From Candidatus Omnitrophota bacterium (GTDB lineage Bacteria; Omnitrophota; Gorgyraeia; Gygaellales; Profunditerraquicolaceae): a DNA stretch of 64,000 nucleotides. The translations under genes were made by a program, and so were the position numbers. Numbering within the stretch: the stretch's first letter is position 1; each line of letters opens with the position of its first letter. Shown one piece after another: positions 1 through 64,000 of the stretch. A model generated the notes under the pieces. It had not been told where the DNA came from and made no database searches. It saw only the letters and a program-made list of their open reading frames with translations. The DNA lies in assembly GCA_016208765.1 (NCBI GenBank), contig JACQXK010000001.1, positions 128,218 through 192,217 of the forward strand. The letters are read 5' to 3'.

Positions 1-627
1 ATGAACCTGGGGATTAATTATAAAGAGATTTCAATTCAAGAGATATTTGAGTCTTACCTTAAGACTTTAGAACCGCATTTTCAAGGACAAAGCTGGAGCG
101 TTGCCGAGGAGAATATACAGGCGCGTATCCGCGGAAACATACTGATGGGGCTGTCTAATAAATTTGGCTGGCTTGTTTTAACTACGGGTAATAAATCTGA
201 GATGAGCGTGGGTTATGCCACTCTTTACGGAGATATGGCCGGTGGGTTTGCGGTAATTAAAGATGTCCCAAAGACGCTGGTTTATAAATTGGCGCAATAT
301 TACAACGAGAGTAGATACAGGCAAATAATTCCACAAAGGGTGATAGAAAAAGCTCCTTCTGCAGAACTAAGGCCTAATCAAAAAGATACAGATACTCTGC
401 CTGCTTATGAAGAACTGGACCCGGTAATAAAATATTATGTGGAAGATGATATGCCTGTTTCAGAGATAATTAAAAAGGGTTTCAGCAAAGATGTTGTCCT
501 TAAAGCGGCTAAAATGGTAGATAGGAGCGAATATAAACGTAGGCAATCTCCTCCGGGGATCAAGATTACTCCTCGCGCATTCGGCAGGGACCGGCGCATG
601 CCCATAACCAACAGATTTTACGAATGA
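1..627 (+). CDS. nadE: NAD+ synthetase, C-terminal part (5' end cut by window start)
   Basis: The ORF translation contains the NadE PP-loop/ATP-pyrophosphatase region ([16 protein letters not shown]...). It runs from window position 1, so the N-terminus is missing. Confidence 0.85.
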
Positions 628-1487
628 ACCAAGGAGCGGACATGGATAGAAATATAACATTTAAAGGAAATCCGCTGACACTTGTCGGCAGAAATTTAAG
701 AATACCCTGTTTGGCGCCTGATTTTAAAGTAATCTCTCAGGATCTAAAAGAAATAAGCCTGGCAGATTTTAAGGACAGGATAAAGATTATTAATTCTTTT
801 CCTTCTTTGGATACTCCTGTTTGCGATCTGCAGGTAAAGGAGTTCAATAAAAGGGCAACAGGGTTGTCAGGCGATGTGGTAATTATAGGGATAAGTAAAG
901 ATTTGCCGTTTGCTCAAAAACGTTTCTGTGAAGCGTTTGAAATAAAGAATGTGTTTGTGTTTTCTGATTATAAAACTTCTTCCTTCGGCATTAACTACGG
1001 TTTACTAATTAAGGAATTAAATCTTTTGGCCCGGGCCGCGCTTATTGTGGATAAAAATAATACCCTGCGTTATCTTCAGCTTTCTCCCGAGCTCACTGCG
1101 CCTTTAAACTATGAAGATGTATTAAAAAACTTAGAAGAGGTAATAAAAAGTCCGGTTCTTTCAATCAAAGAAGGCCTGCCTTCTAAATGCAAGCCTTGTG
1201 AAACAGGGGCGCCGGCTCTTCCTAAAGAAAGCATTGAGAAGCTGTTGGCAAATCATCAGGGGTGGCAATTAGTAGAAGATAAAAAACTGGTTAAAGAGTT
1301 TAAGTTCAGGGATTTTATTGAGTCTAAATATTTCCTGGACATGGTTTCTGTGATTGCCGAAGAACAGGGGCATCATCCCACAATGACGTTAATCTACAAT
1401 AAGTTAAAAATTACCCTGACTACGCACGCAGCAGGAGGATTAACTGAAAATGATTTTATTATGGCTATGATGATTGATGAACTTTGA
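624..1487 (+). CDS. tpx: Thiol peroxidase (Tpx, atypical 2-Cys peroxiredoxin) fused to a C-terminal pterin-4a-carbinolamine dehydratase (PCD/DCoH) domain
   Basis: The N-terminal half carries the Tpx peroxidatic Cys motif SLDTPVCD and the resolving Cys in KRFCEA. The C-terminal ~95 aa carry the PCD signature [33 protein letters not shown]. The ORF overlaps the nadE stop by 4 nt. Confidence 0.8.
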
Positions 1488-1496
1488 GATGAGGGG

Positions 1497-2261
1497 ATGA
1501 TTATGCGCTATCTGCCAAAGTCAATAAAAGCACAGTTAATTATTTACTTATTCGTTTTCGCGGTTTTTCTCGCATTAAAAGAAAGGGATTTTGCTTTTTT
1601 AGCGGCGGTTGCCATTGCAGTAATAGCAGCTGTATCGGTAGAATCGCTTATCCTGTATTTTAAAACAAAGAAATTGCAGATAGCTGAAAGCTCTGTTATT
1701 ACCGGCTTGATCATAGGCTGTGTTGTAGCCAGCGATGAGGCGTGGTGGATGTTTATTTTGGCAGCTTCTTTAGCTATTTCTTCCAAATATATTCTTCGTT
1801 TCCAGAAGAAACACATTTTCAACCCTGCGGCTTTCGGTATATTTTTAACGATAATCTTGTTCGGAGTTCCAACAGAATGGAAAGGGACTTATCTTTGGTA
1901 TATACTTGTTCCATTTGGCATTTATTTTGCTTATAAGATCAGGAAACTGGAAATTGTTCTTGGTTATACAATTATTTCATTGCTTTTATTTGGAACACAG
2001 GATTTGTTGCGTGAGTTGCCTTTAGGCAATATTTTCGGTTACTTTAGCTATTTCTATATTTTTGTGATGGTGATAGAGCCAAAGACGACTCCGGTTAAAT
2101 CACTGGAAAAATATATCTTTGGCGCAGGCTTAGCAGTATTAATTTTTGTTTTGACAGAAGCAGGGGCCAGGTTTGATGTTGAGCTTTTTAGTTTATTGGT
2201 TATGAATGCCAGCGTTCCGATATTAAACAGGATCAGATTAAAAAGGGAGGTTTTAAAATGA
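1497..2261 (+). CDS. Short RnfD/NqrB-family-like polytopic membrane protein; no FMN-attachment motif recognised
   Basis: Multi-TM ORF. The segment ITGLIIGCVVASDEAWWMFILAASLAISSKYILRF..HIFNPAAFGIF resembles the conserved (P)WW...FNPA block of RnfD/NqrB. At 254 aa it is shorter than canonical RnfD. Confidence 0.45.
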   Translation: MIMRYLPKSIKAQLIIYLFVFAVFLALKERDFAFLAAVAIAVIAAVSVESLILYFKTKKLQIAESSVITGLIIGCVVASDEAWWMFILAASLAISSKYILRFQKKHIFNPAAFGIFLTIILFGVPTEWKGTYLWYILVPFGIYFAYKIRKLEIVLGYTIISLLLFGTQDLLRELPLGNIFGYFSYFYIFVMVIEPKTTPVKSLEKYIFGAGLAVLIFVLTEAGARFDVELFSLLVMNASVPILNRIRLKREVLK

Positions 2262-2611
2262 AGAAAGTATTTCTGCTTACTGTTTTCTTAATTTCTTTTA
2301 TGGCATTTTCATCTGCTTATGCGCATCCGCCATCAGATATTATTATAAACTTTGATCCGAAAACAAAAATACTTAATGCGGTAATTATGCATAATACGAG
2401 TAATCCGGATAGCCACTTTATCAAAAAAGTTGATATTGGTTTGAATGGCAAGGAGATAATTGAACATAAAATTTCCAGAGAAGATAATAATGAAAGCCAG
2501 ACAGTCAGCTATCTAATTCCTGATGCTAATAATGGCGACGTGCTTTCTGTTGAGGCTTATTGTAGTATTAGCGGTAAATTAAGAAAAGAAATTAAAGTAG
2601 AGGTAAAGTAG
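2258..2611 (+). CDS. Exported hypothetical protein with a signal peptide
   Basis: N-terminal signal peptide MKKVFLLTVFLISFMAFSSAYA. Start overlaps the upstream stop by 4 nt. No recognisable domain. Confidence 0.5.
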   Translation: MKKVFLLTVFLISFMAFSSAYAHPPSDIIINFDPKTKILNAVIMHNTSNPDSHFIKKVDIGLNGKEIIEHKISREDNNESQTVSYLIPDANNGDVLSVEAYCSISGKLRKEIKVEVK

Positions 2612-2612
2612 A

Positions 2613-3656
2613 GTGGATAATATGGGTAGGTTAAAAAAGATAATATACGCCTTGGCAATATTTTTGTTAGCAGGAGGTATTATGAAGGACAGTAGCGGTG
2701 CTTCGGGAAAGATCCCTATTTTTAATGCAGCTACAGGCAAGGTTGAGGAAGTTGAGAAGATTTACAAAACTGATGCAGAGTGGAAAAAGCTGCTTACCCC
2801 CGAACAGTACCGTATTACCCGGCTTAAAGGCACTGAGCGGCCGTTTTCCGGGCAATGCTCGCTTTCTCCCAAAGGAGCTGTTGGTATTTATCAATGTGTC
2901 GGCTGTGGTACGGATTTGTTTCGTTATGAAAGTAAATTTGAATCCGGCACTGGTTGGCCAAGTTTTTTTGAACCTGTTTCAGAACTTAATTTAACGCTGG
3001 TTTCAGACGATAGCATGGGTATGTGCCGGGCTGAAGTTTTGTGCGCGCGTTGCGATGCGCACCTGGGTCATGTTTTTGAGGATGGCCCGCCGCCGACAGG
3101 AAAACGTTATTGTATTAATGCAGCAGCATTGAAGCTTGCAAATAATTTAGCAAAGAATGATGCTGCTAAAACTCAAATTGCTGTTTTTGGTGCGGGTTGT
3201 TTTTGGGGAGTTGAGGCTGCGTTTAGCCAAGTTAAAGGCGTAGTAAATACTACTGTTGGATTTATGGGAGGAAGCACAAAAAACCCTACCTATAAGCAGG
3301 TATGTACAGATAGGACCGCTCATGCAGAAGTTGTACGGGTAGAATATGATCCTGAAAAAGTTTCTTATGAAAAGTTACTTGATGTTTTTTGGAACATTCA
3401 CGACCCAACTACTCCGAACAGGCAGGGCCCTGATCTTGGGTCTCAGTATCGTTCTGTGATTTTTTATCATACGTCCGAACAGGAGAGGGCAGCTTTGCTG
3501 TCAAAGGAGAAATTAGAGAAGTCAGGAAAATTTAAACGGCCGGTAGTAACCGAGATAGCGCCGGAAAAAGAATTTTATAAAGCAGAGGAGTATCATCAAA
3601 ACTACTATGGAAAACAAGGGATTAAACCGTCTTGCAGCTTGCCAAAAAATTTCTAA
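2613..3656 (+). CDS. msrAB: Bifunctional methionine sulfoxide reductase MsrB-MsrA with an N-terminal membrane anchor/signal
   Basis: MsrB zinc/catalytic motifs (CVGCGTDLF, GTGWPSF, CARCDAHLGHVF) are followed by the MsrA active site GAGCFWGVEA. A hydrophobic N-terminus (IYALAIFLLAGGI) suggests export. Confidence 0.85.
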   Translation: MDNMGRLKKIIYALAIFLLAGGIMKDSSGASGKIPIFNAATGKVEEVEKIYKTDAEWKKLLTPEQYRITRLKGTERPFSGQCSLSPKGAVGIYQCVGCGTDLFRYESKFESGTGWPSFFEPVSELNLTLVSDDSMGMCRAEVLCARCDAHLGHVFEDGPPPTGKRYCINAAALKLANNLAKNDAAKTQIAVFGAGCFWGVEAAFSQVKGVVNTTVGFMGGSTKNPTYKQVCTDRTAHAEVVRVEYDPEKVSYEKLLDVFWNIHDPTTPNRQGPDLGSQYRSVIFYHTSEQERAALLSKEKLEKSGKFKRPVVTEIAPEKEFYKAEEYHQNYYGKQGIKPSCSLPKNF

Positions 3657-4659
3657 GAAGGCAGATGCAGCTGATCTCGGAATAAAAAAAGCCGCTAATA
3701 TTATCTTAAGCGCAAAAAGTATAGTTATCGCCTGCCATGTTAATCCTGATGGCGACTGTATAGGATCTCTGTTGGGGCTTGCCTTTGGATTAAAGTCTTT
3801 GGGAAAAAAAGTTTTTATGCTTAGCCAAGACGGCGTGCCTAAGAAATACAGGATGTTACCCGGAGCAAACTACATAAGAAAAAGATTAGATAAGAAAATA
3901 GATCTGGCAATAGCGGTTGACTGTAATGAAAAGCAGATGTTGGGAAAATCATTTAAAGTCTTTGAAAGAGCAGAAAAAATCTTAGAAATTGACCATCATG
4001 AGTTTCGTGTTCCCTTTGGAGACATTGCATTTGTGGATACTCGTGCAGGAGCAGTAGGAGAGATGGTCTTTAGCTTGTTGAGAGAATTGAATGTCTCTTT
4101 GACACAGAATATGGCTAAAAATATCCTGACATCTATAATTGTAGAAACAGATTCTTTCAGTTTGCCTAATGTACGTGCATTCACATTTGAGGTCTGCGCA
4201 AAGCTTTTTGATACAGGGATAGATTTTTCCAAGTTCATTGAGATGATCTATTGGACGAGCACAAAAGAGAAAATAATTTTGTCAGGTATCTGCCTTTCAA
4301 GATGTAAATTTTTAAGAAAAGGTAAAATTGCCTGGTCCATTGTAAAACAAAGCGATTTTAAGAAGTTTAACGGTAAAGATGAAGATGTTGATGCTGTAGC
4401 AGACCAGATGAGGCAAATTAAAAATGTGTTGATTTCTATATTGTTTCGTCAGAAGCCGCGCGGGTTTTTAAGAGTTAGCCTAAGGTCAAAAGGGTTGATC
4501 AATGTTGCAACTCTTGCGCAGAAATTCGGCGGCGGAGGGCATTTTGATGTGGCAGGGTGTACTGTTGTTGATAGCGCGCTTGTGAGAAGGAAGATTCTTT
4601 TGGAAGCAGAACGGCTATTAAGCCAAAAGTATAATTTCTTGCTTAACCGAACCGATTAA
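3607..4659 (+). CDS. nrnA: DHH/DHHA1 phosphoesterase, NrnA-like oligoribonuclease/pAp phosphatase
   Basis: DHH motifs (HVNPDGDCIGS, DHHE) and the DHHA1 motif GGGGH. The annotated start overlaps msrAB by 50 nt, so the true start may lie downstream. Confidence 0.8.
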   Translation: MENKGLNRLAACQKISKKADAADLGIKKAANIILSAKSIVIACHVNPDGDCIGSLLGLAFGLKSLGKKVFMLSQDGVPKKYRMLPGANYIRKRLDKKIDLAIAVDCNEKQMLGKSFKVFERAEKILEIDHHEFRVPFGDIAFVDTRAGAVGEMVFSLLRELNVSLTQNMAKNILTSIIVETDSFSLPNVRAFTFEVCAKLFDTGIDFSKFIEMIYWTSTKEKIILSGICLSRCKFLRKGKIAWSIVKQSDFKKFNGKDEDVDAVADQMRQIKNVLISILFRQKPRGFLRVSLRSKGLINVATLAQKFGGGGHFDVAGCTVVDSALVRRKILLEAERLLSQKYNFLLNRTD

Positions 4660-4690
4660 AATATAATGGACGATAGAATGAGGAGAACAT

Positions 4691-5296
4691 ATGAAACTTA
4701 AAACTACAAGGCTTGAGGCTTTAACTGACGGGATATTCGCGATTATTATGACTGTTCTCCTGGTTGGTTTAAGCGAGGTGTTTAGTTTAAACGGGCCGCT
4801 AACTCAATCAGATCTTTTAAAATTCTTTCTTGCGCTTAAAAATGATTTCGGAATTTATATCTTAACATTCTTAATTTTGGGTGTTTTTTGGTTTGAGCAT
4901 CACTGGCAATTTCATTTTATTAAGCATGCGGATGTTGCGTTGGTTTTTATAAATATTCTTTGGTTTATGGTAATTTGCCTGTTACCTTTTACTTCACTTC
5001 TTTTGGGCAACCACGGGCATTTATTTATTCCGGTATTTTTGTTTGAATTAAATATACTTTTGTCCAGCCTGATATTATATGCTCACTGGTTATACGCTTC
5101 AAAACATCATCGCTTGTTGGATCCGGAGGTAAATAAAGACATAGTTAGTTCTCATCGTGAAGCAGGTTTATTCCTGATAGGGATATGTGTTTTAGCTTTA
5201 ATCGTAACATTCTGGAATTCGCTTATTGGTTTATTAGTTTTAGCAATGTCGCCTTTAGTTTTTATTTTTTATCGCAAGTCAAACCACGGTTCTTGA
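4691..5296 (+). CDS. TMEM175/DUF1211-family putative K+ channel
   Basis: Six predicted TM segments. TM1 carries the hallmark motif RLEALTDGIFAIIMTVLLV, which corresponds to the RxxxFSDGxFAI signature of TMEM175 homologues. Confidence 0.65.
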   Translation: MKLKTTRLEALTDGIFAIIMTVLLVGLSEVFSLNGPLTQSDLLKFFLALKNDFGIYILTFLILGVFWFEHHWQFHFIKHADVALVFINILWFMVICLLPFTSLLLGNHGHLFIPVFLFELNILLSSLILYAHWLYASKHHRLLDPEVNKDIVSSHREAGLFLIGICVLALIVTFWNSLIGLLVLAMSPLVFIFYRKSNHGS

Positions 5297-5328
5297 TATG
5301 GGAGGCTTGATCTGGAGGATGTTAAGAA

Positions 5329-5649
5329 GTGAACAAACCGTTTCTTAAGTTATTAAAGGGGAACAAGAGGTTTAAGCGGCTTTTGGGAGATGCTAAGAAT
5401 AGACAAGGCTTACGCTCAGGTTTAGTGGTTTTAAAACCAGGCGAACTTGTCGGAGAGCATTCTACTGAAAATAAAGAAGAGATTTTGATTGTTTTGTCCG
5501 GCTGCGGTTATTTTTATTACGGCAAGAAGACCATTATTTTAAAAGAAAACACTTTTCTTTATGTCCCGGAGAGAACTACGCATAATGTTAAGAATGCCGG
5601 GCAAAAGCCGTTAAAGTATGTCTATATAACAGCAAATTTAAATAAATGA
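5329..5649 (+). CDS. Small cupin-domain protein
   Basis: 106 aa beta-barrel pattern (G.....H....EE...V..G.......G). GTG start with an upstream GGGAGG-like RBS. Confidence 0.6.
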   Translation: MNKPFLKLLKGNKRFKRLLGDAKNRQGLRSGLVVLKPGELVGEHSTENKEEILIVLSGCGYFYYGKKTIILKENTFLYVPERTTHNVKNAGQKPLKYVYITANLNK

Positions 5650-6443
5650 CAGATTATCTGGCATTGGCCAAGCTTGCCGCGCTTAAGGCGGGTAAAATCC
5701 ATAAAAAGTATTTTTGTCGTAATCCCAGAATTAAGACAAAATCCTCAACCTTTGACCTTTTGACCGTTGCCGATACCCAAGCCGAGAGGGTAGTGGTTTC
5801 GTTAATAAGGAAATATTATCCGCAGCATAATTTTCTTGCCGAAGAATTCCGTTACAGGAAAACCGGTTCAGAATACACATGGATCATTGACCCTTTGGAC
5901 GGAACAAATAATTTTGCAAGCGGACTTCCGATTTTTTGCGCTTCAGTGGCGTTAATGTTCAGAAATGAAATAATTGCCGCAGCCGTTTATGACGTGACCA
6001 GAAATGAGTTATTCTACGCTCAAAAATACCGGGGGGCGTTTCTTAACGGAAAGCGCATCAGCGTTAATTCTGCCTCGGAATTAAAAAAATCGCTGTTAAT
6101 TACCGGCATTTATTATGATCGCGGAAAAAAAATGGAACAAACTTTAGATACGATTAAAGATTTTCTTTATCGCCATGTGCTGGATGTGCGCAGGCTCGGA
6201 GCTGCTGCCCTTGATTTATGTTACGTGGCTTGCGGCAGGGCTGCCGGTTTTTGGGAGTTTGAATTGAGCCCCTGGGATTTCGCTGCCGGAAAATTAATTG
6301 TTGAAGAAGCAGGGGGCATGGTGACGGGGAGCTTAGAGGAAACAGTGCCGCTTACAAAGAAATATTTTATTGTTGCATCAAATACGAAAATTCATCGCAA
6401 GATGCTTGCAATTATAAACAAGAAAGTTGCGAGGAAGTTGTAG
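5646..6443 (+). CDS. Inositol monophosphatase family protein (SuhB/CysQ-like)
   Basis: IMPase metal-binding motifs WIIDPLDGTNNF and an EE...D pattern. 4-nt overlap with the upstream gene. Confidence 0.8.
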   Translation: MTDYLALAKLAALKAGKIHKKYFCRNPRIKTKSSTFDLLTVADTQAERVVVSLIRKYYPQHNFLAEEFRYRKTGSEYTWIIDPLDGTNNFASGLPIFCASVALMFRNEIIAAAVYDVTRNELFYAQKYRGAFLNGKRISVNSASELKKSLLITGIYYDRGKKMEQTLDTIKDFLYRHVLDVRRLGAAALDLCYVACGRAAGFWEFELSPWDFAAGKLIVEEAGGMVTGSLEETVPLTKKYFIVASNTKIHRKMLAIINKKVARKL

Positions 6444-6524
6444 CATATTTTAATCAGAATGGCGGCTAAGATTATCCTGAGCGAGCCTAAGGCGAGAGAA
6501 GGATCTTAAAGAAGGATTGTTTGC

Positions 6525-6689
6525 ATGGAAGAAAAGATCGGGCATTTAAAAGTGAATATATTTAAGATTAAAAACCGTTGCGGATATGCGGCAGTGTGTT
6601 TTGACCATTTGACTGAGGGCAAAACACAACAAGAGGCCTATGAACGCATGCTAAAGGCTTTGCGCCGGACAAATAAGCAGGAAAAATGA
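6525..6689 (+). CDS. Small ORF (54 aa) with a HicB/UPF0150-like antitoxin pattern
   Basis: Manual translation gives MEEKIGHLKVNIFKIKNRCGYAAVCFDHLTEGKTQQEAYERMLKAL.... This resembles the HicB core Y.A...DL.G..T.G.T.EEA. It lies below the ORF-track size cut-off, overlaps the next start as ATGA, and no HicA partner was seen. Confidence 0.3.
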   Translation: MEEKIGHLKVNIFKIKNRCGYAAVCFDHLTEGKTQQEAYERMLKALRRTNKQEK

Positions 6690-7165
6690 AGATAAAACCA
6701 GAAGATAAATATATGAAGTTAGCAATTTCCGAGGCTAAGAAGAACCTGAAGTTAATGCATGGGGGCCCATTTGGCGCGTGTATTGTTAAAGCCGGTAAAA
6801 TCCTTGCAGTGGCGAGGAATACTGTTTTAAAAGAGGATGCTGTTTGTCATGCTGAAATAAATGCTATCAAAATTGCCTCTAAGAAAATAAAAAGTTTTGA
6901 CCTGTCCGGGTGTATTATATACTCAACCACTGAACCATGCCCGATGTGTTTTAGCGCTATCCACTGGGCGCGCATAGGAGTAGTTGTTTTTGGCACAACC
7001 ATTCATGATGCCCAGCGTATTGGATTTAACGAATTAAAGATTTCTTCAGCTATGTTGAAACGATTAGGCAAAAGCAGGGTCAAGCTTGTAAAAAGTAAGT
7101 TAACCAAAGAGTGCAGGCAATTGTTTGATAACTGGCGCGTTTTGCCCGGCAGAAAATTATATTAG
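6686..7165 (+). CDS. CMP/dCMP-type zinc deaminase (TadA/guanine deaminase-like)
   Basis: Zinc-binding motifs CHAEINAI and TEPCPMC. Confidence 0.75.
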   Translation: MKIKPEDKYMKLAISEAKKNLKLMHGGPFGACIVKAGKILAVARNTVLKEDAVCHAEINAIKIASKKIKSFDLSGCIIYSTTEPCPMCFSAIHWARIGVVVFGTTIHDAQRIGFNELKISSAMLKRLGKSRVKLVKSKLTKECRQLFDNWRVLPGRKLY

Positions 7166-7196
7166 CAGTGATCCAGATTTAATCCCGGAGGAAATA

Positions 7197-8480
7197 ATGA
7201 CTGAATATAATGATAAACAGGCGGTGCGGATTTCAGAAGAAAATTACCGGGCTGTATTTGATGTAATTAATGACGCAGTCTTTATACACAAGCCGGATAA
7301 CGGTGAAATATTAGATTGCAATCAAAAGACTCTGCAATTATACGGTTATTCGTTAGAGGATATCCGTTTAAAAACAATCGGAGACCTTAGCTCTGGAAAG
7401 CCCCCTTACGACCATAATAATGCTTTAAAGTTTGTGCAAACAGCAGCAGGCGATGGCCCGCAGATATTTGAATGGTTGGCAAAAGATAAAGCAGGAAAGG
7501 AGTTTTGGGTTGAGGTTAATCTAAAGAAGATATTGGTTGGTTCGGAAGTAAGAGTTTTGGCAATTGTCCGGGATATTCAGTTGTTAAAGTCTGCTTCAGA
7601 AGAATTGAAAGAATTGCAAAAAAGGATTGAATTTATCCTTGGAGTTACTAAAACCGGAGTAGATATTATTGATTCCGATTTTAATATTGTTTATATTGAC
7701 CCCACCTGGGCAAAGGTTTACGGAGATTTTAAAGGCAAGAAGTGCTTTGAATATTTTACCGGACGCAGCAGCTCTTGCCCGGGCTGTACCTTGAAATTAG
7801 CTTTTTTAACCAAGCAACCTGTGGTCACTGAGGAGGTCCTTCCAAGAGAAGGCAACCGTCCGATCCAGGTTACCACGATACCTTTTCAAAATGAAAAAGG
7901 TGAATGGTTGGTAGCTGAGATTAATGTTGATATTACTAAAATAAAACGCACTCAGGAGCTCTTAAAGGAACAGAAGTCAAGCCTTCAATCAATAGCCGAC
8001 AATGTTCCGGGAGCTGTCTATGAGTATCAATTAACTAAAGACGGCAAGCAGAGTTTTATTTTTTTAAGCGCAGGGGCAAAAGAATTGTTTGGTCTTGGTT
8101 TAACAGAGATGAAAAAAGATTTTTCATTAGCCTGGGGCTTAATTATTCCTGATGACGCAGAGCTTGTGCAGGAATCTATATTGTCTTCTGCTCGCTCTAT
8201 GCAGCAATGGAATATGGAGTTTCGCATAAAAATGCCAAATGGAGAGAATAAATGGATACACGGTAGTTCTATGCCTAAGTTAAATGCAAAAGACGGCAGT
8301 ATTGTTTGGACCGGCACTTTTCTGGATATAACAGCGCGTAAAAAAGTAGAAGATGAGTTGTCCCGGAAATTGCGCGAATTAGAAATATTTCAGAAAGCCG
8401 CCATCGGAAGAGAATTGAAGATGATAGAGTTGAAGAAGAAGATAGAGAAACTTGAAGAAGAGCTTAAAAAGCAGCAATAA
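7197..8480 (+). CDS. Multi-PAS-domain sensor protein with a C-terminal coiled coil and no output domain
   Basis: At least three PAS-like modules (VFDVINDAVFIHK..., KTGVDIIDSDFNIVYID..., SIADNVPGAVYEYQL...) and a KLEEELKK coiled-coil tail. Start placed at the ATG at 7197, which has a GGAGG RBS; the track ORF starts at 7125 and overlaps the previous gene. Confidence 0.75.
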   Translation: MTEYNDKQAVRISEENYRAVFDVINDAVFIHKPDNGEILDCNQKTLQLYGYSLEDIRLKTIGDLSSGKPPYDHNNALKFVQTAAGDGPQIFEWLAKDKAGKEFWVEVNLKKILVGSEVRVLAIVRDIQLLKSASEELKELQKRIEFILGVTKTGVDIIDSDFNIVYIDPTWAKVYGDFKGKKCFEYFTGRSSSCPGCTLKLAFLTKQPVVTEEVLPREGNRPIQVTTIPFQNEKGEWLVAEINVDITKIKRTQELLKEQKSSLQSIADNVPGAVYEYQLTKDGKQSFIFLSAGAKELFGLGLTEMKKDFSLAWGLIIPDDAELVQESILSSARSMQQWNMEFRIKMPNGENKWIHGSSMPKLNAKDGSIVWTGTFLDITARKKVEDELSRKLRELEIFQKAAIGRELKMIELKKKIEKLEEELKKQQ

Positions 8481-8503
8481 AAACTATATAAGCGGAGGAA
8501 GAA

Positions 8504-10153
8504 GTGCAAACTGGAATAAAAATTGATTTTAAGCAGATTTTTCTTTTAATAATTCTATCTTATATTTTCCTGATTATGGGTAACAGCATTTTGAGCCTTA
8601 CAAATCCTGATGAAGTTTTCTATTCGCAGACCGCGAGGGAGATGATCCAGAAAAAAGAGTGGATTACTCCTTATTTATTCGGCCAGCCTCAATTTGAGAA
8701 ACCGGTACTTTTTTACTGGTTGCTGCGTATTGGTTTCATGATTTTTGGAGCCCTGCCTTTTGTCGCTCGTTTTCCCGCAGCATTATTCGGGATATTCGGC
8801 GCAATTGGCGTGTATCTTCTGGTGCTTTACGGGTATGAGGATAAAAAGAAGGCATTTGCCTGCGCGGTAATTCTTATTTCTTCCGGTTTATATATTGGTC
8901 TGGCGCGGACAGTTTTTATTGACCTGGTTTTTGCGGTATTGATCCTTTTGTCTTTAGTTTCTTTTTTTGTCGGATATATCAGGCCTGTTTTTAAGGCCAG
9001 AGGGATAATTTTATTTTTCTTGTTTGCTGCCTTGGCAGTTTTGGCTAAAGGGCCGCTTGGTTTTACCATGGTGCTGATGGCTGTATTGTTATTTTTAGCG
9101 ATTAAAAAGGACATTAAATTCTTGTTTAATAAATATTTTTTATGTGGATTCTTTGTTTTTCTTTTAGTGTCAGTTCCTTGGTACTTGCTAATGATTTATA
9201 AATATGGCCATAACTTTAGCAGCGAATTTTTTTATAATGTCCATATTCGCAGATTCTTTGAGGCAGAACATCCGGCAAATGACACGTGGTATTTCTATCC
9301 TTTTTCTACGATTGCCTGCATGTTCCCGTGGAGCATTTTTGTTGTAATCTCATTTTTTTATTTTTTTAAACGGATTATCGCAGATAAACAAAACCCAATA
9401 CATCTGTTTTTGGCCTGCTGGATAGCGGCTGTTTTTGTTACTTTTCAATTTGCACATTCAAAGTTAGTAAGTTATATTTTTCCGCTTTTCCCTGCGGTGG
9501 CTGTAATATCGGGAGATTTTTTCTGTAATGTTGTCAGTTCCGGAAAAACAAAACCAATAAAGCTTATTTCATTGATTATGTGGGTTGTGCTTGCATTATT
9601 TCCTGCAGGGCTTTTGTTTGCGGCGGGTAAATATCCAGAATATATCGTTTCCAAAACGCCGTTTTATAATTTTATCATTTTGTATTCTCTCATATTAATT
9701 GTGATGCTGGTGTCAATTATAAAAAAGAAATACTGGTTAAATTTTTATTTAATAGCCATACAGGTCCCGCTTTTAATATTTTTTGTTTTTTATTTTCACA
9801 ATAATTACGAGGATTTTATTTCCAGCAAAAACCCATGCAGGTATCTACTGGATAATTATAAGGTTGAAGGGAGAATTATCTGCTCTAAGTCATTTATGCG
9901 CGGTGTGCGTTTTTATACTGACAAGGACGTAGCTATGCTTAGTATCGGAGGCAGCTCTCTTTACAGCCCTCATCCGGTGCCTATTTTAGATTCAGAAGAA
10001 CATGTAAGGCAGTTTCTTGGCACTCAAGGGGTAACTTATTGTGTTTTAAGCAAATCATCAGTTGAGGATTTAAAGCGTATTGCAATTCAATATAGCGTTT
10101 CGGTGTTAAAGATCTTTGGCAATGAATATGTCGTGCAAGTTGTAAAGAAATAA
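8504..10153 (+). CDS. GT39/GT83 (ArnT/PMT-like) membrane glycosyltransferase
   Basis: N-terminal motif PDEVFYSQTAREM, matching the DE/aromatic/arginine motif of ArnT/PMT. About 13 TM segments. GTG start with a GGAGG RBS. Confidence 0.8.
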   Translation: MQTGIKIDFKQIFLLIILSYIFLIMGNSILSLTNPDEVFYSQTAREMIQKKEWITPYLFGQPQFEKPVLFYWLLRIGFMIFGALPFVARFPAALFGIFGAIGVYLLVLYGYEDKKKAFACAVILISSGLYIGLARTVFIDLVFAVLILLSLVSFFVGYIRPVFKARGIILFFLFAALAVLAKGPLGFTMVLMAVLLFLAIKKDIKFLFNKYFLCGFFVFLLVSVPWYLLMIYKYGHNFSSEFFYNVHIRRFFEAEHPANDTWYFYPFSTIACMFPWSIFVVISFFYFFKRIIADKQNPIHLFLACWIAAVFVTFQFAHSKLVSYIFPLFPAVAVISGDFFCNVVSSGKTKPIKLISLIMWVVLALFPAGLLFAAGKYPEYIVSKTPFYNFIILYSLILIVMLVSIIKKKYWLNFYLIAIQVPLLIFFVFYFHNNYEDFISSKNPCRYLLDNYKVEGRIICSKSFMRGVRFYTDKDVAMLSIGGSSLYSPHPVPILDSEEHVRQFLGTQGVTYCVLSKSSVEDLKRIAIQYSVSVLKIFGNEYVVQVVKK

Positions 10154-10195
10154 GAGTTTTCTCTTGATTTTTCCGCCTAAAATGGTAGAAATAAT

Positions 10196-11542
10196 ATGCA
10201 TATGAAGAAAACTGTTTTATTATTTCTGCTATTTAGTGTATTATTCCCGCCTTTTCTTTTCTGTAATGAACCCAGTAATGAAGAATTTTCTCTGAGCCTC
10301 CAGGATGCCATTGGCATTGCCTTTAAGAACAATAAAGATATCCAGATCAGTGAACAGGATATTTCTTTTGCCAAGGCCGGGATCATGTCTGCCCGTAGCC
10401 AATTCCTTCCAAACGTAGACGCTAACTATAGTTATACCCATAATGAAGCGGTAAGCCCGATCACTGTGCAAGGTACAAAGAAAGATATCGGCCTTTTTAC
10501 CGGGTATAAGAATGATAATCTTGTAGGAATAGGCGTAACCCAGACTGTTTATGATGGTGGGGCGAATATTGCAAGCTTCCGGCAGGCGCAATTAAACCTG
10601 AAAGTAAGCTCTGAAACTTTGCGCACCAAGAAGCTGGATGTTGAATTTGAAACAAAACGGCTTTATTACGGGCTGATGCTTGCTTATGAAACAGAGCGTA
10701 TTGCGCAGGATCTGGTAGGCCAGGCCAAATCGCATTATGAAGACGTGAATGCAAAGTTTGGACAGGGGACGTCTTCTAAATTTGATGTTTTGCAATCAAG
10801 TGTTCAGGTTTCAAAATTAATGCCTCAGTTTATCAGTTCGGTTAATGATATCAGGCTGGTTATGGCAGATTTAAACAAGGCGCTGGGTATAAAAATTCAA
10901 ACCGAGACAAAAGCAAGGGATAAATTTACTTATAGCCTTATTGAAATAAAAGAAGATGAGTTTTTGCGCCAGGCATATTTGACTGCCCCCGAGATGACGG
11001 TTAAGTCTTTGGGTATTGATATTAATAAATGGGCGATTAACATTGCAAAGGCAGGATACCGTCCGCAGCTAACTGCCGATTTAAATTATTTTTATCGCTC
11101 CAACAACTGGAATACTATGTTTAACACCAAACATAATAACTGGAATGCTGGTATTGCGTTAAGTGTGCCGATTTTTGACGGTTTTTCTTCCAAGGCAAAA
11201 GTGGATGAGGCAAAGGCGCGTTATACACAGTCAAATCTTGATAAGGCAAACCTTATTGATCAGATCGCCGTTAATATCCGCCAGGCATGCCTTGATCTAA
11301 AAGAGGCCCAGACAATTATTGATTCACAAAAAGATAATGTGGAAGAAGCAAGGGAGGCCTTAAGGATCGCTAATGTTGGTTATGATAACGGAGTTAACAC
11401 AAACCTGGATGTTTTAGATGCGCAGGTTTCTCTGGCGCAGGTGGAGCAAAATTTGGCGCAGGGGATCTATGACTATCTTTTGGCCAAGGCATTTCTTGAA
11501 CGTACAATAGGGATTAGTTATATTGAGGAGGCAAAAAAATGA
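10196..11542 (+). CDS. TolC-family outer membrane efflux protein
   Basis: Signal peptide and two OEP repeats (LSLQDAIGIAFKNN..., LDVLDAQVSLAQVEQNL). Confidence 0.8.
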   Translation: MHMKKTVLLFLLFSVLFPPFLFCNEPSNEEFSLSLQDAIGIAFKNNKDIQISEQDISFAKAGIMSARSQFLPNVDANYSYTHNEAVSPITVQGTKKDIGLFTGYKNDNLVGIGVTQTVYDGGANIASFRQAQLNLKVSSETLRTKKLDVEFETKRLYYGLMLAYETERIAQDLVGQAKSHYEDVNAKFGQGTSSKFDVLQSSVQVSKLMPQFISSVNDIRLVMADLNKALGIKIQTETKARDKFTYSLIEIKEDEFLRQAYLTAPEMTVKSLGIDINKWAINIAKAGYRPQLTADLNYFYRSNNWNTMFNTKHNNWNAGIALSVPIFDGFSSKAKVDEAKARYTQSNLDKANLIDQIAVNIRQACLDLKEAQTIIDSQKDNVEEAREALRIANVGYDNGVNTNLDVLDAQVSLAQVEQNLAQGIYDYLLAKAFLERTIGISYIEEAKK

Positions 11543-12378
11543 AGAAAAGAGGTAAGTTGATAATCCTGGCACTGATAATTATTGCGGCAGGTGCTGCGGG
11601 ATTTCTCTTTGCACGTTATGAGAAAGAAATAAACGCTAAAAAAATAGTTAAGGTTTCAGGAAACATTGAAGGGGATGATGTAAGGATTTCCTTCCGTTAT
11701 GAGGGCCAGATTCTGGAATTATTGACCGACGAAGGAGAAGTAATCAAAAAAGGCGATATTGTGGCGCGCCTTAATACCGACGAATTAACCAAAATAAGGG
11801 ATAATGCCTTAGGTGAATTAAAGGCTGCGCAATATAATCATGAGCTTGCCAGGATAGATTATGAACGCGCGGAAAATCTTTTAAAGGCAGGGGCCATTTC
11901 CGTGCAAAAAAGAGATGATGCCAAAACTACCTTTGATTCTTCAAAAGCAGATGTGGATAAACTGCAGGCTTCTCTGGATCTTGCCCAAACCCGCCTGGGC
12001 TTTGCTGAGTTAGCCTCTCCGTTAAACGGCTATGTTTTAGTAAAGAGCTCGCTGCCCGGTGAAGTGGTGCAGGTGGGCACGCCTGTTTTTACAGCCATAG
12101 ACTTAAATAATATCTGGGTTACCGCTTATATTAATGAAACAGATTTAGGCCGTGTTAAATTAAATCAAAAAGCCGAAGTCAAGACAGATACTTATACAAA
12201 CAAGGTTTATAACGGATGGATTTCTTTTATTTCAAGCCAGGCAGAGTTTACGCCAAAGCAGATTCAGACCGATATAGAACGGGTTAAGTTGGTCTATCGC
12301 ATAAAGGTCAGGGTGGATAATTCCAGCCTTGATTTAAAACCCGGCATGCCTGCAGATGCGTATATAAGTACTGAATGA
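11539..12378 (+). CDS. HlyD-family membrane fusion (periplasmic adaptor) protein
   Basis: N-terminal TM, a biotinyl-lipoyl-like region and coiled coil. 4-nt overlap with the TolC gene. Confidence 0.8.
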   Translation: MKKRGKLIILALIIIAAGAAGFLFARYEKEINAKKIVKVSGNIEGDDVRISFRYEGQILELLTDEGEVIKKGDIVARLNTDELTKIRDNALGELKAAQYNHELARIDYERAENLLKAGAISVQKRDDAKTTFDSSKADVDKLQASLDLAQTRLGFAELASPLNGYVLVKSSLPGEVVQVGTPVFTAIDLNNIWVTAYINETDLGRVKLNQKAEVKTDTYTNKVYNGWISFISSQAEFTPKQIQTDIERVKLVYRIKVRVDNSSLDLKPGMPADAYISTE

Positions 12379-12454
12379 ATCAGCTATAAGCCATGAAACT
12401 TTAATCCGCGGCCATTCTGAATATTGTATCCGCGGCCATCCGCATTTAATTAAT

Positions 12455-13186
12455 ATGATTACCATAAAAACAGAAAAACTCAGCCGTAAATTCGGAGATC
12501 TTGTTGCTGTAGATGATCTGAACCTGGAAGTGGAAGAGGGGGAAATTTTCGGTTTGGTCGGCCCTGATGGAGCCGGAAAAACCACTACCATGCGCCTTTT
12601 AACCGGGATCCTTGAGCCTACAGACGGGCAGGCATGGGTTTATAATAAACATACTGTAAAAGAAGCTGAGCCTCTTAAAGAGAATATTGCTTATATGTCG
12701 CAGCGTTTTGGGCTTTACGAAGAATTGACCGTATTGGAGAATATAAATTTTTATGCTGATGTTTATGGGGTTGCCAAAGATAAGCGCCAGGAGTCTATTG
12801 AGCGCTTGCTTGGTTTTTCAGGGTTGTTGCCTTTTAAGGCGCGTTTTGCAGGCAAGCTTTCCGGAGGGATGAAACAGAAACTGGGCTTGGCGTGCGCCCT
12901 TATCCATACGCCGAGGGTTTTATTTCTTGATGAGCCTACAAACGGAGTTGATCCGGTTTCCCGGAGAGATTTCTGGAAAATTCTTTATGACCTGCTAAAA
13001 GAGAAAGTTACCATATTTTGCTCTACGTGTTATCTGGATGAAGCTGAACGCTGCCGCAGGGTGGGCCTGATGCATAAAGGAAAACTTTTGCGTTGTGAGT
13101 CACCTGAGAGAATTAAGAAAGAATATAACGCCAAAACTTTGGAAGAGGCTTTTATTACTATAATTAAGGAATATGAATCAAAATAG
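12455..13186 (+). CDS. ABC transporter ATP-binding protein (YbhF-like, first copy)
   Basis: Walker A GPDGAGKTT, ABC signature LSGGMKQK, Walker B LFLDEPT. Confidence 0.9.
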   Translation: MITIKTEKLSRKFGDLVAVDDLNLEVEEGEIFGLVGPDGAGKTTTMRLLTGILEPTDGQAWVYNKHTVKEAEPLKENIAYMSQRFGLYEELTVLENINFYADVYGVAKDKRQESIERLLGFSGLLPFKARFAGKLSGGMKQKLGLACALIHTPRVLFLDEPTNGVDPVSRRDFWKILYDLLKEKVTIFCSTCYLDEAERCRRVGLMHKGKLLRCESPERIKKEYNAKTLEEAFITIIKEYESK

Positions 13187-14126
13187 TATTGCTGTTAGCG
13201 TAGAGAAGCTTGAAAAGAAATTCGGCCAGTTTACCGCTGTTAACAAGATTGATTTTGAAGTTAAACAGGGGGAGATATTTGGTTTCTTAGGGCCTAATGG
13301 CGCCGGGAAATCTACGACGATCAGGATGCTTTGCGGGATTATCCCTCCTACCTCAGGGAGCGGGCAGGTCGGAGGGTATGATATTATCAAAGAGCAGTAT
13401 AAAATTAAGCAGCATATCGGTTACATGTCGCAAAAGTTCTCTCTTTATAATGATCTGACTGTTGAAGAAAATATTAATTTTTATTGCGGAATATACAAAA
13501 TACCGCCGTCGGAAAAAAAAGAACGTTTTGACGCGGCTATACACACAGCCGGATTGGAAGGGATGGAATCCCGCCTTACCGCTACGCTTGCCGGCGGTTG
13601 GAAGCAACGTTTAGCTTTAGGGTGCGCGCTTTTACATAAGCCAAATATCATATTTCTTGATGAGCCGACATCAGGAGTTGATCCGATAACCCGCGCTAAT
13701 TTCTGGTCGGTTATTAAGGAATTGGCAAGCCGCGGGGTAACCGTGTTTGTAACCACCCACTATATGGACGAGGCTGAAAATTGCAATCGCATGGTTTTAA
13801 TTTATCGCGGGACAATTATTGCTGCAGGCACGCCGGGTGAAATGAAAACGTCTATGAAAAATGAGGTGCTTGAGATCGTAGTTTTAAATTCGCAAGGCTG
13901 GCTTGAGAGGATCAGCAGGATAGAAGGTATTAAGGAAGCCGCGCTTTTTGGGGCGGCGATCCATGTAGTTGTTTATGATAGCGCCAAGGCGATTCCCGCA
14001 ATTAAGGAATTTCTTAATAAAGAAGGGGCAGGGGAATTTAATGTTAACAAGATCCTTCCTTCCCTTGAAGATGTTTTTGTTTCAGCCATAGAAAGCTATG
14101 ATCATACAGAGTCTAAGAAGAATTAA
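13173..14126 (+). CDS. ABC transporter ATP-binding protein (YbhF-like, second copy)
   Basis: Walker A GPNGAGKST, signature LAGGWKQR, Walker B IFLDEPT. Confidence 0.9.
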   Translation: MNQNSIAVSVEKLEKKFGQFTAVNKIDFEVKQGEIFGFLGPNGAGKSTTIRMLCGIIPPTSGSGQVGGYDIIKEQYKIKQHIGYMSQKFSLYNDLTVEENINFYCGIYKIPPSEKKERFDAAIHTAGLEGMESRLTATLAGGWKQRLALGCALLHKPNIIFLDEPTSGVDPITRANFWSVIKELASRGVTVFVTTHYMDEAENCNRMVLIYRGTIIAAGTPGEMKTSMKNEVLEIVVLNSQGWLERISRIEGIKEAALFGAAIHVVVYDSAKAIPAIKEFLNKEGAGEFNVNKILPSLEDVFVSAIESYDHTESKKN

Positions 14127-15240
14127 GGCAATAGCTTGGAAGGAATTTATCCAGATCAGGCGCGACCCGCGCTCGCTGGCAATGGCGCTGGGTATCCCCA
14201 TATTTTTGTTAATAATTTTTGGCTACGGCTTGTCTTTGGATATTGACCATGTGCGCACCATTGTCTGGAACCAGGACCAGTCATCAAAACTTACCAGGGA
14301 TTTTCTGCTTAATTTCAAGAATTCAAAATATTTTAAGATCGTCGGCTATACTGATAATTACCGCGAGATTGAACATAAGATTAACAGCGGCGAAGTGCTT
14401 TTGGCTTTGGTTATTCCAAAAGATTTTTCTCAATTTATTGAATCAGGAAAATCCGCTCCTTTGCAGTTAATCGCTGACGGAAGCGATGCCAACACAGCCA
14501 CTATTGCCATTGGTTATGTGCGTTCAGTGGTATCTAAATATAATGTTGAACTTGCGGTTAAAACTTTTACACAGGTCGGGTTAAATCCTCCTAAAACATT
14601 GAGTGTCAGTTCAAGGGTCTGGTACAATATGGGGCTTACCAGTACATGGTTCATTGTTCCCGGAGTTATCGCAATGATCATCATGATCATTGCGGCGTTG
14701 GTTACTTCTACTTGTATTGCAAAAGAATGGGAAAGAGGGACCATGGAACAATTGATCTCTACGCCGGTAAAAGCTCCGGAGCTTGTAATCGGCAAATTCA
14801 TTCCATATTTTGCCATCGGTTTTTTTGATCTGATGGTCGGAGTTTTAATGGGAGAGGTTCTGTTTGGCGTGCCTTTTAGGGGGAGTTACATATTGCTTAT
14901 TATTTTAAGTTCGCTTTTTTTAACCGGAGCGCTTTCACAAGGGATCTTAATTTCTGTTGTTGCCCGCACGCAATTAATGGCAAGCCAGCTTGCCAGCCTT
15001 ACCACTCTTATACCAACTTTACTTTTGTCAGGTTTTATCTATCCGATTTTTAACATGCCTAAAGTAGTGCAGGCCCTGACGTACCTTGTTCCGGCGAGAT
15101 ATTATATCATTATCTTGAGAGATTCGTTTTTAAAAGGAAATAGTATTGATGTAATGTGGGATGAAGCCTTATTTTTACTGATGTTTGCTTTTGTGATGCT
15201 TGCCATTTCAATAAGGAAATTTAAAAAGAAGGTGGCATAA
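14098..15240 (+). CDS. ABC-2 family permease (YbhS/YbhR-like)
   Basis: N-terminal RDPRSL motif typical of ABC-2 permeases and six C-terminal TM segments. Confidence 0.85.
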   Translation: MIIQSLRRIKAIAWKEFIQIRRDPRSLAMALGIPIFLLIIFGYGLSLDIDHVRTIVWNQDQSSKLTRDFLLNFKNSKYFKIVGYTDNYREIEHKINSGEVLLALVIPKDFSQFIESGKSAPLQLIADGSDANTATIAIGYVRSVVSKYNVELAVKTFTQVGLNPPKTLSVSSRVWYNMGLTSTWFIVPGVIAMIIMIIAALVTSTCIAKEWERGTMEQLISTPVKAPELVIGKFIPYFAIGFFDLMVGVLMGEVLFGVPFRGSYILLIILSSLFLTGALSQGILISVVARTQLMASQLASLTTLIPTLLLSGFIYPIFNMPKVVQALTYLVPARYYIIILRDSFLKGNSIDVMWDEALFLLMFAFVMLAISIRKFKKKVA

Positions 15241-15303
15241 AATAATTAAGGTGTCCATCCCGCTTTGCGGGATTTCGGTTGGATAAAATAATTAAGGAGT
15301 TTA

Positions 15304-16431
15304 ATGTTTGAGAGAATTAAGGCGATCCTGATCAAAGAGTTTAAGCAGATCTTCCGCGATCCGCGAATGAAGACGGTTATTTTTGTTACTCCGCTTATAC
15401 AGATAATTCTTTTCGGTTATGCCGCAAACAAAGATATCAATTATATACCTACCGCAATTTATGACCGCGATAACACCAAGGAGAGCCGTGAGCTTTTACG
15501 CAAGTTTACCTATTCTAAATATTTTGTGCCTGAGAGATATATTTATAGCGATAAAGAACAGAACCTGGTTTTAGACAAAGGGCTTTCAAGCGTGGTTATT
15601 CGCATTGACCGCGGGTTCGGCCGCAATCTTAAAGCAGGGAAGAACGCTAATATCCAGATGGCTTACGACGGCACAGATTCAAACACAGCCATGGTTATTA
15701 TGGGTTATGCCAACACAATTATCAGTAATTATCAGGATGAGCTTCTTAAAGAAAGGGCAGATGCCGTTGGTAAGATAGCAGCCATATCCAATGTCAGGCT
15801 TGAGGATCGCGCATGGTTTAATGGGAACCTTATCTCAAGGAATTATTATTTGCCCGGCGTAATTGCTACCATTGTAACGATGATGTCTCTTTTATTGACT
15901 GCTATGGCTATAGTTAAAGAGAAGGAAATCGGCACGATGGAACAATTGACTGTCAGTCCGTTAAAACCGATTGAGTTGATTGTGGGAAAACTTCTTCCTT
16001 TTGGAGCAATCGCCCTTGTCCAGATTACCCTGATTACTATATTGGGCGTTTTGTGGTTTGGCGTGCCGTTAAGAGGGAATTTACTTTTATTGCTTTTCGC
16101 CACTTGCGTATATTTGTTTACTACTTTGGGGATAGGTTTGTTTATTTCCACAATATCTTCAACCCAGCAGGAAGCAATGATGTCTGTGTTCCTGTTTTAC
16201 CAGCCGACGGTTTTACTTTCAGGTTTTGCCTATCCTATTATTAATATGCCGCAGGTTATCCAGTGGTTTACTTTTCTTAATCCGTTGCGGTATTTTATGG
16301 TAGTGATCAGGAGCATATTTTTAAAAGGCGTAGGCCTTGATATTCTTTGGGCGCAACTCCTGCCGCTTGTAGCTATCGGAGTATTCGTTGTTATTCTTAG
16401 CACCCTGAAATTTAGAAAAAGTATGGGTTAG
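15304..16431 (+). CDS. ABC-2 family permease (YbhS/YbhR-like)
   Basis: Paralogue of the upstream permease (FRDPRMK motif, TM pattern). Confidence 0.85.
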   Translation: MFERIKAILIKEFKQIFRDPRMKTVIFVTPLIQIILFGYAANKDINYIPTAIYDRDNTKESRELLRKFTYSKYFVPERYIYSDKEQNLVLDKGLSSVVIRIDRGFGRNLKAGKNANIQMAYDGTDSNTAMVIMGYANTIISNYQDELLKERADAVGKIAAISNVRLEDRAWFNGNLISRNYYLPGVIATIVTMMSLLLTAMAIVKEKEIGTMEQLTVSPLKPIELIVGKLLPFGAIALVQITLITILGVLWFGVPLRGNLLLLLFATCVYLFTTLGIGLFISTISSTQQEAMMSVFLFYQPTVLLSGFAYPIINMPQVIQWFTFLNPLRYFMVVIRSIFLKGVGLDILWAQLLPLVAIGVFVVILSTLKFRKSMG

Positions 16432-16441
16432 ATGATCTAAA

Positions 16442-17578
16442 ATGACGCAGATATTAATTTTCTTAAAACAAAAAATTGAATTTATGGTTTTGATTTTTAT
16501 TTTCCTTTCTTATCCGCTATCTGCATTTGCGAAATCTCAAGCTGTTAAGCCGGCACCTGAATATGAAAAGATCTTTTATAAAGAAAAAGGATGGATCGGT
16601 GCGGATGGGGCATATTCTGTTTCACTTGGCCCTGATACAGCGCTTTGGTTTTTCGGAGATACTTGTATCGGAGAAATCACCTCCGGAAAACGTAAAATTG
16701 ACGCGGTCATTAATAATTCAGTCGGCCTTTTGCGCGGTAAGAATCCCAAAAAGGCTTCAGTTGAATTTTTCTGGAACAAGGATAGCTATGGAAATTCAAC
16801 GTCATTTATTAAACCTGATGACGGGATAGGATGGTTTTGGCCCTTTGGCGCTGTTATAAGCGAAAATAAATTATATATTTTCCTTATGCAGGTAGATAAG
16901 AGCCAGGAGAAGGATAGCCTTGGCTTTAAGTTGATCGGCACGACTTTAGCCGAGGTTGATAACCCGTTTGATAATCCTTATGAATGGATAATTAACCAGC
17001 GTAAGATCCCTTTTGGGAAGTTTTCAAGCCAGGGAAATTTATTTTTTGGATCCTCTGTTTTAAAAGAAGAGGGTTTCGTTTATATTTACGGATGCAGCGA
17101 GGATTGGTCCAAAGGTCCCGATGGAAGAAGCATGATAATCGCGCGTGTCCCTGTCGATAAAATTACAGATTTTAATTACTGGCGGTTTTTTGCCAAAGAT
17201 GAATGGGTGGCTGATCTTAATATGGTTTCGGGGCTTTTTAACGGGATAGCTACTGAATACTCCGTGCAGTATTATCGTAAGTTAAAAGAATATGTTGTTG
17301 TTTATACCCAGGATAGCATGTCTATGAATGTGCTTGCCAGAACTTCACTTACGCCTTTTGGCCCCTGGAGCAAACCAAGGATAATTTATGAATGTCCTGA
17401 GTATGCGTGGGACAAGGGTTATTTTTGTTATGCTGCCAAGGCGCATCCAGAGCTTTCTTTAAAGAAAGAAGATTTAATTATTACTTATGTTTGTAACTCT
17501 ACTGATATGGACAAATTATCAAGTGATGTCCGCATATATTGGCCGCGTTTTATTAAGGCACGGATTGATCCTGAATAA
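16442..17578 (+). CDS. Exported hypothetical protein (possibly beta-propeller/glycoside-hydrolase-like)
   Basis: Signal peptide (LIFIFLSYPLSAFA). W/G-rich motifs GWIGADGAYS, LWFFGDT and GWFWPFG. Family not firmly recognised. Confidence 0.55.
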   Translation: MTQILIFLKQKIEFMVLIFIFLSYPLSAFAKSQAVKPAPEYEKIFYKEKGWIGADGAYSVSLGPDTALWFFGDTCIGEITSGKRKIDAVINNSVGLLRGKNPKKASVEFFWNKDSYGNSTSFIKPDDGIGWFWPFGAVISENKLYIFLMQVDKSQEKDSLGFKLIGTTLAEVDNPFDNPYEWIINQRKIPFGKFSSQGNLFFGSSVLKEEGFVYIYGCSEDWSKGPDGRSMIIARVPVDKITDFNYWRFFAKDEWVADLNMVSGLFNGIATEYSVQYYRKLKEYVVVYTQDSMSMNVLARTSLTPFGPWSKPRIIYECPEYAWDKGYFCYAAKAHPELSLKKEDLIITYVCNSTDMDKLSSDVRIYWPRFIKARIDPE

Positions 17579-17629
17579 CCTTGAAATAAAATCAGGTTAA
17601 GGTATAATGCCTCTGTTTGGAGGAATCTT

Positions 17630-18226
17630 ATGTTAAAAAGAAGAATTTTTTTTTCCTTAGTTTTGTTTTTTGCGCTTACCTTGTTTATCAAACCTGCTCA
17701 GGCAGCTAATCCAAGAATGAAAAGCCTGCAATTGCAGCAAAGAAAAACTTACCGGGATTTCTCAATAAACGAATCGGCGGCATTAAGAAAGTTTGTAACC
17801 AGTATTAAGCGCATGGCTCCTGCCGTAAGAAAAACCGCCGTTACAGAATATAAACAAATTTTAAAACAGAAAAAAGTATTATTTCTAAATTTAATCAAAC
17901 AGCAAAGAAGAATTCTTTCCGGTAAGGACAAGCGTTTAAAATGTTCGCTGGGAGAATTGAAGATGGGCGAATTAATGATGTTCTTTGAGGTTCAGCTTCA
18001 GGATATGCTGCAAAACTTTAATAATCAGGCATATTCAGCAGTTAATTTTGCAAGAAGGTTTTCAATAGACAAGGCCCTTACTATAAAGCAAAAGCAGCAG
18101 GCTGTGCAGGGGTATTTTAAGGAAGATAAAGAAGAAAATGAACTTATTAACCAGCGGCAGAAGATTGAGTTGGAAAAAGAATTAGAGAAGCTTTGCAGGG
18201 GGATATTGCGTGAGCAGAAAGGGTAA
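17630..18226 (+). CDS. Exported coiled-coil hypothetical protein
   Basis: Signal peptide ending AQAAN, then a K/Q/E-rich helical region. Confidence 0.5.
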   Translation: MLKRRIFFSLVLFFALTLFIKPAQAANPRMKSLQLQQRKTYRDFSINESAALRKFVTSIKRMAPAVRKTAVTEYKQILKQKKVLFLNLIKQQRRILSGKDKRLKCSLGELKMGELMMFFEVQLQDMLQNFNNQAYSAVNFARRFSIDKALTIKQKQQAVQGYFKEDKEENELINQRQKIELEKELEKLCRGILREQKG

Positions 18227-18228
18227 TT

Positions 18229-19584
18229 TTGGAAATGAAAGATAAGTTTAATTTAAGTTCAGAGGCTTTTGATTATCTGGGGATAGGTTTCTATAAGTAT
18301 TGTTTGGGGAAAAATGAGGGTTTTGAATTTATTAACCCGTCATTGGTAAAAATCCTCGGGTATTCTTCCCGTGCTCAGCTGATGAAAAAGAAGTTTGTGG
18401 ATTTGTTTTGCAGTGTGGATGAAAAGAATAAATTTCTGGGAGCTATCAAGAAAAGTAAGCGCGTGAAATTTTTTGAAACCAGCCTGCTAAAGAAAAACAA
18501 TAAGCCGATATGGGTGGCAATCAGCGCTTTTCAGGCTAAAAGCGGAACAAAAAACGAGTACCTTGAGGGCCTGGTGGAAGATATTTCGCTTCATAAAGAT
18601 ATGGAAGAAAATATTGCTTTAGAAAGGGATATGTTCCAGGGCGCGCTTGACAATATGCCTGATGCTATTTATTTTAAAGATAACTTGAACAGGATTGTGC
18701 GGGTAAACCAGTATTATCTTCAGGGGATGAATAAGAAACAGGAAGATGTCACCGGAAAAACTGACTTTGATTTCTTCCCAAAGCAGCAGGCGCAGCAGAT
18801 GTTTGAGGATGATAATCTTGTTTTAACCACAGGTAAACCGATTGTGGGAAAAATTGAAAGGACATTGCTTGCTAACGGTGAATGGAATCAGGTAATCACT
18901 ACCAAGATTCCTGTTTACGACCGTCAGGGAAAGATCGTCGGGACAATGGGGATTACCCGCGATATGACTGCCTATGCGAATCTTGAACACTCGCGTTTTA
19001 AGATGATGATGAATGCCTTAGTGGTTTTGGGAAGGGCGCTTGAGATGCGCGATCCTTATACTTCTATGCACACCAGGAATGTCGCTGTAATAGCCGGTGA
19101 AATTGCCAAAGTTTTAGGTTGGGATGAGAACAGGCTTTTAGGAATGAAGCTGGCTGCAGAGCTGCATGATCTGGGAAAGATCAGCATTCCTTTGGATATT
19201 TTGAATAAACCGGGTAAGTTAAGTGACTTGGAATATCAGTTGATACAGAAGCATGTTGAGAATTGCTGCAAGTTAATCGGAGATATTGATTTTCCATTTT
19301 CTTTGGGCCAGATCATTGAACAGCACCATGAGCGGCTTGATGGTTCTGGTTATCCGCACAAGATTAAAGAAGGGGATATCTGCACTGAAGCGCGGATTTT
19401 GGCAGTCAGTGATGTTTTAGAGTCAATGACCAGCCACAGGCCGTATCGGGCAGCGCTTGGGAAGAACAAGGCAATTGAAGAATTGCAAAAAGGATACGGC
19501 AATAAGTATGATGCCAGTGTAGTAGATATTGTGGTGGGGTTGTTGGACAAAAATGATGGTAAAATCTTCTGGCAGTCAAATTAG
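18229..19584 (+). CDS. PAS-domain HD-GYP phosphodiesterase (c-di-GMP signalling)
   Basis: N-terminal PAS modules. The C-terminal HD domain carries the metal-binding HD...HDLGKISIP and the diagnostic HHERLDGSGYP (HD-GYP) motif. Confidence 0.85.
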   Translation: MEMKDKFNLSSEAFDYLGIGFYKYCLGKNEGFEFINPSLVKILGYSSRAQLMKKKFVDLFCSVDEKNKFLGAIKKSKRVKFFETSLLKKNNKPIWVAISAFQAKSGTKNEYLEGLVEDISLHKDMEENIALERDMFQGALDNMPDAIYFKDNLNRIVRVNQYYLQGMNKKQEDVTGKTDFDFFPKQQAQQMFEDDNLVLTTGKPIVGKIERTLLANGEWNQVITTKIPVYDRQGKIVGTMGITRDMTAYANLEHSRFKMMMNALVVLGRALEMRDPYTSMHTRNVAVIAGEIAKVLGWDENRLLGMKLAAELHDLGKISIPLDILNKPGKLSDLEYQLIQKHVENCCKLIGDIDFPFSLGQIIEQHHERLDGSGYPHKIKEGDICTEARILAVSDVLESMTSHRPYRAALGKNKAIEELQKGYGNKYDASVVDIVVGLLDKNDGKIFWQSN

Positions 19585-19619
19585 CGTTATGGTAAAATAA
19601 ACACCAAAGGGAGGTCAAA

Positions 19620-20027
19620 ATGATCAAGACTGTTAAGTTGAGCAAGGAGTTGGTGGTAACTGTGATCAACAAAATCGGGATTTTAGCGGATATGTCCAAG
19701 ATTGTTTCTGATCACGGCCTTAATATTGAAGCTGTAGCCGGGTATGCTACCAATAATGAAGCAAAGGTAATGATCGTTACCGACGATAATTTGCGCGCAG
19801 GAGATGCCTTAAGAAAAGCTGGTTACAATTCTATCAAAGAAAATGAAATAATTATTCTTGAATTGGAAAATAAATCCGGTGCCCTTCGTCAGATCACTTC
19901 AAGTTTGGCAGCCTCCGGAATTGATATCAAGCAGGTTTATGGGACCGCCTGCACTGCAGGGTGCCCTGCAAAAATAGTTTTGTCTACTAGTAATAATGAG
20001 AAAGCATTTTTAGTTTTTAAGAAATAA
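19620..20027 (+). CDS. Tandem ACT-domain protein
   Basis: Two ~65-aa ACT-like halves (VVTVINKIGILADMSKIV..., IIILELENKSGALRQITSSLAASGIDI...). Confidence 0.7.
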   Translation: MIKTVKLSKELVVTVINKIGILADMSKIVSDHGLNIEAVAGYATNNEAKVMIVTDDNLRAGDALRKAGYNSIKENEIIILELENKSGALRQITSSLAASGIDIKQVYGTACTAGCPAKIVLSTSNNEKAFLVFKK

Positions 20028-20054
20028 ATTTGATGGAATTTAGGGGACGGCCAA

Positions 20055-20459
20055 ATGAATAATACAGATGTGAAGAAGGTTCTCATAATTGATGACGAAA
20101 CTGATTTTGTGGAAGTCTTGACAGAAAGAGTCAGGGCTTGGGGTTATGATGTGTATTCTGCCTCAAACGGAAAAGAGGCCTTGGCGCTGATGAAAACAGA
20201 CAAGCCGGATATTATTGTCTTGGATTATCTTATGCCGGAGATGAATGGCTTGGAAACCTTGAGAGAGGTCCGTAAAATTGACAAAAAGCTTCCGGTGATC
20301 ATGCTTACTGTTATTCAGGATATGGTGGCAATCAAGGGTATAGAAAAGTATGATGTCAGCGCTTTTATTCCCAAGCTAAGCGCATATTCTGATACGCAGG
20401 CTTCTTTAAAAGCAGCGCTTGACCTGGTAAAGATCAAGCTTAATAAAAACAAGAAATAG
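20055..20459 (+). CDS. Stand-alone CheY-like response regulator receiver
   Basis: Receiver motifs: acidic pair DDE, phospho-acceptor D in IIVLDYLMP, and T/K residues (LTV, IPK). Confidence 0.85.
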   Translation: MNNTDVKKVLIIDDETDFVEVLTERVRAWGYDVYSASNGKEALALMKTDKPDIIVLDYLMPEMNGLETLREVRKIDKKLPVIMLTVIQDMVAIKGIEKYDVSAFIPKLSAYSDTQASLKAALDLVKIKLNKNKK

Positions 20460-20461
20460 GA

Positions 20462-20854
20462 ATGAGTATTAAAAAGAGGATTTATTATCACCACACGGAT
20501 TGCGGGGGTGTGGTTTATTACGGGAATTATCTTTCTTTCCTGGAAGAAGCGCGCACGGATTTTCTTGAAGAAAAAGGTGTGTTAGTCAAGGACTTAGCGG
20601 CACAAGGCACTCTTTTTGTAGTTGCCCGGCAGGAAATAGATTATAAATTCCCGTCTTTTTACGGTGATGTTTTAGAAATCGTTACCCGTGTTTCTGAGAC
20701 AAGCGGAGTACGTATTAATTTTGAATATGATTTGATAAATCAAAACAAGCAGCTTGTGTCAAAAGCAAAGACAATCCTTGTCTGTGTTGATTCAAGCCTC
20801 AAGCCAAAACCTATCCCTGAGCAAATCCGCCAGAAGATTTCCTGTTCTAAATGA
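20462..20854 (+). CDS. YbgC/4HBT-family acyl-CoA thioesterase
   Basis: Hotdog-fold N-terminal motif YYHHTDCGGVVYYGNYLSF. Confidence 0.8.
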   Translation: MSIKKRIYYHHTDCGGVVYYGNYLSFLEEARTDFLEEKGVLVKDLAAQGTLFVVARQEIDYKFPSFYGDVLEIVTRVSETSGVRINFEYDLINQNKQLVSKAKTILVCVDSSLKPKPIPEQIRQKISCSK

Positions 20855-21117
20855 AAACCCAGCCGTTTATGCATAATAAATCTTTATTTTTAGTTAGCCA
20901 AAGTGGCTGCCTGTTGCCTTTGTTAATTATGTTTAATTTATTTTTTGGTTGGTTGTTCCTTAAGCCGGCTGCTTGGTTTTTGCTGGAGGCAGGTTTTATT
21001 ATATTATTTATCATAAATTCCTATATATTCAGCCGCAGGCTGCACTCATATGCTCAAAAGCGCAATAATGTTGTGGATGTGGAAGGCAAGGTTGTTGAGG
21101 ACATAGAAAATAATTGA
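20851..21117 (+). CDS. Small two-TM membrane protein
   Basis: Two hydrophobic helices. Overlaps the upstream stop. No homology recognised. Confidence 0.35.
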   Translation: MKTQPFMHNKSLFLVSQSGCLLPLLIMFNLFFGWLFLKPAAWFLLEAGFIILFIINSYIFSRRLHSYAQKRNNVVDVEGKVVEDIENN

Positions 21118-21191
21118 CATTGTTTTCTTTTGTGTTAAAGTAATCCCTATTTCGCGCAGTATATTTTAAAAAAAAGAAGGAGGATGTAAAA

Positions 21192-23294
21192 ATGTTTGGT
21201 TTTGATTTACTGATTTTGGCTCCAATAGGTTCAATTCTTGCGCTTTCGTTTGCTTTTTACCTTGCTCTTAGTGTTTTGAAGATGGATCAGGGTACGGACC
21301 GGATGAAAGAAATCGCGCAGGCAGTGCGAATTGGCGCACAGGCATATTTAAAACGCCAGTATGTTGGGGTCGCTTTATTTTTTGTGGCAGTGTTTTGTAT
21401 TTTGATGTTCATGGCAGTGAAGAATTATTTGGTTATTTTTGTTCCTTTTGCGTTTCTTACCGGCGGGTTGTTCTCAGGGCTTTCCGGGTTTATCGGAATG
21501 AACATAGCTACTCAATCTTCAAATCGCACAGCTGCAGCAGCAATGAAAAGCCTTAATTCAGGTTTACGCGTAGCTTTTTCAAGCGGCGCAGTTATGGGGC
21601 TTACTGTGGTAGGGCTTGGTTTATTGGATTTAAGTATCTGGTATTATTTTTTAAACTGGTATTATTCCTGTCATCCGATTCCATTGGGGACAGATAAAAT
21701 AGCTGCAATTACATCCACTATGCTTTGTTTTGGTATGGGGGCCAGCTCTCAGGCATTGTTTGCCAGGGTCGGCGGAGGTATTTTTACCAAGGCTGCGGAT
21801 GTAGGCGCTGATTTGGTGGGGAAAGTTGAAGCAGGTATTCCTGAAGATGACCCGCGTAATCCTGCAGTTATCGCTGATAATGTCGGTGATAATGTCGGCG
21901 ATGTGGCTGGGATGGGCGCTGATTTGTATGAGTCTTATGTCGGTTCTATTGTGGCTACTTCTGCACTTGGTGTTGCTGCCGGATTAGGTGTTGCCGGTGT
22001 AACTGTTCCTATGGTTATGGCAGCAGTAGGCGTAGTTGCTTCAATTATCGGGACGTTCTTTGTGAAAAGCAAAGAAGACGCAAGTCAAAGTGCCTTGTTA
22101 GCTGCGCTTCGTAAAGGCGTGTTTGCCAGTTCTTTTATTGTGGCTGTGATATCTTTTTTCTTGATCAAGGCCACCTTGGGTGTTGAACATATGGGCGTTT
22201 ATTGGTCAGTGCTTACAGGCTTATTGGCCGGTGTTTTAATTGGTTTGTGCACAGAATATTATACTTCAAGCGGATTTAAGCCTACGCGCTTTATTGCGGA
22301 TCAGTCAGTTACAGGGCCTGCAACAGTAATTATCGGAGGTCTTGCTGTTGGGATGATGTCTACAGCTTTACCTGTGTTGATTGTGGGTATTGCTATTTTG
22401 GCCAGCTACTTTTTATCAGGTGGTGCAGCTAATTTTAACTCTGGCCTCTACGGTATAGCTATTTCTGCAGTAGGCATGCTTTCTACTTTGGGGATTACCT
22501 TGGCCACTGATGCTTATGGTCCGGTTGCGGATAATGCCGGCGGAAACGCAGAGATGTCGCATCTGCCTCCTGAGGTAAGAAAGAGAACCGATGCCTTGGA
22601 TTCTTTGGGAAATACCACTGCAGCAACGGGCAAGGGTTTTGCCATTGGTTCTGCTGCTTTAACTGCTTTGGCATTAATTGCTGCATTCAGGGATCAGGTG
22701 GGTTTGTATGGCAAAGAAATGGTTTTAAGCTTAATGAATCCAAATGTATTGGTAGGTTTGTTTTTTGGCGGGATGCTTCCATTTTTCTTCTGCTCTATGA
22801 CCATGCGCGCAGTAGGACGAGCTGCTGGTAAAATCGTTGTGGAAGTGCGCAGGCAATTTAAGGAAATTGCCGGCCTGATGGAAGGAAAAGCCAAGCCTGA
22901 TTATGCTCGTTGTGTTACTATTGCAACGGCTGCGGCCCAGAAAGAAATGATCATGCCTTCGCTTTTGGCAGTGGCTGCTCCGATTGTGGTTGGCCTTTTA
23001 ATTGGTGTTGAGGCAGTAGCTGGGTTATTGACTGGAGCAACTGTCTGCGGTTTTGTTTTGGCGGTAATGATGGCTAATTCCGGAGGCGCATGGGATAATG
23101 CCAAGAAATACATTGAAGAGGGGCATCATGGGGGCAAAGGTTCTTTAGCGCATAAGGCAGGAGTAGTTGGTGATACAGTAGGGGATCCTTTTAAAGATAC
23201 TTCCGGGCCTAGTTTAAATATTTTAATTAAGCTGATGTCTATGGTGTCTATTGTATTTGCTTCTTTTATTATCAGAAACACTTTTTTTAAGTAG
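21192..23294 (+). CDS. hppA: Membrane-bound proton/sodium-translocating pyrophosphatase
   Basis: 700 aa with ~16 TM segments. Diagnostic motifs [18 protein letters not shown] and [22 protein letters not shown]. Candidate TTGACA-N16-TGTTAAAGT promoter at 21114-21141. Confidence 0.95.
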
Positions 23295-23312
23295 TTTTTT
23301 TAGTCTCAAATA

Positions 23313-23357
23313 GCAAGCGGGCGTTTCTAATTATAGGAAACGCCCGCTTTGTTTTTC
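23313..23357. terminator. Rho-independent terminator after hppA
   Basis: Stem GCAAGCGGGCGTTTC, loop taattatag, stem GAAACGCCCGCTT(T), followed by GTTTTT. Confidence 0.7.
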
Positions 23358-23384
23358 GGGTTTTAGTGGTATAATAAATTTGTT

Positions 23385-23987
23385 ATGGAAGATTTAGAAT
23401 TTGCCCAAAAATGCGCTAAAGGGGACAATAACTCTTGGGATGAATTCTTAAAGAAATATTCCCGCCTTATTTACAATTATATTTATCAGGTTTTAAATAA
23501 TAAAGGTTACAATTCCAACCTGTACCTGCATGATGTTTTTCAGGATTTTTTCTATTTTTTGATCAAAGATGACTACAAAAAAATCAAAAGTTTTAAGGCA
23601 AAAAACGGCTGCTCTTTGGCAAGCTGGCTAAGGCAGGTGGCGATTAATTTTACTTTAAATTATATCCGCCGCATTAAGCCGGAAGTTTCTTTGGATGAAC
23701 AGAGAGACGATGAATTAAGCTTAAAAGAGATTATAGCTGATGAAAATGCATCCAGCGATGATTATCTTGCTCAAGAGGAAAAGCTTGATGATTTAAAAGA
23801 TTGTATCCGCGCCTTAAATAACGACGAGAAGATGTTTATAGATTTGAATATTTTTCGCGGTATCCCCATGGAAAACATGAAGGATTATTTTCAAGTGGGC
23901 AGGTCAGCTTTAGATATGCGTAAATCGCGGATCATTGAAAAACTCAGGGATTGCTTTAAAAGCAAAGGTTTTATGTTAGATTTTTAG
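23385..23987 (+). CDS. ECF-family RNA polymerase sigma factor
   Basis: Sigma-70 region 2 (YSRLIYNYIYQVLNN...DVFQDFF) and region 4 HTH (FIDLNIFRGIPMENMKDYFQVGRSALDMRKSRIIEKL). Extended -10 TGGTATAAT at 23367-23375 lies only ~9 nt before the ATG, so the transcript may be leaderless or nearly so. Confidence 0.8.
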   Translation: MEDLEFAQKCAKGDNNSWDEFLKKYSRLIYNYIYQVLNNKGYNSNLYLHDVFQDFFYFLIKDDYKKIKSFKAKNGCSLASWLRQVAINFTLNYIRRIKPEVSLDEQRDDELSLKEIIADENASSDDYLAQEEKLDDLKDCIRALNNDEKMFIDLNIFRGIPMENMKDYFQVGRSALDMRKSRIIEKLRDCFKSKGFMLDF

Positions 23988-24024
23988 TTTTTATGTGTCT
24001 ATTATAGTAGGGAGGGTATAGATT

Positions 24025-24729
24025 ATGCAGGACAAAATGGATAAGCTTGTTAAGCATGTTTATAAAAAATACAAAGCTGATGTGCATGTTTATGAAAATG
24101 AGCATCCGGGAGAAGAAAGGCTGGCGTCTTTTTTGGAGGGGGGATTATCTAAGGATGAGTCTGAGCATGTTAAGGCGCATTTATTAAGCTGCAGCGATTG
24201 CATGGATAATTTTGCATCTAATTTTCCAGTTTTTCCAATTGAGAAATTAGATGTTCCGGCAGCTGGCCTTGCTGAATTAAAAGAGTTGATCTTGGCGCAG
24301 AAAAAAGTTTCTTTTCTTGAGATAGCCTTGCGGTTAAAAGAGAAAATGCTTGAGGTGATTAATACTAACGGCGATTGCTTAGTTGGGCTTGAATTGATCC
24401 CCGCTCCTGTTTTACGCAGCAGGGAAATAAAGGATTTTAAAGATGAAGTTGTTATTTTAAAGGATTTTGGTGACATAAGAGTAGAGGTAAAAGTAGAGAA
24501 TAAAGATAAAAATACGTTTAATCTTATAATTGTGGCAAAGAACAGGCAGACACAGCAGGTGCTTAAAGATTTAAGAATAACCTTAATTAAAGATGGATTA
24601 GAAATGGAGTCGTGCCTTGCAAATTCCGGCTCGGTTGTTTTTGAACATGTGGAATTGGGTGTTTATAAGGTTGAGGTTTCCAGCATTGAAGAAAGGCTCG
24701 CTTCTATTCTGCTGGATGTAAAGGCCTAA
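24025..24729 (+). CDS. Putative cytoplasmic zf-HC2 anti-sigma factor with a C-terminal domain of unknown function
   Basis: Motif HVKAHLLSCSDCMD matches the H-x3-C-x2-C anti-sigma zinc finger. No TM segment. Located immediately downstream of the ECF sigma gene. Confidence 0.6.
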   Translation: MQDKMDKLVKHVYKKYKADVHVYENEHPGEERLASFLEGGLSKDESEHVKAHLLSCSDCMDNFASNFPVFPIEKLDVPAAGLAELKELILAQKKVSFLEIALRLKEKMLEVINTNGDCLVGLELIPAPVLRSREIKDFKDEVVILKDFGDIRVEVKVENKDKNTFNLIIVAKNRQTQQVLKDLRITLIKDGLEMESCLANSGSVVFEHVELGVYKVEVSSIEERLASILLDVKA

Positions 24730-24734
24730 GCCAA

Positions 24735-26942
24735 ATGCAAAAAGAAAAAGCATTAATCCTTGAAATATTCAGGCAGGATTCCGGCCTTAAGATGGGCCTT
24801 TTTGAGGCTGATGATTTTGTTTCTACGCTTCGGCATTATGCCAATGTGCATGTTTTGTTTACTGAAATTGATAGCCTTTGTTCAGAGTTGGCCGTAGCGT
24901 TGAATAAAGTAGACAGAAACGGAAATTTGGATCCGGATGCGCTGAAGCAATTGACAAAAGTCGGAAGTTTATTATGGAGCCATTTATTTAGCCGGCAGAT
25001 AAAAGAGAAGCTGAAGAACTCAGGTATCTTTGATTTAGTTTTGTCAATTGATGAAGAGCTGGTGAATATTCCCTGGGAGCTTCTTTATGACGGGACAAAT
25101 TTCCTGTGCTTAAATTTTAATCTTGGCCGTGTGGTGCGCACTAAGTCTGAAAATTCTCCTGTGCAATACCGCAGTTTTTCCTCTGCGCCAAAGATGCTTA
25201 TTTTGGCAAATCCCACCAATGACCTAAAATCAGCTTATATTGAGGGCCTGAACATTAAGAATCAGTTTGAGCGAAAAAGAAATAATGTGCGCATTGATTT
25301 TAAATCAACTCTGATTAACAGGCTTTATGTAAAGAAGAACCTGCAGGATTATGACATTATGCATTTTGCCGGACACTGTGAATATGAGGAATCCAATCCT
25401 TCGGCAAGCGGCTGGGTGCTTTCCGACGGCAGGTTTACAGTGCAGGATATCTTGGGTATCGGGCCGGATGTGCAGCTTCCGTCATTAATATTTTCTAATG
25501 CCTGTCATTCTGCTTTCCCGGGGGCAAGCCTTCCTGAGGCTGATTATCAGAAGAAAGCATACAGTTTAGCTGCGGCGTTCTTACTCTCCGGGGTAAGGCA
25601 TTATATCGGCACGATCCGCAGGATTGAAGATACGGCAAGCCTTAGTTTTGCGCAGGAATTCTATTCTCATCTGGTTTTCGGCAAGCCCATCGGAGAGAGT
25701 CTGCGCCTGGCGCGGATTAAATTAATTAAAGACCGCGGGATCATGTCTATTCATTGGGCCAGCCACCTGCTTTATGGGAATCCGGGTTTTGTTTTTTTTA
25801 AATCTCAGGCAAAGGCCGAGCCTAAAAGGCCTAAAATAACTTTTCGTTTGCCAAAAAAGGTTATTGGCGCGGTTTCTGCCGGTTTTCTCTTAATTTTTCT
25901 GGGAGTTTTTCTGTATTTTTGGCTGCCCAGCAAAAATCCGAATAACTATTTTTTGCTTGCGCAATCAAAAAAGATGTTTTCCGTTGGTGATAATAAGGGG
26001 GTAATTGCTTTAGGTAACAAGATTACATCTAAGGATCCTGATTTTCTGGCGGCGTACCCGGTTTTAGCAGAAGCCTATCAGCGCAGCGGAGACCGTGAAA
26101 ATGCCCTGAAGTATTATTTTGAGTATGCGCGTTTTAGCGAGAAGAAAAATGATAAGCGGCATTTGGCGGCAAGTTTTACTGAAATCGGGTGGAATTATCA
26201 TTTGCAAGGGGAATATGCAAAGGCGTTTGAGTATTATGACAAGGCTATTAATTTGAGCCGGCAAAATAAAGATAAATTAAATGAGGCGCGAGCATTGCGT
26301 AAGTTAGCCGTTTGGTACATTGATAAAAAGAATGATGATAAGGCACTTGAATTACTGACGAAAAGCTCTGAGATCAACCGTTCGCGGCAGCATGCCTATG
26401 AACATAAATATAATTTGGCTTGCGATTATTTTGACATGGGGCTTGTTTTTATTAACAAGAATGATTACGAAAGCGCAAAAGAATTCTATGATAAGAGCCG
26501 CAGGTTATTTGAGAAGCTTAAGTTGAAAAACGAGCTAAACGATTATTATTTTAATTTGGGGGAGATTTATGTTGCCCAGAAACAATTTCAAAAGGCGCTG
26601 GATAGTTATATGCAAGGCCTTAAGATTGATGAAAGGCAGAATAATAAAGTTGGCCTGGCATGTGACTACAACATGATCGGAGAATTGTATGTGGAGATGG
26701 ATAATTGGAGCGAGGCTGAGAAATATTTTATGCGCTCATCAAATATGTCCAAAGAGATCAATGCACGGCCGGAACTTGCCGGAGCATATTACAACCTTGG
26801 CCTGTTGTATAAGAAAATGGGAAAGAAAAACAAGGTAAGGGAATACTGGCGCCAGGCGCAGGAAATTTATAAGGCAATTGATGAATCAATGTATCAGGAA
26901 ATTAAGAAAGAACTTCTGGCGTTAAACAATCCGGTTTATTAG
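24735..26942 (+). CDS. CHAT (caspase-like protease) domain - single TM - TPR repeat protein
   Basis: CHAT catalytic dyad context IMHFAGHCEY and IFSNACHSA in the N-terminal ~360 aa. A TM helix VIGAVSAGFLLIFLGVFLYFWL follows a KRPKITFRLPKK patch, so the CHAT domain is predicted cytoplasmic. The C-terminal ~330 aa are TPR-like repeats (AEAYQRSGD..., AKAFEYYDKAINL..., ELAGAYYNLGLLYKKMGK...). Confidence 0.8.
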   Translation: MQKEKALILEIFRQDSGLKMGLFEADDFVSTLRHYANVHVLFTEIDSLCSELAVALNKVDRNGNLDPDALKQLTKVGSLLWSHLFSRQIKEKLKNSGIFDLVLSIDEELVNIPWELLYDGTNFLCLNFNLGRVVRTKSENSPVQYRSFSSAPKMLILANPTNDLKSAYIEGLNIKNQFERKRNNVRIDFKSTLINRLYVKKNLQDYDIMHFAGHCEYEESNPSASGWVLSDGRFTVQDILGIGPDVQLPSLIFSNACHSAFPGASLPEADYQKKAYSLAAAFLLSGVRHYIGTIRRIEDTASLSFAQEFYSHLVFGKPIGESLRLARIKLIKDRGIMSIHWASHLLYGNPGFVFFKSQAKAEPKRPKITFRLPKKVIGAVSAGFLLIFLGVFLYFWLPSKNPNNYFLLAQSKKMFSVGDNKGVIALGNKITSKDPDFLAAYPVLAEAYQRSGDRENALKYYFEYARFSEKKNDKRHLAASFTEIGWNYHLQGEYAKAFEYYDKAINLSRQNKDKLNEARALRKLAVWYIDKKNDDKALELLTKSSEINRSRQHAYEHKYNLACDYFDMGLVFINKNDYESAKEFYDKSRRLFEKLKLKNELNDYYFNLGEIYVAQKQFQKALDSYMQGLKIDERQNNKVGLACDYNMIGELYVEMDNWSEAEKYFMRSSNMSKEINARPELAGAYYNLGLLYKKMGKKNKVREYWRQAQEIYKAIDESMYQEIKKELLALNNPVY

Positions 26943-26959
26943 CGATAGAAATAAGGATT

Positions 26960-27104
26960 CTGTCCTGTCTTGTTCTCGCAGCACCGTTTGCCCCGCCCCA
27001 GCGTGGCGGGGCTGCACTCGGGCGAAAACTCTTGCTCTTCCCCGACTTTTAGTCGGGGAAGAGCAAGAGTTTTCTAACGTGCTGCTCGAATCAAGACAGG
27101 ACAG
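26960..27104. repeat. 145-nt nested inverted-repeat element (long outer stem enclosing two GC-rich hairpins, the second terminator-like)
   Basis: Outer arms ctgtcctgtcttgttctcgcagcac (26960-26984) and gtgctgctcgaatcaagacaggacag (27079-27104). Inner hairpin 1 ccccgcc/ggcgggg at 26992-27011. Inner hairpin 2 is an 18-bp perfect stem ctcttgctcttccccgac/gtcggggaagagcaagag at 27029-27069 followed by TTTTCT. Confidence 0.6.
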
Positions 27105-27227
27105 TTGTTCTTATATGCCGTCTTTCTTAGTTGCGTTAGTTTAATTGCTGAGTCATTCTGAACGAGCACGGCGAGTGAAGGATCTGTGTTTGACAAAACA
27201 AACAGGAAAACTTCACGGAAAATAAAT

Positions 27228-27256
27228 TTGACAGATTCAATATCGGGTAGTATGAT
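27228..27256 (+). promoter_or_regulatory. Sigma70-type promoter for the PKD lipoprotein gene
   Basis: TTGACA (27228-27233), 17-nt spacer, TATGAT (27251-27256). The GTG start at 27293 is preceded by an AAAGGAG RBS. Confidence 0.5.
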
Positions 27257-27292
27257 TATCTAAGTTGTGTTTGGCTAAAAGGAGCTTAATCA

Positions 27293-28546
27293 GTGAAAAG
27301 ATTTGCAGCGATATTATTAGCAGTATTAACTTTATCCGGGTGCGCCACTTACAGGTTTCAAACAGGCCAGCCTCCTTATAATAAAGGTTATGTGGTTGAA
27401 AGAAGCGGCCAGCCTATTGTAGATTATACAGTAGGAAAAAACAACACTGTGCCTTCGGACCTGAAGCTTGCAGTTGAGCGTTTCTATCGTCGTAGAGATA
27501 CTGTTGAGGCTTATTATAAAAAGATGGGTGAGATGGAGGGTAGGTTTAAAGAAGTTTTCTTAAATCCTCCTATTGCCATCGTGCAATTTATCGGAGGATT
27601 CTTCCACCTGCCTTATCTTTATTATTCTAATTATAAATATGAGCATGATCCTAAATACCGCAAAGAAGTTGATAAGGAACAAAATGAACGTCTTGCTGCT
27701 GAACTGGCGCGCAAAAAAGCCGTGCGAGATGAACTCAATGCTTACATAGAGAAGGATTTGGCAAAGGAACCGGTTTTAGCTAAAGAGCCTGAAGTTGTGG
27801 AGACCAAAGTTGAAGAAGTAAAGGTTGCATTAGCCGAAGGAGAAAAAACAACTGTTGTTAAAGAGGAGATAGAAGAACCAAAGGCAAGCACAGAGGCAAA
27901 CCTTGATGTAAATGCTTCAGTGGTAACTGAAGCAAAACCTGCTGAAGTTGAAAAATCTGTAGTTGAGCCTGTTGTTGAAGAAAAAGTTACAGCAGTGCCT
28001 GTTGTCCAGGCAGAGAAAATTGTAACAGAGCCTGCTAAAGAGCCTGTTGCAGGGCCTGCGCAGGAAGAAATAATTGTAACAGAATCTACTCCGGCAGAAA
28101 AGATTACAACAGAACCTGCTTTGACAGAGAAGGCTACAGCAGAGCCAGCTATGGTAGAAAAGGTAGAAACATCTCCTCAGGTTGTTGAGAAACCAGAGCC
28201 TGTTCTTGAAGTTACAGTAAGAAAAGTTGAAGCGCCGAAGATAACCAAAGAAAAAGTAAAACCGCAGGCACAGCCTCCGGTAGCCATAATCATTGCTAAG
28301 CCTGCAAAAGGTTATTCTCCTTTGAGAGTTAAATTTTATGGGCATAAATCCCATTCCCGCGGTTCAAGAATAATCGCCTATCAGTGGGATTTTGGCGACG
28401 GCACCACCTCTAATAAAAAAGACTTCGTTAATACCTACTGGAGCGTTAGCTATGGCTCCAGAAATTTCCCCGTTACACTTACCGTTACTGATAACCGCGG
28501 CAATACCGCCACCGCAACTACGGTTATTGAAGTAAAAAGCAAATAA
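27293..28546 (+). CDS. Lipoprotein with a long E/P/V/K-rich low-complexity linker and a C-terminal PKD domain
   Basis: Lipobox LTLSGC. ~180-aa repetitive acidic/proline region (EPVVEEKV, EPAKEPV, EKPEPVLE ...). PKD signature in the C-terminal ~100 aa (LRVKFYGHKS...WDFGDGTTS...VTLTVTDNRGNTATA). Confidence 0.8.
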   Translation: MKRFAAILLAVLTLSGCATYRFQTGQPPYNKGYVVERSGQPIVDYTVGKNNTVPSDLKLAVERFYRRRDTVEAYYKKMGEMEGRFKEVFLNPPIAIVQFIGGFFHLPYLYYSNYKYEHDPKYRKEVDKEQNERLAAELARKKAVRDELNAYIEKDLAKEPVLAKEPEVVETKVEEVKVALAEGEKTTVVKEEIEEPKASTEANLDVNASVVTEAKPAEVEKSVVEPVVEEKVTAVPVVQAEKIVTEPAKEPVAGPAQEEIIVTESTPAEKITTEPALTEKATAEPAMVEKVETSPQVVEKPEPVLEVTVRKVEAPKITKEKVKPQAQPPVAIIIAKPAKGYSPLRVKFYGHKSHSRGSRIIAYQWDFGDGTTSNKKDFVNTYWSVSYGSRNFPVTLTVTDNRGNTATATTVIEVKSK

Positions 28547-28572
28547 ATAATTCAAGAAATTTTTGTTAGATT

Positions 28573-30165
28573 TTGCTACTTCCTGTGTCTATTAGTATAG
28601 GAGGTGGCAAAATGAAGAAGAAGGTTTTGTTTTTTGGCGCAGTTTTCTTAGGGGTTTTTCTGCATGTCTTGGGCCAGGGTTTGGAGTGGGAAGATATTAG
28701 CGGAGGGAATCTGAATTTTAGGTCAGTCTTAGTTGATGATGCCAATCCGCAGTTGATTTATTCAGGAACTAACCGTGAAGTGCTAAAAACTGAAGATGGT
28801 GGAAAGATCTGGCGTAGTATTTTAAGGGTCAAGGGGCAGGATACAAATGTAAATTTTATTTCTTTTGACAACTCAAACAAAAATATTCTTTATGCTGCCA
28901 CCGGCAATGGTTTGTATGTAAGCAATAATCAAGGCAGGCGCTGGGAAAGAATTTTTAAAGGAAAAAGCTCGGCAGAGGCAGAATGTACAGCAGTGGTTGC
29001 TACCGGCATAAATATTTTCTTAGGCACAAAAGCAGGTTTATTTTACAGCCAGGATAAAGGGCGCACCTGGCATAAAGAAATTGGTAAAATCGGGACAAAC
29101 CGTATTTTAACAATTGCGCAAAGCTTTCGTGATGAAAAGAATATCTATGTTGCCGGTGTTGACGGTGTGTTCAGGACTAAAAATAACGGCAATGATTGGG
29201 AGAGAGTTTTTGTTGCGCACCCCGTAGAAAATGGCAATGAAGACGATAATCCAGAGGATGATCATGATGAAGAAAAGCGTTATTCAGGAGTGCGCTATAT
29301 TTGCCTTGATCCTAATAATCATGCTTACCTATATTTATCTTCTGATAAAGGGGTGTATAAAAGCAGCGATCAGGGGAATACCTGGTATTTGTTGTCGGAT
29401 TACGGTTTAATAAATAAGGAAGTCAGTTTTATTTTCATGGACGAAAATTCTAATCTTTATGCAGCAGCAAGATCAGGTATTTTTGAATATAAGAATGAGC
29501 GTTGGAAAGAGTTGTCTTTTGGCTTGTCTGCAGGAGAAGTGAGATTTCTGGCGCATGATAATAAACGTAACTTATACGCTGCTTGCGAAAAAGGGTTGTT
29601 TAAGGCCGGCCTTGATAATTTTGTTAATTATAAACCGGGGAATCCTTTGGTTTTTTATAGCGAGGGAGAGCCAAGGATTGGAGATGTGCAAAAGGCAGCG
29701 ATAAAATATGCAGAGGTAGAGCCAAATAAAATAATAAAATGGAGAAAGCAGGCGGCAAAGAAGGCGATTATGCCGCAGGTAAGCGCAGGAGTTGGCCGTA
29801 ATGTAACCGATCTTTGGCATTGGGAGGGAGGGTCTACTACCAAGCCTGAAGATGATATCTTAAGGCGCGGTAACGATGCCATAGAATGGGATGTTACTTT
29901 AAGCTGGGATCTAAGCGAGCTAATCTGGAATAATGATCAGACTTCAATTGATACAAGGTCGCGTTTGATGGTGCAATTGCGGGATGATATTTTAGATGAG
30001 GTAACTAAAACTTATTTTGAGCGCATGCGCGTAAAGATTGAATTGAATAATCTGGCTATTGAAGATAAAAAGCGCAGGATTGAAAAAGAGCTCAGGCTTC
30101 AGGAATTGACTGCTTCGTTAGACGCTCTAACCGGAGGTTATTTTACACAAAATATCAAAGGTTAA
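28573..30165 (+). CDS. Exported BNR/Asp-box repeat beta-propeller protein (Ycf48/sortilin-like) with a C-terminal helical region
   Basis: Signal peptide. At least five Asp-box-like repeats (TEDGGKIWRS, SNNQGRRWER, SQDKGRTWHK, TKNNGNDWER, SSDQGNTWYL). C-terminal region is coiled-coil-like. Confidence 0.7.
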   Translation: MLLPVSISIGGGKMKKKVLFFGAVFLGVFLHVLGQGLEWEDISGGNLNFRSVLVDDANPQLIYSGTNREVLKTEDGGKIWRSILRVKGQDTNVNFISFDNSNKNILYAATGNGLYVSNNQGRRWERIFKGKSSAEAECTAVVATGINIFLGTKAGLFYSQDKGRTWHKEIGKIGTNRILTIAQSFRDEKNIYVAGVDGVFRTKNNGNDWERVFVAHPVENGNEDDNPEDDHDEEKRYSGVRYICLDPNNHAYLYLSSDKGVYKSSDQGNTWYLLSDYGLINKEVSFIFMDENSNLYAAARSGIFEYKNERWKELSFGLSAGEVRFLAHDNKRNLYAACEKGLFKAGLDNFVNYKPGNPLVFYSEGEPRIGDVQKAAIKYAEVEPNKIIKWRKQAAKKAIMPQVSAGVGRNVTDLWHWEGGSTTKPEDDILRRGNDAIEWDVTLSWDLSELIWNNDQTSIDTRSRLMVQLRDDILDEVTKTYFERMRVKIELNNLAIEDKKRRIEKELRLQELTASLDALTGGYFTQNIKG

Positions 30166-30182
30166 TGGTGATCTTATGGTAA

Positions 30183-30248
30183 GTCATTCCCGCGTATGCG
30201 GGAATCCAGCCACGGGAACGCCTGGATGCCCGCTTTCGCGGGAATGAC
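30183..30248. repeat. GC-rich compound palindromic element in an AT-rich intergenic region
   Basis: Outer arms gtcattcccgcg/cgcgggaatgac. Internal hairpins ttcccgcg-tatg-cgggaa and cccgc-tttc-gcggg. Confidence 0.45.
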
Positions 30249-30328
30249 AATATCTACTCCCAACGCGACGATAAAATTAGGTTTAAAGTTGTGCTTAAAT
30301 AGTGTATAATTATAATAGGAGGAAGGAT

Positions 30329-30709
30329 ATGAGTAAAATAACAGTATTTACGATAATTTTGGTTTTATTTGCCGGCCTTGGATTCTGCGAGGAAATGAAG
30401 AAGAACCAGTATAACGAAGATTGGACATACCGCCAGGAAAGCGATAAGCCCAAGACCAATCCTTATTCAGGTGAATGGCAGACTGTACCCGGTGAAAAAA
30501 ACATAAAATATAATCCGTACCGGGAAGATTGGACATATGAACAGGAAGCGGATAAGCCAAGATATAATCCTTATTCAGGTGAGTGGATTGATATAAATCC
30601 TGATGAAGATATGAGGGCTCAGTCCGAATTGAAAGAAAAGAAAGAAGAAAAAGATAAGTCTACTACTGGCAACAGCTCTGGTTCTGAAACTAAAAAAAAT
30701 GAAGAATAG
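30329..30709 (+). CDS. Small secreted tandem-repeat protein
   Basis: Start placed at ATG 30329 (AGGAGGA RBS; extended -10 TGTATAAT at 30303-30310) rather than the track start at 30302. Signal peptide. Two copies of the ~35-aa repeat EDWTY.QE.DKP..NPYSGEW. K/E-rich tail. Confidence 0.6.
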   Translation: MSKITVFTIILVLFAGLGFCEEMKKNQYNEDWTYRQESDKPKTNPYSGEWQTVPGEKNIKYNPYREDWTYEQEADKPRYNPYSGEWIDINPDEDMRAQSELKEKKEEKDKSTTGNSSGSETKKNEE

Positions 30710-31169
30710 GTTTTTCTTTTTTACAATTGCTGCAATTTTGTTTTCTGCAGTAACAGCGTTTGCCGAAACTTCCGTTAAAGCCGAAGTTGATAAAACAAAA
30801 TTATCCACTGATGATGCGCTTACCTATAAAATTGTTGTAATTTCTGACGAGAAAAAAGTTCCCGCTCCGGAGTTGCCAAAGTTTGGAGGTTTTAGGGTCA
30901 TTTCCAATGCCCAATCTTCTACAACTTCGTTTGCAAAAAATGGATTTAAGAGGATTTTAGTTTATGCTTATGTTTTGGTTCCTTATTCTACGGGAAAACT
31001 TAAAATTGAACCAAGCAAGCTTAAAATCGGAAGCAGGGTTTATGAATCAAAGCCTTTTGAGATAGAGGTGACGCAGGGAAAAAATAAGCCGGTTATGCCA
31101 CCTAAAACAAAGTCAGCCCCCCAGAGAAATATTCCTTCCGGCCCACGTGAGCCGCAGTATACATTATAG
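30699..31169 (+). CDS. Exported BatD-like N-terminal-domain protein (short form)
   Basis: Signal peptide. A beta-sandwich-like region resembles the N-terminus of BatD oxygen-tolerance proteins, but at 156 aa it is much shorter than BatD. Confidence 0.45.
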   Translation: MKNRFFFFTIAAILFSAVTAFAETSVKAEVDKTKLSTDDALTYKIVVISDEKKVPAPELPKFGGFRVISNAQSSTTSFAKNGFKRILVYAYVLVPYSTGKLKIEPSKLKIGSRVYESKPFEIEVTQGKNKPVMPPKTKSAPQRNIPSGPREPQYTL

Positions 31170-31174
31170 CTTTT

Positions 31175-33244
31175 ATGAAAAGCACCCTTCAAAGCCCTAT
31201 TCAATACTTAAAAGGCATCGGGCCAAAAAGAGCGGATAAATTTTCCAAACTTGGAATTAATAGCATTGAGGACCTGCTGTATTATTTCCCCCGCCGGTAT
31301 GAAGATCGCACAAACTTTGTTTTAATTAAAGGCCTCAAGGAAGGCCAAGTCCAGACTATAAAAGCTGAAATAATTGCAGGCGGGCAGCGAAATTCATGGC
31401 GCAGAAGGTCTTTTAGCATTACTGAGGCGTTTGTAAAGGATGATAGCGCGCGGATTTCCTGTGTTTGGTTTAACCGTCCGTATTTAAAGAATTATTTAAA
31501 GCCGGGTGTAAAACTGATCCTTCACGGCAAGCCGGAACTAAGGCAGAATGGTTTGCAGATGAATAACCCGGAGTTTGAGATTATATCAGATGAAGATGAG
31601 CCGCTAAGCGCAGGAAGGATTGTCCCTGTTTATTCCCTGCCCGAAGGTTTCTCTCAGAGGTATTTTCGCAGGCTGATTAAACAATCGCTTGATAGCCATG
31701 TTTCACAGATTATTGATTGCCTTGCTTATGATATCAGGCAGCGTAATAATTTGCTTAATTTGGCGCAGAGTTTGTTGAATATCCATTTCCCCGTTGATTT
31801 AAAGATCCAGAAACAGGCGTACGAGCGGCTTGCTTTTGAAGAATTTTTTCTTTTTCAGATCCCGCTTGTTTTAAGAAAGTTCAAGAGAAAAGAAAAGAAA
31901 GGTATTGTGCATAAAGTAAAAGGGGATTTGCTGGATGATTTCTTAGCACATATGCCGTTTGTCTTGACCAAATCGCAGCTTAAGGTGGTAGATGAAATAA
32001 AAAAAGATATGTCCGGGCAGGCTGCGATGCAAAGGCTCCTGCAGGGCGATGTTGGTTCAGGGAAAACCATAGTTGCCCTGATCGCTGCTGCGGTTGCTTG
32101 GCAGGGAGGTTATCAAACAGCTTTTATGGTGCCGACGGAAATTCTGGCCAGGCAGCACTTTGAGAAAATCGGCAGTTTAATGAAAGAGGCAAAAGCAGGT
32201 TTATTGGTGAGCAGCTTAGACAAAAAGGAGAAGCAAAAGATTCATCGTGCATTAAAAGAAGGCCAAATAGATATATTGATCGGCACGCACGCGCTCTTAG
32301 AGGAAGATGTACAGTTTAAAAACTTGGGATTGGTGGTTATTGATGAACAGCATAAGTTTGGAGTCGGGCAGCGCGCACTTTTACCGCAAAAGGGTATTAA
32401 CCCCGATTGCCTGATCATGACCGCTACCCCTATTCCGCGCACCCTGGCAATTACCATTTATGGAGATCTGGATATTTCAATTATTGATGAGCTTCCTCCG
32501 GGAAGGCAGCCGGTTAAGACCATGTATTTTACTAAGAAACAGCGCTTAAAGGCTTATGAATTAGTTGAGGCCGAGCTTAAACAAGGCAGCCAGGCGTATA
32601 TTGTTTATCCGGTTATTGAAGAGTCGTTCGCGCTTGATATGGACGGGGCCAAAGAAATGTATCAGCAATTAAGCGCAGGTGTATTTAAGGAATTTAAGTT
32701 AGGCTTAATTCATGGCAGGCTTAAACAGCAGGAGCAGGACGAGATTATGTTTAAGTTTAAAAATAAAGAGCTGGATGCTTTGGTTTCTACAACAGTTTTA
32801 GAAGTTGGTATTGATAATCCTAATGCTACCTGTATGGTGGTAGAAGAGGCGCACAGGTTTGGTTTAAGCCAGCTGCATCAACTACGAGGGCGGGTGGGCC
32901 GAGGAGAAAAGCAATCTTTTTGCATGCTTGTTTCTGATGCTCAGGGGCAGGAGGCTATGGCACGTATCCAGGCAATGGTGCAATATAGCGACGGTTTTAA
33001 GATTGCCGAGGAGGATTTAAAAATTCGCGGGCCGGGTGAGTTTTTCGGCAGCCGGCAGCATGGTTTGACTGAATTAAAGATCGGGAACCCTTTGGTGCAG
33101 ATGCAATTGTTAAAGCGCTCGCGCGAGGAAGCAATCAAGCTTTTAGAACATGATGAGCGTTTGGAGCAAAGGCAAAACTTGGCTTTAAAGGAAAAATTAT
33201 TACAAAGGTTCCCGGAATATGAGAAATTAGTAATGGTGGGTTAG
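31175..33244 (+). CDS. recG: ATP-dependent DNA helicase RecG
   Basis: Wedge domain plus SF2 helicase motifs (GDVGSGKT, DEQHKFG, QLHQLRGRVGRG). Confidence 0.95.
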   Translation: MKSTLQSPIQYLKGIGPKRADKFSKLGINSIEDLLYYFPRRYEDRTNFVLIKGLKEGQVQTIKAEIIAGGQRNSWRRRSFSITEAFVKDDSARISCVWFNRPYLKNYLKPGVKLILHGKPELRQNGLQMNNPEFEIISDEDEPLSAGRIVPVYSLPEGFSQRYFRRLIKQSLDSHVSQIIDCLAYDIRQRNNLLNLAQSLLNIHFPVDLKIQKQAYERLAFEEFFLFQIPLVLRKFKRKEKKGIVHKVKGDLLDDFLAHMPFVLTKSQLKVVDEIKKDMSGQAAMQRLLQGDVGSGKTIVALIAAAVAWQGGYQTAFMVPTEILARQHFEKIGSLMKEAKAGLLVSSLDKKEKQKIHRALKEGQIDILIGTHALLEEDVQFKNLGLVVIDEQHKFGVGQRALLPQKGINPDCLIMTATPIPRTLAITIYGDLDISIIDELPPGRQPVKTMYFTKKQRLKAYELVEAELKQGSQAYIVYPVIEESFALDMDGAKEMYQQLSAGVFKEFKLGLIHGRLKQQEQDEIMFKFKNKELDALVSTTVLEVGIDNPNATCMVVEEAHRFGLSQLHQLRGRVGRGEKQSFCMLVSDAQGQEAMARIQAMVQYSDGFKIAEEDLKIRGPGEFFGSRQHGLTELKIGNPLVQMQLLKRSREEAIKLLEHDERLEQRQNLALKEKLLQRFPEYEKLVMVG

Positions 33245-33248
33245 GCTT

Positions 33249-33842
33249 ATGATAAGGATTACTACAGGAATATATAAGAGGATGCACATTTTGATGCCAG
33301 AGGGAATCCGTCCGACACAAGACAAGGTGAGAAAAGCCCTGTTTGATATTTTGGGGGATATTGAAGGATTGTCTTTTTTGGAGCTTTTTGCCGGTTCCGG
33401 AGCAGTGGGCTTTGAGGCTGTGTCAAGAGGAGCGGGAGAACTGGTTTTAGTAGAGCAAAACCGTGCCTGCATATCTGTAATAAAGAAGAATATTGAGCTT
33501 TTGAAGCTGGATGAGAGTATCCTATTTTCTCAGGATGTAGATAAGGCAGTAAAGACTTTTCATACTCAAGGCAAGGTTTTTGACCTTATTTTTATGGATC
33601 CCCCGTATTCTAACCCCCACACCAATTGGTCTATCGCTACGGATATTTTCCCAATTGGTGTGGGGGCAAAAAAAACCTTGCAAACCCTGGGGGCTTATGA
33701 TATATTATCGCCCAATGGTTTTATTATAGTTGAGCATTTTAAGAAAGACGCCTTACCGCAAGAGCAGGATAAACTGGTCAGGTTCAAAGAGGCAAAATAC
33801 TCAGATACCCTGCTTTCATTTTATAAAAAATGTGCCAAATAG
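33249..33842 (+). CDS. rsmD: 16S rRNA (guanine966-N2)-methyltransferase RsmD
   Basis: SAM-binding motif LELFAGSGAVGFEA and catalytic DPPY. Confidence 0.85.
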   Translation: MIRITTGIYKRMHILMPEGIRPTQDKVRKALFDILGDIEGLSFLELFAGSGAVGFEAVSRGAGELVLVEQNRACISVIKKNIELLKLDESILFSQDVDKAVKTFHTQGKVFDLIFMDPPYSNPHTNWSIATDIFPIGVGAKKTLQTLGAYDILSPNGFIIVEHFKKDALPQEQDKLVRFKEAKYSDTLLSFYKKCAK

Positions 33843-34312
33843 CCATATATCCAGGGACTTTTGACCCAGTTACTTACGGTCATATTGATATAATTAAGCG
33901 CGCCCAGGAAGTGTTTTCTGAGGTTATTATAGGGGTTGCGCACAATCCGCATAAGAAACCTCTTTTTGATGTTAATGAAAGAGTGGGTTTGTTAAAAAAA
34001 GCGACCAGGGATTTTAAATCTGTTGAGGTATGTGATTTTAACGGGCTGGTGGTTGATTTTGCGCGTAAGCGTAAGGCAAAGGTAATAATCCGAGGCCTAC
34101 GCATGCTTTCTGATTTTGAATATGAATTTCAAATGGCGCTGACTAACCGTAAAATCGCACCGGACATTGAAACTATTTTTATGATGCCGCAGGAATCTTA
34201 CAGTTATCTTTCTTCAAAGCTCTTAAAGGAAGTGGCTTCTATGGGCGCTGATATTTCCAGCTTTGTTCCTGATTTTGTAGAATCCTCGCTTAAGAATAAA
34301 CTGGGAAAATAG
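33830..34312 (+). CDS. coaD: Phosphopantetheine adenylyltransferase
   Basis: N-terminal YPGTFDPVTYGHIDII, which matches the nucleotidyltransferase (T/H)xGH motif. Confidence 0.9.
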   Translation: MCQIAIYPGTFDPVTYGHIDIIKRAQEVFSEVIIGVAHNPHKKPLFDVNERVGLLKKATRDFKSVEVCDFNGLVVDFARKRKAKVIIRGLRMLSDFEYEFQMALTNRKIAPDIETIFMMPQESYSYLSSKLLKEVASMGADISSFVPDFVESSLKNKLGK

Positions 34313-34314
34313 CT

Positions 34315-34722
34315 GTGAAGATTGAAATAAATAAAATTACTCTTGAAGGGATGCGGCTGGCTGAGGATATCATGCCTCAGGCCTTGGATTTAGATACAGA
34401 GATCATCAGGTTCCGTGGCCCGATACATTTAGAAGGGCATGCATATAAGATTACAAACGTAGTTACGGTTGATTTAACTTTAAAAGCTTCTTTAGAGACA
34501 AGTTGTTCTCGTTGTCTTGAAGATTTAAGATTTGACCTTGATAAAAATATTCAACTTAATTATCCGGTTGAAAAAAATGAACTGGTAATTGATTTAGACC
34601 CGGATTTAAGGCAGGAATTGATATTGTATTCTCCGCTTAAGCCTTTATGTAAACCTGATTGTAAAGGGCTTTGTGTTAAATGCGGGGCGGATTTGAATAA
34701 AGAAAAATGCAAATGTGCTTAA
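34315..34722 (+). CDS. yceD: YceD/DUF177-family protein (large-subunit rRNA accumulation), immediately upstream of rpmF
   Basis: Conserved position before rpmF and two C-terminal CxxC pairs (CSRC, CVKC). Confidence 0.8.
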   Translation: MKIEINKITLEGMRLAEDIMPQALDLDTEIIRFRGPIHLEGHAYKITNVVTVDLTLKASLETSCSRCLEDLRFDLDKNIQLNYPVEKNELVIDLDPDLRQELILYSPLKPLCKPDCKGLCVKCGADLNKEKCKCA

Positions 34723-34744
34723 TGATTATTGAAAGGAGTTAAAA

Positions 34745-34948
34745 GTGCCACTACCAAAACAAAGACATTCCAAGGCGCGCGGGAGAAAGCGACGCACGCA
34801 TTGGAAATTAACCAAGACTAACCTCGTTTTGTGCCCTCAATGTAAGCAGCCCAGGAAACCTCATAATGTTTGCGCAGTTTGCGGATATTATGACGGCAGG
34901 CAGGTTGTAGAAATTGAAATTAAAGAAAAGAAAAAGAAAGGCCGTTAA
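34745..34948 (+). CDS. rpmF: 50S ribosomal protein L32
   Basis: Sequence MPLPKQRHSKARGRKRRTHWKL with the zinc ribbon CPQC...CAVC. GTG start. Confidence 0.9.
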   Translation: MPLPKQRHSKARGRKRRTHWKLTKTNLVLCPQCKQPRKPHNVCAVCGYYDGRQVVEIEIKEKKKKGR

Positions 34949-35013
34949 TTAGTGAGTGGTTAATTGGTGAGTGGTGAGTAGACCAATTAAGCAATTAACA
35001 AATTAACCAATTA
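34948..35013. repeat. ~55-nt intergenic repeat, copy 1 (hairpin with internal GTGAGTGGT direct repeats)
   Basis: ttagtgagtggttaattggtgagtggtgagtagaccaattaagcaattaacaaattaaccaattaa. About 90% identical over ~45 nt to the copy at 40285-40340. Contains a ggttaattgg ... ccaattaacc-type inverted repeat. Confidence 0.6.
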
Positions 35014-35019
35014 AAAAAT

Positions 35020-36009
35020 ATGAAAATTGTCGTAGATGCCATGGGGGGCGATCACGGCCCCGAAGTAGTAATTAAGGGAGTTATTCAGGCAGTTAACGAG
35101 TATGAAACAGAAGTGGTGTTAGTTGGTAATGAGCCTGAAATAGCTGAGCAGTTAAAGAAAAACAAGTATGCCGGCAACAAGATCCATATCCACCCTTCTG
35201 CTGAGGTAATTGAAATGCATGAACCTGCGGCTACCAGCGTGCGCAGAAAACGCAATTCTTCAATTGTGGTTGGTTTAAATCTGGTTAAACAGCAGAAGGC
35301 AGACGCTTTCTTTAGCGCCGGTAATACCGGTGCTGTTGTCTGCGCAGCTACCCTTGGGCTAGGGTTATTGCCGGGGATTGAGCGGCCGGGCATTGCAATT
35401 ATTACTCCTACCTTAAAAGGCATATCAATTATAATTGACGTGGGTGCAAATATTGACCCAAAACCCAGCCAGCTTCTGCAGTATGGCATTATGTCCGATG
35501 CATATTTCCGTAATATCTTAAATAAGCCTGACCCGACGGTGGGTATATTAAACGTTGGAGAAGAAGAAAGCAAGGGCACGGAGTTTATTAAAGAAGCGTA
35601 TGAGCTTCTGGAAAAAAGCCACCTTAATTTTATCGGCAATGTTGAAGGTAAGGATTTGTTTTCCGGCAAGAGCGATATAATTCTTTGCGATGGTTTTGTC
35701 GGTAATGTTGCTCTAAAAGTAACTGAGAGCGTGGTTGAAACCATGACGACATTTTTAAAACGCAATCTGCTTAGTTCTATGTTAGGTAGAATTGGTATTT
35801 TCTTTTTGATCCCCAGTTTTAAGCGCCTAAAAAAGCAGTTAGATTATTCTGAATATGGCGGAGCGCCTCTGTTGGGCGTTAATGGTGTAGTAATTATCGG
35901 CCACGGCCGTTCAAATGTCAGTGCGATTAAAAATGCTGTCCGGGTTGCCAAAGAAGAAGTAGAGCGTAAATTTACAGAAAAAATTTCAGAAGCAATCAAA
36001 TCACAATAA
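35020..36009 (+). CDS. plsX: Phosphate acyltransferase PlsX
   Basis: MKIVVDAMGGDHGP start. Full-length PlsX architecture. Confidence 0.95.
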   Translation: MKIVVDAMGGDHGPEVVIKGVIQAVNEYETEVVLVGNEPEIAEQLKKNKYAGNKIHIHPSAEVIEMHEPAATSVRRKRNSSIVVGLNLVKQQKADAFFSAGNTGAVVCAATLGLGLLPGIERPGIAIITPTLKGISIIIDVGANIDPKPSQLLQYGIMSDAYFRNILNKPDPTVGILNVGEEESKGTEFIKEAYELLEKSHLNFIGNVEGKDLFSGKSDIILCDGFVGNVALKVTESVVETMTTFLKRNLLSSMLGRIGIFFLIPSFKRLKKQLDYSEYGGAPLLGVNGVVIIGHGRSNVSAIKNAVRVAKEEVERKFTEKISEAIKSQ

Positions 36010-36039
36010 ATTTGTGAGTGGTAAGGAGCTTAATTAGCC

Positions 36040-37017
36040 ATGAAAAAAGTAGGTATTATCGGAGTTGGAGAGTATTTACCAAAAAAGGTCCTGACTAATA
36101 AGGATCTTGAAAAGATGGTGGATACTTCTGATGAGTGGATTACTACTCGTACTGGTATTAAACAAAGGCGCTTGGTTGCAAAGAATGAGGCGGCAAGCGA
36201 CCTTGCTATTAAAGCTAGCTATCAGGCCTTGGAAGATGCCCGCCTTAAACCTGAAGATTTAGATTTAATCATTGTTGCTTCTATCACAGGCGATATGCCG
36301 TTTCCGTCGGTTTCCTGTTTGGTGCAAAACGCGATTGGCGCTAAGAAAGCAGCTTGTTTTGATATCAGCGCAGCTTGTGCCGGGTTTGTTTATGCGGTTA
36401 CTATTGCCAAACAGTTTATTGAGAGCGGGAGTTATAAGAAAATTTTAGTTGTCGGGGTAGAAGTATTGTCTTCGGTTACTGACTGGAAAGACAGGAACAC
36501 TTGTGTCTTGTTCGGAGACGGCGCAGGGGCAGCTGTTTTGTCTGAAGTTAGATCAGGAGGAATCCTTTCTTCTTATCTGGGCAGTGATGGGTCAAAAAAG
36601 GACCTGCTTTATATTCCGGCTGGCGGCTCAAGGCTTCCGGCAAGCAAAGAGACCATTGATAACCGAATGCATTATATAAAAATGCAAGGCAATGAATTAT
36701 TTAAGTTAGCAGTTACTCTAATGTCTGAAGCAGCGCAAATTGCTTTGAAGAAAGCCGGCTTAGAGTGTAAGGATATAGATTTGGTTATTCCGCATCAGGC
36801 AAATATCCGTATTATTATGGCAATGGCAAGAAAACTTAAACTTCCCGAAGAAAAAATCTACCTTAATATAGCAAAATATGGAAACATGTCTTCAGCTTCT
36901 ACTGCAACCGCACTCTGTGAGGCAAAAAAAGAAGGTCGTATTAAAAAAGGCGACATAGTCTTGCTGGATGCTTTTGGTGCAGGTCTTGTCTGGGGCGCTT
37001 GTGTTATAAAATGGTGA
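36040..37017 (+). CDS. fabH: 3-oxoacyl-ACP synthase III
   Basis: Active-site Cys in FDISAACAGF. His/Asn region HQAN and C-terminal GAGLVWGA. Confidence 0.95.
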   Translation: MKKVGIIGVGEYLPKKVLTNKDLEKMVDTSDEWITTRTGIKQRRLVAKNEAASDLAIKASYQALEDARLKPEDLDLIIVASITGDMPFPSVSCLVQNAIGAKKAACFDISAACAGFVYAVTIAKQFIESGSYKKILVVGVEVLSSVTDWKDRNTCVLFGDGAGAAVLSEVRSGGILSSYLGSDGSKKDLLYIPAGGSRLPASKETIDNRMHYIKMQGNELFKLAVTLMSEAAQIALKKAGLECKDIDLVIPHQANIRIIMAMARKLKLPEEKIYLNIAKYGNMSSASTATALCEAKKEGRIKKGDIVLLDAFGAGLVWGACVIKW

Positions 37018-37916
37018 GCTATTTATTTGCAGGCCAAGGCAGTCAGTATGTTGGAATGGGAAAAGATTTGTATGATACTTTTCCCGCGGCCAAAGCAGTT
37101 TTTGACAATGCGGATAAGGTTTTAGGGTTTTCTATAAGTAAACTTTGTTTTGAAGGCCCTCTTGAAGAATTAACCAAAACCAATAATGCGCAGCCGGCAA
37201 TAGTAACTATGAGTATTGCGGCTTTAGAGACTTTTAGGTCAAATAGCGTAGCTGTGTCTAATCCTGATTTTGTAGCTGGTTTGAGCCTTGGGGAGTATTC
37301 GGCTTTAGTTGCTGCAGAGGCTATGCGTTTTGAGGATGCGGTTTATCTGGTTAGGCGCCGCGGAGAGTTTATGGAAGAAGAAGCCAGAAATAATCCCGGT
37401 AAAATGCTTTCAATTATCGGCCTTGATTTAATCAAGGTAAAAGAAGTTTGTGTTGAGGCTAACACTCAGATAGCCAATCTAAATTGTCCGGGGCAGGTTG
37501 TGGTTTCCGGGGCTGCGCAAGAAATTGAACGAGCGCAAGTTTTAGCAAAAGAAAAAGGCGCGAAATTAGCGGTGATTCTTGAAGTCAGCGGAGCGTTTCA
37601 TTCTTCGTTTATGCAGGGAGCAACCATAAAACTTGCACGTGAATTAGAAAAGATTAAAATAAATTCTCCTCAAATTCCGATAGTTTGCAATGTAACAGGC
37701 AAGCCTGCGAATTCTGCGCAGGAAATTAAGGACAATCTTATTAAGCAGGTTGCCTCTTCGGTTTTGTGGGAAGGTTCAATGGATTTTATTTTATCTAAAG
37801 GTGTGCAGAATTTTATTGAATTTGGCCCGGGAAAGGTTTTGAAAGGTTTAATGCGCAGGATCAACTCAACTGCGCAAGTTGTAAACATTGAGAAAAAGGA
37901 AGACGTGTTGAATTAA
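37011..37916 (+). CDS. fabD: Malonyl-CoA:ACP transacylase
   Basis: FAGQGSQYVGMG and active-site GLSLGEYSA. Start placed at ATG 37011, overlapping the fabH stop by 7 nt; the track ORF begins at 36999. Confidence 0.9.
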   Translation: MVSYLFAGQGSQYVGMGKDLYDTFPAAKAVFDNADKVLGFSISKLCFEGPLEELTKTNNAQPAIVTMSIAALETFRSNSVAVSNPDFVAGLSLGEYSALVAAEAMRFEDAVYLVRRRGEFMEEEARNNPGKMLSIIGLDLIKVKEVCVEANTQIANLNCPGQVVVSGAAQEIERAQVLAKEKGAKLAVILEVSGAFHSSFMQGATIKLARELEKIKINSPQIPIVCNVTGKPANSAQEIKDNLIKQVASSVLWEGSMDFILSKGVQNFIEFGPGKVLKGLMRRINSTAQVVNIEKKEDVLN

Positions 37917-37930
37917 CCAACAAGAGGGCG

Positions 37931-38677
37931 ATGATGAAATTAAAAGATAAGGTGGCGTTAATTACAGGCGGTGCGCGAGGAATCGGAAAATCAATTGCTT
38001 TAATGTTCGCCAAAGAAGGCGCGGATATTGTAATTGGCGACGTGAACCTTGAAGAAGCAGAGAAAACATGTAAAGAAATAGAGGCCCTGGGAAGAAAAAC
38101 CCTTGCTTTGCAGTTAGATGTGACAGATTTGGCAAAAGTGGAAGAAGCAATAAATAAAATTCTTGACAAATTTACAAAGGTTGATATATTAGTTAACAAT
38201 GCTGGGATAACTAAGGATAATTTACTGCTTAGAATGAACCCTGACCAGTGGGATGCAGTGTTAAATGTGAATTTAAAAGGCGCGTTTAACTGTATCAAGG
38301 CAGTGAGCAAGCCCATGATGAAGCAGAGAAGCGGTAAGGTTATAAATATTGCTTCAATTATAGGCATAATCGGTAATCCCGGGCAGGCAAACTACGCAGC
38401 TGCCAAAGCAGGTATGATTGCTCTTACAAAAACAGTAGCAAAAGAGTTCGCAAGCCGTAATATTACGGCAAACGCAGTCGCACCCGGTTTTATACAGACC
38501 GAGATGACAGCTAAGCTTCCGGAAGATATAAAGAATCAGATGAAGGGGGCAATACCGCTGGCAAGGTTCGGTAGTCCCGATGACGTGGCAAATACTTGTT
38601 TGTTTTTGGCGAGCGAAGATTCCAGTTATATTACCGGCCAGACGATCGTAGTTGATGGCGGTATGGTAATGGCGTAA
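37931..38677 (+). CDS. fabG: 3-oxoacyl-ACP reductase
   Basis: SDR motifs TGGARGIGK and NNAG, plus the Y/K catalytic pair in YAAAKAG. Confidence 0.95.
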   Translation: MMKLKDKVALITGGARGIGKSIALMFAKEGADIVIGDVNLEEAEKTCKEIEALGRKTLALQLDVTDLAKVEEAINKILDKFTKVDILVNNAGITKDNLLLRMNPDQWDAVLNVNLKGAFNCIKAVSKPMMKQRSGKVINIASIIGIIGNPGQANYAAAKAGMIALTKTVAKEFASRNITANAVAPGFIQTEMTAKLPEDIKNQMKGAIPLARFGSPDDVANTCLFLASEDSSYITGQTIVVDGGMVMA

Positions 38678-38695
38678 AGTTAAAAGGAGGAAATA

Positions 38696-38935
38696 ATGGC
38701 AGTGCAAGAAAAAGTTAAGTCAATTATCGCAGAGCAGTTAGGTGTTAAACCGGAAGAAGTAACCCCTGAAGCATCGTTTGTTGATGATTTAGGCGCAGAT
38801 TCTCTGGATACCGTTGAGTTGGTTATGGCTTTGGAAGAAGAGTTTGGAGTTGAAATTCCTGACGAGGATGCTGAAAAGATCACTACTGTCGGGGATGCTA
38901 TTAAGTATATTGAAGATAAGGCAACCAATAAATAA
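38696..38935 (+). CDS. acpP: Acyl carrier protein
   Basis: Phosphopantetheine-attachment motif [18 protein letters not shown]. Confidence 0.95.
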
Positions 38936-38951
38936 AATTTCTATATAAAAT

Positions 38952-39009
38952 ATTCCTTATTACCCCCGCCGACCTCCCGTTTCTTGCAAAACAAAAAACA
39001 GGGAAGAAG
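38952..39009. other. Stem-loop between acpP and fabF (possible attenuator or partial terminator)
   Basis: acccccgc ... gcgggggt arms flanking an A-rich loop. Confidence 0.3.
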
Positions 39010-39036
39010 CAGCGGGGGTAAAGTTTAATTAAGCTT

Positions 39037-40284
39037 ATGCATGAACATAGAGTAGTTGTTACAGGCTTAGGTGTAATTACTCCGGTCGGAAACGACATTT
39101 CTTCTTTTTGGAAGTCAATGGAAGAAGGTAAAAATGGCGTTGGGCCGTTGACGAGCTTTGATCCTGCCAAGTTTGATTCCCGTATCGCCGCAGAAGTAGA
39201 AGGTTTTGACCCCGCAAGTTACGGCATGTCATTTAAAGATATTAAACGTATGGATAAATTTGCGCAGTATGCCGTGGCTTCTGCGAAACAGGCAATTACT
39301 AATTCGGGAATTGATTTAGAAAAAGAAGACAGGACGCGGATTGGCGTTTTAATCGGCTCAGGTATCGGAAGTTTGCATACTATTGAGTTTGAACACAAGA
39401 ATATGCTGGATAAGGGCCCTTCAAGGATGTCGCCTTTTTTAATCCCTATGTTGATTGTAAATGCCGCAGCCGGGCAGGTTGGTATCTTTTTTGGATTAAA
39501 AGGGCCGAATTCCTGTGTTGCTACTGCTTGTGCTTCTGGTTCGCATGCGATTGGAGATGCGTTCCGGGTTATTGAGCGCGGAGATGCTGATGTAATGGTT
39601 ACCGGAGGCACTGAAAGTAGCGTTACTCCTACGGGTGTTGGCGGATTCTGTGCCTTAAAAGCATTATCTACAAGAAATGACCATCCGGAAAAAGCCAGCC
39701 GGCCATTTGACCGCGAGCGTAACGGTTTTGTTATGGCAGAGGGTTGCGGTTTGGTGATTTTGGAAAGTTTAGAGCATGCCAACAAAAGAGGGGCAAAAAT
39801 CTTAGCAGAGATTGTCGGTTATGGCATGTCTTGCGACGCATATCATATTACCGCGCCTGATCCTGGTGGCGAGGGAGCTGCGAGGGCAATGCTTTGGGCG
39901 CTTAAGGATGCTAATCTTAATCCCGAGGATGTTAATTATATCAATGCCCATGGCACCTCAACTAAATTAAATGATAAGATAGAAACCCTATCTATAAAAA
40001 AAGCCTTTGGTGCGCACGCCAAGAAAGTGATGATCTCCTCAACTAAATCTATGACCGGGCATCTCTTGGGTGCTGCAGGAGGGGTAGAGTTTGTGGTTTG
40101 CTGTTTGTCTTTAGCGCACGGAGTTATCCCGCCAACAATAAACTACGAATATCCGGATCCTGATTGCGACCTTGATTATGTGCCTAATAAGGCGCGTAAG
40201 GTAAATGTTGAGGTTTGCATGTCAAATTCATTGGGATTCGGCGGCCATAATGCCTCTCTTATTGTAAGAAAATTTATTAGTTAA
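39037..40284 (+). CDS. fabF: 3-oxoacyl-ACP synthase II
   Basis: Active-site Cys in ATACASGSHAIG. His-His motifs (HGTST, GHLLGAAG). Confidence 0.95.
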   Translation: MHEHRVVVTGLGVITPVGNDISSFWKSMEEGKNGVGPLTSFDPAKFDSRIAAEVEGFDPASYGMSFKDIKRMDKFAQYAVASAKQAITNSGIDLEKEDRTRIGVLIGSGIGSLHTIEFEHKNMLDKGPSRMSPFLIPMLIVNAAAGQVGIFFGLKGPNSCVATACASGSHAIGDAFRVIERGDADVMVTGGTESSVTPTGVGGFCALKALSTRNDHPEKASRPFDRERNGFVMAEGCGLVILESLEHANKRGAKILAEIVGYGMSCDAYHITAPDPGGEGAARAMLWALKDANLNPEDVNYINAHGTSTKLNDKIETLSIKKAFGAHAKKVMISSTKSMTGHLLGAAGGVEFVVCCLSLAHGVIPPTINYEYPDPDCDLDYVPNKARKVNVEVCMSNSLGFGGHNASLIVRKFIS

Positions 40285-40340
40285 TTAGTGAGCGGTTAAT
40301 TGCTGAGTGGTGAGTAGGCCAATTAACCAGTTAACCAACA
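40285..40340. repeat. ~55-nt intergenic repeat, copy 2
   Basis: ttagtgagcggttaattgctgagtggtgagtaggccaattaaccagttaaccaaca. Begins at the fabF stop codon, just as copy 1 begins at the rpmF stop. Confidence 0.6.
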
Positions 40341-41609
40341 ATGAATTATACAATTGCAGAAAAGATATTATTGGCTCACACCGGCTTAAAGCAAATTAAG
40401 CCGGGTGATTTTATTGAGGCTAAAGTTGATTTGGCACTTGGTAATGATATTACTGCGCCTATCGCCATAGAAGAATTTAAAAAGGCGGGTTTTTCCAAAG
40501 TATTCAACAAGAACAGAATTGTTTTGGTGCCGGATCATTTTGCTCCTGCAAAGGACCAAAAAAGCGCTAACCAGTGTAAGATCCTTGCGAATTTTGCCAA
40601 AGAGCAGAAAATTCAGAATTATTTTGAAATTGGCTGTATGGGAATTGAGCATGCGCTTTTGCCGGAAGTTGGTTTAGTCGGCCCGGGTGATTTAATTATT
40701 GGCGCAGATTCACATACATGCACTTATGGCGCGCTTGGCGCATATTCTACAGGTATCGGTTCAACTGACCTTGCCCGTTGTTTTGTGGATGGGAAAATTT
40801 GGTTAAAGGTGCCTCATTCCGTTAAGTTTGTATATAGAGGTAAATTGAATAAATGGGTAGGAGGTAAAGATCTGATTCTTTATACAATTGGACAGATTGG
40901 TGTTGATGGCGCGTTGTATAAAGCGATGGAATTTGCTGGGACGGTAATCAAAAAGCTTCCTATGGATGATCGTTTTTCCATGAGCAACATGGCAATTGAG
41001 GCAGGGGGCCGTGCAGGGATTATTGAGCCGGATGAAATTACAAGAGAATATGTGGCTAACCGTAAACCTTCGTCCAGAAAAGGCTGGAAGTTTTTTAGTT
41101 CAGATAAAGACGCAGCTTACGAGAAAATCTACGAATGGGATGTTACTAATCTTGAGCCGCAGGTTGCTTGTCCGCATTTACCCAGCAATGTAAAACCAGT
41201 AAGCGCTTTAAAAAGCGTTAAAATTGACCAGGTAGTAATTGGTTCATGCACTAACGGCAGGATTTCAGATTTAAGGATTGCCGCAAAGATCTTAAAGAAT
41301 AAGAAGGTGTCTGCGGGATTGAAATTAATTATTATTCCAGCTACCCAAAAAATATATTTACAGGCAGTAAAAGAAGGTTTAGCAGAAATTTTTGTAAAAG
41401 CAGGCGGGGTATTTTCTACGCCTACTTGCGGCCCGTGTTTAGGCGGGCATATGGGAATTTTAACTGAAGGAGAAGTTGCCCTGGCTACGACAAATCGTAA
41501 TTTTATCGGCCGCATGGGCAGCCCTAAATCTTTTGTTTATTTGTCTAATCCGGCGGTTGCCGCAGCAAGTGCAATTACGGGGAAGATCACGCATCCTGAT
41601 AAAATATGA
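40341..41609 (+). CDS. leuC: 3-isopropylmalate dehydratase large subunit (archaeal-type LeuC; homoaconitase not excluded)
   Basis: Aconitase-family Fe-S cluster cysteines (CTNGR, TPTCGPCLG). 422-aa short-type large subunit. Confidence 0.85.
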   Translation: MNYTIAEKILLAHTGLKQIKPGDFIEAKVDLALGNDITAPIAIEEFKKAGFSKVFNKNRIVLVPDHFAPAKDQKSANQCKILANFAKEQKIQNYFEIGCMGIEHALLPEVGLVGPGDLIIGADSHTCTYGALGAYSTGIGSTDLARCFVDGKIWLKVPHSVKFVYRGKLNKWVGGKDLILYTIGQIGVDGALYKAMEFAGTVIKKLPMDDRFSMSNMAIEAGGRAGIIEPDEITREYVANRKPSSRKGWKFFSSDKDAAYEKIYEWDVTNLEPQVACPHLPSNVKPVSALKSVKIDQVVIGSCTNGRISDLRIAAKILKNKKVSAGLKLIIIPATQKIYLQAVKEGLAEIFVKAGGVFSTPTCGPCLGGHMGILTEGEVALATTNRNFIGRMGSPKSFVYLSNPAVAAASAITGKITHPDKI

Positions 41610-42091
41610 TCATTAAAGGCAGAGTGCATAAATTCGGGGATGATATTAACACCGATGATATTATTTCGGCAAAATACCTTGTTTCTACAGATGCCAAAGA
41701 ATTAGGAAGGCATTGTATGGAGAGTATAAATCCCGATTTTGTAAGTCAGGTTAAAGAAGGTGATATTATTGTTGCCGGTAAGAATTTTGGCTGTGGCTCA
41801 AGCCGCGAACATGCGCCATTGGCAGTAAAGGGTTGCGGGGTGCATGCTGTAATTGCCAAGAGTTTTGCGGCAATATTCTTTCGTAATTCTATAAATATCG
41901 GGTTGCCTTTTTTGGAGTCGGAGGAAGTAGATAAAATTGATGAACAAGATGAATTAGAAATTGATTTAGCCAAAGGTTCAATCAAGAATTTAACGCAAAA
42001 TAAAGAATATAAAACACAGGCATTTCCTGAATTCCTGCAGGCGATTGTTGAGGATGGGGGCCTGATGAATTACGTGAAACGGAGAAAATAA
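41606..42091 (+). CDS. leuD: 3-isopropylmalate dehydratase small subunit (LeuD, short type)
   Basis: Aconitase swivel-domain motifs GDDINTDDII and FGCGSSREHA. Confidence 0.85.
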   Translation: MIIKGRVHKFGDDINTDDIISAKYLVSTDAKELGRHCMESINPDFVSQVKEGDIIVAGKNFGCGSSREHAPLAVKGCGVHAVIAKSFAAIFFRNSINIGLPFLESEEVDKIDEQDELEIDLAKGSIKNLTQNKEYKTQAFPEFLQAIVEDGGLMNYVKRRK

Positions 42092-43140
42092 TGCATAAAA
42101 TAGCAGTTATACCCGGAGACGGTACCGGCCCGGAAGTGGTGAATGAGGGATTGAAGGTATTGGGGGCAGCCGGAAAAAAGTTTAATTTTAAATATGAAAC
42201 AAAAATCTTTGATTTTAGCGGTGCGCGCTATTTAAAGACAGGAAAATTAGTTGAAGACGCTGATGTTGAGGCCCTAAAGAAATATGACGCTATTTACCTT
42301 GGGGCAGTAGGGCATCCTGACGTTAAACCGGGAATTTTGGAAACAAACGTGTTATTAAAATTGCGTTTTGCCTTGGATCAGTATATTAATTTACGTCCGG
42401 TAAAACTTTATAACTCAAATTACTGCCCATTAAAAGATAAAAAACCGGAAGACATAGATTTTGTGGTAGTAAGGGAAAATTCCGAGGGGCTTTACAAAGG
42501 AATGGGTGAGTTTCAGAATAAAGGAACTAAGGATGAAGTAGCGATCCAGATTTCTTATAACACGCGTAAAGGCGTAGAGCGTTGCTTGCGTTATGCATTT
42601 GAATTTACCCGTAAGCGCAATAAGAGAAAGAAGCTTACTCTTTGCGGAAAGACAAATGTCTTAACTTATGCCTGGGATCTTTGGGAGAGGACATTTAAGG
42701 AATTGGCAAAAGAATATCTAGATGTTACTACAGATTATGCGCACGTTGATGCTACAACGATGTGGTTTGTAAAGAATCCTGAATGGTTTGATGTTATTGT
42801 TACGGATAACATGTTCGGTGATATTATTACCGACTTAGGGGCAATGATACAAGGTGGTATGGGTATTGCCGCAGGAGGTAATATTAATCCCGGAGGTGTT
42901 TCAATGTTTGAGCCTATCGGTGGAAGCGCTCCTAAATATACAGGCCAAAATGTAATTAATCCTCTAGCTGCGATTTGCGCAGTTGGAATGATGCTTGAAA
43001 ACTTGGGTGAAGAGAAAGCCGCAAAAGCAATTGAGGACACGGTGATTAAACTTGTTTCAACTAAGCTTAAATCATTAGCTGCAGGTAAAATGGGCTATTC
43101 TACTACTCAGGTTGGGGATTTGGTGGTTGAGAATTTATAG
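42091..43140 (+). CDS. leuB: 3-isopropylmalate dehydrogenase (isocitrate/isopropylmalate DH family)
   Basis: Motifs [13 protein letters not shown] and [12 protein letters not shown]. Confidence 0.85.
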
Positions 43141-43154
43141 GGATAAATATTTAT

Positions 43155-44225
43155 ATGAAGAAGTATAATGTTGCTGTTGTTGGGGTAGGTGTTGTGGGGA
43201 TTGAGATGCTGCGCGTATTGCGCCAGCGAGATTTTCCTGTTAATCAATTAAAGGTTTTTGCGCGATCAGCGCGCGATATAGAAGTTGATGGGCAGAGATA
43301 TTCCGTTGAACCGATTTCTGCCGATGGTTTTAATGGCATTGATATTGCTTTGTTTGCCGGCACAGAGGGAGAAAAAGGCGCTGCGGTTACCTATGCTGCT
43401 GATGCGGTAAAGCGTGGCGCGGTAGTAATAGATAATGGCGCAGACTTTCGTATGGATCCAAAGGTGCCGCTGGTGGTCCCTGAGGTAAATGGCAAAGATG
43501 TTTACTCCGTTAGAAATTGGCTTATAAATGGTTCAAAAGATATTTCTAACGGGGCAAAAAAGCACAAAGGGATTATTGCTAATCCAAATTGTTCAACTAT
43601 TCAGATGGTCGTGGCATTATCGCCAATTCATAAGAAAGTAGGCATTAAAAGAATTATTGTTACTACCTTACAGGCTTCATCAGGTGCTGGAAAAAGCGCG
43701 GTTGAGCAACTAAAAGAAGAGACCGGTTTGATCTCAGGCGGCGGTTGTGAAAATGTGCATGTTAAGGCCCAGGCTAAAGGCATGCCGCAGCAATTAGCAT
43801 ATAATGTTTTTCCGCATATTGGCAGCCCTGCCGAATGTGATTATACAAATGAAGAATGGAAACTGGTAAAAGAGACCCATAAAATTATGCATGATGATAA
43901 AATTAAGATTTCCGCAACCACAGTCCGTGTTCCGGTCAGGACCGGGCACTCTGAAGCGGTTTATATTGAAACTAAAAAACCGATTGAACCGGATAAAGTC
44001 CGGCAATTATTAACTAAATCACCCGGGATCATTGTAATTGATGATTTGAAAAATAATCTCTATCCAATGCCTAAAGACGTAGAAGGCAAAGATGAAACTT
44101 TTGTCGGCCGCATCCGCAAAGACCCTTTTGTTAAAAATGGTTTGTGGTTATGGGTGGTGGCGGATAATCTGCGTAAGGGTGCGGCGACTAACGCCGTGCA
44201 GATTGCCGAAGAGCTTATCAAATGA
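43155..44225 (+). CDS. asd: Aspartate-semialdehyde dehydrogenase
   Basis: N-terminal Rossmann motif VAVVGVGVVG and catalytic Cys in IANPNCSTI. Confidence 0.9.
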   Translation: MKKYNVAVVGVGVVGIEMLRVLRQRDFPVNQLKVFARSARDIEVDGQRYSVEPISADGFNGIDIALFAGTEGEKGAAVTYAADAVKRGAVVIDNGADFRMDPKVPLVVPEVNGKDVYSVRNWLINGSKDISNGAKKHKGIIANPNCSTIQMVVALSPIHKKVGIKRIIVTTLQASSGAGKSAVEQLKEETGLISGGGCENVHVKAQAKGMPQQLAYNVFPHIGSPAECDYTNEEWKLVKETHKIMHDDKIKISATTVRVPVRTGHSEAVYIETKKPIEPDKVRQLLTKSPGIIVIDDLKNNLYPMPKDVEGKDETFVGRIRKDPFVKNGLWLWVVADNLRKGAATNAVQIAEELIK

Positions 44226-45031
44226 AATCTGTTGTTTTGGCATCCGGTGACCTTGCCGGCAGGCCCAAACGTAATCTTAAACTGCAAATTGAGTATGACG
44301 GCTCGCAGTATTCAGGCTGGCAAATACAAAATCACCAGCGTTCACCCGAAGCCCGCCGCAGGACCAAGAAAACAATTCAGCAAGTTTTAGAAAAAACTCT
44401 CCAGGAAATCTTGCAGCAGAAAATTAAGGTAATTGTTTCCGGTAGGACTGATGCCGGAGTGCATGCTTTAGCGCAGGTGGTTAATTTCTATACGATCTCA
44501 AAGATTCCTCTTGAGAGATTGCAACTGGCCGTTAATTCATTGCTTCCGCATGATATTGTGGTTACAAAAATAGAAGATGTTCCTGAGTCTTTTCACAGCC
44601 GGTTTTCTGCAAAAAGCAAGATCTATCGTTATATAATTCTAAATCGTAAATACTCTTCGGCTTTACTTAAGAACACGGTTTTTTTCTTTCCGCATACTCT
44701 TAATGTTGGCTTGATGCAAAAAGAGGCAAGAGTGCTTTTGGGAAGGCATGATTTTAAGTGTTTTCAGACATCTGAAAAAAAAGAAAAGAACACTGTGCGC
44801 ATAATTAAGAAGATCTCTATCAGGAAAAACAAGGATTTTATTAATATAGAAATTGAGGCAAACGGGTTTCTTTATAACATGGTGCGAAATATTGTGGGCA
44901 CTTTAATTGAAATTGGAAGAGGAAAACTCCCGCCAAATAGTATGAAAAAGATACTTGTTTCTAAAAATCGCATTTACGCCGGCCCCATTGTTCCCAGTCA
45001 AGGCTTGTGCCTTATTAAGGTAAAGTATTAA
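44222..45031 (+). CDS. truA: tRNA pseudouridine(38-40) synthase TruA
   Basis: Catalytic Asp motif GRTDAGVHA. Confidence 0.9.
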   Translation: MKSVVLASGDLAGRPKRNLKLQIEYDGSQYSGWQIQNHQRSPEARRRTKKTIQQVLEKTLQEILQQKIKVIVSGRTDAGVHALAQVVNFYTISKIPLERLQLAVNSLLPHDIVVTKIEDVPESFHSRFSAKSKIYRYIILNRKYSSALLKNTVFFFPHTLNVGLMQKEARVLLGRHDFKCFQTSEKKEKNTVRIIKKISIRKNKDFINIEIEANGFLYNMVRNIVGTLIEIGRGKLPPNSMKKILVSKNRIYAGPIVPSQGLCLIKVKY

Positions 45032-45086
45032 TAATTCTACCCTTAATCTTCTTTACTTTTCCTGAGCCCGGATTATAATAAAATCT

Positions 45087-46802
45087 ATGCCGGACAGGGA
45101 TAATATCCAAATTGGCCAGATTTTGATTGATGAAGGTTTAATTACTGCCGAACAGCTTGAGGCAGGCTTACGTGAGCAAAAGAAGGATAGCGCATTTATC
45201 TGCACTACCCTTGTAAAGTTGGGTTTTCTCCAGGAAGAAAAAGTCTTTAAAGTCCTTTCCCGCCATTTAAATATTCCTTATTCTAAGCTTAATGAACGCG
45301 AAATAGACCCTTTAATTATCCAAAAGGTTCCGGCAAAGTTTGCCAGCCACTATAAAATTATTCCTATAGGATTTGATGGCTCGTCTTTGCTTGTAGCTAT
45401 GACTGATCCTTTGGATGTGCGCACGCTTGACGATATCAGATTGCTTCTTGGTGTTGAGGTAAGGGGAGTGCTTGCCTCAGAAACAGAGATCATGGATGCT
45501 ATCCGTAAATATTACGGAGTTGGTGCGGATACTTTGGAGAAAATTGTTTCTGAAAAAAGCGCTTTTGAAGAATTAAGAGTTCAGGCGCAGGAAGTACAGG
45601 ATTTGGAAACAATGGCTGAGGACGCCTCAATTATAAAGTTTGTGAATCAAATTTTGTCCGAGGCGGTTAAAGAAAGGGCAACCGATATCCATCTGGAGCC
45701 ATTCCAGGATGAATTGCGCGTGCGTTTTCGTATTGACGGTATTCTTTATGATATTAATATTCCTGAAACAATTAAATATTTTCATCCGGCAATAGTCTCG
45801 CGCATTAAAATTATGGCAGCGCTTAATATTGCTGAGCGCCGTTTACCTCAGGACGGAAGGATTAAGGTAAAAGTTATTGATTACGAACTTGATTTGCGCG
45901 TTTCTACTATGCCGACTATTTTTGGAGAGGCAGTGCAGATCAGGTTATTAAGCTCAGGTATGTTTTTGGAGCTTGAGAAATTGGGCCTTATGCCTGAGGA
46001 TATGAAAATAATTGAATCAGTGATTAAAAAGCCTCACGGTATATTATTTGTTACCGGGCCGACTGGTTCCGGTAAATCAACAACTTTGTATGCCTGCCTT
46101 GCCAGGATAAATTCCAGTGCAGTAAAAATTATCACTATTGAGGACCCGGTTGAATACCAGCTTAGAGGAATAAATCAGGTTCAGGTTAATCCGCAGATAG
46201 GTTTTACTTTTGCAGCTGCCCTTCGCCATATGCTGCGCCACGATCCGGATGTTATGATGGTCGGCGAGGTGCGTGATTATGAAACTGCTGAGATAGCAAT
46301 AAGAAGCGCTTTAACAGGGCATTTTGTTTTTTCAACGCTTCATACAAATGATGCGGCAGGCGCAATTACCCGTTTATTAGATATGAATATTGAGCCGTTC
46401 TTGGTTTCTTCTTCGCTGGAATGCCTCGTTGCACAGAGGCTTGTGCGCGTGATTTGCCCGAAATGTAAGGTTGCAGTTAAAGCTGAAGCAAGGAAAGAGA
46501 TCTTTTCTCAGATTAAAGATATTGAATTTAATCCAAAGAAAGCAGGGCTTTATGAGGGTAAAGGCTGTGAATACTGTCATTTTACCGGATATAGAGGAAG
46601 AAGCGCTATATATGAAATTCTGGTAGTTAATGAAGCGATCAGAGAGATGATCTTAGCCCGCGCTTCCAGCCAGCAAATCAAACAAAAAGCCGTTTCTCAA
46701 GGGATGCGCACGCTGCGTCAAAATGGGTTGCAGAAAGTTTTTATGGGAGAGACCACTTTTACAGAGGTGGTCCGTGTAACACAGCAAGAAGAATTACCTT
46801 AA
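45087..46802 (+). CDS. gspE: Type II secretion / type IV pilus assembly ATPase (GspE/PilB family) with an N-terminal T2SSE_N domain
   Basis: T2SSE_N-like N-terminal domain. Walker A GPTGSGKST. Asp and His boxes. Tetracysteine CPKC...CEYC zinc motif. Confidence 0.9.
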   Translation: MPDRDNIQIGQILIDEGLITAEQLEAGLREQKKDSAFICTTLVKLGFLQEEKVFKVLSRHLNIPYSKLNEREIDPLIIQKVPAKFASHYKIIPIGFDGSSLLVAMTDPLDVRTLDDIRLLLGVEVRGVLASETEIMDAIRKYYGVGADTLEKIVSEKSAFEELRVQAQEVQDLETMAEDASIIKFVNQILSEAVKERATDIHLEPFQDELRVRFRIDGILYDINIPETIKYFHPAIVSRIKIMAALNIAERRLPQDGRIKVKVIDYELDLRVSTMPTIFGEAVQIRLLSSGMFLELEKLGLMPEDMKIIESVIKKPHGILFVTGPTGSGKSTTLYACLARINSSAVKIITIEDPVEYQLRGINQVQVNPQIGFTFAAALRHMLRHDPDVMMVGEVRDYETAEIAIRSALTGHFVFSTLHTNDAAGAITRLLDMNIEPFLVSSSLECLVAQRLVRVICPKCKVAVKAEARKEIFSQIKDIEFNPKKAGLYEGKGCEYCHFTGYRGRSAIYEILVVNEAIREMILARASSQQIKQKAVSQGMRTLRQNGLQKVFMGETTFTEVVRVTQQEELP

Positions 46803-46823
46803 GTACTGAGCTATCAATAAATA

Positions 46824-48032
46824 ATGCCAACATTTAATTATACCGCAAAACCGGCTCCAGATAAAACAACTACCGGGAAGATTGAGGCGGAATCTCAGCA
46901 GGATGCAATTAATAAATTAACTGTTTCCGGTTTATATCCGATTTCTGTTTCACCGGAAGATTTTTCTGCAGAAAGCCGAAAGTTCCTTTCATTTAAGAAG
47001 GTTTCCAAAAAAGACTTAGTCTTGTTTACCGGGCAGCTTTCCGGTTTGGTTGAATCCGGAGTTAATATTGTTAACGCGCTAAAAATTATCTCCGGGCAAT
47101 CTCATAACAAAAACCTGAAGTCAATCTTAAATGACATTATCTCCAGGATAAAAGACGGAAATTCTTTATCAGAAAGTTTGTCAGCGCACAAATATTTATT
47201 TTCTGGACTTTATTCGGCAGTTGTCCGCACAGGTGAGGCAAGCGGTAATTTAAAAAGCGCCTTAAAAGGTTTGGCGGTGTTTTTGGAGAAAGAAGAGGAG
47301 TTTAGGGATTCTTTGGTTTCAAGCCTTATTTATCCTGCGTTTGTCATCTTTGTGGGGACGATGACAGTCCTTGGGTTATTGGTTTTTGTTATTCCCCGGC
47401 TCGTCTCTATGTTTGAAGATATGGGGCAGGCATTACCGCTTCCTACGCTCATTTTAATTAATATTTCAAGTTTTATACGCCATTACTGGTGGTTAATTAT
47501 GGTTGTGGCCTCTTTAGTTGTGTTTTTGTTGCGCAGGTTCTATGAGTCTCCCGGGGTAAAAGTAAGTTTTGATAAATTTAAGCTTGGTTTAACTATCGCA
47601 GGGCCCCTGATACTAAAGGCGCAAATAAGCCGTATGATGCGAACTTTATCTTTATTACTTTCAAGCGGTATTCCTATCTCAGCTTCTCTTGAGGTTTCAG
47701 CAACAGTTTTGGATAATCATGTTTTACGGCAGGAGGTGGATAAATTTAAAGAGCAAATCTCAAGAGGAGCCAGTTTATCCAGCGCATTAAAAACTTCGGA
47801 GTTTTTTCCTGAGTTTGTCACTAATGTCGTATCAATTGGCGAGGAGTCCGGTTCTTTGGATAAAGCTCTGGCACGCATTGCCGGAGAGTATGAAAAGGAA
47901 GTGGACAGGATGTTAAAAACATTGACAAGAATGACTGAGCCGGTAATAATTTTGGTAATGGGTTTAGTGGTAGGTTTTATTGTGTTGGCAATGTTGTTAC
48001 CGATTTTTCAGATAAATTTAATTGCAAGATAG
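46824..48032 (+). CDS. gspF: Type II secretion / T4P platform protein (GspF/PilC family)
   Basis: Two GspF repeats and three TM segments. Confidence 0.9.
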   Translation: MPTFNYTAKPAPDKTTTGKIEAESQQDAINKLTVSGLYPISVSPEDFSAESRKFLSFKKVSKKDLVLFTGQLSGLVESGVNIVNALKIISGQSHNKNLKSILNDIISRIKDGNSLSESLSAHKYLFSGLYSAVVRTGEASGNLKSALKGLAVFLEKEEEFRDSLVSSLIYPAFVIFVGTMTVLGLLVFVIPRLVSMFEDMGQALPLPTLILINISSFIRHYWWLIMVVASLVVFLLRRFYESPGVKVSFDKFKLGLTIAGPLILKAQISRMMRTLSLLLSSGIPISASLEVSATVLDNHVLRQEVDKFKEQISRGASLSSALKTSEFFPEFVTNVVSIGEESGSLDKALARIAGEYEKEVDRMLKTLTRMTEPVIILVMGLVVGFIVLAMLLPIFQINLIAR

Positions 48033-48043
48033 GAGGAAAGCAA

Positions 48044-48245
48044 ATGCAGAATAACCGCAGGGGTTCGCTCAAATCCCGGAAATTTACCTACCTGGAAGGG
48101 GTCATATTTAAAAAAAGAGCCAAAGGACCCGTGGGGCAATCTTTATCATTATAAATCTCCCGGTTCCCGTAACAGCGACTATGATCTTTATTCTTCCGGT
48201 CCCAATGCCGTTGAAGGTGATAGTGACGATGTCGGAAACTGGTAA
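48044..48245 (+). pseudogene. gspG: Remnant of the major pseudopilin GspG (C-terminal ~45 codons only, out of frame with the upstream ATG)
   Basis: In one frame the sequence translates as ...KEPKDPWGNLYHYKSPGSRNSDYDLYSSGPNAVEGDSDDVGNW*, which is the conserved GspG C-terminus. That frame has no start codon back to the gspF stop. The ATG at 48044 has a GGAGGA RBS but is in another frame and terminates after 36 codons. The frames would join with a -1 shift in the A7 run at 48113-48119. The N-terminal prepilin helix is absent from every frame. Confidence 0.55.
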
Positions 48246-48705
48246 CCGGCAGCACGGTTTGGCCGGTTTTACTTTTATTGAACTTTTAATCATTAGTATT
48301 ATTATCGGCATCCTGGCGGCAATTTCTGTCCCTCAATTTAAGAAAACATTTGAGAGTTTTCAATTACAAAACTTAGTGAAGGATGTCTCCTGTTTATTCC
48401 GCTATCTTCAGGCAAACTCAATTTCTCAGGCTAAGGTTTACGGCCTAAGGATAAATTTGGATACGAAAGAATTTTCTTCTTTTGTGAAGGAGCCCGGGAA
48501 AGAAGAGGCTCTCACCGGGCGCTTTGCGAAGGTAAACAGGTTTACAGAAACAATAGAGATTATTCTTATCCCTCAGGATAAAAGTGTTGTTTATTTTTAC
48601 CCCGACGGGAGCATGGATGATTTAACCATAGATTTTATTGACAAGAACAAGAAAAAGATGCAACTTGTTATTCAGGGGGCAAAAGGTGAGATCAAGATCA
48701 AGTAA
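48229..48705 (+). CDS. Minor pseudopilin (GspH-like) with a prepilin cleavage/methylation N-terminus
   Basis: MSETGNRQHGLAGFTFIELLIISIIIGILAAI matches the prepilin peptidase site G|FTFIE. Start moved to ATG 48229 from the track start at 48181. Confidence 0.75.
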   Translation: MSETGNRQHGLAGFTFIELLIISIIIGILAAISVPQFKKTFESFQLQNLVKDVSCLFRYLQANSISQAKVYGLRINLDTKEFSSFVKEPGKEEALTGRFAKVNRFTETIEIILIPQDKSVVYFYPDGSMDDLTIDFIDKNKKKMQLVIQGAKGEIKIK

Positions 48706-49066
48706 GGCATTTTCTTTAATTGAATTGTTGGTTACTATGGCAATACTTGCTGCGGGAATTGTATTTATTTTCCGTTCTTTTGCTGCTTCATTAGCCGGGG
48801 TTAAGCTAAGCCAAAATATTACTAATGCCTGTTTATTGGCAGAAAATAAAGTCTGGGAGATAGGCCAACATTATAAAGACGGGTTCAGCTTTCCTGAGCA
48901 AGGCGCGGAGGAATCAGGGGTAAAGAAATTTGATTGGAATTCTAAATTTTCTGATACTGAAATTGCCGGTTTAAAAAAGCTTGATTTAATTGTCTCTTGG
49001 CCGGAAGGAACAATGGCGTATTCAATGAATTTTTCCACTTTTGTTTACAAGAAGCAGCAGCCATGA
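48686..49066 (+). CDS. Minor pseudopilin (GspI-like)
   Basis: V/MRSRSSKAFSLIELLVTMAILAAGIVFIF prepilin N-terminus. GTG start at 48686, in frame with the track ORF at 48638. Confidence 0.7.
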   Translation: MRSRSSKAFSLIELLVTMAILAAGIVFIFRSFAASLAGVKLSQNITNACLLAENKVWEIGQHYKDGFSFPEQGAEESGVKKFDWNSKFSDTEIAGLKKLDLIVSWPEGTMAYSMNFSTFVYKKQQP

Positions 49067-49809
49067 GAAATTTACGGTCATTTACCCCGTTACACCCAGA
49101 AAGCCTCGGCCTTAAGGCTGGAGATGAATGGCAGATTAAATTTGAATCAGAAAGAAAGCCTCGCTTTTTAGGGTGGGGTGTAACGGGGTTTACTTTAATT
49201 GAAGTTTTAATTTCAACTACTATCTTTGCGGTGGTATTAGTTGTAATATATTCTGCTTTTCAGACAGGCGTCTTAAGCTATAACAAGATAGATTCAGCTT
49301 CAGGGGTTTATAACCCTGTAAGGGTTATTTTTAACCGTATAGAGTCAGATATTAAGAATACGTTTGTTTATAATAAGGATGATTCGCAATTCCATGGCAC
49401 AGAGCACGGCATTTATTTTTTTAGCATTAGAGACAGCTTTGATAAAGACAGTAACATTAATACAAATTTGGCTCTTATTAAGTATGAATTGAATGCCGAT
49501 AAGTTAAAGCGTAGCTGTTTAGTTGGCATTGATGTTTTGGATGATAATTCAACGCATCAGGCCCAGGATTTATTAGATAACTTAGAAGAATTCTTAATTG
49601 AGTATGCCTCGCGGACAAATGATCCGGATAATCCCTATCAGTGGCAGAAGTCCTGGCCCAGGGAAGGAGATGACAATCAAAAAAAGAATTTGCCTTTGGC
49701 AGTAAGAGTAACCATGGTTTTAAAAGGCACAGAGGAAAAACCCGGAGAACAAGAAAGAAGAATTAGTTTTACCAAAGTTATTGAATTGGCTCAAAGCAAC
49801 CTAAAATAG
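49064..49809 (+). CDS. Minor pseudopilin (GspJ-like) with an unusually long leader
   Basis: GFTLIEVLISTTIFAVVLVVIY prepilin motif about 40 aa after the ATG at 49064 (ATGA overlap with gspI). The track ORF starts at 48997. Confidence 0.65.
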
Positions 49810-49812
49810 TTT

Positions 49813-50829
49813 ATGAAAAAAGGCTCGGTTTTGATGATCAGTTTGTGGGTAATGGCGATATTAGTTGTTTTTGCTGTCGGGCTTGGGCATCGCGCTGCAA
49901 TTAGCTTAAAATTGGCGTGCTATCAAAGAGATAAATTAAGGGCAGTTAATTTGGCAAAGGCTGGCCTAAATAAGGCCATCGCTTTTATAGAGGTAGATGC
50001 TGTTGACCCGGATACAAAGGATTTTGACACAATCAAAGAATGCGGCATAAACCTTAAAGGAAGAAATCTTGAGGATATTTTTAACTTTAGTGAAAACAAC
50101 AATAAAGATGGTTTCAAGGCTGGTTACAAGAATTCCAGGCAGGATTTTATTTTTGGGGTGCGCGATGAGGAGAGTAAGATAAATATTAACGGTTCTCTTG
50201 ATGCTGACAAAAAAAGGGTGCTTGCGGTATTAAATTCCTGTTCTATTGATAAAGCCGCGGAAATTTCCGAATTAATTAGTGAATGGACAAAGCAGGGTTC
50301 AATAATACCTGTTGCTAAGAAGCAAGAGTTTAATGCCCCTGAGGAATTGTTGCCAGTGCTGGAGTATTTCTATAAACAACAAGCAGGTGAAATAGATTAT
50401 CGTAAAAAAGCTCAGGAGACATTTTCTGTTGTACGTGGTTTTATCACGGTTTTCCCGGAAGATAAATCAAAGGTTAATATTAACACTGTTTCTGAGCAAG
50501 TGTTGGTTATGCTGGCGAACTCGCTTGCGGTTGGAGATGAAACAAATCATGTGTTAAATGTATCTGATGAAATTATCAAATTAAGGGATTCAAAAGTTTC
50601 CTCGGGCCAGCCCTTTAAAACAAAAACTGACCTTGTGCTTGCCCAGACTGCAATTGACCCTGCAGATTCAGATAGCATAAATCTTTTTAATAAACTTACA
50701 GATGCTTTTGTTTTCAAATCACAATATTTTCAGATTGAAGTTGCCGGCTTTATTGGTAGAATAAATAAAAGCATTGTCGCAGTGTATAACCCTTATAAGC
50801 ATGAGATTGTTTATTGGCATGAAAATTAA
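49813..50829 (+). CDS. gspK: GspK-like pseudopilin
   Basis: N-terminus MKKGSVLMISLWVMAILVVFAVGL fits the GspK family GSxLIxVLWxxALL pattern. Confidence 0.8.
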   Translation: MKKGSVLMISLWVMAILVVFAVGLGHRAAISLKLACYQRDKLRAVNLAKAGLNKAIAFIEVDAVDPDTKDFDTIKECGINLKGRNLEDIFNFSENNNKDGFKAGYKNSRQDFIFGVRDEESKININGSLDADKKRVLAVLNSCSIDKAAEISELISEWTKQGSIIPVAKKQEFNAPEELLPVLEYFYKQQAGEIDYRKKAQETFSVVRGFITVFPEDKSKVNINTVSEQVLVMLANSLAVGDETNHVLNVSDEIIKLRDSKVSSGQPFKTKTDLVLAQTAIDPADSDSINLFNKLTDAFVFKSQYFQIEVAGFIGRINKSIVAVYNPYKHEIVYWHEN

Positions 50830-52252
50830 TTTTATCGCACATAACCGGAAGAAAACTGTTTTTGTTTGTCAGCTTTCGGATACTGTTTTAAAGGTTATTA
50901 AATGCCTCAGGACAGGTATAAAAAAACAGGTTTTGGGCGTAGAGGTTGAAAAATTACCTCCGGGGATTGATGATAAAAATATCAGCGTGAGGTTAGGTAT
51001 ATTACTTAAGAAATTATCTTATAATAATGATCCGTTTATTATTGTTTTAGCCCGCCAGAATGTAACTTGCAGGTATCTAAAAGTTCCTACTCACATTCCG
51101 GCTGAGATAGAAAAGATCGTCGGCCTTCAGGCATCGCGTTACCTGCCGTATCCTTCGGAAGAATTGGTCACTGGTTTTGAGGTTGTGTCGGTAGATAAAA
51201 CAGGGTATTCCGATATAAATGCAATCATTGTGCATAAAAATGTAGTTGAACGCCTGTTGAATATCGCTGCGGCGTCAAACATCAGGAAACCTTCTTTGAT
51301 TTTAAGCTCATTTGGCTTGTGTAATTTTGCTTATTATTTTAATCCTAAAGAAACATCTCCTATAATGGCCATAGATTTGGATAAAAACTTTGTTGAAATT
51401 GTTGTAGTTTCCTGCGGTAAAATGTTTTTTAGCCGTTCTTTCCAGATGCCGGAGCAGGAGGATAAATGGCAGAATGTATTTGCTGAAGAATTCAATAAAA
51501 GTAAATCTGCATATTTTAAGGAAGTGGGGGGAAGTGAACCGGTTAAGTATATTGTTAGTGGGACCAAAGATAGTATTTTTGCCGTTAGCGGTTATCTTAA
51601 AGAAGCTTTGAATTTAAATGTACAGCAAATTTCAAATATAGATATCCCTGCCCAGCCTGCTCTTATTAATGACTTGTCTCTCATGGGGATTTCTTTGTCA
51701 AGCCTGGTTGGCCTTGGAATAAATGAAATTCCACAATCAATTAACCTGCTGCCGAAAGCGCTTAAAGATAAGGCCCGTAAGGCATTGGAATTAAGCGACA
51801 GGATAAAATTGACCCTTGGTATCCTGGCGATAGTATTTATCTTTAGCCTGGGTTTGGCGAAGAATATCAATAACAAGACAATATATTTGCAAAAACTTAA
51901 GGCAGAACTTGCAAAGATTTCTAATGAGGCAAAGCCTTTAGAAGAGATTGATAAACGTTTTAAGCTCTTGGAAGGCCGTTCCAGGATAAAAATGTCCAGC
52001 CTTGATTTGCTTTATGAGCTTTCGCAAAATCTGCCTGAATCGGTGAACTTGCTTAGTTTTACTTACGAGGAAGGTAATCAGGCTGTTTTGCGCGGGCAAT
52101 CCAAGGATCTCAACTCAGTATTTAATTTTATGAATAAGCTTGAGAAGGCTCCTGTATTTAAGCAATTTAATATTAAGCTACGCTATGTAACACAGAAGAA
52201 ACTGCAGTCAGGTGATGTGGTGGATTTTGAAATTATTTGTGCCAAATACTGA
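50819..52252 (+). CDS. PilM-like actin-fold / PilN-like fusion (GspL-analogue) assembly protein
   Basis: N-terminal ~330 aa have a PilM/FtsA-like pattern. A TM helix (LTLGILAIVFIFSLGLA) is followed by a coiled-coil periplasmic region. Start placed at ATG 50819. Confidence 0.65.
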   Translation: MKINFIAHNRKKTVFVCQLSDTVLKVIKCLRTGIKKQVLGVEVEKLPPGIDDKNISVRLGILLKKLSYNNDPFIIVLARQNVTCRYLKVPTHIPAEIEKIVGLQASRYLPYPSEELVTGFEVVSVDKTGYSDINAIIVHKNVVERLLNIAAASNIRKPSLILSSFGLCNFAYYFNPKETSPIMAIDLDKNFVEIVVVSCGKMFFSRSFQMPEQEDKWQNVFAEEFNKSKSAYFKEVGGSEPVKYIVSGTKDSIFAVSGYLKEALNLNVQQISNIDIPAQPALINDLSLMGISLSSLVGLGINEIPQSINLLPKALKDKARKALELSDRIKLTLGILAIVFIFSLGLAKNINNKTIYLQKLKAELAKISNEAKPLEEIDKRFKLLEGRSRIKMSSLDLLYELSQNLPESVNLLSFTYEEGNQAVLRGQSKDLNSVFNFMNKLEKAPVFKQFNIKLRYVTQKKLQSGDVVDFEIICAKY

Positions 52253-52266
52253 GTTACCGATAAATA

Positions 52267-52797
52267 ATGCAGAAAATATTATCTAAAAGAGAAGAAACAA
52301 TTTTATTTTCAACTATCGGCATGATTGTGTTTTTTGTTTTTTTTAATTTTGTCATTTCTCCGGCCATTGATAAATATGAGGCTTTAAATAAAGAGATAAC
52401 TATAACCAAGGTAAAATTTAGAAAGTGCCTGTCACTTCTTAATCGTAAAAGCTATATAGAAAGTCATTATCGTAAATTTTCTGCCCAGGCAGCGCTTCCC
52501 AGTGAAAAAGGAGATTCTCTGGTAGATGTTTTATCAGAATTAGAGGGATTTGCGAAAGAAGCAAATATGCGTATTGCTGATATGCGCCCGCAAGGCCAGA
52601 GAAACGTGGATTTATATAAAGAATATATGATAGATATTAAATTAGAAGGAAATATTGAAGGTTTTTTAAAATTCATTTTCAATGTTGAGAATTCTTTATC
52701 TCTTTTGCGTATTAAAAAGTTTCAACTTTCTGCCAAGCAGCAATCCGGCCTTTTAGAAGGAACATTTTCTATTTCCAAATTAGCATTAAATGAATAA
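52267..52797 (+). CDS. PilO/GspM-like bitopic assembly protein
   Basis: N-terminal TM (ILFSTIGMIVFFVFFNFVI), then a coiled coil and an alpha/beta periplasmic domain. Confidence 0.55.
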   Translation: MQKILSKREETILFSTIGMIVFFVFFNFVISPAIDKYEALNKEITITKVKFRKCLSLLNRKSYIESHYRKFSAQAALPSEKGDSLVDVLSELEGFAKEANMRIADMRPQGQRNVDLYKEYMIDIKLEGNIEGFLKFIFNVENSLSLLRIKKFQLSAKQQSGLLEGTFSISKLALNE

Positions 52798-52821
52798 TGC
52801 ACACAGTTTCTGAAATTATAC

Positions 52822-52850
52822 TTGACATAAGTCGGTAGGTGTGTTAAAGT
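52822..52850 (+). promoter_or_regulatory. Sigma70-type promoter with a TGTTAAAGT extended -10
   Basis: TTGACA (52822-52827), 17-nt spacer, TAAAGT (52845-52850) preceded by TGT. The same GTGTTAAAGT -10 block lies 16 nt after a TTGACA upstream of hppA (21114-21141). Confidence 0.45.
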
Positions 52851-52893
52851 TATAACAAATTTGGAAGCATCAAACACACAAAGGAGGTGTAGG

Positions 52894-53568
52894 ATGAGTA
52901 GTTGGCAAGTGGTTTTGTTGGAACCGGCAAGAACGGTACTCACCCAGATTGGTCAGTTTTTGGTAAATGTTTTATTGGTATTAATCATCCTTATTATAGG
53001 TTGGGTTATTTCAAGGATGATTAAGGCGGTAGTTACCAAGGGCCTGAGGCTTTTGCGGGTTGATGCGATATCTGAAAAGATAGAATTAGACAATATTCTA
53101 GAAAAAGGCGGAATTGCTTATTCATTGTCAGAATTGTTAGGGGTAATTTGCTATTGGTTGGCAATCTTAGTAACTTTTGTTGTTGCTCTTTCAACGGTGA
53201 ACTTGATTACACCAAGTGTCTTGGATAGTGTTGTTTCTTATATACCCAATGTGATCGTTGCGGTGTTTTTGCTTATTTTGGGTATGTTTTTGGCGAATAT
53301 GCTTAAAAATATTGTGCAGGCAGCGGCAAATAATGCAGGGCTTCGCCAGGGAAAACTTTTAGGTAGTATTGTGAGTTTTCTGATTGTTGCATTTGCTATT
53401 TTAGCTGCTTTGGAGCAATTAAAAATTGGTGTTAAGATTACAGAGTTAACATTAAGTATTATTTTAGGGACAGTTGGCTTGGGCCTTGCTTTGGCATTCG
53501 GTTTAGGATGCAAAGATGTTGCCGGCAAATTTGTTTCTGAATTGGTTGAAACCATCAAAAAGAAATAA
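52894..53568 (+). CDS. Membrane protein with repeated conserved-TM-helix modules (MscS N-terminal-like)
   Basis: Four or five ~25-aa hydrophobic repeats (e.g. VLTQIGQFLVNVLLVLIILIIGWVISRMI). Start placed at ATG 52894 with an AAAGGAGG RBS. Confidence 0.55.
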   Translation: MSSWQVVLLEPARTVLTQIGQFLVNVLLVLIILIIGWVISRMIKAVVTKGLRLLRVDAISEKIELDNILEKGGIAYSLSELLGVICYWLAILVTFVVALSTVNLITPSVLDSVVSYIPNVIVAVFLLILGMFLANMLKNIVQAAANNAGLRQGKLLGSIVSFLIVAFAILAALEQLKIGVKITELTLSIILGTVGLGLALAFGLGCKDVAGKFVSELVETIKKK

Positions 53569-53590
53569 TGTTGCTTTAAGATATTTAGCA

Positions 53591-53628
53591 AAAAACCCCG
53601 CGCTGACTTAAGTGCGGGGTTTTTTGTT
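53591..53628. terminator. Rho-independent (bidirectional-type) terminator
   Basis: aaaaaCCCCGCGCtgacttaagtGCGGGGttttttg. Confidence 0.75.
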
Positions 53629-53654
53629 GTGAAAGAAAATAAGAAAAGGTTGGA

Positions 53655-53882
53655 ATGGAAGATAATAGGAAAGCAGAATCTTGCTGGGAGTTTCTTGATT
53701 GTCCTGATGAAGTCAAGTCAATGTGCCCTGCCTATAAAACAAATTCAGGAAATGAATGTTGGATGGTCGCGGCTAGTTTTATGGCAACTGATACGAGGTG
53801 CCCGAGGGCAGGAAAAGATTTTAAACGTTGCTGGGAGTGTTCCTGGTTTAAGGAAGCTAACCCTAATTTTGGTAAACAATAA
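53655..53882 (+). CDS. Cys/Trp-rich miniprotein (75 aa) with paired CW motifs
   Basis: ESCWEFLDCP, CPAYK, NECWMVAASF, CPRAGKDFKRCWECSWF: eight Cys and five Trp in a zinc-ribbon-like arrangement. Preferred over the overlapping alternative-frame ORF 53629-53904, which starts inside the terminator T-run and has low-complexity content. Confidence 0.5.
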   Translation: MEDNRKAESCWEFLDCPDEVKSMCPAYKTNSGNECWMVAASFMATDTRCPRAGKDFKRCWECSWFKEANPNFGKQ

Positions 53883-53900
53883 GGCTAAGAGGTCTCTTTT

Positions 53901-54692
53901 ATGAAGACTAAATTATTTTATTTTTCCGGGACAGGCAACTCTTTAAAAATAGCGCGTGATTTAGCTGAGGCATTAGGGGAAGCAGAGATCATCCCGCTTT
54001 CAAAAGCCATGGTTAATGATGAGGTGATTATAGATTCTGAATGTATGGGGATCATCTTCCCGGTTTATATGTTTGGAACACCTTTAATTGTAAACGAATT
54101 TATTAAGAAATTAAGATGTGCTAAAGAGCAGTACATTTTTGCTGTAGCAACGTATGGCGGCAGAGCAGGAAGCGCTCTTTTACAAGTAAAAGACAGGTTA
54201 TCCAAGCGCGGGCTTAAACTGTCTGCAGGATTTGCCGTGCTTATGCCGGGTAATTATACGCCGCTTTACGGCGCCATTACCCCAGAAAAGCAGCAAAAGA
54301 TATTTGACAGAGAAAAAATAAGGATTACAGAAATAGCTCAGATTGTAAAAGAGAGAAGGCCGTTTCGGATTGAGAGAAGCTCGGTAGTCTTTAATTTTCT
54401 TTCTAATTTTATTTATAAACTTTGCGCGCCGCATGTGTATAAAATGGACAAAGGTTTTTGGGTGGATGCAAAATGCAATAGTTGCGGCATATGTCAAAAA
54501 GTTTGCCCTGTTAGTAATATTAGAATGAAAGATGGCCATCCTGCATGGCTTGGCAGGTGCGAGCAGTGCCTGGCTTGTTTGCAGTGGTGCCCGCAGGAAG
54601 CGATTCAATATGGCAAGTCTACTTCCGGACGTAAACGCTACCACCATCCTGATGTTAATATACAAGATGTTATCCTGGGTGAGGAAAAATGA
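53901..54692 (+). CDS. Flavodoxin-like / 2x[4Fe-4S] ferredoxin-domain protein (EFR1-type)
   Basis: N-terminal flavodoxin-like LFYFSGTGNSLKIARDLA. C-terminal CNSCGICQKVCP and CEQCLACLQWCP cluster motifs. Confidence 0.75.
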   Translation: MKTKLFYFSGTGNSLKIARDLAEALGEAEIIPLSKAMVNDEVIIDSECMGIIFPVYMFGTPLIVNEFIKKLRCAKEQYIFAVATYGGRAGSALLQVKDRLSKRGLKLSAGFAVLMPGNYTPLYGAITPEKQQKIFDREKIRITEIAQIVKERRPFRIERSSVVFNFLSNFIYKLCAPHVYKMDKGFWVDAKCNSCGICQKVCPVSNIRMKDGHPAWLGRCEQCLACLQWCPQEAIQYGKSTSGRKRYHHPDVNIQDVILGEEK

Positions 54693-55633
54693 AAAAGAAG
54701 TTTATTATTATTCTGATTTGTTTTTTATCTCTGGTTGTTTTTTGTGTTGTCAGGGATTTTGTGATTAAGAACATTATTACAGTGGTCGTTACAAATGTTA
54801 CAGGGGCTCCTACTAATGTAGGAGGATTTTCTCTTAGCGTTATAAGGCAGTCTGTTAAGATAACTAATTTTAAAATGTATAGCCCTGAGGGATTTCCCAG
54901 GGATATTATGATCGATATTCCTTTGATGCGTGTTAGTTGCGATCTGCCCTCAATCTTAAAAGGAAAGATTTATCTTAAGGAGTTGGTTTTGGATTTAAGG
55001 GAGATGGGTTTGGTAAAAAATAAAGAAGGTAAACTAAACGTTGACTCGCTTAAAATCTCTCAGGCAAAAGGCGAGGTGAAGAAATCTACCAAGCAGATGC
55101 CCATACAAATAGATTTGGTGCAGTTAAATATTGGAAGAGTAGTAAATAAGGATTATAGTGCTCAGGGTGGCCCGGTAATCAAGGTGTATGATGTAGGAGT
55201 TAAGAAAACTTATAAAAATATTAGCAGTATTCAGCAGCTAATCGCGCTTATTATTGCAGAGTCATTAAAAGCAGCCGGTATACGGGGGCTTGGCATATAC
55301 GGTGTTTCTATGTTGACCGGAGTTGCAGCGCTTCCTGTGGCGGCAGCTTTTACTTTTGGCGGCAAAGATTATGCGCAGCAAGATTACAGTATTTCTTGGG
55401 ACAGGGCGTATGATGTAGGTTTAGCTGTGTTAAAAGAGTCGGGGAGAATAGGGAATGAGAACAAGGCCACCGGAGTGATCAGCGCTGATGTTGGAGGGGT
55501 CCAAGTAACGTTTAAGCTACAGAAAATATCAAATAATTCCACCCGAGTTACAGTTTCTGCCCGAAAGTTTATTCTTCCTCAGCCTGAAGTGGCTGCCGGA
55601 GTAATGTATAGAATATCGGAGAAACTCAAGTAG
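54689..55633 (+). CDS. Membrane-anchored AsmA-like N-terminal-domain protein
   Basis: Signal anchor, then a region (ITNFKMYSPEGFPRDIMIDIPLMRVSCDLPSILKGKIYLKELVLDLREMGLVKNKEGKLNVDSL) resembling the AsmA/DUF748 N-terminal domain. Confidence 0.45.
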   Translation: MKKKFIIILICFLSLVVFCVVRDFVIKNIITVVVTNVTGAPTNVGGFSLSVIRQSVKITNFKMYSPEGFPRDIMIDIPLMRVSCDLPSILKGKIYLKELVLDLREMGLVKNKEGKLNVDSLKISQAKGEVKKSTKQMPIQIDLVQLNIGRVVNKDYSAQGGPVIKVYDVGVKKTYKNISSIQQLIALIIAESLKAAGIRGLGIYGVSMLTGVAALPVAAAFTFGGKDYAQQDYSISWDRAYDVGLAVLKESGRIGNENKATGVISADVGGVQVTFKLQKISNNSTRVTVSARKFILPQPEVAAGVMYRISEKLK

Positions 55634-55711
55634 AGAAAAAAGATATGCAAAAGACTTTAGCGGCTGTATTTTGTATTTTTCGCGGGGCATTGGTTAAATA
55701 ATCCTGACAAC

Positions 55712-55765
55712 TTGTCGGCAATGGGGTTTGCCTTTAACTGCCTTAACGGCTGATAACTCCTACTA
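55712..55765 (+). promoter_or_regulatory. Fluoride riboswitch (crcB motif)
   Basis: tcGGCaATGGgGTTtGCCtttAACtGCCttaacGGCTGATaAcTCCTAC matches the consensus GGCGAUGGnGUUCGCC...AACYGCC...CUGAUGAUYCCUAC. It sits 20 nt upstream of the crcB GTG and its AGGAGG RBS. Confidence 0.75.
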
Positions 55766-55782
55766 AAAAAAGGAGGTATTAA

Positions 55783-56169
55783 GTGTTAAGGTTTTTTTTG
55801 GTTGCAGCAGGTGGAGCGATTGGAACGGGTTGCAGGTATCTGCTCTCAGGCCTTGATTATAAATTATCAGGAGGCATTTTTCCTGTCAGTACAATTTTTA
55901 TTAATCTTCTCGGTTCTTTTGTAATAGGCATTCTCTGGGGGCTTTTTGAACGCTCGGCTATATCTCCAAATATGAGGATGTTTGTTTTTATCGGTGTGCT
56001 TGGCGGGTTTACGACATTCTCAACTTTTTGCCTTGAGAATTTTAATCTTATCAGAGACGGAGAATTAAGGATTGCGCTGTGGAATATTCTTTTTAGTAAT
56101 TTGTTCGGGCTTCTGTTTGTGTTTATTGGTTTTGCTATCTCAAGATATTTGTTAAACATGCTAAAATAA
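55783..56169 (+). CDS. crcB: Fluoride ion channel CrcB/Fluc
   Basis: GGAIGTGCRYLLS motif and four TM segments. GTG start. Confidence 0.9.
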   Translation: MLRFFLVAAGGAIGTGCRYLLSGLDYKLSGGIFPVSTIFINLLGSFVIGILWGLFERSAISPNMRMFVFIGVLGGFTTFSTFCLENFNLIRDGELRIALWNILFSNLFGLLFVFIGFAISRYLLNMLK

Positions 56170-56179
56170 GGGGTGAGAT

Positions 56180-56512
56180 ATGAAGTTACCGGAAGAAGGA
56201 ATGCTTTTAAGGATTTTTGTTGGCGAATCAGACCATTACCAGGGAAAGGCGCTTTACGAACAGGTTGTTTTAAAGGCAAGGGAAATCGGCCTTGCGGGGG
56301 CGACGGTAATCCGGGGGATAATGGGTTTTGGCGCGGATAGCCGGATGCACACAGCTAAATTGCTGCGGCTTTCAGAAGATCTGCCGGTTGTAATTGAGCT
56401 TGTTGACACGGAAGCAAATCTGAATAAATTAATGCCGTTTCTTGATGATGCAGTAACTGAAGGCCTTATTACGCTTGAAAAAGTCAGGGTAATAAAATAT
56501 CGGCATGCCTGA
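56180..56512 (+). CDS. DUF190 (PII-like) protein commonly co-regulated with crcB
   Basis: LLRIFVGESDHYQGKALYEQVV...VIRGIMGFG pattern of the DUF190 family, which is known to accompany fluoride riboswitches. Confidence 0.8.
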   Translation: MKLPEEGMLLRIFVGESDHYQGKALYEQVVLKAREIGLAGATVIRGIMGFGADSRMHTAKLLRLSEDLPVVIELVDTEANLNKLMPFLDDAVTEGLITLEKVRVIKYRHA

Positions 56513-56547
56513 GTTTGACTGAAGTTTTTTTTTGGCCTACCTAAATC

Positions 56548-56590
56548 GGCGGTTCTAATTTCTTGTGGAAATAGAACCGCCCTTTTTATA
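56548..56590. terminator. Rho-independent terminator after the crcB-DUF190 unit
   Basis: GGCGGTTCTA-atttcttgtggaaa-TAGAACCGCC followed by CTTTTTAT. Confidence 0.7.
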
Positions 56591-56637
56591 ACTAGATTAA
56601 TTAAGAAAAGATTGACAAAGATACTGCATATGGTAAA

Positions 56638-56663
56638 CTTGTTATGAACATATGTTCATAACA
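56638..56663. promoter_or_regulatory. 26-nt perfect palindrome (candidate operator) overlapping the promoter of the DUF134 regulator operon
   Basis: TTGTTATGAACATATGTTCATAACAA is identical to its reverse complement. TTGACA at 56613-56618 and a TAAACT-like -10 lie just upstream, and the palindrome covers the -10/+1 region. The DUF134 gene start is at 56671. Confidence 0.6.
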
Positions 56664-56670
56664 AAGGAGT

Positions 56671-56979
56671 TTGATAATGAGGCCAAAGAAGACAAGGTGG
56701 ATTAAATGCGCCCCGCAGGAAAGATGTTTTAAGCCCTTATGTAAACCGTTAAGCAAATTAGAAGATGTTTATTTGACGCTTGATGAGTTTGAGGCTGTGC
56801 GTCTTGCTTGTGTTGAAGGATTAAAACAAATTGACGCCGCTAAGAAACTAAAGATTTCCAGGCCGACATTTTCAAGGATTTTGACTTCAGCCCAGAATAA
56901 AATTGCTGATGGTTTAGTTAATATTAAGGCGATCAGGATTGAGGGTGGTTGTTGTAAAATTGCAAAGAGGAGCAAATAA
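56671..56979 (+). CDS. DUF134/UPF0251-family putative DNA-binding regulator
   Basis: N-terminal Cys-containing region (KCAPQERCFKP) and a sigma-70 region-4-like HTH (LTLDEFEAVRLACVEGLKQIDAAKKLKISRPTFSRIL). Confidence 0.75.
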   Translation: MIMRPKKTRWIKCAPQERCFKPLCKPLSKLEDVYLTLDEFEAVRLACVEGLKQIDAAKKLKISRPTFSRILTSAQNKIADGLVNIKAIRIEGGCCKIAKRSK

Positions 56980-58151
56980 TGAAGGATTGGAAAAATTTTT
57001 TATATATTGGGGCAGCGTTTTTGGCATGCTTTTATCTTCCTGTTGAAAATCTGCGTTTTAGCAATGCAATCTTTGAGGCTTTGGCGCTTGTTAAATGGTA
57101 TGCCAGGGAGCATGTACTCCTATGCCTTGTTCCTGCATTTTTTATTGCCGGTGCTATTTCTGTATTTGTGAGCCAGGCATCAGTTATAAAATACTTTGGG
57201 GCAAAGGCAAATAAATTTCTTTCGTATGGCGTGGCGTCGGTTTCAGGGACAATCTTAGCAGTTTGTTCATGCACAGTGTTGCCTTTATTTTCGGGAATTT
57301 ATAAAAGGGGAGCAGGGCTCGGGCCTGCAATTGCTTTTTTGTATTCTGGGCCTGCAATAAATATTTTAGCCATAATTCTAACTGCCCGAATCCTTGGGTG
57401 GCAGCTTGGGCTTGCCCGCGCAGTAGGCGCAATAATTTTTAGTATTGTAATTGGTTTATTAATGCACCTTATATTCTTAAAGGAAGAAAGGGCCCGTCAT
57501 GCAAATGGAGATTTTAACGTTGGAGAGGTAAAAGAAACCCGATCTTTAGGTAAAACCGTTCTTTATTTTACTTCCATGGTAGTGTTTCTTGTATTTGCTA
57601 ATTGGGGTAAACCCATTGAAGGAGATCATGGGATTTGGTCAGCAATTTATCAGTATAAATGGTGGGTTGCCGGTTTTTCTCTCGTCGCTCTAACTGTTAT
57701 GCTTTTTAAATGGTTCAAAAAAGATGAATTAAAGCAATGGACCGGCGCAACATGGGAATTCGCGCTTCAGATACTGCCACTTCTGTTGGGTGGAGTTTTG
57801 ATTTCTGGTTTTCTTTTGGGCAGGGTTGGTCATGAGGGTATTATTCCTTCGCGCTGGGTTGAAATGCTGGTCGGTGGCAATTCTTTTCGGGCAAATTTCT
57901 TTTCATCAATTGTAGCGGCGTTTATGTATTTCGCCACGCTCACTGAGGTGCCAATTTTGCAGGGTTTAATCGGATCGGGAATGGGGAAGGGGCCTGCTTT
58001 GGCGCTTCTTTTGTCCGGGCCTGCATTAAGCCTACCAAGCATGCTTGTGTTGAGGAGTATAATGGGAACAAAGAAAACAATTGTTTATATAAGTTTGGTT
58101 ATAATCATGTCTACTATAACGGGGATGTTTTTTGGTTTTATTGTTAAATAG
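56979..58151 (+). CDS. DUF318-family permease (ArsP-like predicted permease)
   Basis: About 10 TM segments. Sequence pattern and gene context (followed by redox-active disulfide protein 2) are typical of PF03773 permeases. Confidence 0.7.
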   Translation: MKDWKNFLYIGAAFLACFYLPVENLRFSNAIFEALALVKWYAREHVLLCLVPAFFIAGAISVFVSQASVIKYFGAKANKFLSYGVASVSGTILAVCSCTVLPLFSGIYKRGAGLGPAIAFLYSGPAINILAIILTARILGWQLGLARAVGAIIFSIVIGLLMHLIFLKEERARHANGDFNVGEVKETRSLGKTVLYFTSMVVFLVFANWGKPIEGDHGIWSAIYQYKWWVAGFSLVALTVMLFKWFKKDELKQWTGATWEFALQILPLLLGGVLISGFLLGRVGHEGIIPSRWVEMLVGGNSFRANFFSSIVAAFMYFATLTEVPILQGLIGSGMGKGPALALLLSGPALSLPSMLVLRSIMGTKKTIVYISLVIIMSTITGMFFGFIVK

Positions 58152-58160
58152 GGAGGGGTA

Positions 58161-58394
58161 ATGAAAATAGAGATTTTAGGAGTTGGTTGCCCTAAATGCA
58201 AACAGCTTACAGCGAACGCCGAAGCAGCGGTAAAAGAACTCGGCATCTGCGCAGAAATTGTTAAAGTAGCAGATATAACGAAGATTACCGAATATGGCGT
58301 AATGATGACTCCTGCATTAGTCATTGACGGGACAGTGTTTTCGGCTGGAAAGGTTTTGAACAAAGATGAAATTAAGAAGATTATTTCAAAATAA
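58161..58394 (+). CDS. Thioredoxin-fold redox-active disulfide protein 2 (cytoplasmic)
   Basis: MKIEILGVGCPKCKQL N-terminus with a CxxC motif. 77 aa. Confidence 0.75.
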   Translation: MKIEILGVGCPKCKQLTANAEAAVKELGICAEIVKVADITKITEYGVMMTPALVIDGTVFSAGKVLNKDEIKKIISK

Positions 58395-58406
58395 CAGGAG
58401 GATTGG

Positions 58407-58829
58407 TTGAAGAAAATATTTTTGGTAATTCTGTCGGTTATTACGGCAATTAACATAAGTTCTTTGGCGGTTGCCCAAGATAAACAGCCAGCCAAGGTAA
58501 TAGCATACTATTTTCATGGAACGTTCCGCTGCCCGACGTGTATCAATATGGAAAAGTATTCAAGGGAAGCGATTGATACAAATTTTAAAGAAGCTGTTGA
58601 TTCAGGCAGGCTTGAGTTTACGGTGGTTAACATTGAAGATAAAGGAAATGAGCATTATGCCGGTGATTATCAGCTTTATACCAAATCTCTTGTTCTTTCT
58701 TTGGTTAAAGATGGCAAAGAAGTCAAATCAAAAAATCTTGATAAAATCTGGGAGTACTCTCGCGACAAGAAAAAGTTTATTGAATATGTGACTGGCGAGG
58801 TAGATGGATTTATGAAGGAAGGACAGTGA
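58407..58829 (+). CDS. Exported thioredoxin-like protein with a CPTC motif
   Basis: Signal peptide, then YYFHGTFRCPTC (CxxC in a thioredoxin-like context). Confidence 0.5.
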   Translation: MKKIFLVILSVITAINISSLAVAQDKQPAKVIAYYFHGTFRCPTCINMEKYSREAIDTNFKEAVDSGRLEFTVVNIEDKGNEHYAGDYQLYTKSLVLSLVKDGKEVKSKNLDKIWEYSRDKKKFIEYVTGEVDGFMKEGQ

Positions 58830-59515
58830 TGGGAATCTTAATTGTTTTTGGGTCAGCGTTCTGGTTGGGAATATTAACCTCAATCAGCCCTTGTCCGCTG
58901 GCGACAAATATTGCGGCGGTATCGTTTCTTTCCAAAAAGATCGCGCACCCATTTATGGTATTTCTTTCAGGCCTTGCTTATACAGTCGGGCGGATGGTTG
59001 CGTATGCCACACTTGGGTGGATAATTATTAATTCGTTTTTGAGTGTGCCTGAGGTTGCTCAGTTCTTGCAGAAATATATGGGCAAGGCATTGGGGCCTTT
59101 GTTGATAGTTACAGGGTTATTCTTATTAGAAATCATCACGATTAAATTACCTGGAGTCGCTTTGTCTCAAAAGCATCACAATAAACTCGTTGAGTCCGGA
59201 GCGCCGGGAGCTTTCCTGCTGGGGATAATCTTTGCATTGGCATTTTGTCCGGTTTCAGCGGCGTTGTTCTTTGGCAGCCTTATCCCTTTGGCGCTTAATA
59301 ACAAAGCAGGGACAATATTACCGTTTATCTACGGAGTGGGGACAGGGCTTCCGGTATTCATATTTTCAGTAGCTATCGCCTTAGGTGTTACCTCAATGAG
59401 CCATTGGTTCCATAAGATCACAAAACTTGAGTACTATACCCGCAGAATTACAGGCGTTATTTTTATCTTTGCGGGATTGTATTATATAGGAATTTATATT
59501 TTAAAATTATTTTAA
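58826..59515 (+). CDS. ccdA: CcdA/DsbD-family transmembrane thiol-disulfide electron transporter
   Basis: Six TM segments. Conserved Cys in TM1 (ISPCPLA) and TM4 (ALAFCPVS). Confidence 0.75.
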
Positions 59516-59526
59516 GAGGAGAAAAC

Positions 59527-60606
59527 GTGGAGCATGTTGTTTATGAAGAACGGCGTTTAAGTTTTTTTGAGAAATATCTGACTGTTTGGGTTTTTGCTTG
59601 TATCGGGATAGGAATACTTCTGGGTAAGTTTTTTCCGGCAGTAGCCCTTATTTTGGATAAATTATCCGTTTATCAGGTGTCTATCCCCATTGCTATTTGT
59701 TTGTTTTTTATGATGTATCCAATCATGGTCAAGATTGATTTTGCCGAAGTGATTAAGGCAGGAAAGGCCCCTAAACCGGTAATCCTTACATTGGTAGTAA
59801 ATTGGTGCATAAAACCATTTACTATGCTTGCTATTGCGTGGTTGTTTTTGGGAGTGTTGTTTAAAGGATGGCTTCCAGGTATGGAGATTGTGAAGGGAGG
59901 GGCGCAGGTAGAATTGTTCAGGTCATATATTGCCGGATGTATTTTGCTTGGCATTGCACCTTGCACTGCGATGGTTTTAATCTGGGGTCATTTAGCCCGT
60001 GGTAACGACGGGCATACTCTTGTTATGGTAGCAATTAATTCGTTGACGATGCTATTTCTCTATGCGCCTCTGGGGGGCTGGCTTTTGGGCGTAAATAAAA
60101 TGCCTATTCCATGGCAAACTATCGTTTTGTCTGTGGTTATTTATGTCGGCCTGCCGCTATTCTTGGGGTATTATTCAAGAAAATTAATAATTGCTAAGAA
60201 GGGTTTCAAATGGTTTGAAGAAAAGTTCTTGCATTATCTGACGCCGGTTTCTATTTGTGCGTTACTTCTCACGCTTGTTTTATTGTTTTCGTTTAAGGGT
60301 GAGTTGATAATTAATCAACCGCAGATTATCTTTCTAATAGCTGTTCCTCTTTTTATTCAGACCTGTTTTATTTTTTTCATTTCATATATATTAGCTAAAT
60401 GGCTCAAGTTGTCCTATCGCGATGCGGCTCCTTCGGCCTTAGTCGGAGCAAGCAATCATTTTGAGGTGGCAATTGCCACCTCAACCATTCTTTTTGGGCT
60501 TTCTTCAGGCGCTTCGCTGGCAACTGTTGTCGGCGTCTTAATAGAAGTTCCGGTTATGCTTATGCTGGTTAAGATTTGTTTAAAGACACAAAATTGGTTT
60601 AAATAA
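59527..60606 (+). CDS. acr3: ACR3-family arsenite efflux transporter
   Basis: N-terminus [27 protein letters not shown] matches the ACR3 pattern LSFLDRYLTLWIF. Ten TM segments. GTG start. Confidence 0.8.
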
Positions 60607-60634
60607 TAGCGGTATAAAAACAGGCAGGATAAAT

Positions 60635-60680
60635 GAACGGTTTTGTTTTCTCTTAGGAAAATAAGCCGTTCTTTTTTATT
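60635..60680. terminator. Rho-independent terminator after acr3
   Basis: GAACGGtt...aaGCCGTTC followed by TTTTTTATTT. Confidence 0.6.
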
Positions 60681-60700
60681 TGTGCAGTTTAATTAAGAGC

Positions 60701-60728
60701 TTACAAAAATTGATAATTATTATATAAT
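60701..60728 (+). promoter_or_regulatory. Sigma70-type promoter for rubrerythrin
   Basis: TTACAA (60701-60706), 16-nt spacer, TATAAT (60723-60728). AAGGGAGG RBS before the ATG at 60758. Confidence 0.45.
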
Positions 60729-60757
60729 AGTAAACACAAACAAAAAGGGAGGTTAAG

Positions 60758-61336
60758 ATGGGAAAATCAATAAAAGGCACAAAAACAGAGCAGAATCTTT
60801 TAAAGGCATTTGCCGGCGAGTCGCAGGCGCGTAACAGGTATACTTATTTTGCAAGTGCCGCAAGAAAAGAAGGGCTTGAGCAAATAGCCAATATTTTTGC
60901 TGAGACTGCCGAGAATGAAAAAGAGCATGCTAAAGTTTTCTTTAAATACCTTGAGGGTGGAGATGTGGAGATAACTGCGACGTATCCTGCAGGCGCAATC
61001 AGGGATACCAAGACAAATCTTGAAGAAGCAGCAGCAGGCGAGAATCTGGAATGGACTTCGCTTTATCAGGATTTTGCAAAGACAGCCAAGGATGAAGGGT
61101 TTCCTGAGGTGGCTCGTTCATTTGAGCAGGTAGCAAAAGTAGAAAGATTCCATGAATCGCGTTATCGTAAGCTGATCAATAATATCGCAAATCAGGAGAT
61201 ATTTAAAAAGAAGTCTACAGTGAAATGGCATTGTATTAATTGCGGATATGTTATTGAGGCAGGAGAGGCGCCTAAAGAGTGCCCTGCATGTAAGCACCCT
61301 CAGGCGTATTATGAGGTATTGGCTGAAAATTATTAA
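60758..61336 (+). CDS. rbr: Rubrerythrin
   Basis: Diiron ferritin-like motifs (E..H pairs: [21 protein letters not shown]) plus a C-terminal rubredoxin-like CINCG...CPACKHP. Confidence 0.9.
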
Positions 61337-61355
61337 TTTAAGGAAACCTTAAGAG

Positions 61356-62582
61356 ATGAAGCGCAAGGCAATTAATCTTATTATTCTTTTCGGGCTTGTA
61401 AGTCTTTTTGGCGATATTGTATATGAGGGCGCGCGTAGTATTAACGGGCCTTATTTAAAACTGCTTGCGGTTAATGCAACTACTCTGGGTTTAATAGCCG
61501 GGGTGGGCGAATTTTTGGGGTATGCTCTGCGTTTAGTTTCTGGATACTTGTCAGATAAAACAAAATCATATTGGCTGCTTACATTTTCTGGATATGGCTT
61601 GTTAATTGTCGTACCGCTTCTTTCTTTAGCAGGGGTTTGGCAGGTTGCTGCTCTTTTTATAGTATTAGAACGCGTCGGTAAGGCGATCCGTAATCCGGCA
61701 AGAGACACCATTCTTTCTCAGGCAAGCTCGCAGGTTGGTACAGGATTTGGATTTGGCCTGCATGAGGCAATGGATCAGATTGGAGCAGTTACCGGCCCAT
61801 TAATTTTCTATTTCTTATTTGTTATTTCAGGCAAAAACACCGGTATTGCTGATTATAAAAAAGGATACGCTTTTTTATGGATCCCATTTTTACTGGTCAT
61901 ATTATGTTTGTTTGTGGCTTTTCGTAAAGTGCCTCATCCTGAAGTTCTTGAGATAGAGAAAAAGAATAAAATACCTGACAAGCTTTCCAAACTTTTTTGG
62001 CTGTATACTTTTTTCTCTTTTGCCGCTACTGCCGGATTCTGTAGTTTTATTCTGGCTGCTTTTCATTTTAAATCTACCGGTGTTTTGTCAGATGCCCAAA
62101 TACCGTTATTTTATGCCATAGCCATGGGGGTTGATGCAGTTGCAGCACTTTTAATAGGAAAGTTTTATGATGTATTAAAAAATAAAAGCAATAATCAGAA
62201 TGCCGGGCTTAATTTGCTGGTGGTTATACCATTAATATCAATTTTAATACCAATTTTTGTATTCTCAAAAAGTATTAATTTTATAATAATCGGCGTTATC
62301 TGTTGGGGCATAGTTATGGGAATTCAAGAAACAATCATGAGGTCTGCAATTGCCGATATAACTTCTTTAAATAAACGCGGCACAGGATATGGTATTTTTA
62401 ATACTGCTTACGGCCTGGCGGTATTTTTGGGAAGTTTTTTATTGGGATTTTTATATGATCGTTCGGTAGCTTTTATAATTCTTGCGGTTATACTTATTGA
62501 GTCAGCAGCGCTTGTTGTATTCTTCTTAATGAGAAAAGAGGCGCAGCTGCAAGAAAAAGTGGCAGTTGAGTTTCAAGCTTAG
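61356..62582 (+). CDS. MFS transporter
   Basis: Twelve TM segments. MFS loop motif GKAIRNPARDTILS. Confidence 0.8.
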   Translation: MKRKAINLIILFGLVSLFGDIVYEGARSINGPYLKLLAVNATTLGLIAGVGEFLGYALRLVSGYLSDKTKSYWLLTFSGYGLLIVVPLLSLAGVWQVAALFIVLERVGKAIRNPARDTILSQASSQVGTGFGFGLHEAMDQIGAVTGPLIFYFLFVISGKNTGIADYKKGYAFLWIPFLLVILCLFVAFRKVPHPEVLEIEKKNKIPDKLSKLFWLYTFFSFAATAGFCSFILAAFHFKSTGVLSDAQIPLFYAIAMGVDAVAALLIGKFYDVLKNKSNNQNAGLNLLVVIPLISILIPIFVFSKSINFIIIGVICWGIVMGIQETIMRSAIADITSLNKRGTGYGIFNTAYGLAVFLGSFLLGFLYDRSVAFIILAVILIESAALVVFFLMRKEAQLQEKVAVEFQA

Positions 62583-63387
62583 GTGGGAAATGTCCAAAAT
62601 GAAAGTATTTAGAATAGCGATTTTATCCATTGTTGCATTGTTTATCGTTGGAATAACTGTATGGATACAGCAGGGTGAAGACAGGGATGCTTTATACCAG
62701 GTTTCTGTTTTAAGAGGCCTGATGCAAGGAGATTATGACGGGAAGATTGCTTTGCATACGATTCGCAGCCACGGAGATTTTGGTTTAGGTACATTTGACC
62801 GCCTTGATGGAGAAGCAATAGAATTGGATGGAGTATTCTATCAGGTTAAAGCAGACGGAAAAGTGAAGCGAGTGGATAGCAATGTTAAGTCTCCTTTTGC
62901 TATGGCCACATTTTTCAACAGCGATATGGAATTTCACCTTGACCAGGATTCGGATTACGTTTCTCTGCAGCAATTAATTGATAGCCGCCTTCCAACAAAG
63001 AATATTCCTTATGCAATCAAAATTGAGGGTAAATTCAGCTATGTTAAGGTCAGAAGCGTTCCGGAGCAGAATAAACCGTATCCTTTCTTGTCTGAAGTTA
63101 TTAAGAATCAAAGCGTGTTTGAGTTTAAAGATATTGAAGGCACATTGATAGGTTTTAGAATGCCAGATTGCATGCAAAGCGTGAATGTCCCCGGGTATCA
63201 TATGCATTTTTTAAGCCGCGATAAAACAAAGGGAGGACATGTCTTGGGGCTTTCGTTAAATAACGCAGTGATTAAGATTGATGATATTAATCGTTTTATA
63301 ATGGAGCTTCCGAAAAGCCAAGATTTCTATAATCTTGACTTTTCTGTTAGTGCCGATGATGGTCTGGCAACTGAAAAGAGCAAATAG
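62566..63387 (+). CDS. budA: Alpha-acetolactate decarboxylase with an N-terminal hydrophobic anchor/signal
   Basis: ALDC signature LYQVSVLRGLMQGDYDGK...GLGTFDRLDGE. Probable start at MKVF (62599), which gives an N-terminal TM/signal. Confidence 0.8.
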   Translation: MSFKLRWEMSKMKVFRIAILSIVALFIVGITVWIQQGEDRDALYQVSVLRGLMQGDYDGKIALHTIRSHGDFGLGTFDRLDGEAIELDGVFYQVKADGKVKRVDSNVKSPFAMATFFNSDMEFHLDQDSDYVSLQQLIDSRLPTKNIPYAIKIEGKFSYVKVRSVPEQNKPYPFLSEVIKNQSVFEFKDIEGTLIGFRMPDCMQSVNVPGYHMHFLSRDKTKGGHVLGLSLNNAVIKIDDINRFIMELPKSQDFYNLDFSVSADDGLATEKSK

Positions 63388-63413
63388 TTTATTTTAAACA
63401 ACAGGAGGAGATA

Positions 63414-63824
63414 ATGGATATTTTATTAAAAAGAATTATTGAGGCAGCTGGTATTCCTGGTTATGAAAGTGAAATTGCAAAGATAATGCACGCTGAATTT
63501 AAAAAAACCTGCGACCAGGTGCAGATTGATAATTTTGGCAATGTCATTGCCAAAAAGGGTAAGGGCAAAATCAAGATTATGCTTGCAGCACACATGGATG
63601 AGATAGGTTTGATGGTTAAGCACATAACAAAAGAAGGTTTTTTATATTTTATAAAATTAGGCGGAATAGACGACAGGATACTTCCTGCGCAGAGAGTTAT
63701 AGTAAAAGCTAAAAAAGGAGATTGCCTGGGGATAATTGGCACAAAGCCTCCGCATCTGCAAAAGGAAGAAGAAAAGAAGAAGCCTCTTAAATATGAGGAT
63801 ATGTTTCAAGGCAATAGACGATAG
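63414..63824 (+). CDS. M42-family (FrvX/TET-like) aminopeptidase, N-terminal part; the reading continues in the +1 frame from ~63811 to the window end
   Basis: HMDEIGLMVKHI catalytic region and GIIGTKPPHL in frame 0 up to the stop at 63822-63824. The +1 frame from 63811 reads AIDDRIGCFALIKIM...TQEEVGLKGA...AIAIDTNAAGDTP, which is the continuation of M42 metal-binding motifs. A frameshift, and possibly an internal deletion of the IDIGA-region, is implied. Confidence 0.55.
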   Translation: MDILLKRIIEAAGIPGYESEIAKIMHAEFKKTCDQVQIDNFGNVIAKKGKGKIKIMLAAHMDEIGLMVKHITKEGFLYFIKLGGIDDRILPAQRVIVKAKKGDCLGIIGTKPPHLQKEEEKKKPLKYEDMFQGNRR

Positions 63825-64000
63825 AATCGGCTGTTTTGCTTTAATTAAAATAATGGAAAAATTAAAAGTTAATGCGGAAGTTTATGCTGTAGCCACAACT
63901 CAGGAAGAGGTGGGTTTAAAGGGTGCTCGCACTTCGGCATTTAAGATTGATCCTGCTTATGCCATAGCCATAGATACTAATGCTGCAGGAGATACTCCTC

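Follow-up and report, generated by a model that had tools for sequence, protein, structure and literature searches.

A small cysteine-rich DUF134 protein appears to replace ArsR as the switch of an ars operon in uncultured Omnitrophota

An ars operon of uncultured Omnitrophota, located within the 64-kb stretch of DNA that was analysed (hereafter ‘the window’), appears from its sequence to be under the control of a short, cysteine-rich DUF134 protein instead of ArsR, and about 200 related loci retain a predicted palindromic binding site for that protein. We regard it as reasonably probable that the region forms a single autorepressed operon, with DUF134 as its repressor and trivalent arsenicals as the proposed inducer. 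The regulator is the new part of this arrangement, while the combination of ArsEFG with efflux is already known; no function for DUF134 is assigned in the literature searched. If the proposal is correct, DUF134 would be functionally analogous to ArsR, on an unrelated scaffold.

The six genes of the operon (encoding DUF134, an ArsP_1 permease, ArsE, ArsF, ArsG and Acr3) are co-directional and lie between two terminators (Table 1), with the start and stop codons of neighbouring reading frames either overlapping or separated by 10-13 nucleotides; in particular, the ATG of the permease overlaps the DUF134 stop codon (TAATG). Both terminators, which a preceding sequence-only reading had placed at the ends of the unit, were recovered as hairpins followed by U-runs (-20.7 kcal/mol, z = -5.4, upstream; -18.6 kcal/mol, z = -3.7, downstream). 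The family assignments of that reading were all correct (profile scores of 75 to 410 bits), the Pfam and TIGRFAM comparison placing the permease in PF03773 and the CxxC protein in TIGR00412, and its statement that ArsC and ArsM are missing holds within the window, where neither is present. The permease also scores, below cut-off, against the SO_0444 and SaoE models. Invariant cysteines are found in the C96-S-C98 motif of the permease, the CPKC motif of ArsE, the CPTC motif of ArsF, at two membrane positions of ArsG (Cys22 and Cys140), and at Cys146 of Acr3.

Table 1. Features of the DUF134-headed ars operon, in window coordinates
Feature	Position	Strand	Remarks
Intrinsic terminator of upstream crcB-DUF190 unit	56548..56587	+	hairpin 56548-56581, then U-run; left operon boundary
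-35 hexamer TTGACA	56612-56617	+	each base kept in 76-89% of 79 orthologous loci
Extended -10, TGgTAAACT	56631..56639	+	hexamer TAAACT at 56634-56639
26-nt perfect palindrome, predicted DUF134 operator	56639..56664	.	spans expected transcription start
Conserved core of palindrome, 20-mer TTATGAACATATGTTCATAA	56642-56661		two 8-nt half-sites, 4-nt gap
RBS AGGAG	56665..56669	+	7 nt ahead of ATG; read from sequence
DUF134/UPF0251 protein, 100 aa, predicted autorepressor	56677..56979	+	PF02001, 75 bits
ArsP_1-family permease (formerly DUF318), 390 aa	56979..58151	+	PF03773, 268 bits
ArsE, cytoplasmic thioredoxin-like, MTH895/ArsE family	58161..58394	+	TIGR00412, 104 bits
ArsF-family exported protein, Sec signal peptide	58407..58829	+	NF040494, 112 bits
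ArsG-family membrane protein, DsbD_2/CcdA superfamily	58829..59515	+	NF040495, 279 bits
ACR3 arsenite efflux transporter (Acr3)	59527..60606	+	TIGR00832, 410 bits
Intrinsic terminator, downstream	60635..60677	+	hairpin about 60635-60671, then U-run; right operon boundary

Searches with two query sequences detected no ArsR homologue in the window, which spans 64 kb of this genome, and found ArsR to be absent from all but one of approximately 200 related loci, in agreement with the original description of a non-ArsR regulator. Similar to ars operons governed by ArsR/SmtB proteins (for example, arsRDABC of E. coli R773 and the arsP/arsEFG cluster of Shewanella putrefaciens 200), the first gene here encodes a small repressor that is predicted to be autoregulated, an inverted-repeat operator is located at the promoter, the DUF134 ars loci carry Acr3, ArsP, ArsM and ArsEFG as cargo, and the candidate sensor consists of cysteines that include a vicinal pair, as do the sensor cysteines of AfArsR, CgArsR and the MAs(III)-selective SpArsR. 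Unlike those regulators, DUF134 (PF02001) harbors a DeoR/sigma-70 region 4-type HTH and no ArsR/SmtB winged-helix domain, and the operator in the window has the sequence of a DUF134 family box.

That operator is found at a predicted sigma-70-type promoter with a strong match to consensus (10 of 12 positions, with a 16-nt spacer between the -35 and -10 elements). Across 79 orthologous loci the distance from the -35 to the box is fixed, the TG-n-TAAAnT pattern of the -10 is kept in 72-89% (the fifth hexamer base being variable), and the start codon follows the core by 12-16 nt in 73. Position 56613, previously given as the start of the unit, falls in the -35 region. The palindrome itself, TTGTTATGAACATATGTTCATAACAA, is a perfect inverted repeat of 13+13 nucleotides whose first base is the last base of the -10, and thus overlaps the promoter as had been claimed; its conserved portion reads as an 8-4-8 inverted repeat, TTATGAAC-ATAT-GTTCATAA. 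A search of the window for further copies returned only this one, and 100 shuffles of the window produced 0 matches, even with 3 mismatches allowed.

Comparison of related loci tied this element to the DUF134 gene. All 79 of the scorable orthologous Omnitrophota loci contain the box at an equal position after the -10, with the positions of the core (TTATGAAC-N4-GTTCATAA) conserved at 89-100% and those flanking it at about 30-60%, which is near random. Within approximately 900 kb of orthologous loci and the window, 81 box sites lie upstream of DUF134 and 4 elsewhere; in metagenome contigs, the exact 20-mer occurs at 121 sites, of which 96 are followed by a DUF134 gene or operon, 9 are at contig ends and 16 elsewhere. 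Many of these box-linked metagenome DUF134 genes encode proteins with 36-56% identity to that of the window, and are followed by genes for NifX-like proteins and MinD/ParA-type ATPases, with no ars genes. When nine classical DUF134 loci were picked by protein alone, six displayed the sequence TT(A/G)TG(A/G)GCATATG(C/A)TTATAA between the -35 and -10, two a variant, (T/A)(T/G)GCATATGCCAAT, and one differed; distant cysteine-type DUF134 loci (56-58% identity) possess box variants in the matching promoter position. By these comparisons the box follows DUF134 and not the cargo, and is a family-wide DUF134 box. The pairing of protein and palindrome proposed in the sequence-only reading is thereby strongly supported, but the operator is not peculiar to this operon, since it also accompanies DUF134 genes without ars genes.

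The contrary proposal, that the palindrome serves an unrelated regulator as operator or forms a hairpin in RNA or DNA (such as a 5' stem-loop acting on mRNA stability or translation) and that DUF134 does something else, appears highly improbable. As RNA, the 26-mer does fold into a hairpin of 10 bp (-11.6 kcal/mol, z = -5.3), and in a few loci symmetric double substitutions (TGAGC...GCTCA and TGCAC...GTGCA) preserve the complementarity of the arms. However, because the first palindrome base is also the last of the -10, transcription would begin within the left arm, and the transcript would be missing part of the stem. Furthermore, the classical DUF134 box, being located between -35 and -10, would be untranscribed, the conservation of the arms extends to their sequence beyond pairing, and no Rfam family matches the region. 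The assignment to another regulator is countered by the fact that the box accompanies DUF134 genes regardless of cargo, and by the recognition of TTGAACA by the closest solved homologue of the HTH.

That homologue is the DNA-binding domain of Bacillus subtilis DeoR, a member of the SorC family (PDB 7bhy, 8r7y). When an AlphaFold2 model of DUF134 (pLDDT 85; HTH at about residues 35-81) was compared with the PDB, the DeoR domain bound to its operator matched best (rmsd 0.6 Å, with 42% identity across 40 columns), and a DUF134 profile matches the same domain with E = 1e-7; sequence and model together identify the two as homologous domains of the DeoR/sigma-70 region 4 type. DeoR makes base-specific contacts within TTGAACA, with R34 and R39 touching bases (PMC11229326). 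The DUF134 half-site contains TGAACA, the helix ISRPTFSR aligns to ISRPTVSR of DeoR, and Arg62 and Arg67 of DUF134 align with the base-contacting arginines. The two proteins thus share a recognition helix, ISRPT(F/V)SR, and a palindromic operator with TGAAC. They differ in that DUF134 (100 residues, as compared to 313 for DeoR) lacks the SorC sugar-phosphate effector-binding domain, and is modelled instead with a small module of N- and C-terminal beta-strands; the predicted operator of DUF134 consists of one 8-4-8 palindrome over the -10 and start site, whereas that of DeoR is a 39-bp composite site upstream. Classical DUF134/UPF0251/COG1342 proteins (with an MJ0401 zinc-ribbon or a fused NifX-like domain) share with the window protein their Pfam family, a nearly invariant recognition helix and an identical or closely related promoter box; in contrast, they have C-terminal extensions in place of Cys11, 17, 22, 92 and 93, their operons contain NifX-like proteins and MinD/ParA-type ATPases instead of arsenic genes, and their box precedes the -10, where that of the window lies just after it.

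Those five cysteines (three in an N-terminal segment, Cys11, 17 and 22, and a vicinal pair, Cys92-Cys93, in the C-terminal tail) are each found in 79-81 of the 81 members of the ars-linked clade, but among 150 diverse DUF134 representatives a cysteine occupies any one of the positions in at most 25 and position 22 in 7, and at position 92 it is outside the column's six commonest residues. The model is less certain where they lie, with block pLDDT values of 61-81. Genes with the full signature are followed by ars genes in 96 of 96 loci, as are those with a partial signature, or one missed by the regular expression, in six, while none of 16 DUF134 genes without the signature is so followed; this link is drawn from one or a few related clades, and hence from few independent events. 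More remote cysteine-type proteins, at 56-58% identity, are encoded first in operons of ArsP-ArsE-ArsF-ArsG or Acr3, and at several loci DUF134-Acr3 alone is the whole arrangement. Among 48 orthologous loci the commonest cluster is ArsP-ArsM-ArsE-ArsF-ArsG-Acr3 (20 loci; its ArsM matches NF008823 with 357 bits), and the gene order of the window occurs in 6; against this modal cluster, the absence of ArsM from the window operon is a local loss.

From these observations we infer that DUF134 binds the palindrome and represses. A dimer would bind the 8-4-8 inverted repeat directly after the promoter and block either open-complex formation or promoter escape; since the site runs from the last base of the -10 across the expected start, the bound protein would thereby repress its own operon. 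Trivalent arsenicals, As(III) and/or methylarsenite, are probably the inducer: they would bind the five cysteine thiolates, upon which DUF134 would leave the DNA. The C-x5-C-x4-C plus CC cluster could equally well form an Fe-S cluster, a zinc site or a redox switch, and the signal could be another soft metal, given that relatives of the permease include exporters of Cu, Zn and other metals and that CDF and ZIP transporters are encoded at some related loci. A model in which DUF134 binds and represses as proposed, but its cysteines ligate zinc or an Fe-S cluster, or pair as disulfides, is nevertheless rather unlikely, as is its corollary, to which we give the same low weight, that the operon responds to thiol or redox stress, oxygen or a thiophilic metal (Sb, Cu, Zn or Cd), with the arsenic genes belonging to a general stress regulon. 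Such a signal would suit a cargo rich in thiol-redox proteins (ArsE, ArsF and ArsG), the TrxB-like genes of some related operons, and the proximity of classical DUF134 genes to genes for NifX-like proteins and Fe-S-type ATPases, a hint of a metal-cofactor theme in the family. The constant cargo of the cysteine-type proteins, however, is specific to arsenic, several loci having only Acr3 and the modal cluster including ArsM; of roughly 200 loci examined, a single one has the dedicated arsenic sensor ArsR, and vicinal cysteine pairs are typical of the As(III)/MAs(III) sites of AfArsR, CgArsR and SpArsR.

Among the cargo, the ArsP-type permease would export trivalent organoarsenicals and Acr3 arsenite. 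The three proteins that the sequence-only reading called a CxxC protein, an exported CPTC protein and ‘CcdA’ are, by their profile matches, the named ArsEFG arsenical module, exceeding curated NCBIfam cut-offs of 62, 60 and 200 bits respectively. For the Shewanella putrefaciens 200 proteins, ArsE and ArsF are reported to act on trivalent roxarsone and nitarsone by reducing their nitro group, and ArsG is said to export the resulting aromatic amino-arsenicals. A passage of PMC9144182, citing Chen, Zhang and Rosen 2019 (Environ Sci Technol 53:6182), describes the module in an ars operon, and lists ArsG among organic-arsenical efflux transporters and ArsE and ArsF among proteins giving organoarsenical resistance. 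The pairing of this trio with arsenic efflux is therefore not new.

In the published reading, with its names of nitroreductase subunits and an efflux permease, aromatic arsenicals would be detoxified and exported, which differs from the reading favored by sequence logic, in which ArsE, ArsG and ArsF would relay reducing equivalents from the cytoplasm to the periplasm by thiol-disulfide exchange. A signal peptide predicted in 63 of 66 ArsF homologues, together with the invariant CxxC motifs of ArsE and ArsF and the two invariant membrane cysteines of ArsG, fits such a relay. That the proteins instead act as in Shewanella, by nitroreduction and ArsG export with no relay, is somewhat doubtful, even though the family scores and the passage cited above point in that direction: export of ArsF makes joint work with cytoplasmic ArsE on a cytoplasmic substrate unlikely, ArsG belongs to the DsbD/CcdA superfamily with both hallmark cysteines retained, and Omnitrophota of groundwater and lakes would seem unlikely to be selected by synthetic nitro-aromatic arsenicals. 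The window module resembles its Shewanella counterpart in its order, E-F-G, within an ars operon; it differs in its host (an anaerobic candidate phylum), its regulator and its union with an ArsP...Acr3 operon, and its exported ArsF and CcdA-like ArsG point away from nitroreduction in the cytoplasm and towards a thiol relay across the membrane. Like CcdA/DsbD relays (thioredoxin to CcdA to ResA/TlpA-like proteins), it comprises a thioredoxin-like CxxC protein in the cytoplasm, a second CxxC protein that is exported, and a membrane protein of the DsbD_2/DsbD_TM type in which two cysteines are invariant; unlike them, it has no cytochrome c maturation genes nearby, its membrane protein best matches ArsG instead of canonical CcdA, and it sits inside an arsenic operon.

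The six co-directional reading frames of the operon lie between two terminator hairpins, with start and stop codons that overlap or stand close together, and comparison with Pfam and NCBIfam models at their own cut-offs bore out every family call of the sequence-only reading, including its DUF318/ArsP permease, which scores well over the gathering threshold of PF03773. The match of the DUF134 protein to PF02001 is nearly full length (residues 2-94 on model positions 6-96 of 98), and ArsG residues 6-224 cover positions 5-224 of the 225 in the NF040495 equivalog model, accompanied by matches to PF13386 (59.9 bits, cut-off 24.9) and PF02683 (30.4 bits, cut-off 27.1). A perfect 26-nt palindrome overlapping the promoter had also been claimed, and was found as a 13+13 inverted repeat, TTGTTATGAACATATGTTCATAACAA, that starts on the last base of the -10 element; a search for further copies returned that single occurrence in the 64-kb window, and 0 of 100 dinucleotide-preserving shuffles of the window contained a match, even with up to three mismatches allowed. 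The predicted promoter is among the two best promoter-like sites on the same strand of the scanned region, and is the only one of them that is TG-extended.

Features of the operon and its immediate surroundings (window coordinates; bit scores are followed by the model cut-off)
Feature	Position	Strand	Description
Fluoride riboswitch	55708-55769	+	RF01734, 56 bits, E = 1e-13; directly 5' of crcB
crcB	55783-56169	+	
Reading frame overlapping crcB	55857-56279	-	probably spurious
DUF190 gene	56180-56512	+	
Upstream terminator	56548-56581		hairpin and U-run; -20.7 kcal/mol, z = -5.4
-35 element	56612-56617	+	TTGACA, perfect; 16-nt spacer to -10 (consensus prediction)
Extended -10 element	56631-56639	+	TGgTAAACT; last base is the first of the palindrome
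Palindrome	56639-56664		predicted operator
Ribosome-binding site			AGGAG, between palindrome and ATG at 56677
DUF134	56677-56979		PF02001, 75.3 bits (27)
ArsP_1 permease (old DUF318)	56979-58151		PF03773, 267.7 bits (32.3)
ArsE	58161-58394		TIGR00412, MTH895/ArsE thioredoxin-like, 104.4 bits (62)
ArsF	58407-58829		NF040494, 112.5 bits (60)
ArsG	58829-59515		NF040495, 279.4 bits (200); also DsbD_2/DsbD_TM
Acr3	59527-60606		TIGR00832, 409.9 bits (282.8)
Downstream terminator	~60635-60671		hairpin and U-run; -18.6 kcal/mol, z = -3.7
AT-rich imperfect palindrome	60711-60736		82% complementary; overlaps CTTACA-17-TATAAT site
Rubrerythrin gene	60758-61336	+	promoter-like site CTTACA-17-TATAAT upstream, within 60700-60740

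The operon is headed by a conserved promoter with a conserved palindrome at its -10/+1 position. Across 79 scorable loci from related genomes, the palindrome core, TTATGAAC-N4-GTTCATAA, stands just 5' of the DUF134 start, is conserved at 89-100% per position (81-95% in the central ATAT), begins 2 nt downstream of the -10 element, and in 73 of those loci lies 12-16 nt from the start codon. The bases of the -35 element are conserved at 76-89%, those of the TG-n-TAAAnT pattern at 72-89% (the fifth hexamer base excepted), and the remaining intergenic positions at approximately 30-60%. Within roughly 900 kb of such loci together with the window, sites matching the box with no more than two mismatches occur 81 times upstream of a DUF134 gene and four times elsewhere. 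An exact scan of metagenome contigs for the 20-mer returned at least 121 sites on at least 120 contigs; among the 121 matches listed, 96 stand ahead of a DUF134 gene or of an operon that contains one, 9 lie at contig ends, and 16 are found before other genes (NifX-like, radical-SAM, small membrane protein and RND adaptor).

The DUF134 genes recovered by that scan often encode proteins only 36-56% identical to that of the window; these belong to the classical type, in which the protein ends in a zinc-ribbon or is fused to a NifX-like domain and the downstream genes encode PF02579 NifX-like proteins, MinD/ParA-type ATPases and DUF5320 proteins rather than ars functions. Since that scan selected its loci through the motif, nine classical loci found by protein profile alone were added. 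The sequence TT(A/G)TG(A/G)GCATATG(C/A)TTATAA occurs 42-45 nt 5' of the start codon in six of them, a (T/A)(T/G)GCATATGCCAAT variant is present in two, and the ninth differs; by handle, the box lies about 42-45 nt 5' of DUF134 in loci L201, L203, L206-L208, L219 and L220, with variants in L205 and L221. The box of the classical loci sits between the -35 and -10 elements, as does TTATGAGCATATGCTTATAA in those of Syntrophales, Thermodesulfobacteriota and related MAGs (MJ0401 zinc-ribbon), whose operons contain NifX-like (PF02579) genes and in some cases CbiA/ParA-type ATPase or CGGC genes as well. By sequence, the DUF134 box is family-wide. Its constant companion is a DUF134 gene, irrespective of the cargo, which is the chief reason to think that DUF134 binds the box; that DUF134 is the autoregulator acting there is very probable.

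A rival reading takes the palindrome for an RNA hairpin in the 5' untranslated region or for a site of some other factor; it is unlikely, given the geometry of the promoter and the fact that the box of classical loci lies where it is not transcribed. The -10 element abuts the palindrome, so that a transcript would begin inside its left arm; the sequence of the arms is itself conserved; and a search of the palindrome region against Rfam, which returned no match, counts further against a hairpin. The pairing of bases outside the 20-nt core was also weighed as a sign of covariation and set aside, since it arises partly from the T of the -10 element and from weak preferences at positions -1 and +20 (G/A and C/T).

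Several occurrences of the box lie apart from DUF134. The 16 exact copies before other genes, among the matches listed, are candidate further members of a DUF134 regulon; non-DUF134 copies occur in loci L083, L135 and L186, in L095, L116 and L123, in L106 and L145, in L089, in L092, L150 and L084, and in L130, and the small membrane protein encoded behind some of them is 182 residues long. Two of the related genomic loci contain additional box-like sites with two mismatches each (L030 at 8900 and 9625, L068 at 11598 and 12323), 3' of an Acr3-like gene and directly before a TolC-like outer-membrane gene, where a second regulated unit is possible. Separately, moeA and mobB adjoin two distinct classical DUF134 loci.

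An AlphaFold2 model computed from 143 diverse DUF134 sequences (mean pLDDT 85) contains helices at residues 35-46, 51-58 and 62-81 and, outside the helix-turn-helix, only short strands (7-9 and 30-34 in the N-terminal segment, 85-89 and 93-95 at the C-terminus). Its best matches in the PDB are the DNA-binding domain of Bacillus subtilis DeoR on its operator (7bhy and 8r7y; 42% identity across 40 aligned columns, Foldseek rmsd 0.6 A), with numerous sigma-70 region 4 domains ranking next; a DUF134 profile matches 7bhy with E = 1e-7, and neither sequence nor profile searches of the PDB found a solved DUF134 structure, the DeoR domain being the sole match. The DeoR operator has the form ATTGAACAAAATTTCAAT...ACATATGTTCAA, with base-specific contacts in TTGAACA and with R34 and R39 touching bases (PMC11229326). 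The DUF134 half-site, TTATGAACA, includes TGAACA, as the DeoR operator does, and the DUF134 helix I-S-R62-P-T-F-S-R67 aligns with ISRPTVSR of DeoR; S61, T64, R67 and K75 are nearly invariant throughout the family, which fits a family-wide box. DUF134 shares with the SorC/DeoR family the N-terminal helix-turn-helix, but its 100 residues lack the C-terminal sugar-phosphate effector domain of approximately 250 residues. Its likeness to sigma-70 factors is limited to the structure of region 4: region 2 was not found, and the sigma70-ECF model scores 20 bits against a cut-off of 43.

To our knowledge, bacterial arsenic-resistance operons have been described as being controlled by ArsR/SmtB repressors. 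The DUF134 protein, which had been read from the sequence as a non-ArsR regulator, lacks their winged-helix domain, with no ArsR-type Pfam or NCBIfam match (HTH_5 or HTH_20) at E <= 0.01; it carries a clade-specific cysteine signature, a candidate site for As(III)-responsive release from the operator. A hidden ArsR was also sought using the R773 and pI258 ArsR proteins as queries: no homologue was found in the 64-kb window and one was found in about 200 related loci. The single exception (L021, 10797-11057, 43% identical to R773 ArsR) lies directly 3' of ArsG in a DUF134-headed cluster, where both types of regulator are thus present.

A link to arsenic is suggested by the cysteine signature and the genes behind it. 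Within the ars-linked Omnitrophota clade, Cys17, Cys92 and Cys93 are present in 81/81 proteins, Cys22 in 80/81 and Cys11 in 79/81; the commonest residues in the same columns of 150 diverse DUF134 representatives are Y 77, F 15 and C 13 at position 17, N 33, P 20 and S 14 at 92, V 40, Y 38, F 25 and C 13 at 93, G 127 and C 7 at 22, and F 32, C 25 and G 18 at 11. In several ArsR proteins, the sites for As(III) and MAs(III) typically contain a vicinal cysteine pair. Among all loci examined, ars genes lie downstream of 96 of the 96 DUF134 genes with the full signature (loci that largely represent one clade, and not 96 independent events) and of a further six with a partial signature or one missed by the regular expression, as against none of the 16 others, which lack it. 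Some independence is added by two more distant cysteine-type lineages (L216/L218, with DUF134 at 2616 and 5001, and L213-L215; 56-58% identity): one, 58% identical, heads ArsP-ArsE-ArsF-ArsG without Acr3 and has the box TTATGCACATATGTGCAAAA, while the other, 57% identical, heads an Acr3-only operon and has the box TAATGCACATATGTGCATTA, both variants occupying the same promoter position. The chance that the inducer is an arsenical may be put at roughly even. That the same repressor responds instead to Fe-S, zinc, redox state or another soft metal, as the thiol-redox cargo and the metal transporters of some loci would favour, is less probable, though it deserves weight.

The clusters that DUF134 heads are widely shared. 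More than 2,000 close relatives of the window protein were found, the best 120 of which are 82-96% identical and derive, where a source is named, from Omnitrophota MAGs, and a scan at one genome per species yielded 80 loci in nearly all of which DUF134 is followed by ars genes. Of the 48 loci whose downstream sequence extends for 5 kb or more, the order ArsP-ArsM-ArsE-ArsF-ArsG-Acr3 is found in 20, the order of the window, without ArsM, in 6, and DUF134-Acr3 alone in 4. The product of the additional gene matches NF008823, an arsenite methyltransferase model, with 357 bits (cut-off 263); the remark that ArsM is absent consequently holds for the window but not as a trait of the system, of which the window is a local variant. 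Some loci also encode an LMW-PTP-type ArsC-like protein, a DGC-domain protein or a second ArsP_1 permease, and some encode CDF and ZIP transporters. In the 80 species-level genomes (L001-L080), DUF134 identity is 76-95%, above that of most of the cargo (ArsF 41-88%, ArsE 40-99%, Acr3 34-92%), which is unusual for a small repressor. Second DUF134 paralogues near the ars-linked copy, in L042 (10309-10596, 41% identity, no recognisable box upstream) and L072 (6-206, 61%), have recognition helices nearly identical to its own.

Conserved cysteines also mark the cargo: Cys146 in the membrane portion of Acr3 is invariant in 53/53 homologues, and a CxC pair of ArsP (C96/C98, VCSC) is found in 81-82 of 82. 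A conserved membrane CxC pair is reportedly required for MAs(III) transport by ArsP of Campylobacter. With the NCBIfam equivalog models of the Cu/Zn exporter SO_0444 and of SaoE, the window ArsP scores approximately 114 bits, far below the cut-offs of 300 and 325, so that no model assigns it a substrate.

The thioredoxin-like proteins and the CcdA-type protein were correctly recognised as genes from the sequence, but their combination with arsenic efflux is not new, being the named ArsEFG module. It was reportedly described from an ars operon by Chen, Zhang and Rosen in 2019. PMC9144182, which cites that work, counts ArsG among the transporters that extrude organic arsenicals and credits ArsE and ArsF with organoarsenical resistance. 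In the present loci, the CPKC motif of ArsE (C10, C13) is invariant in 75/75 homologues, the CPTC motif of ArsF (C42, C45) in 64/64, and Cys22 and Cys140 of ArsG in 61/61; a Sec-type signal peptide was predicted in 63/66 ArsF homologues. ArsG has in common with CcdA/DsbD reductases a DsbD-type membrane domain and two conserved cysteines, and candidate cytoplasmic (ArsE) and periplasmic (ArsF) partners, recognised from their genes, are encoded beside it. These features would suit a cytoplasm-to-periplasm relay better than they would a cytoplasmic enzyme made up of ArsE and ArsF. That the module acts as published, on aromatic arsenicals, with ArsE and ArsF carrying out nitroreduction, has less than an even chance; an exported ArsF would make joint action with a cytoplasmic ArsE less likely. 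Its conserved genetics point to ArsEFG as a possible thiol relay directed to the periplasm, in place of a nitroreductase.

Taken together, these observations suggest a mechanism in which: (i) a DUF134 dimer would sit on the box, block initiation and repress its own operon; (ii) trivalent arsenicals would bind the clade-specific thiolates and release it; and (iii) Acr3 would export As(III), ArsP would export methylated or organic trivalent arsenicals, and ArsE, ArsG and ArsF would either act on aromatic arsenicals, as published, or pass reducing equivalents to the periplasm, as their sequences would suggest. In its cargo and its autorepression logic the system is a classical ars operon; what is new is the regulator family, with its operator and its candidate cysteine sensor. 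Anaerobic bacteria and archaea possess thousands of DUF134 (UPF0251, COG1342) proteins, and the full-text literature searched contained neither a functional study of DUF134/UPF0251/COG1342/PF02001 nor, for Omnitrophota and ars genes, anything on the regulator.

A broader proposal, offered tentatively and with somewhat less than an even chance of being right, is that DUF134 is a family of autorepressors that read one common box, TTATG(A/G)(A/G)C-ATAT-G(C/T)(C/T)CATAA, and differ in the small sensor module attached to each (zinc-ribbon, NifX-like domain or cysteine cluster), and that its cysteine branch is a new, non-ArsR/SmtB class of arsenic sensor. The Omnitrophota branch would then control ArsP-ArsM-ArsEFG-Acr3 through an independently invented thiolate switch for As(III) and MAs(III). 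A second, unrelated sensor family, if real, would alter the recognition of ars operons in metagenomes and would provide a new scaffold for biosensors of arsenic and organoarsenicals. Omnitrophota, an uncultured phylum, is seen to possess a highly conserved arsenic-detoxification unit. DUF134 itself gains a first concrete and testable function, with a predicted operator, a predicted recognition helix and an autoregulatory layout, and attention turns to the signal to which the classical DUF134-NifX-like operons of anaerobes respond.

The surroundings of the operon are those of a chromosome. A Pfam census of 61 window reading frames gave, in the top 25 families listed, housekeeping genes; those elsewhere in the window include H+-pyrophosphatase, fatty-acid synthesis, aconitase, isopropylmalate dehydrogenase and type II/IV secretion genes, and 68 of the 70 long, non-overlapping frames lie on the forward strand, the one that overlaps crcB being one of the two exceptions. 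The ars operon is therefore considered to be chromosomal and on no obvious mobile element. Immediately ahead of it, the riboswitch, crcB and the DUF190 gene form a standard fluoride-resistance unit, and beyond its terminator the imperfect palindrome before the rubrerythrin gene, TGATAATTATTATATAATAGTAAACA, looks like a Fur/PerR-type box.
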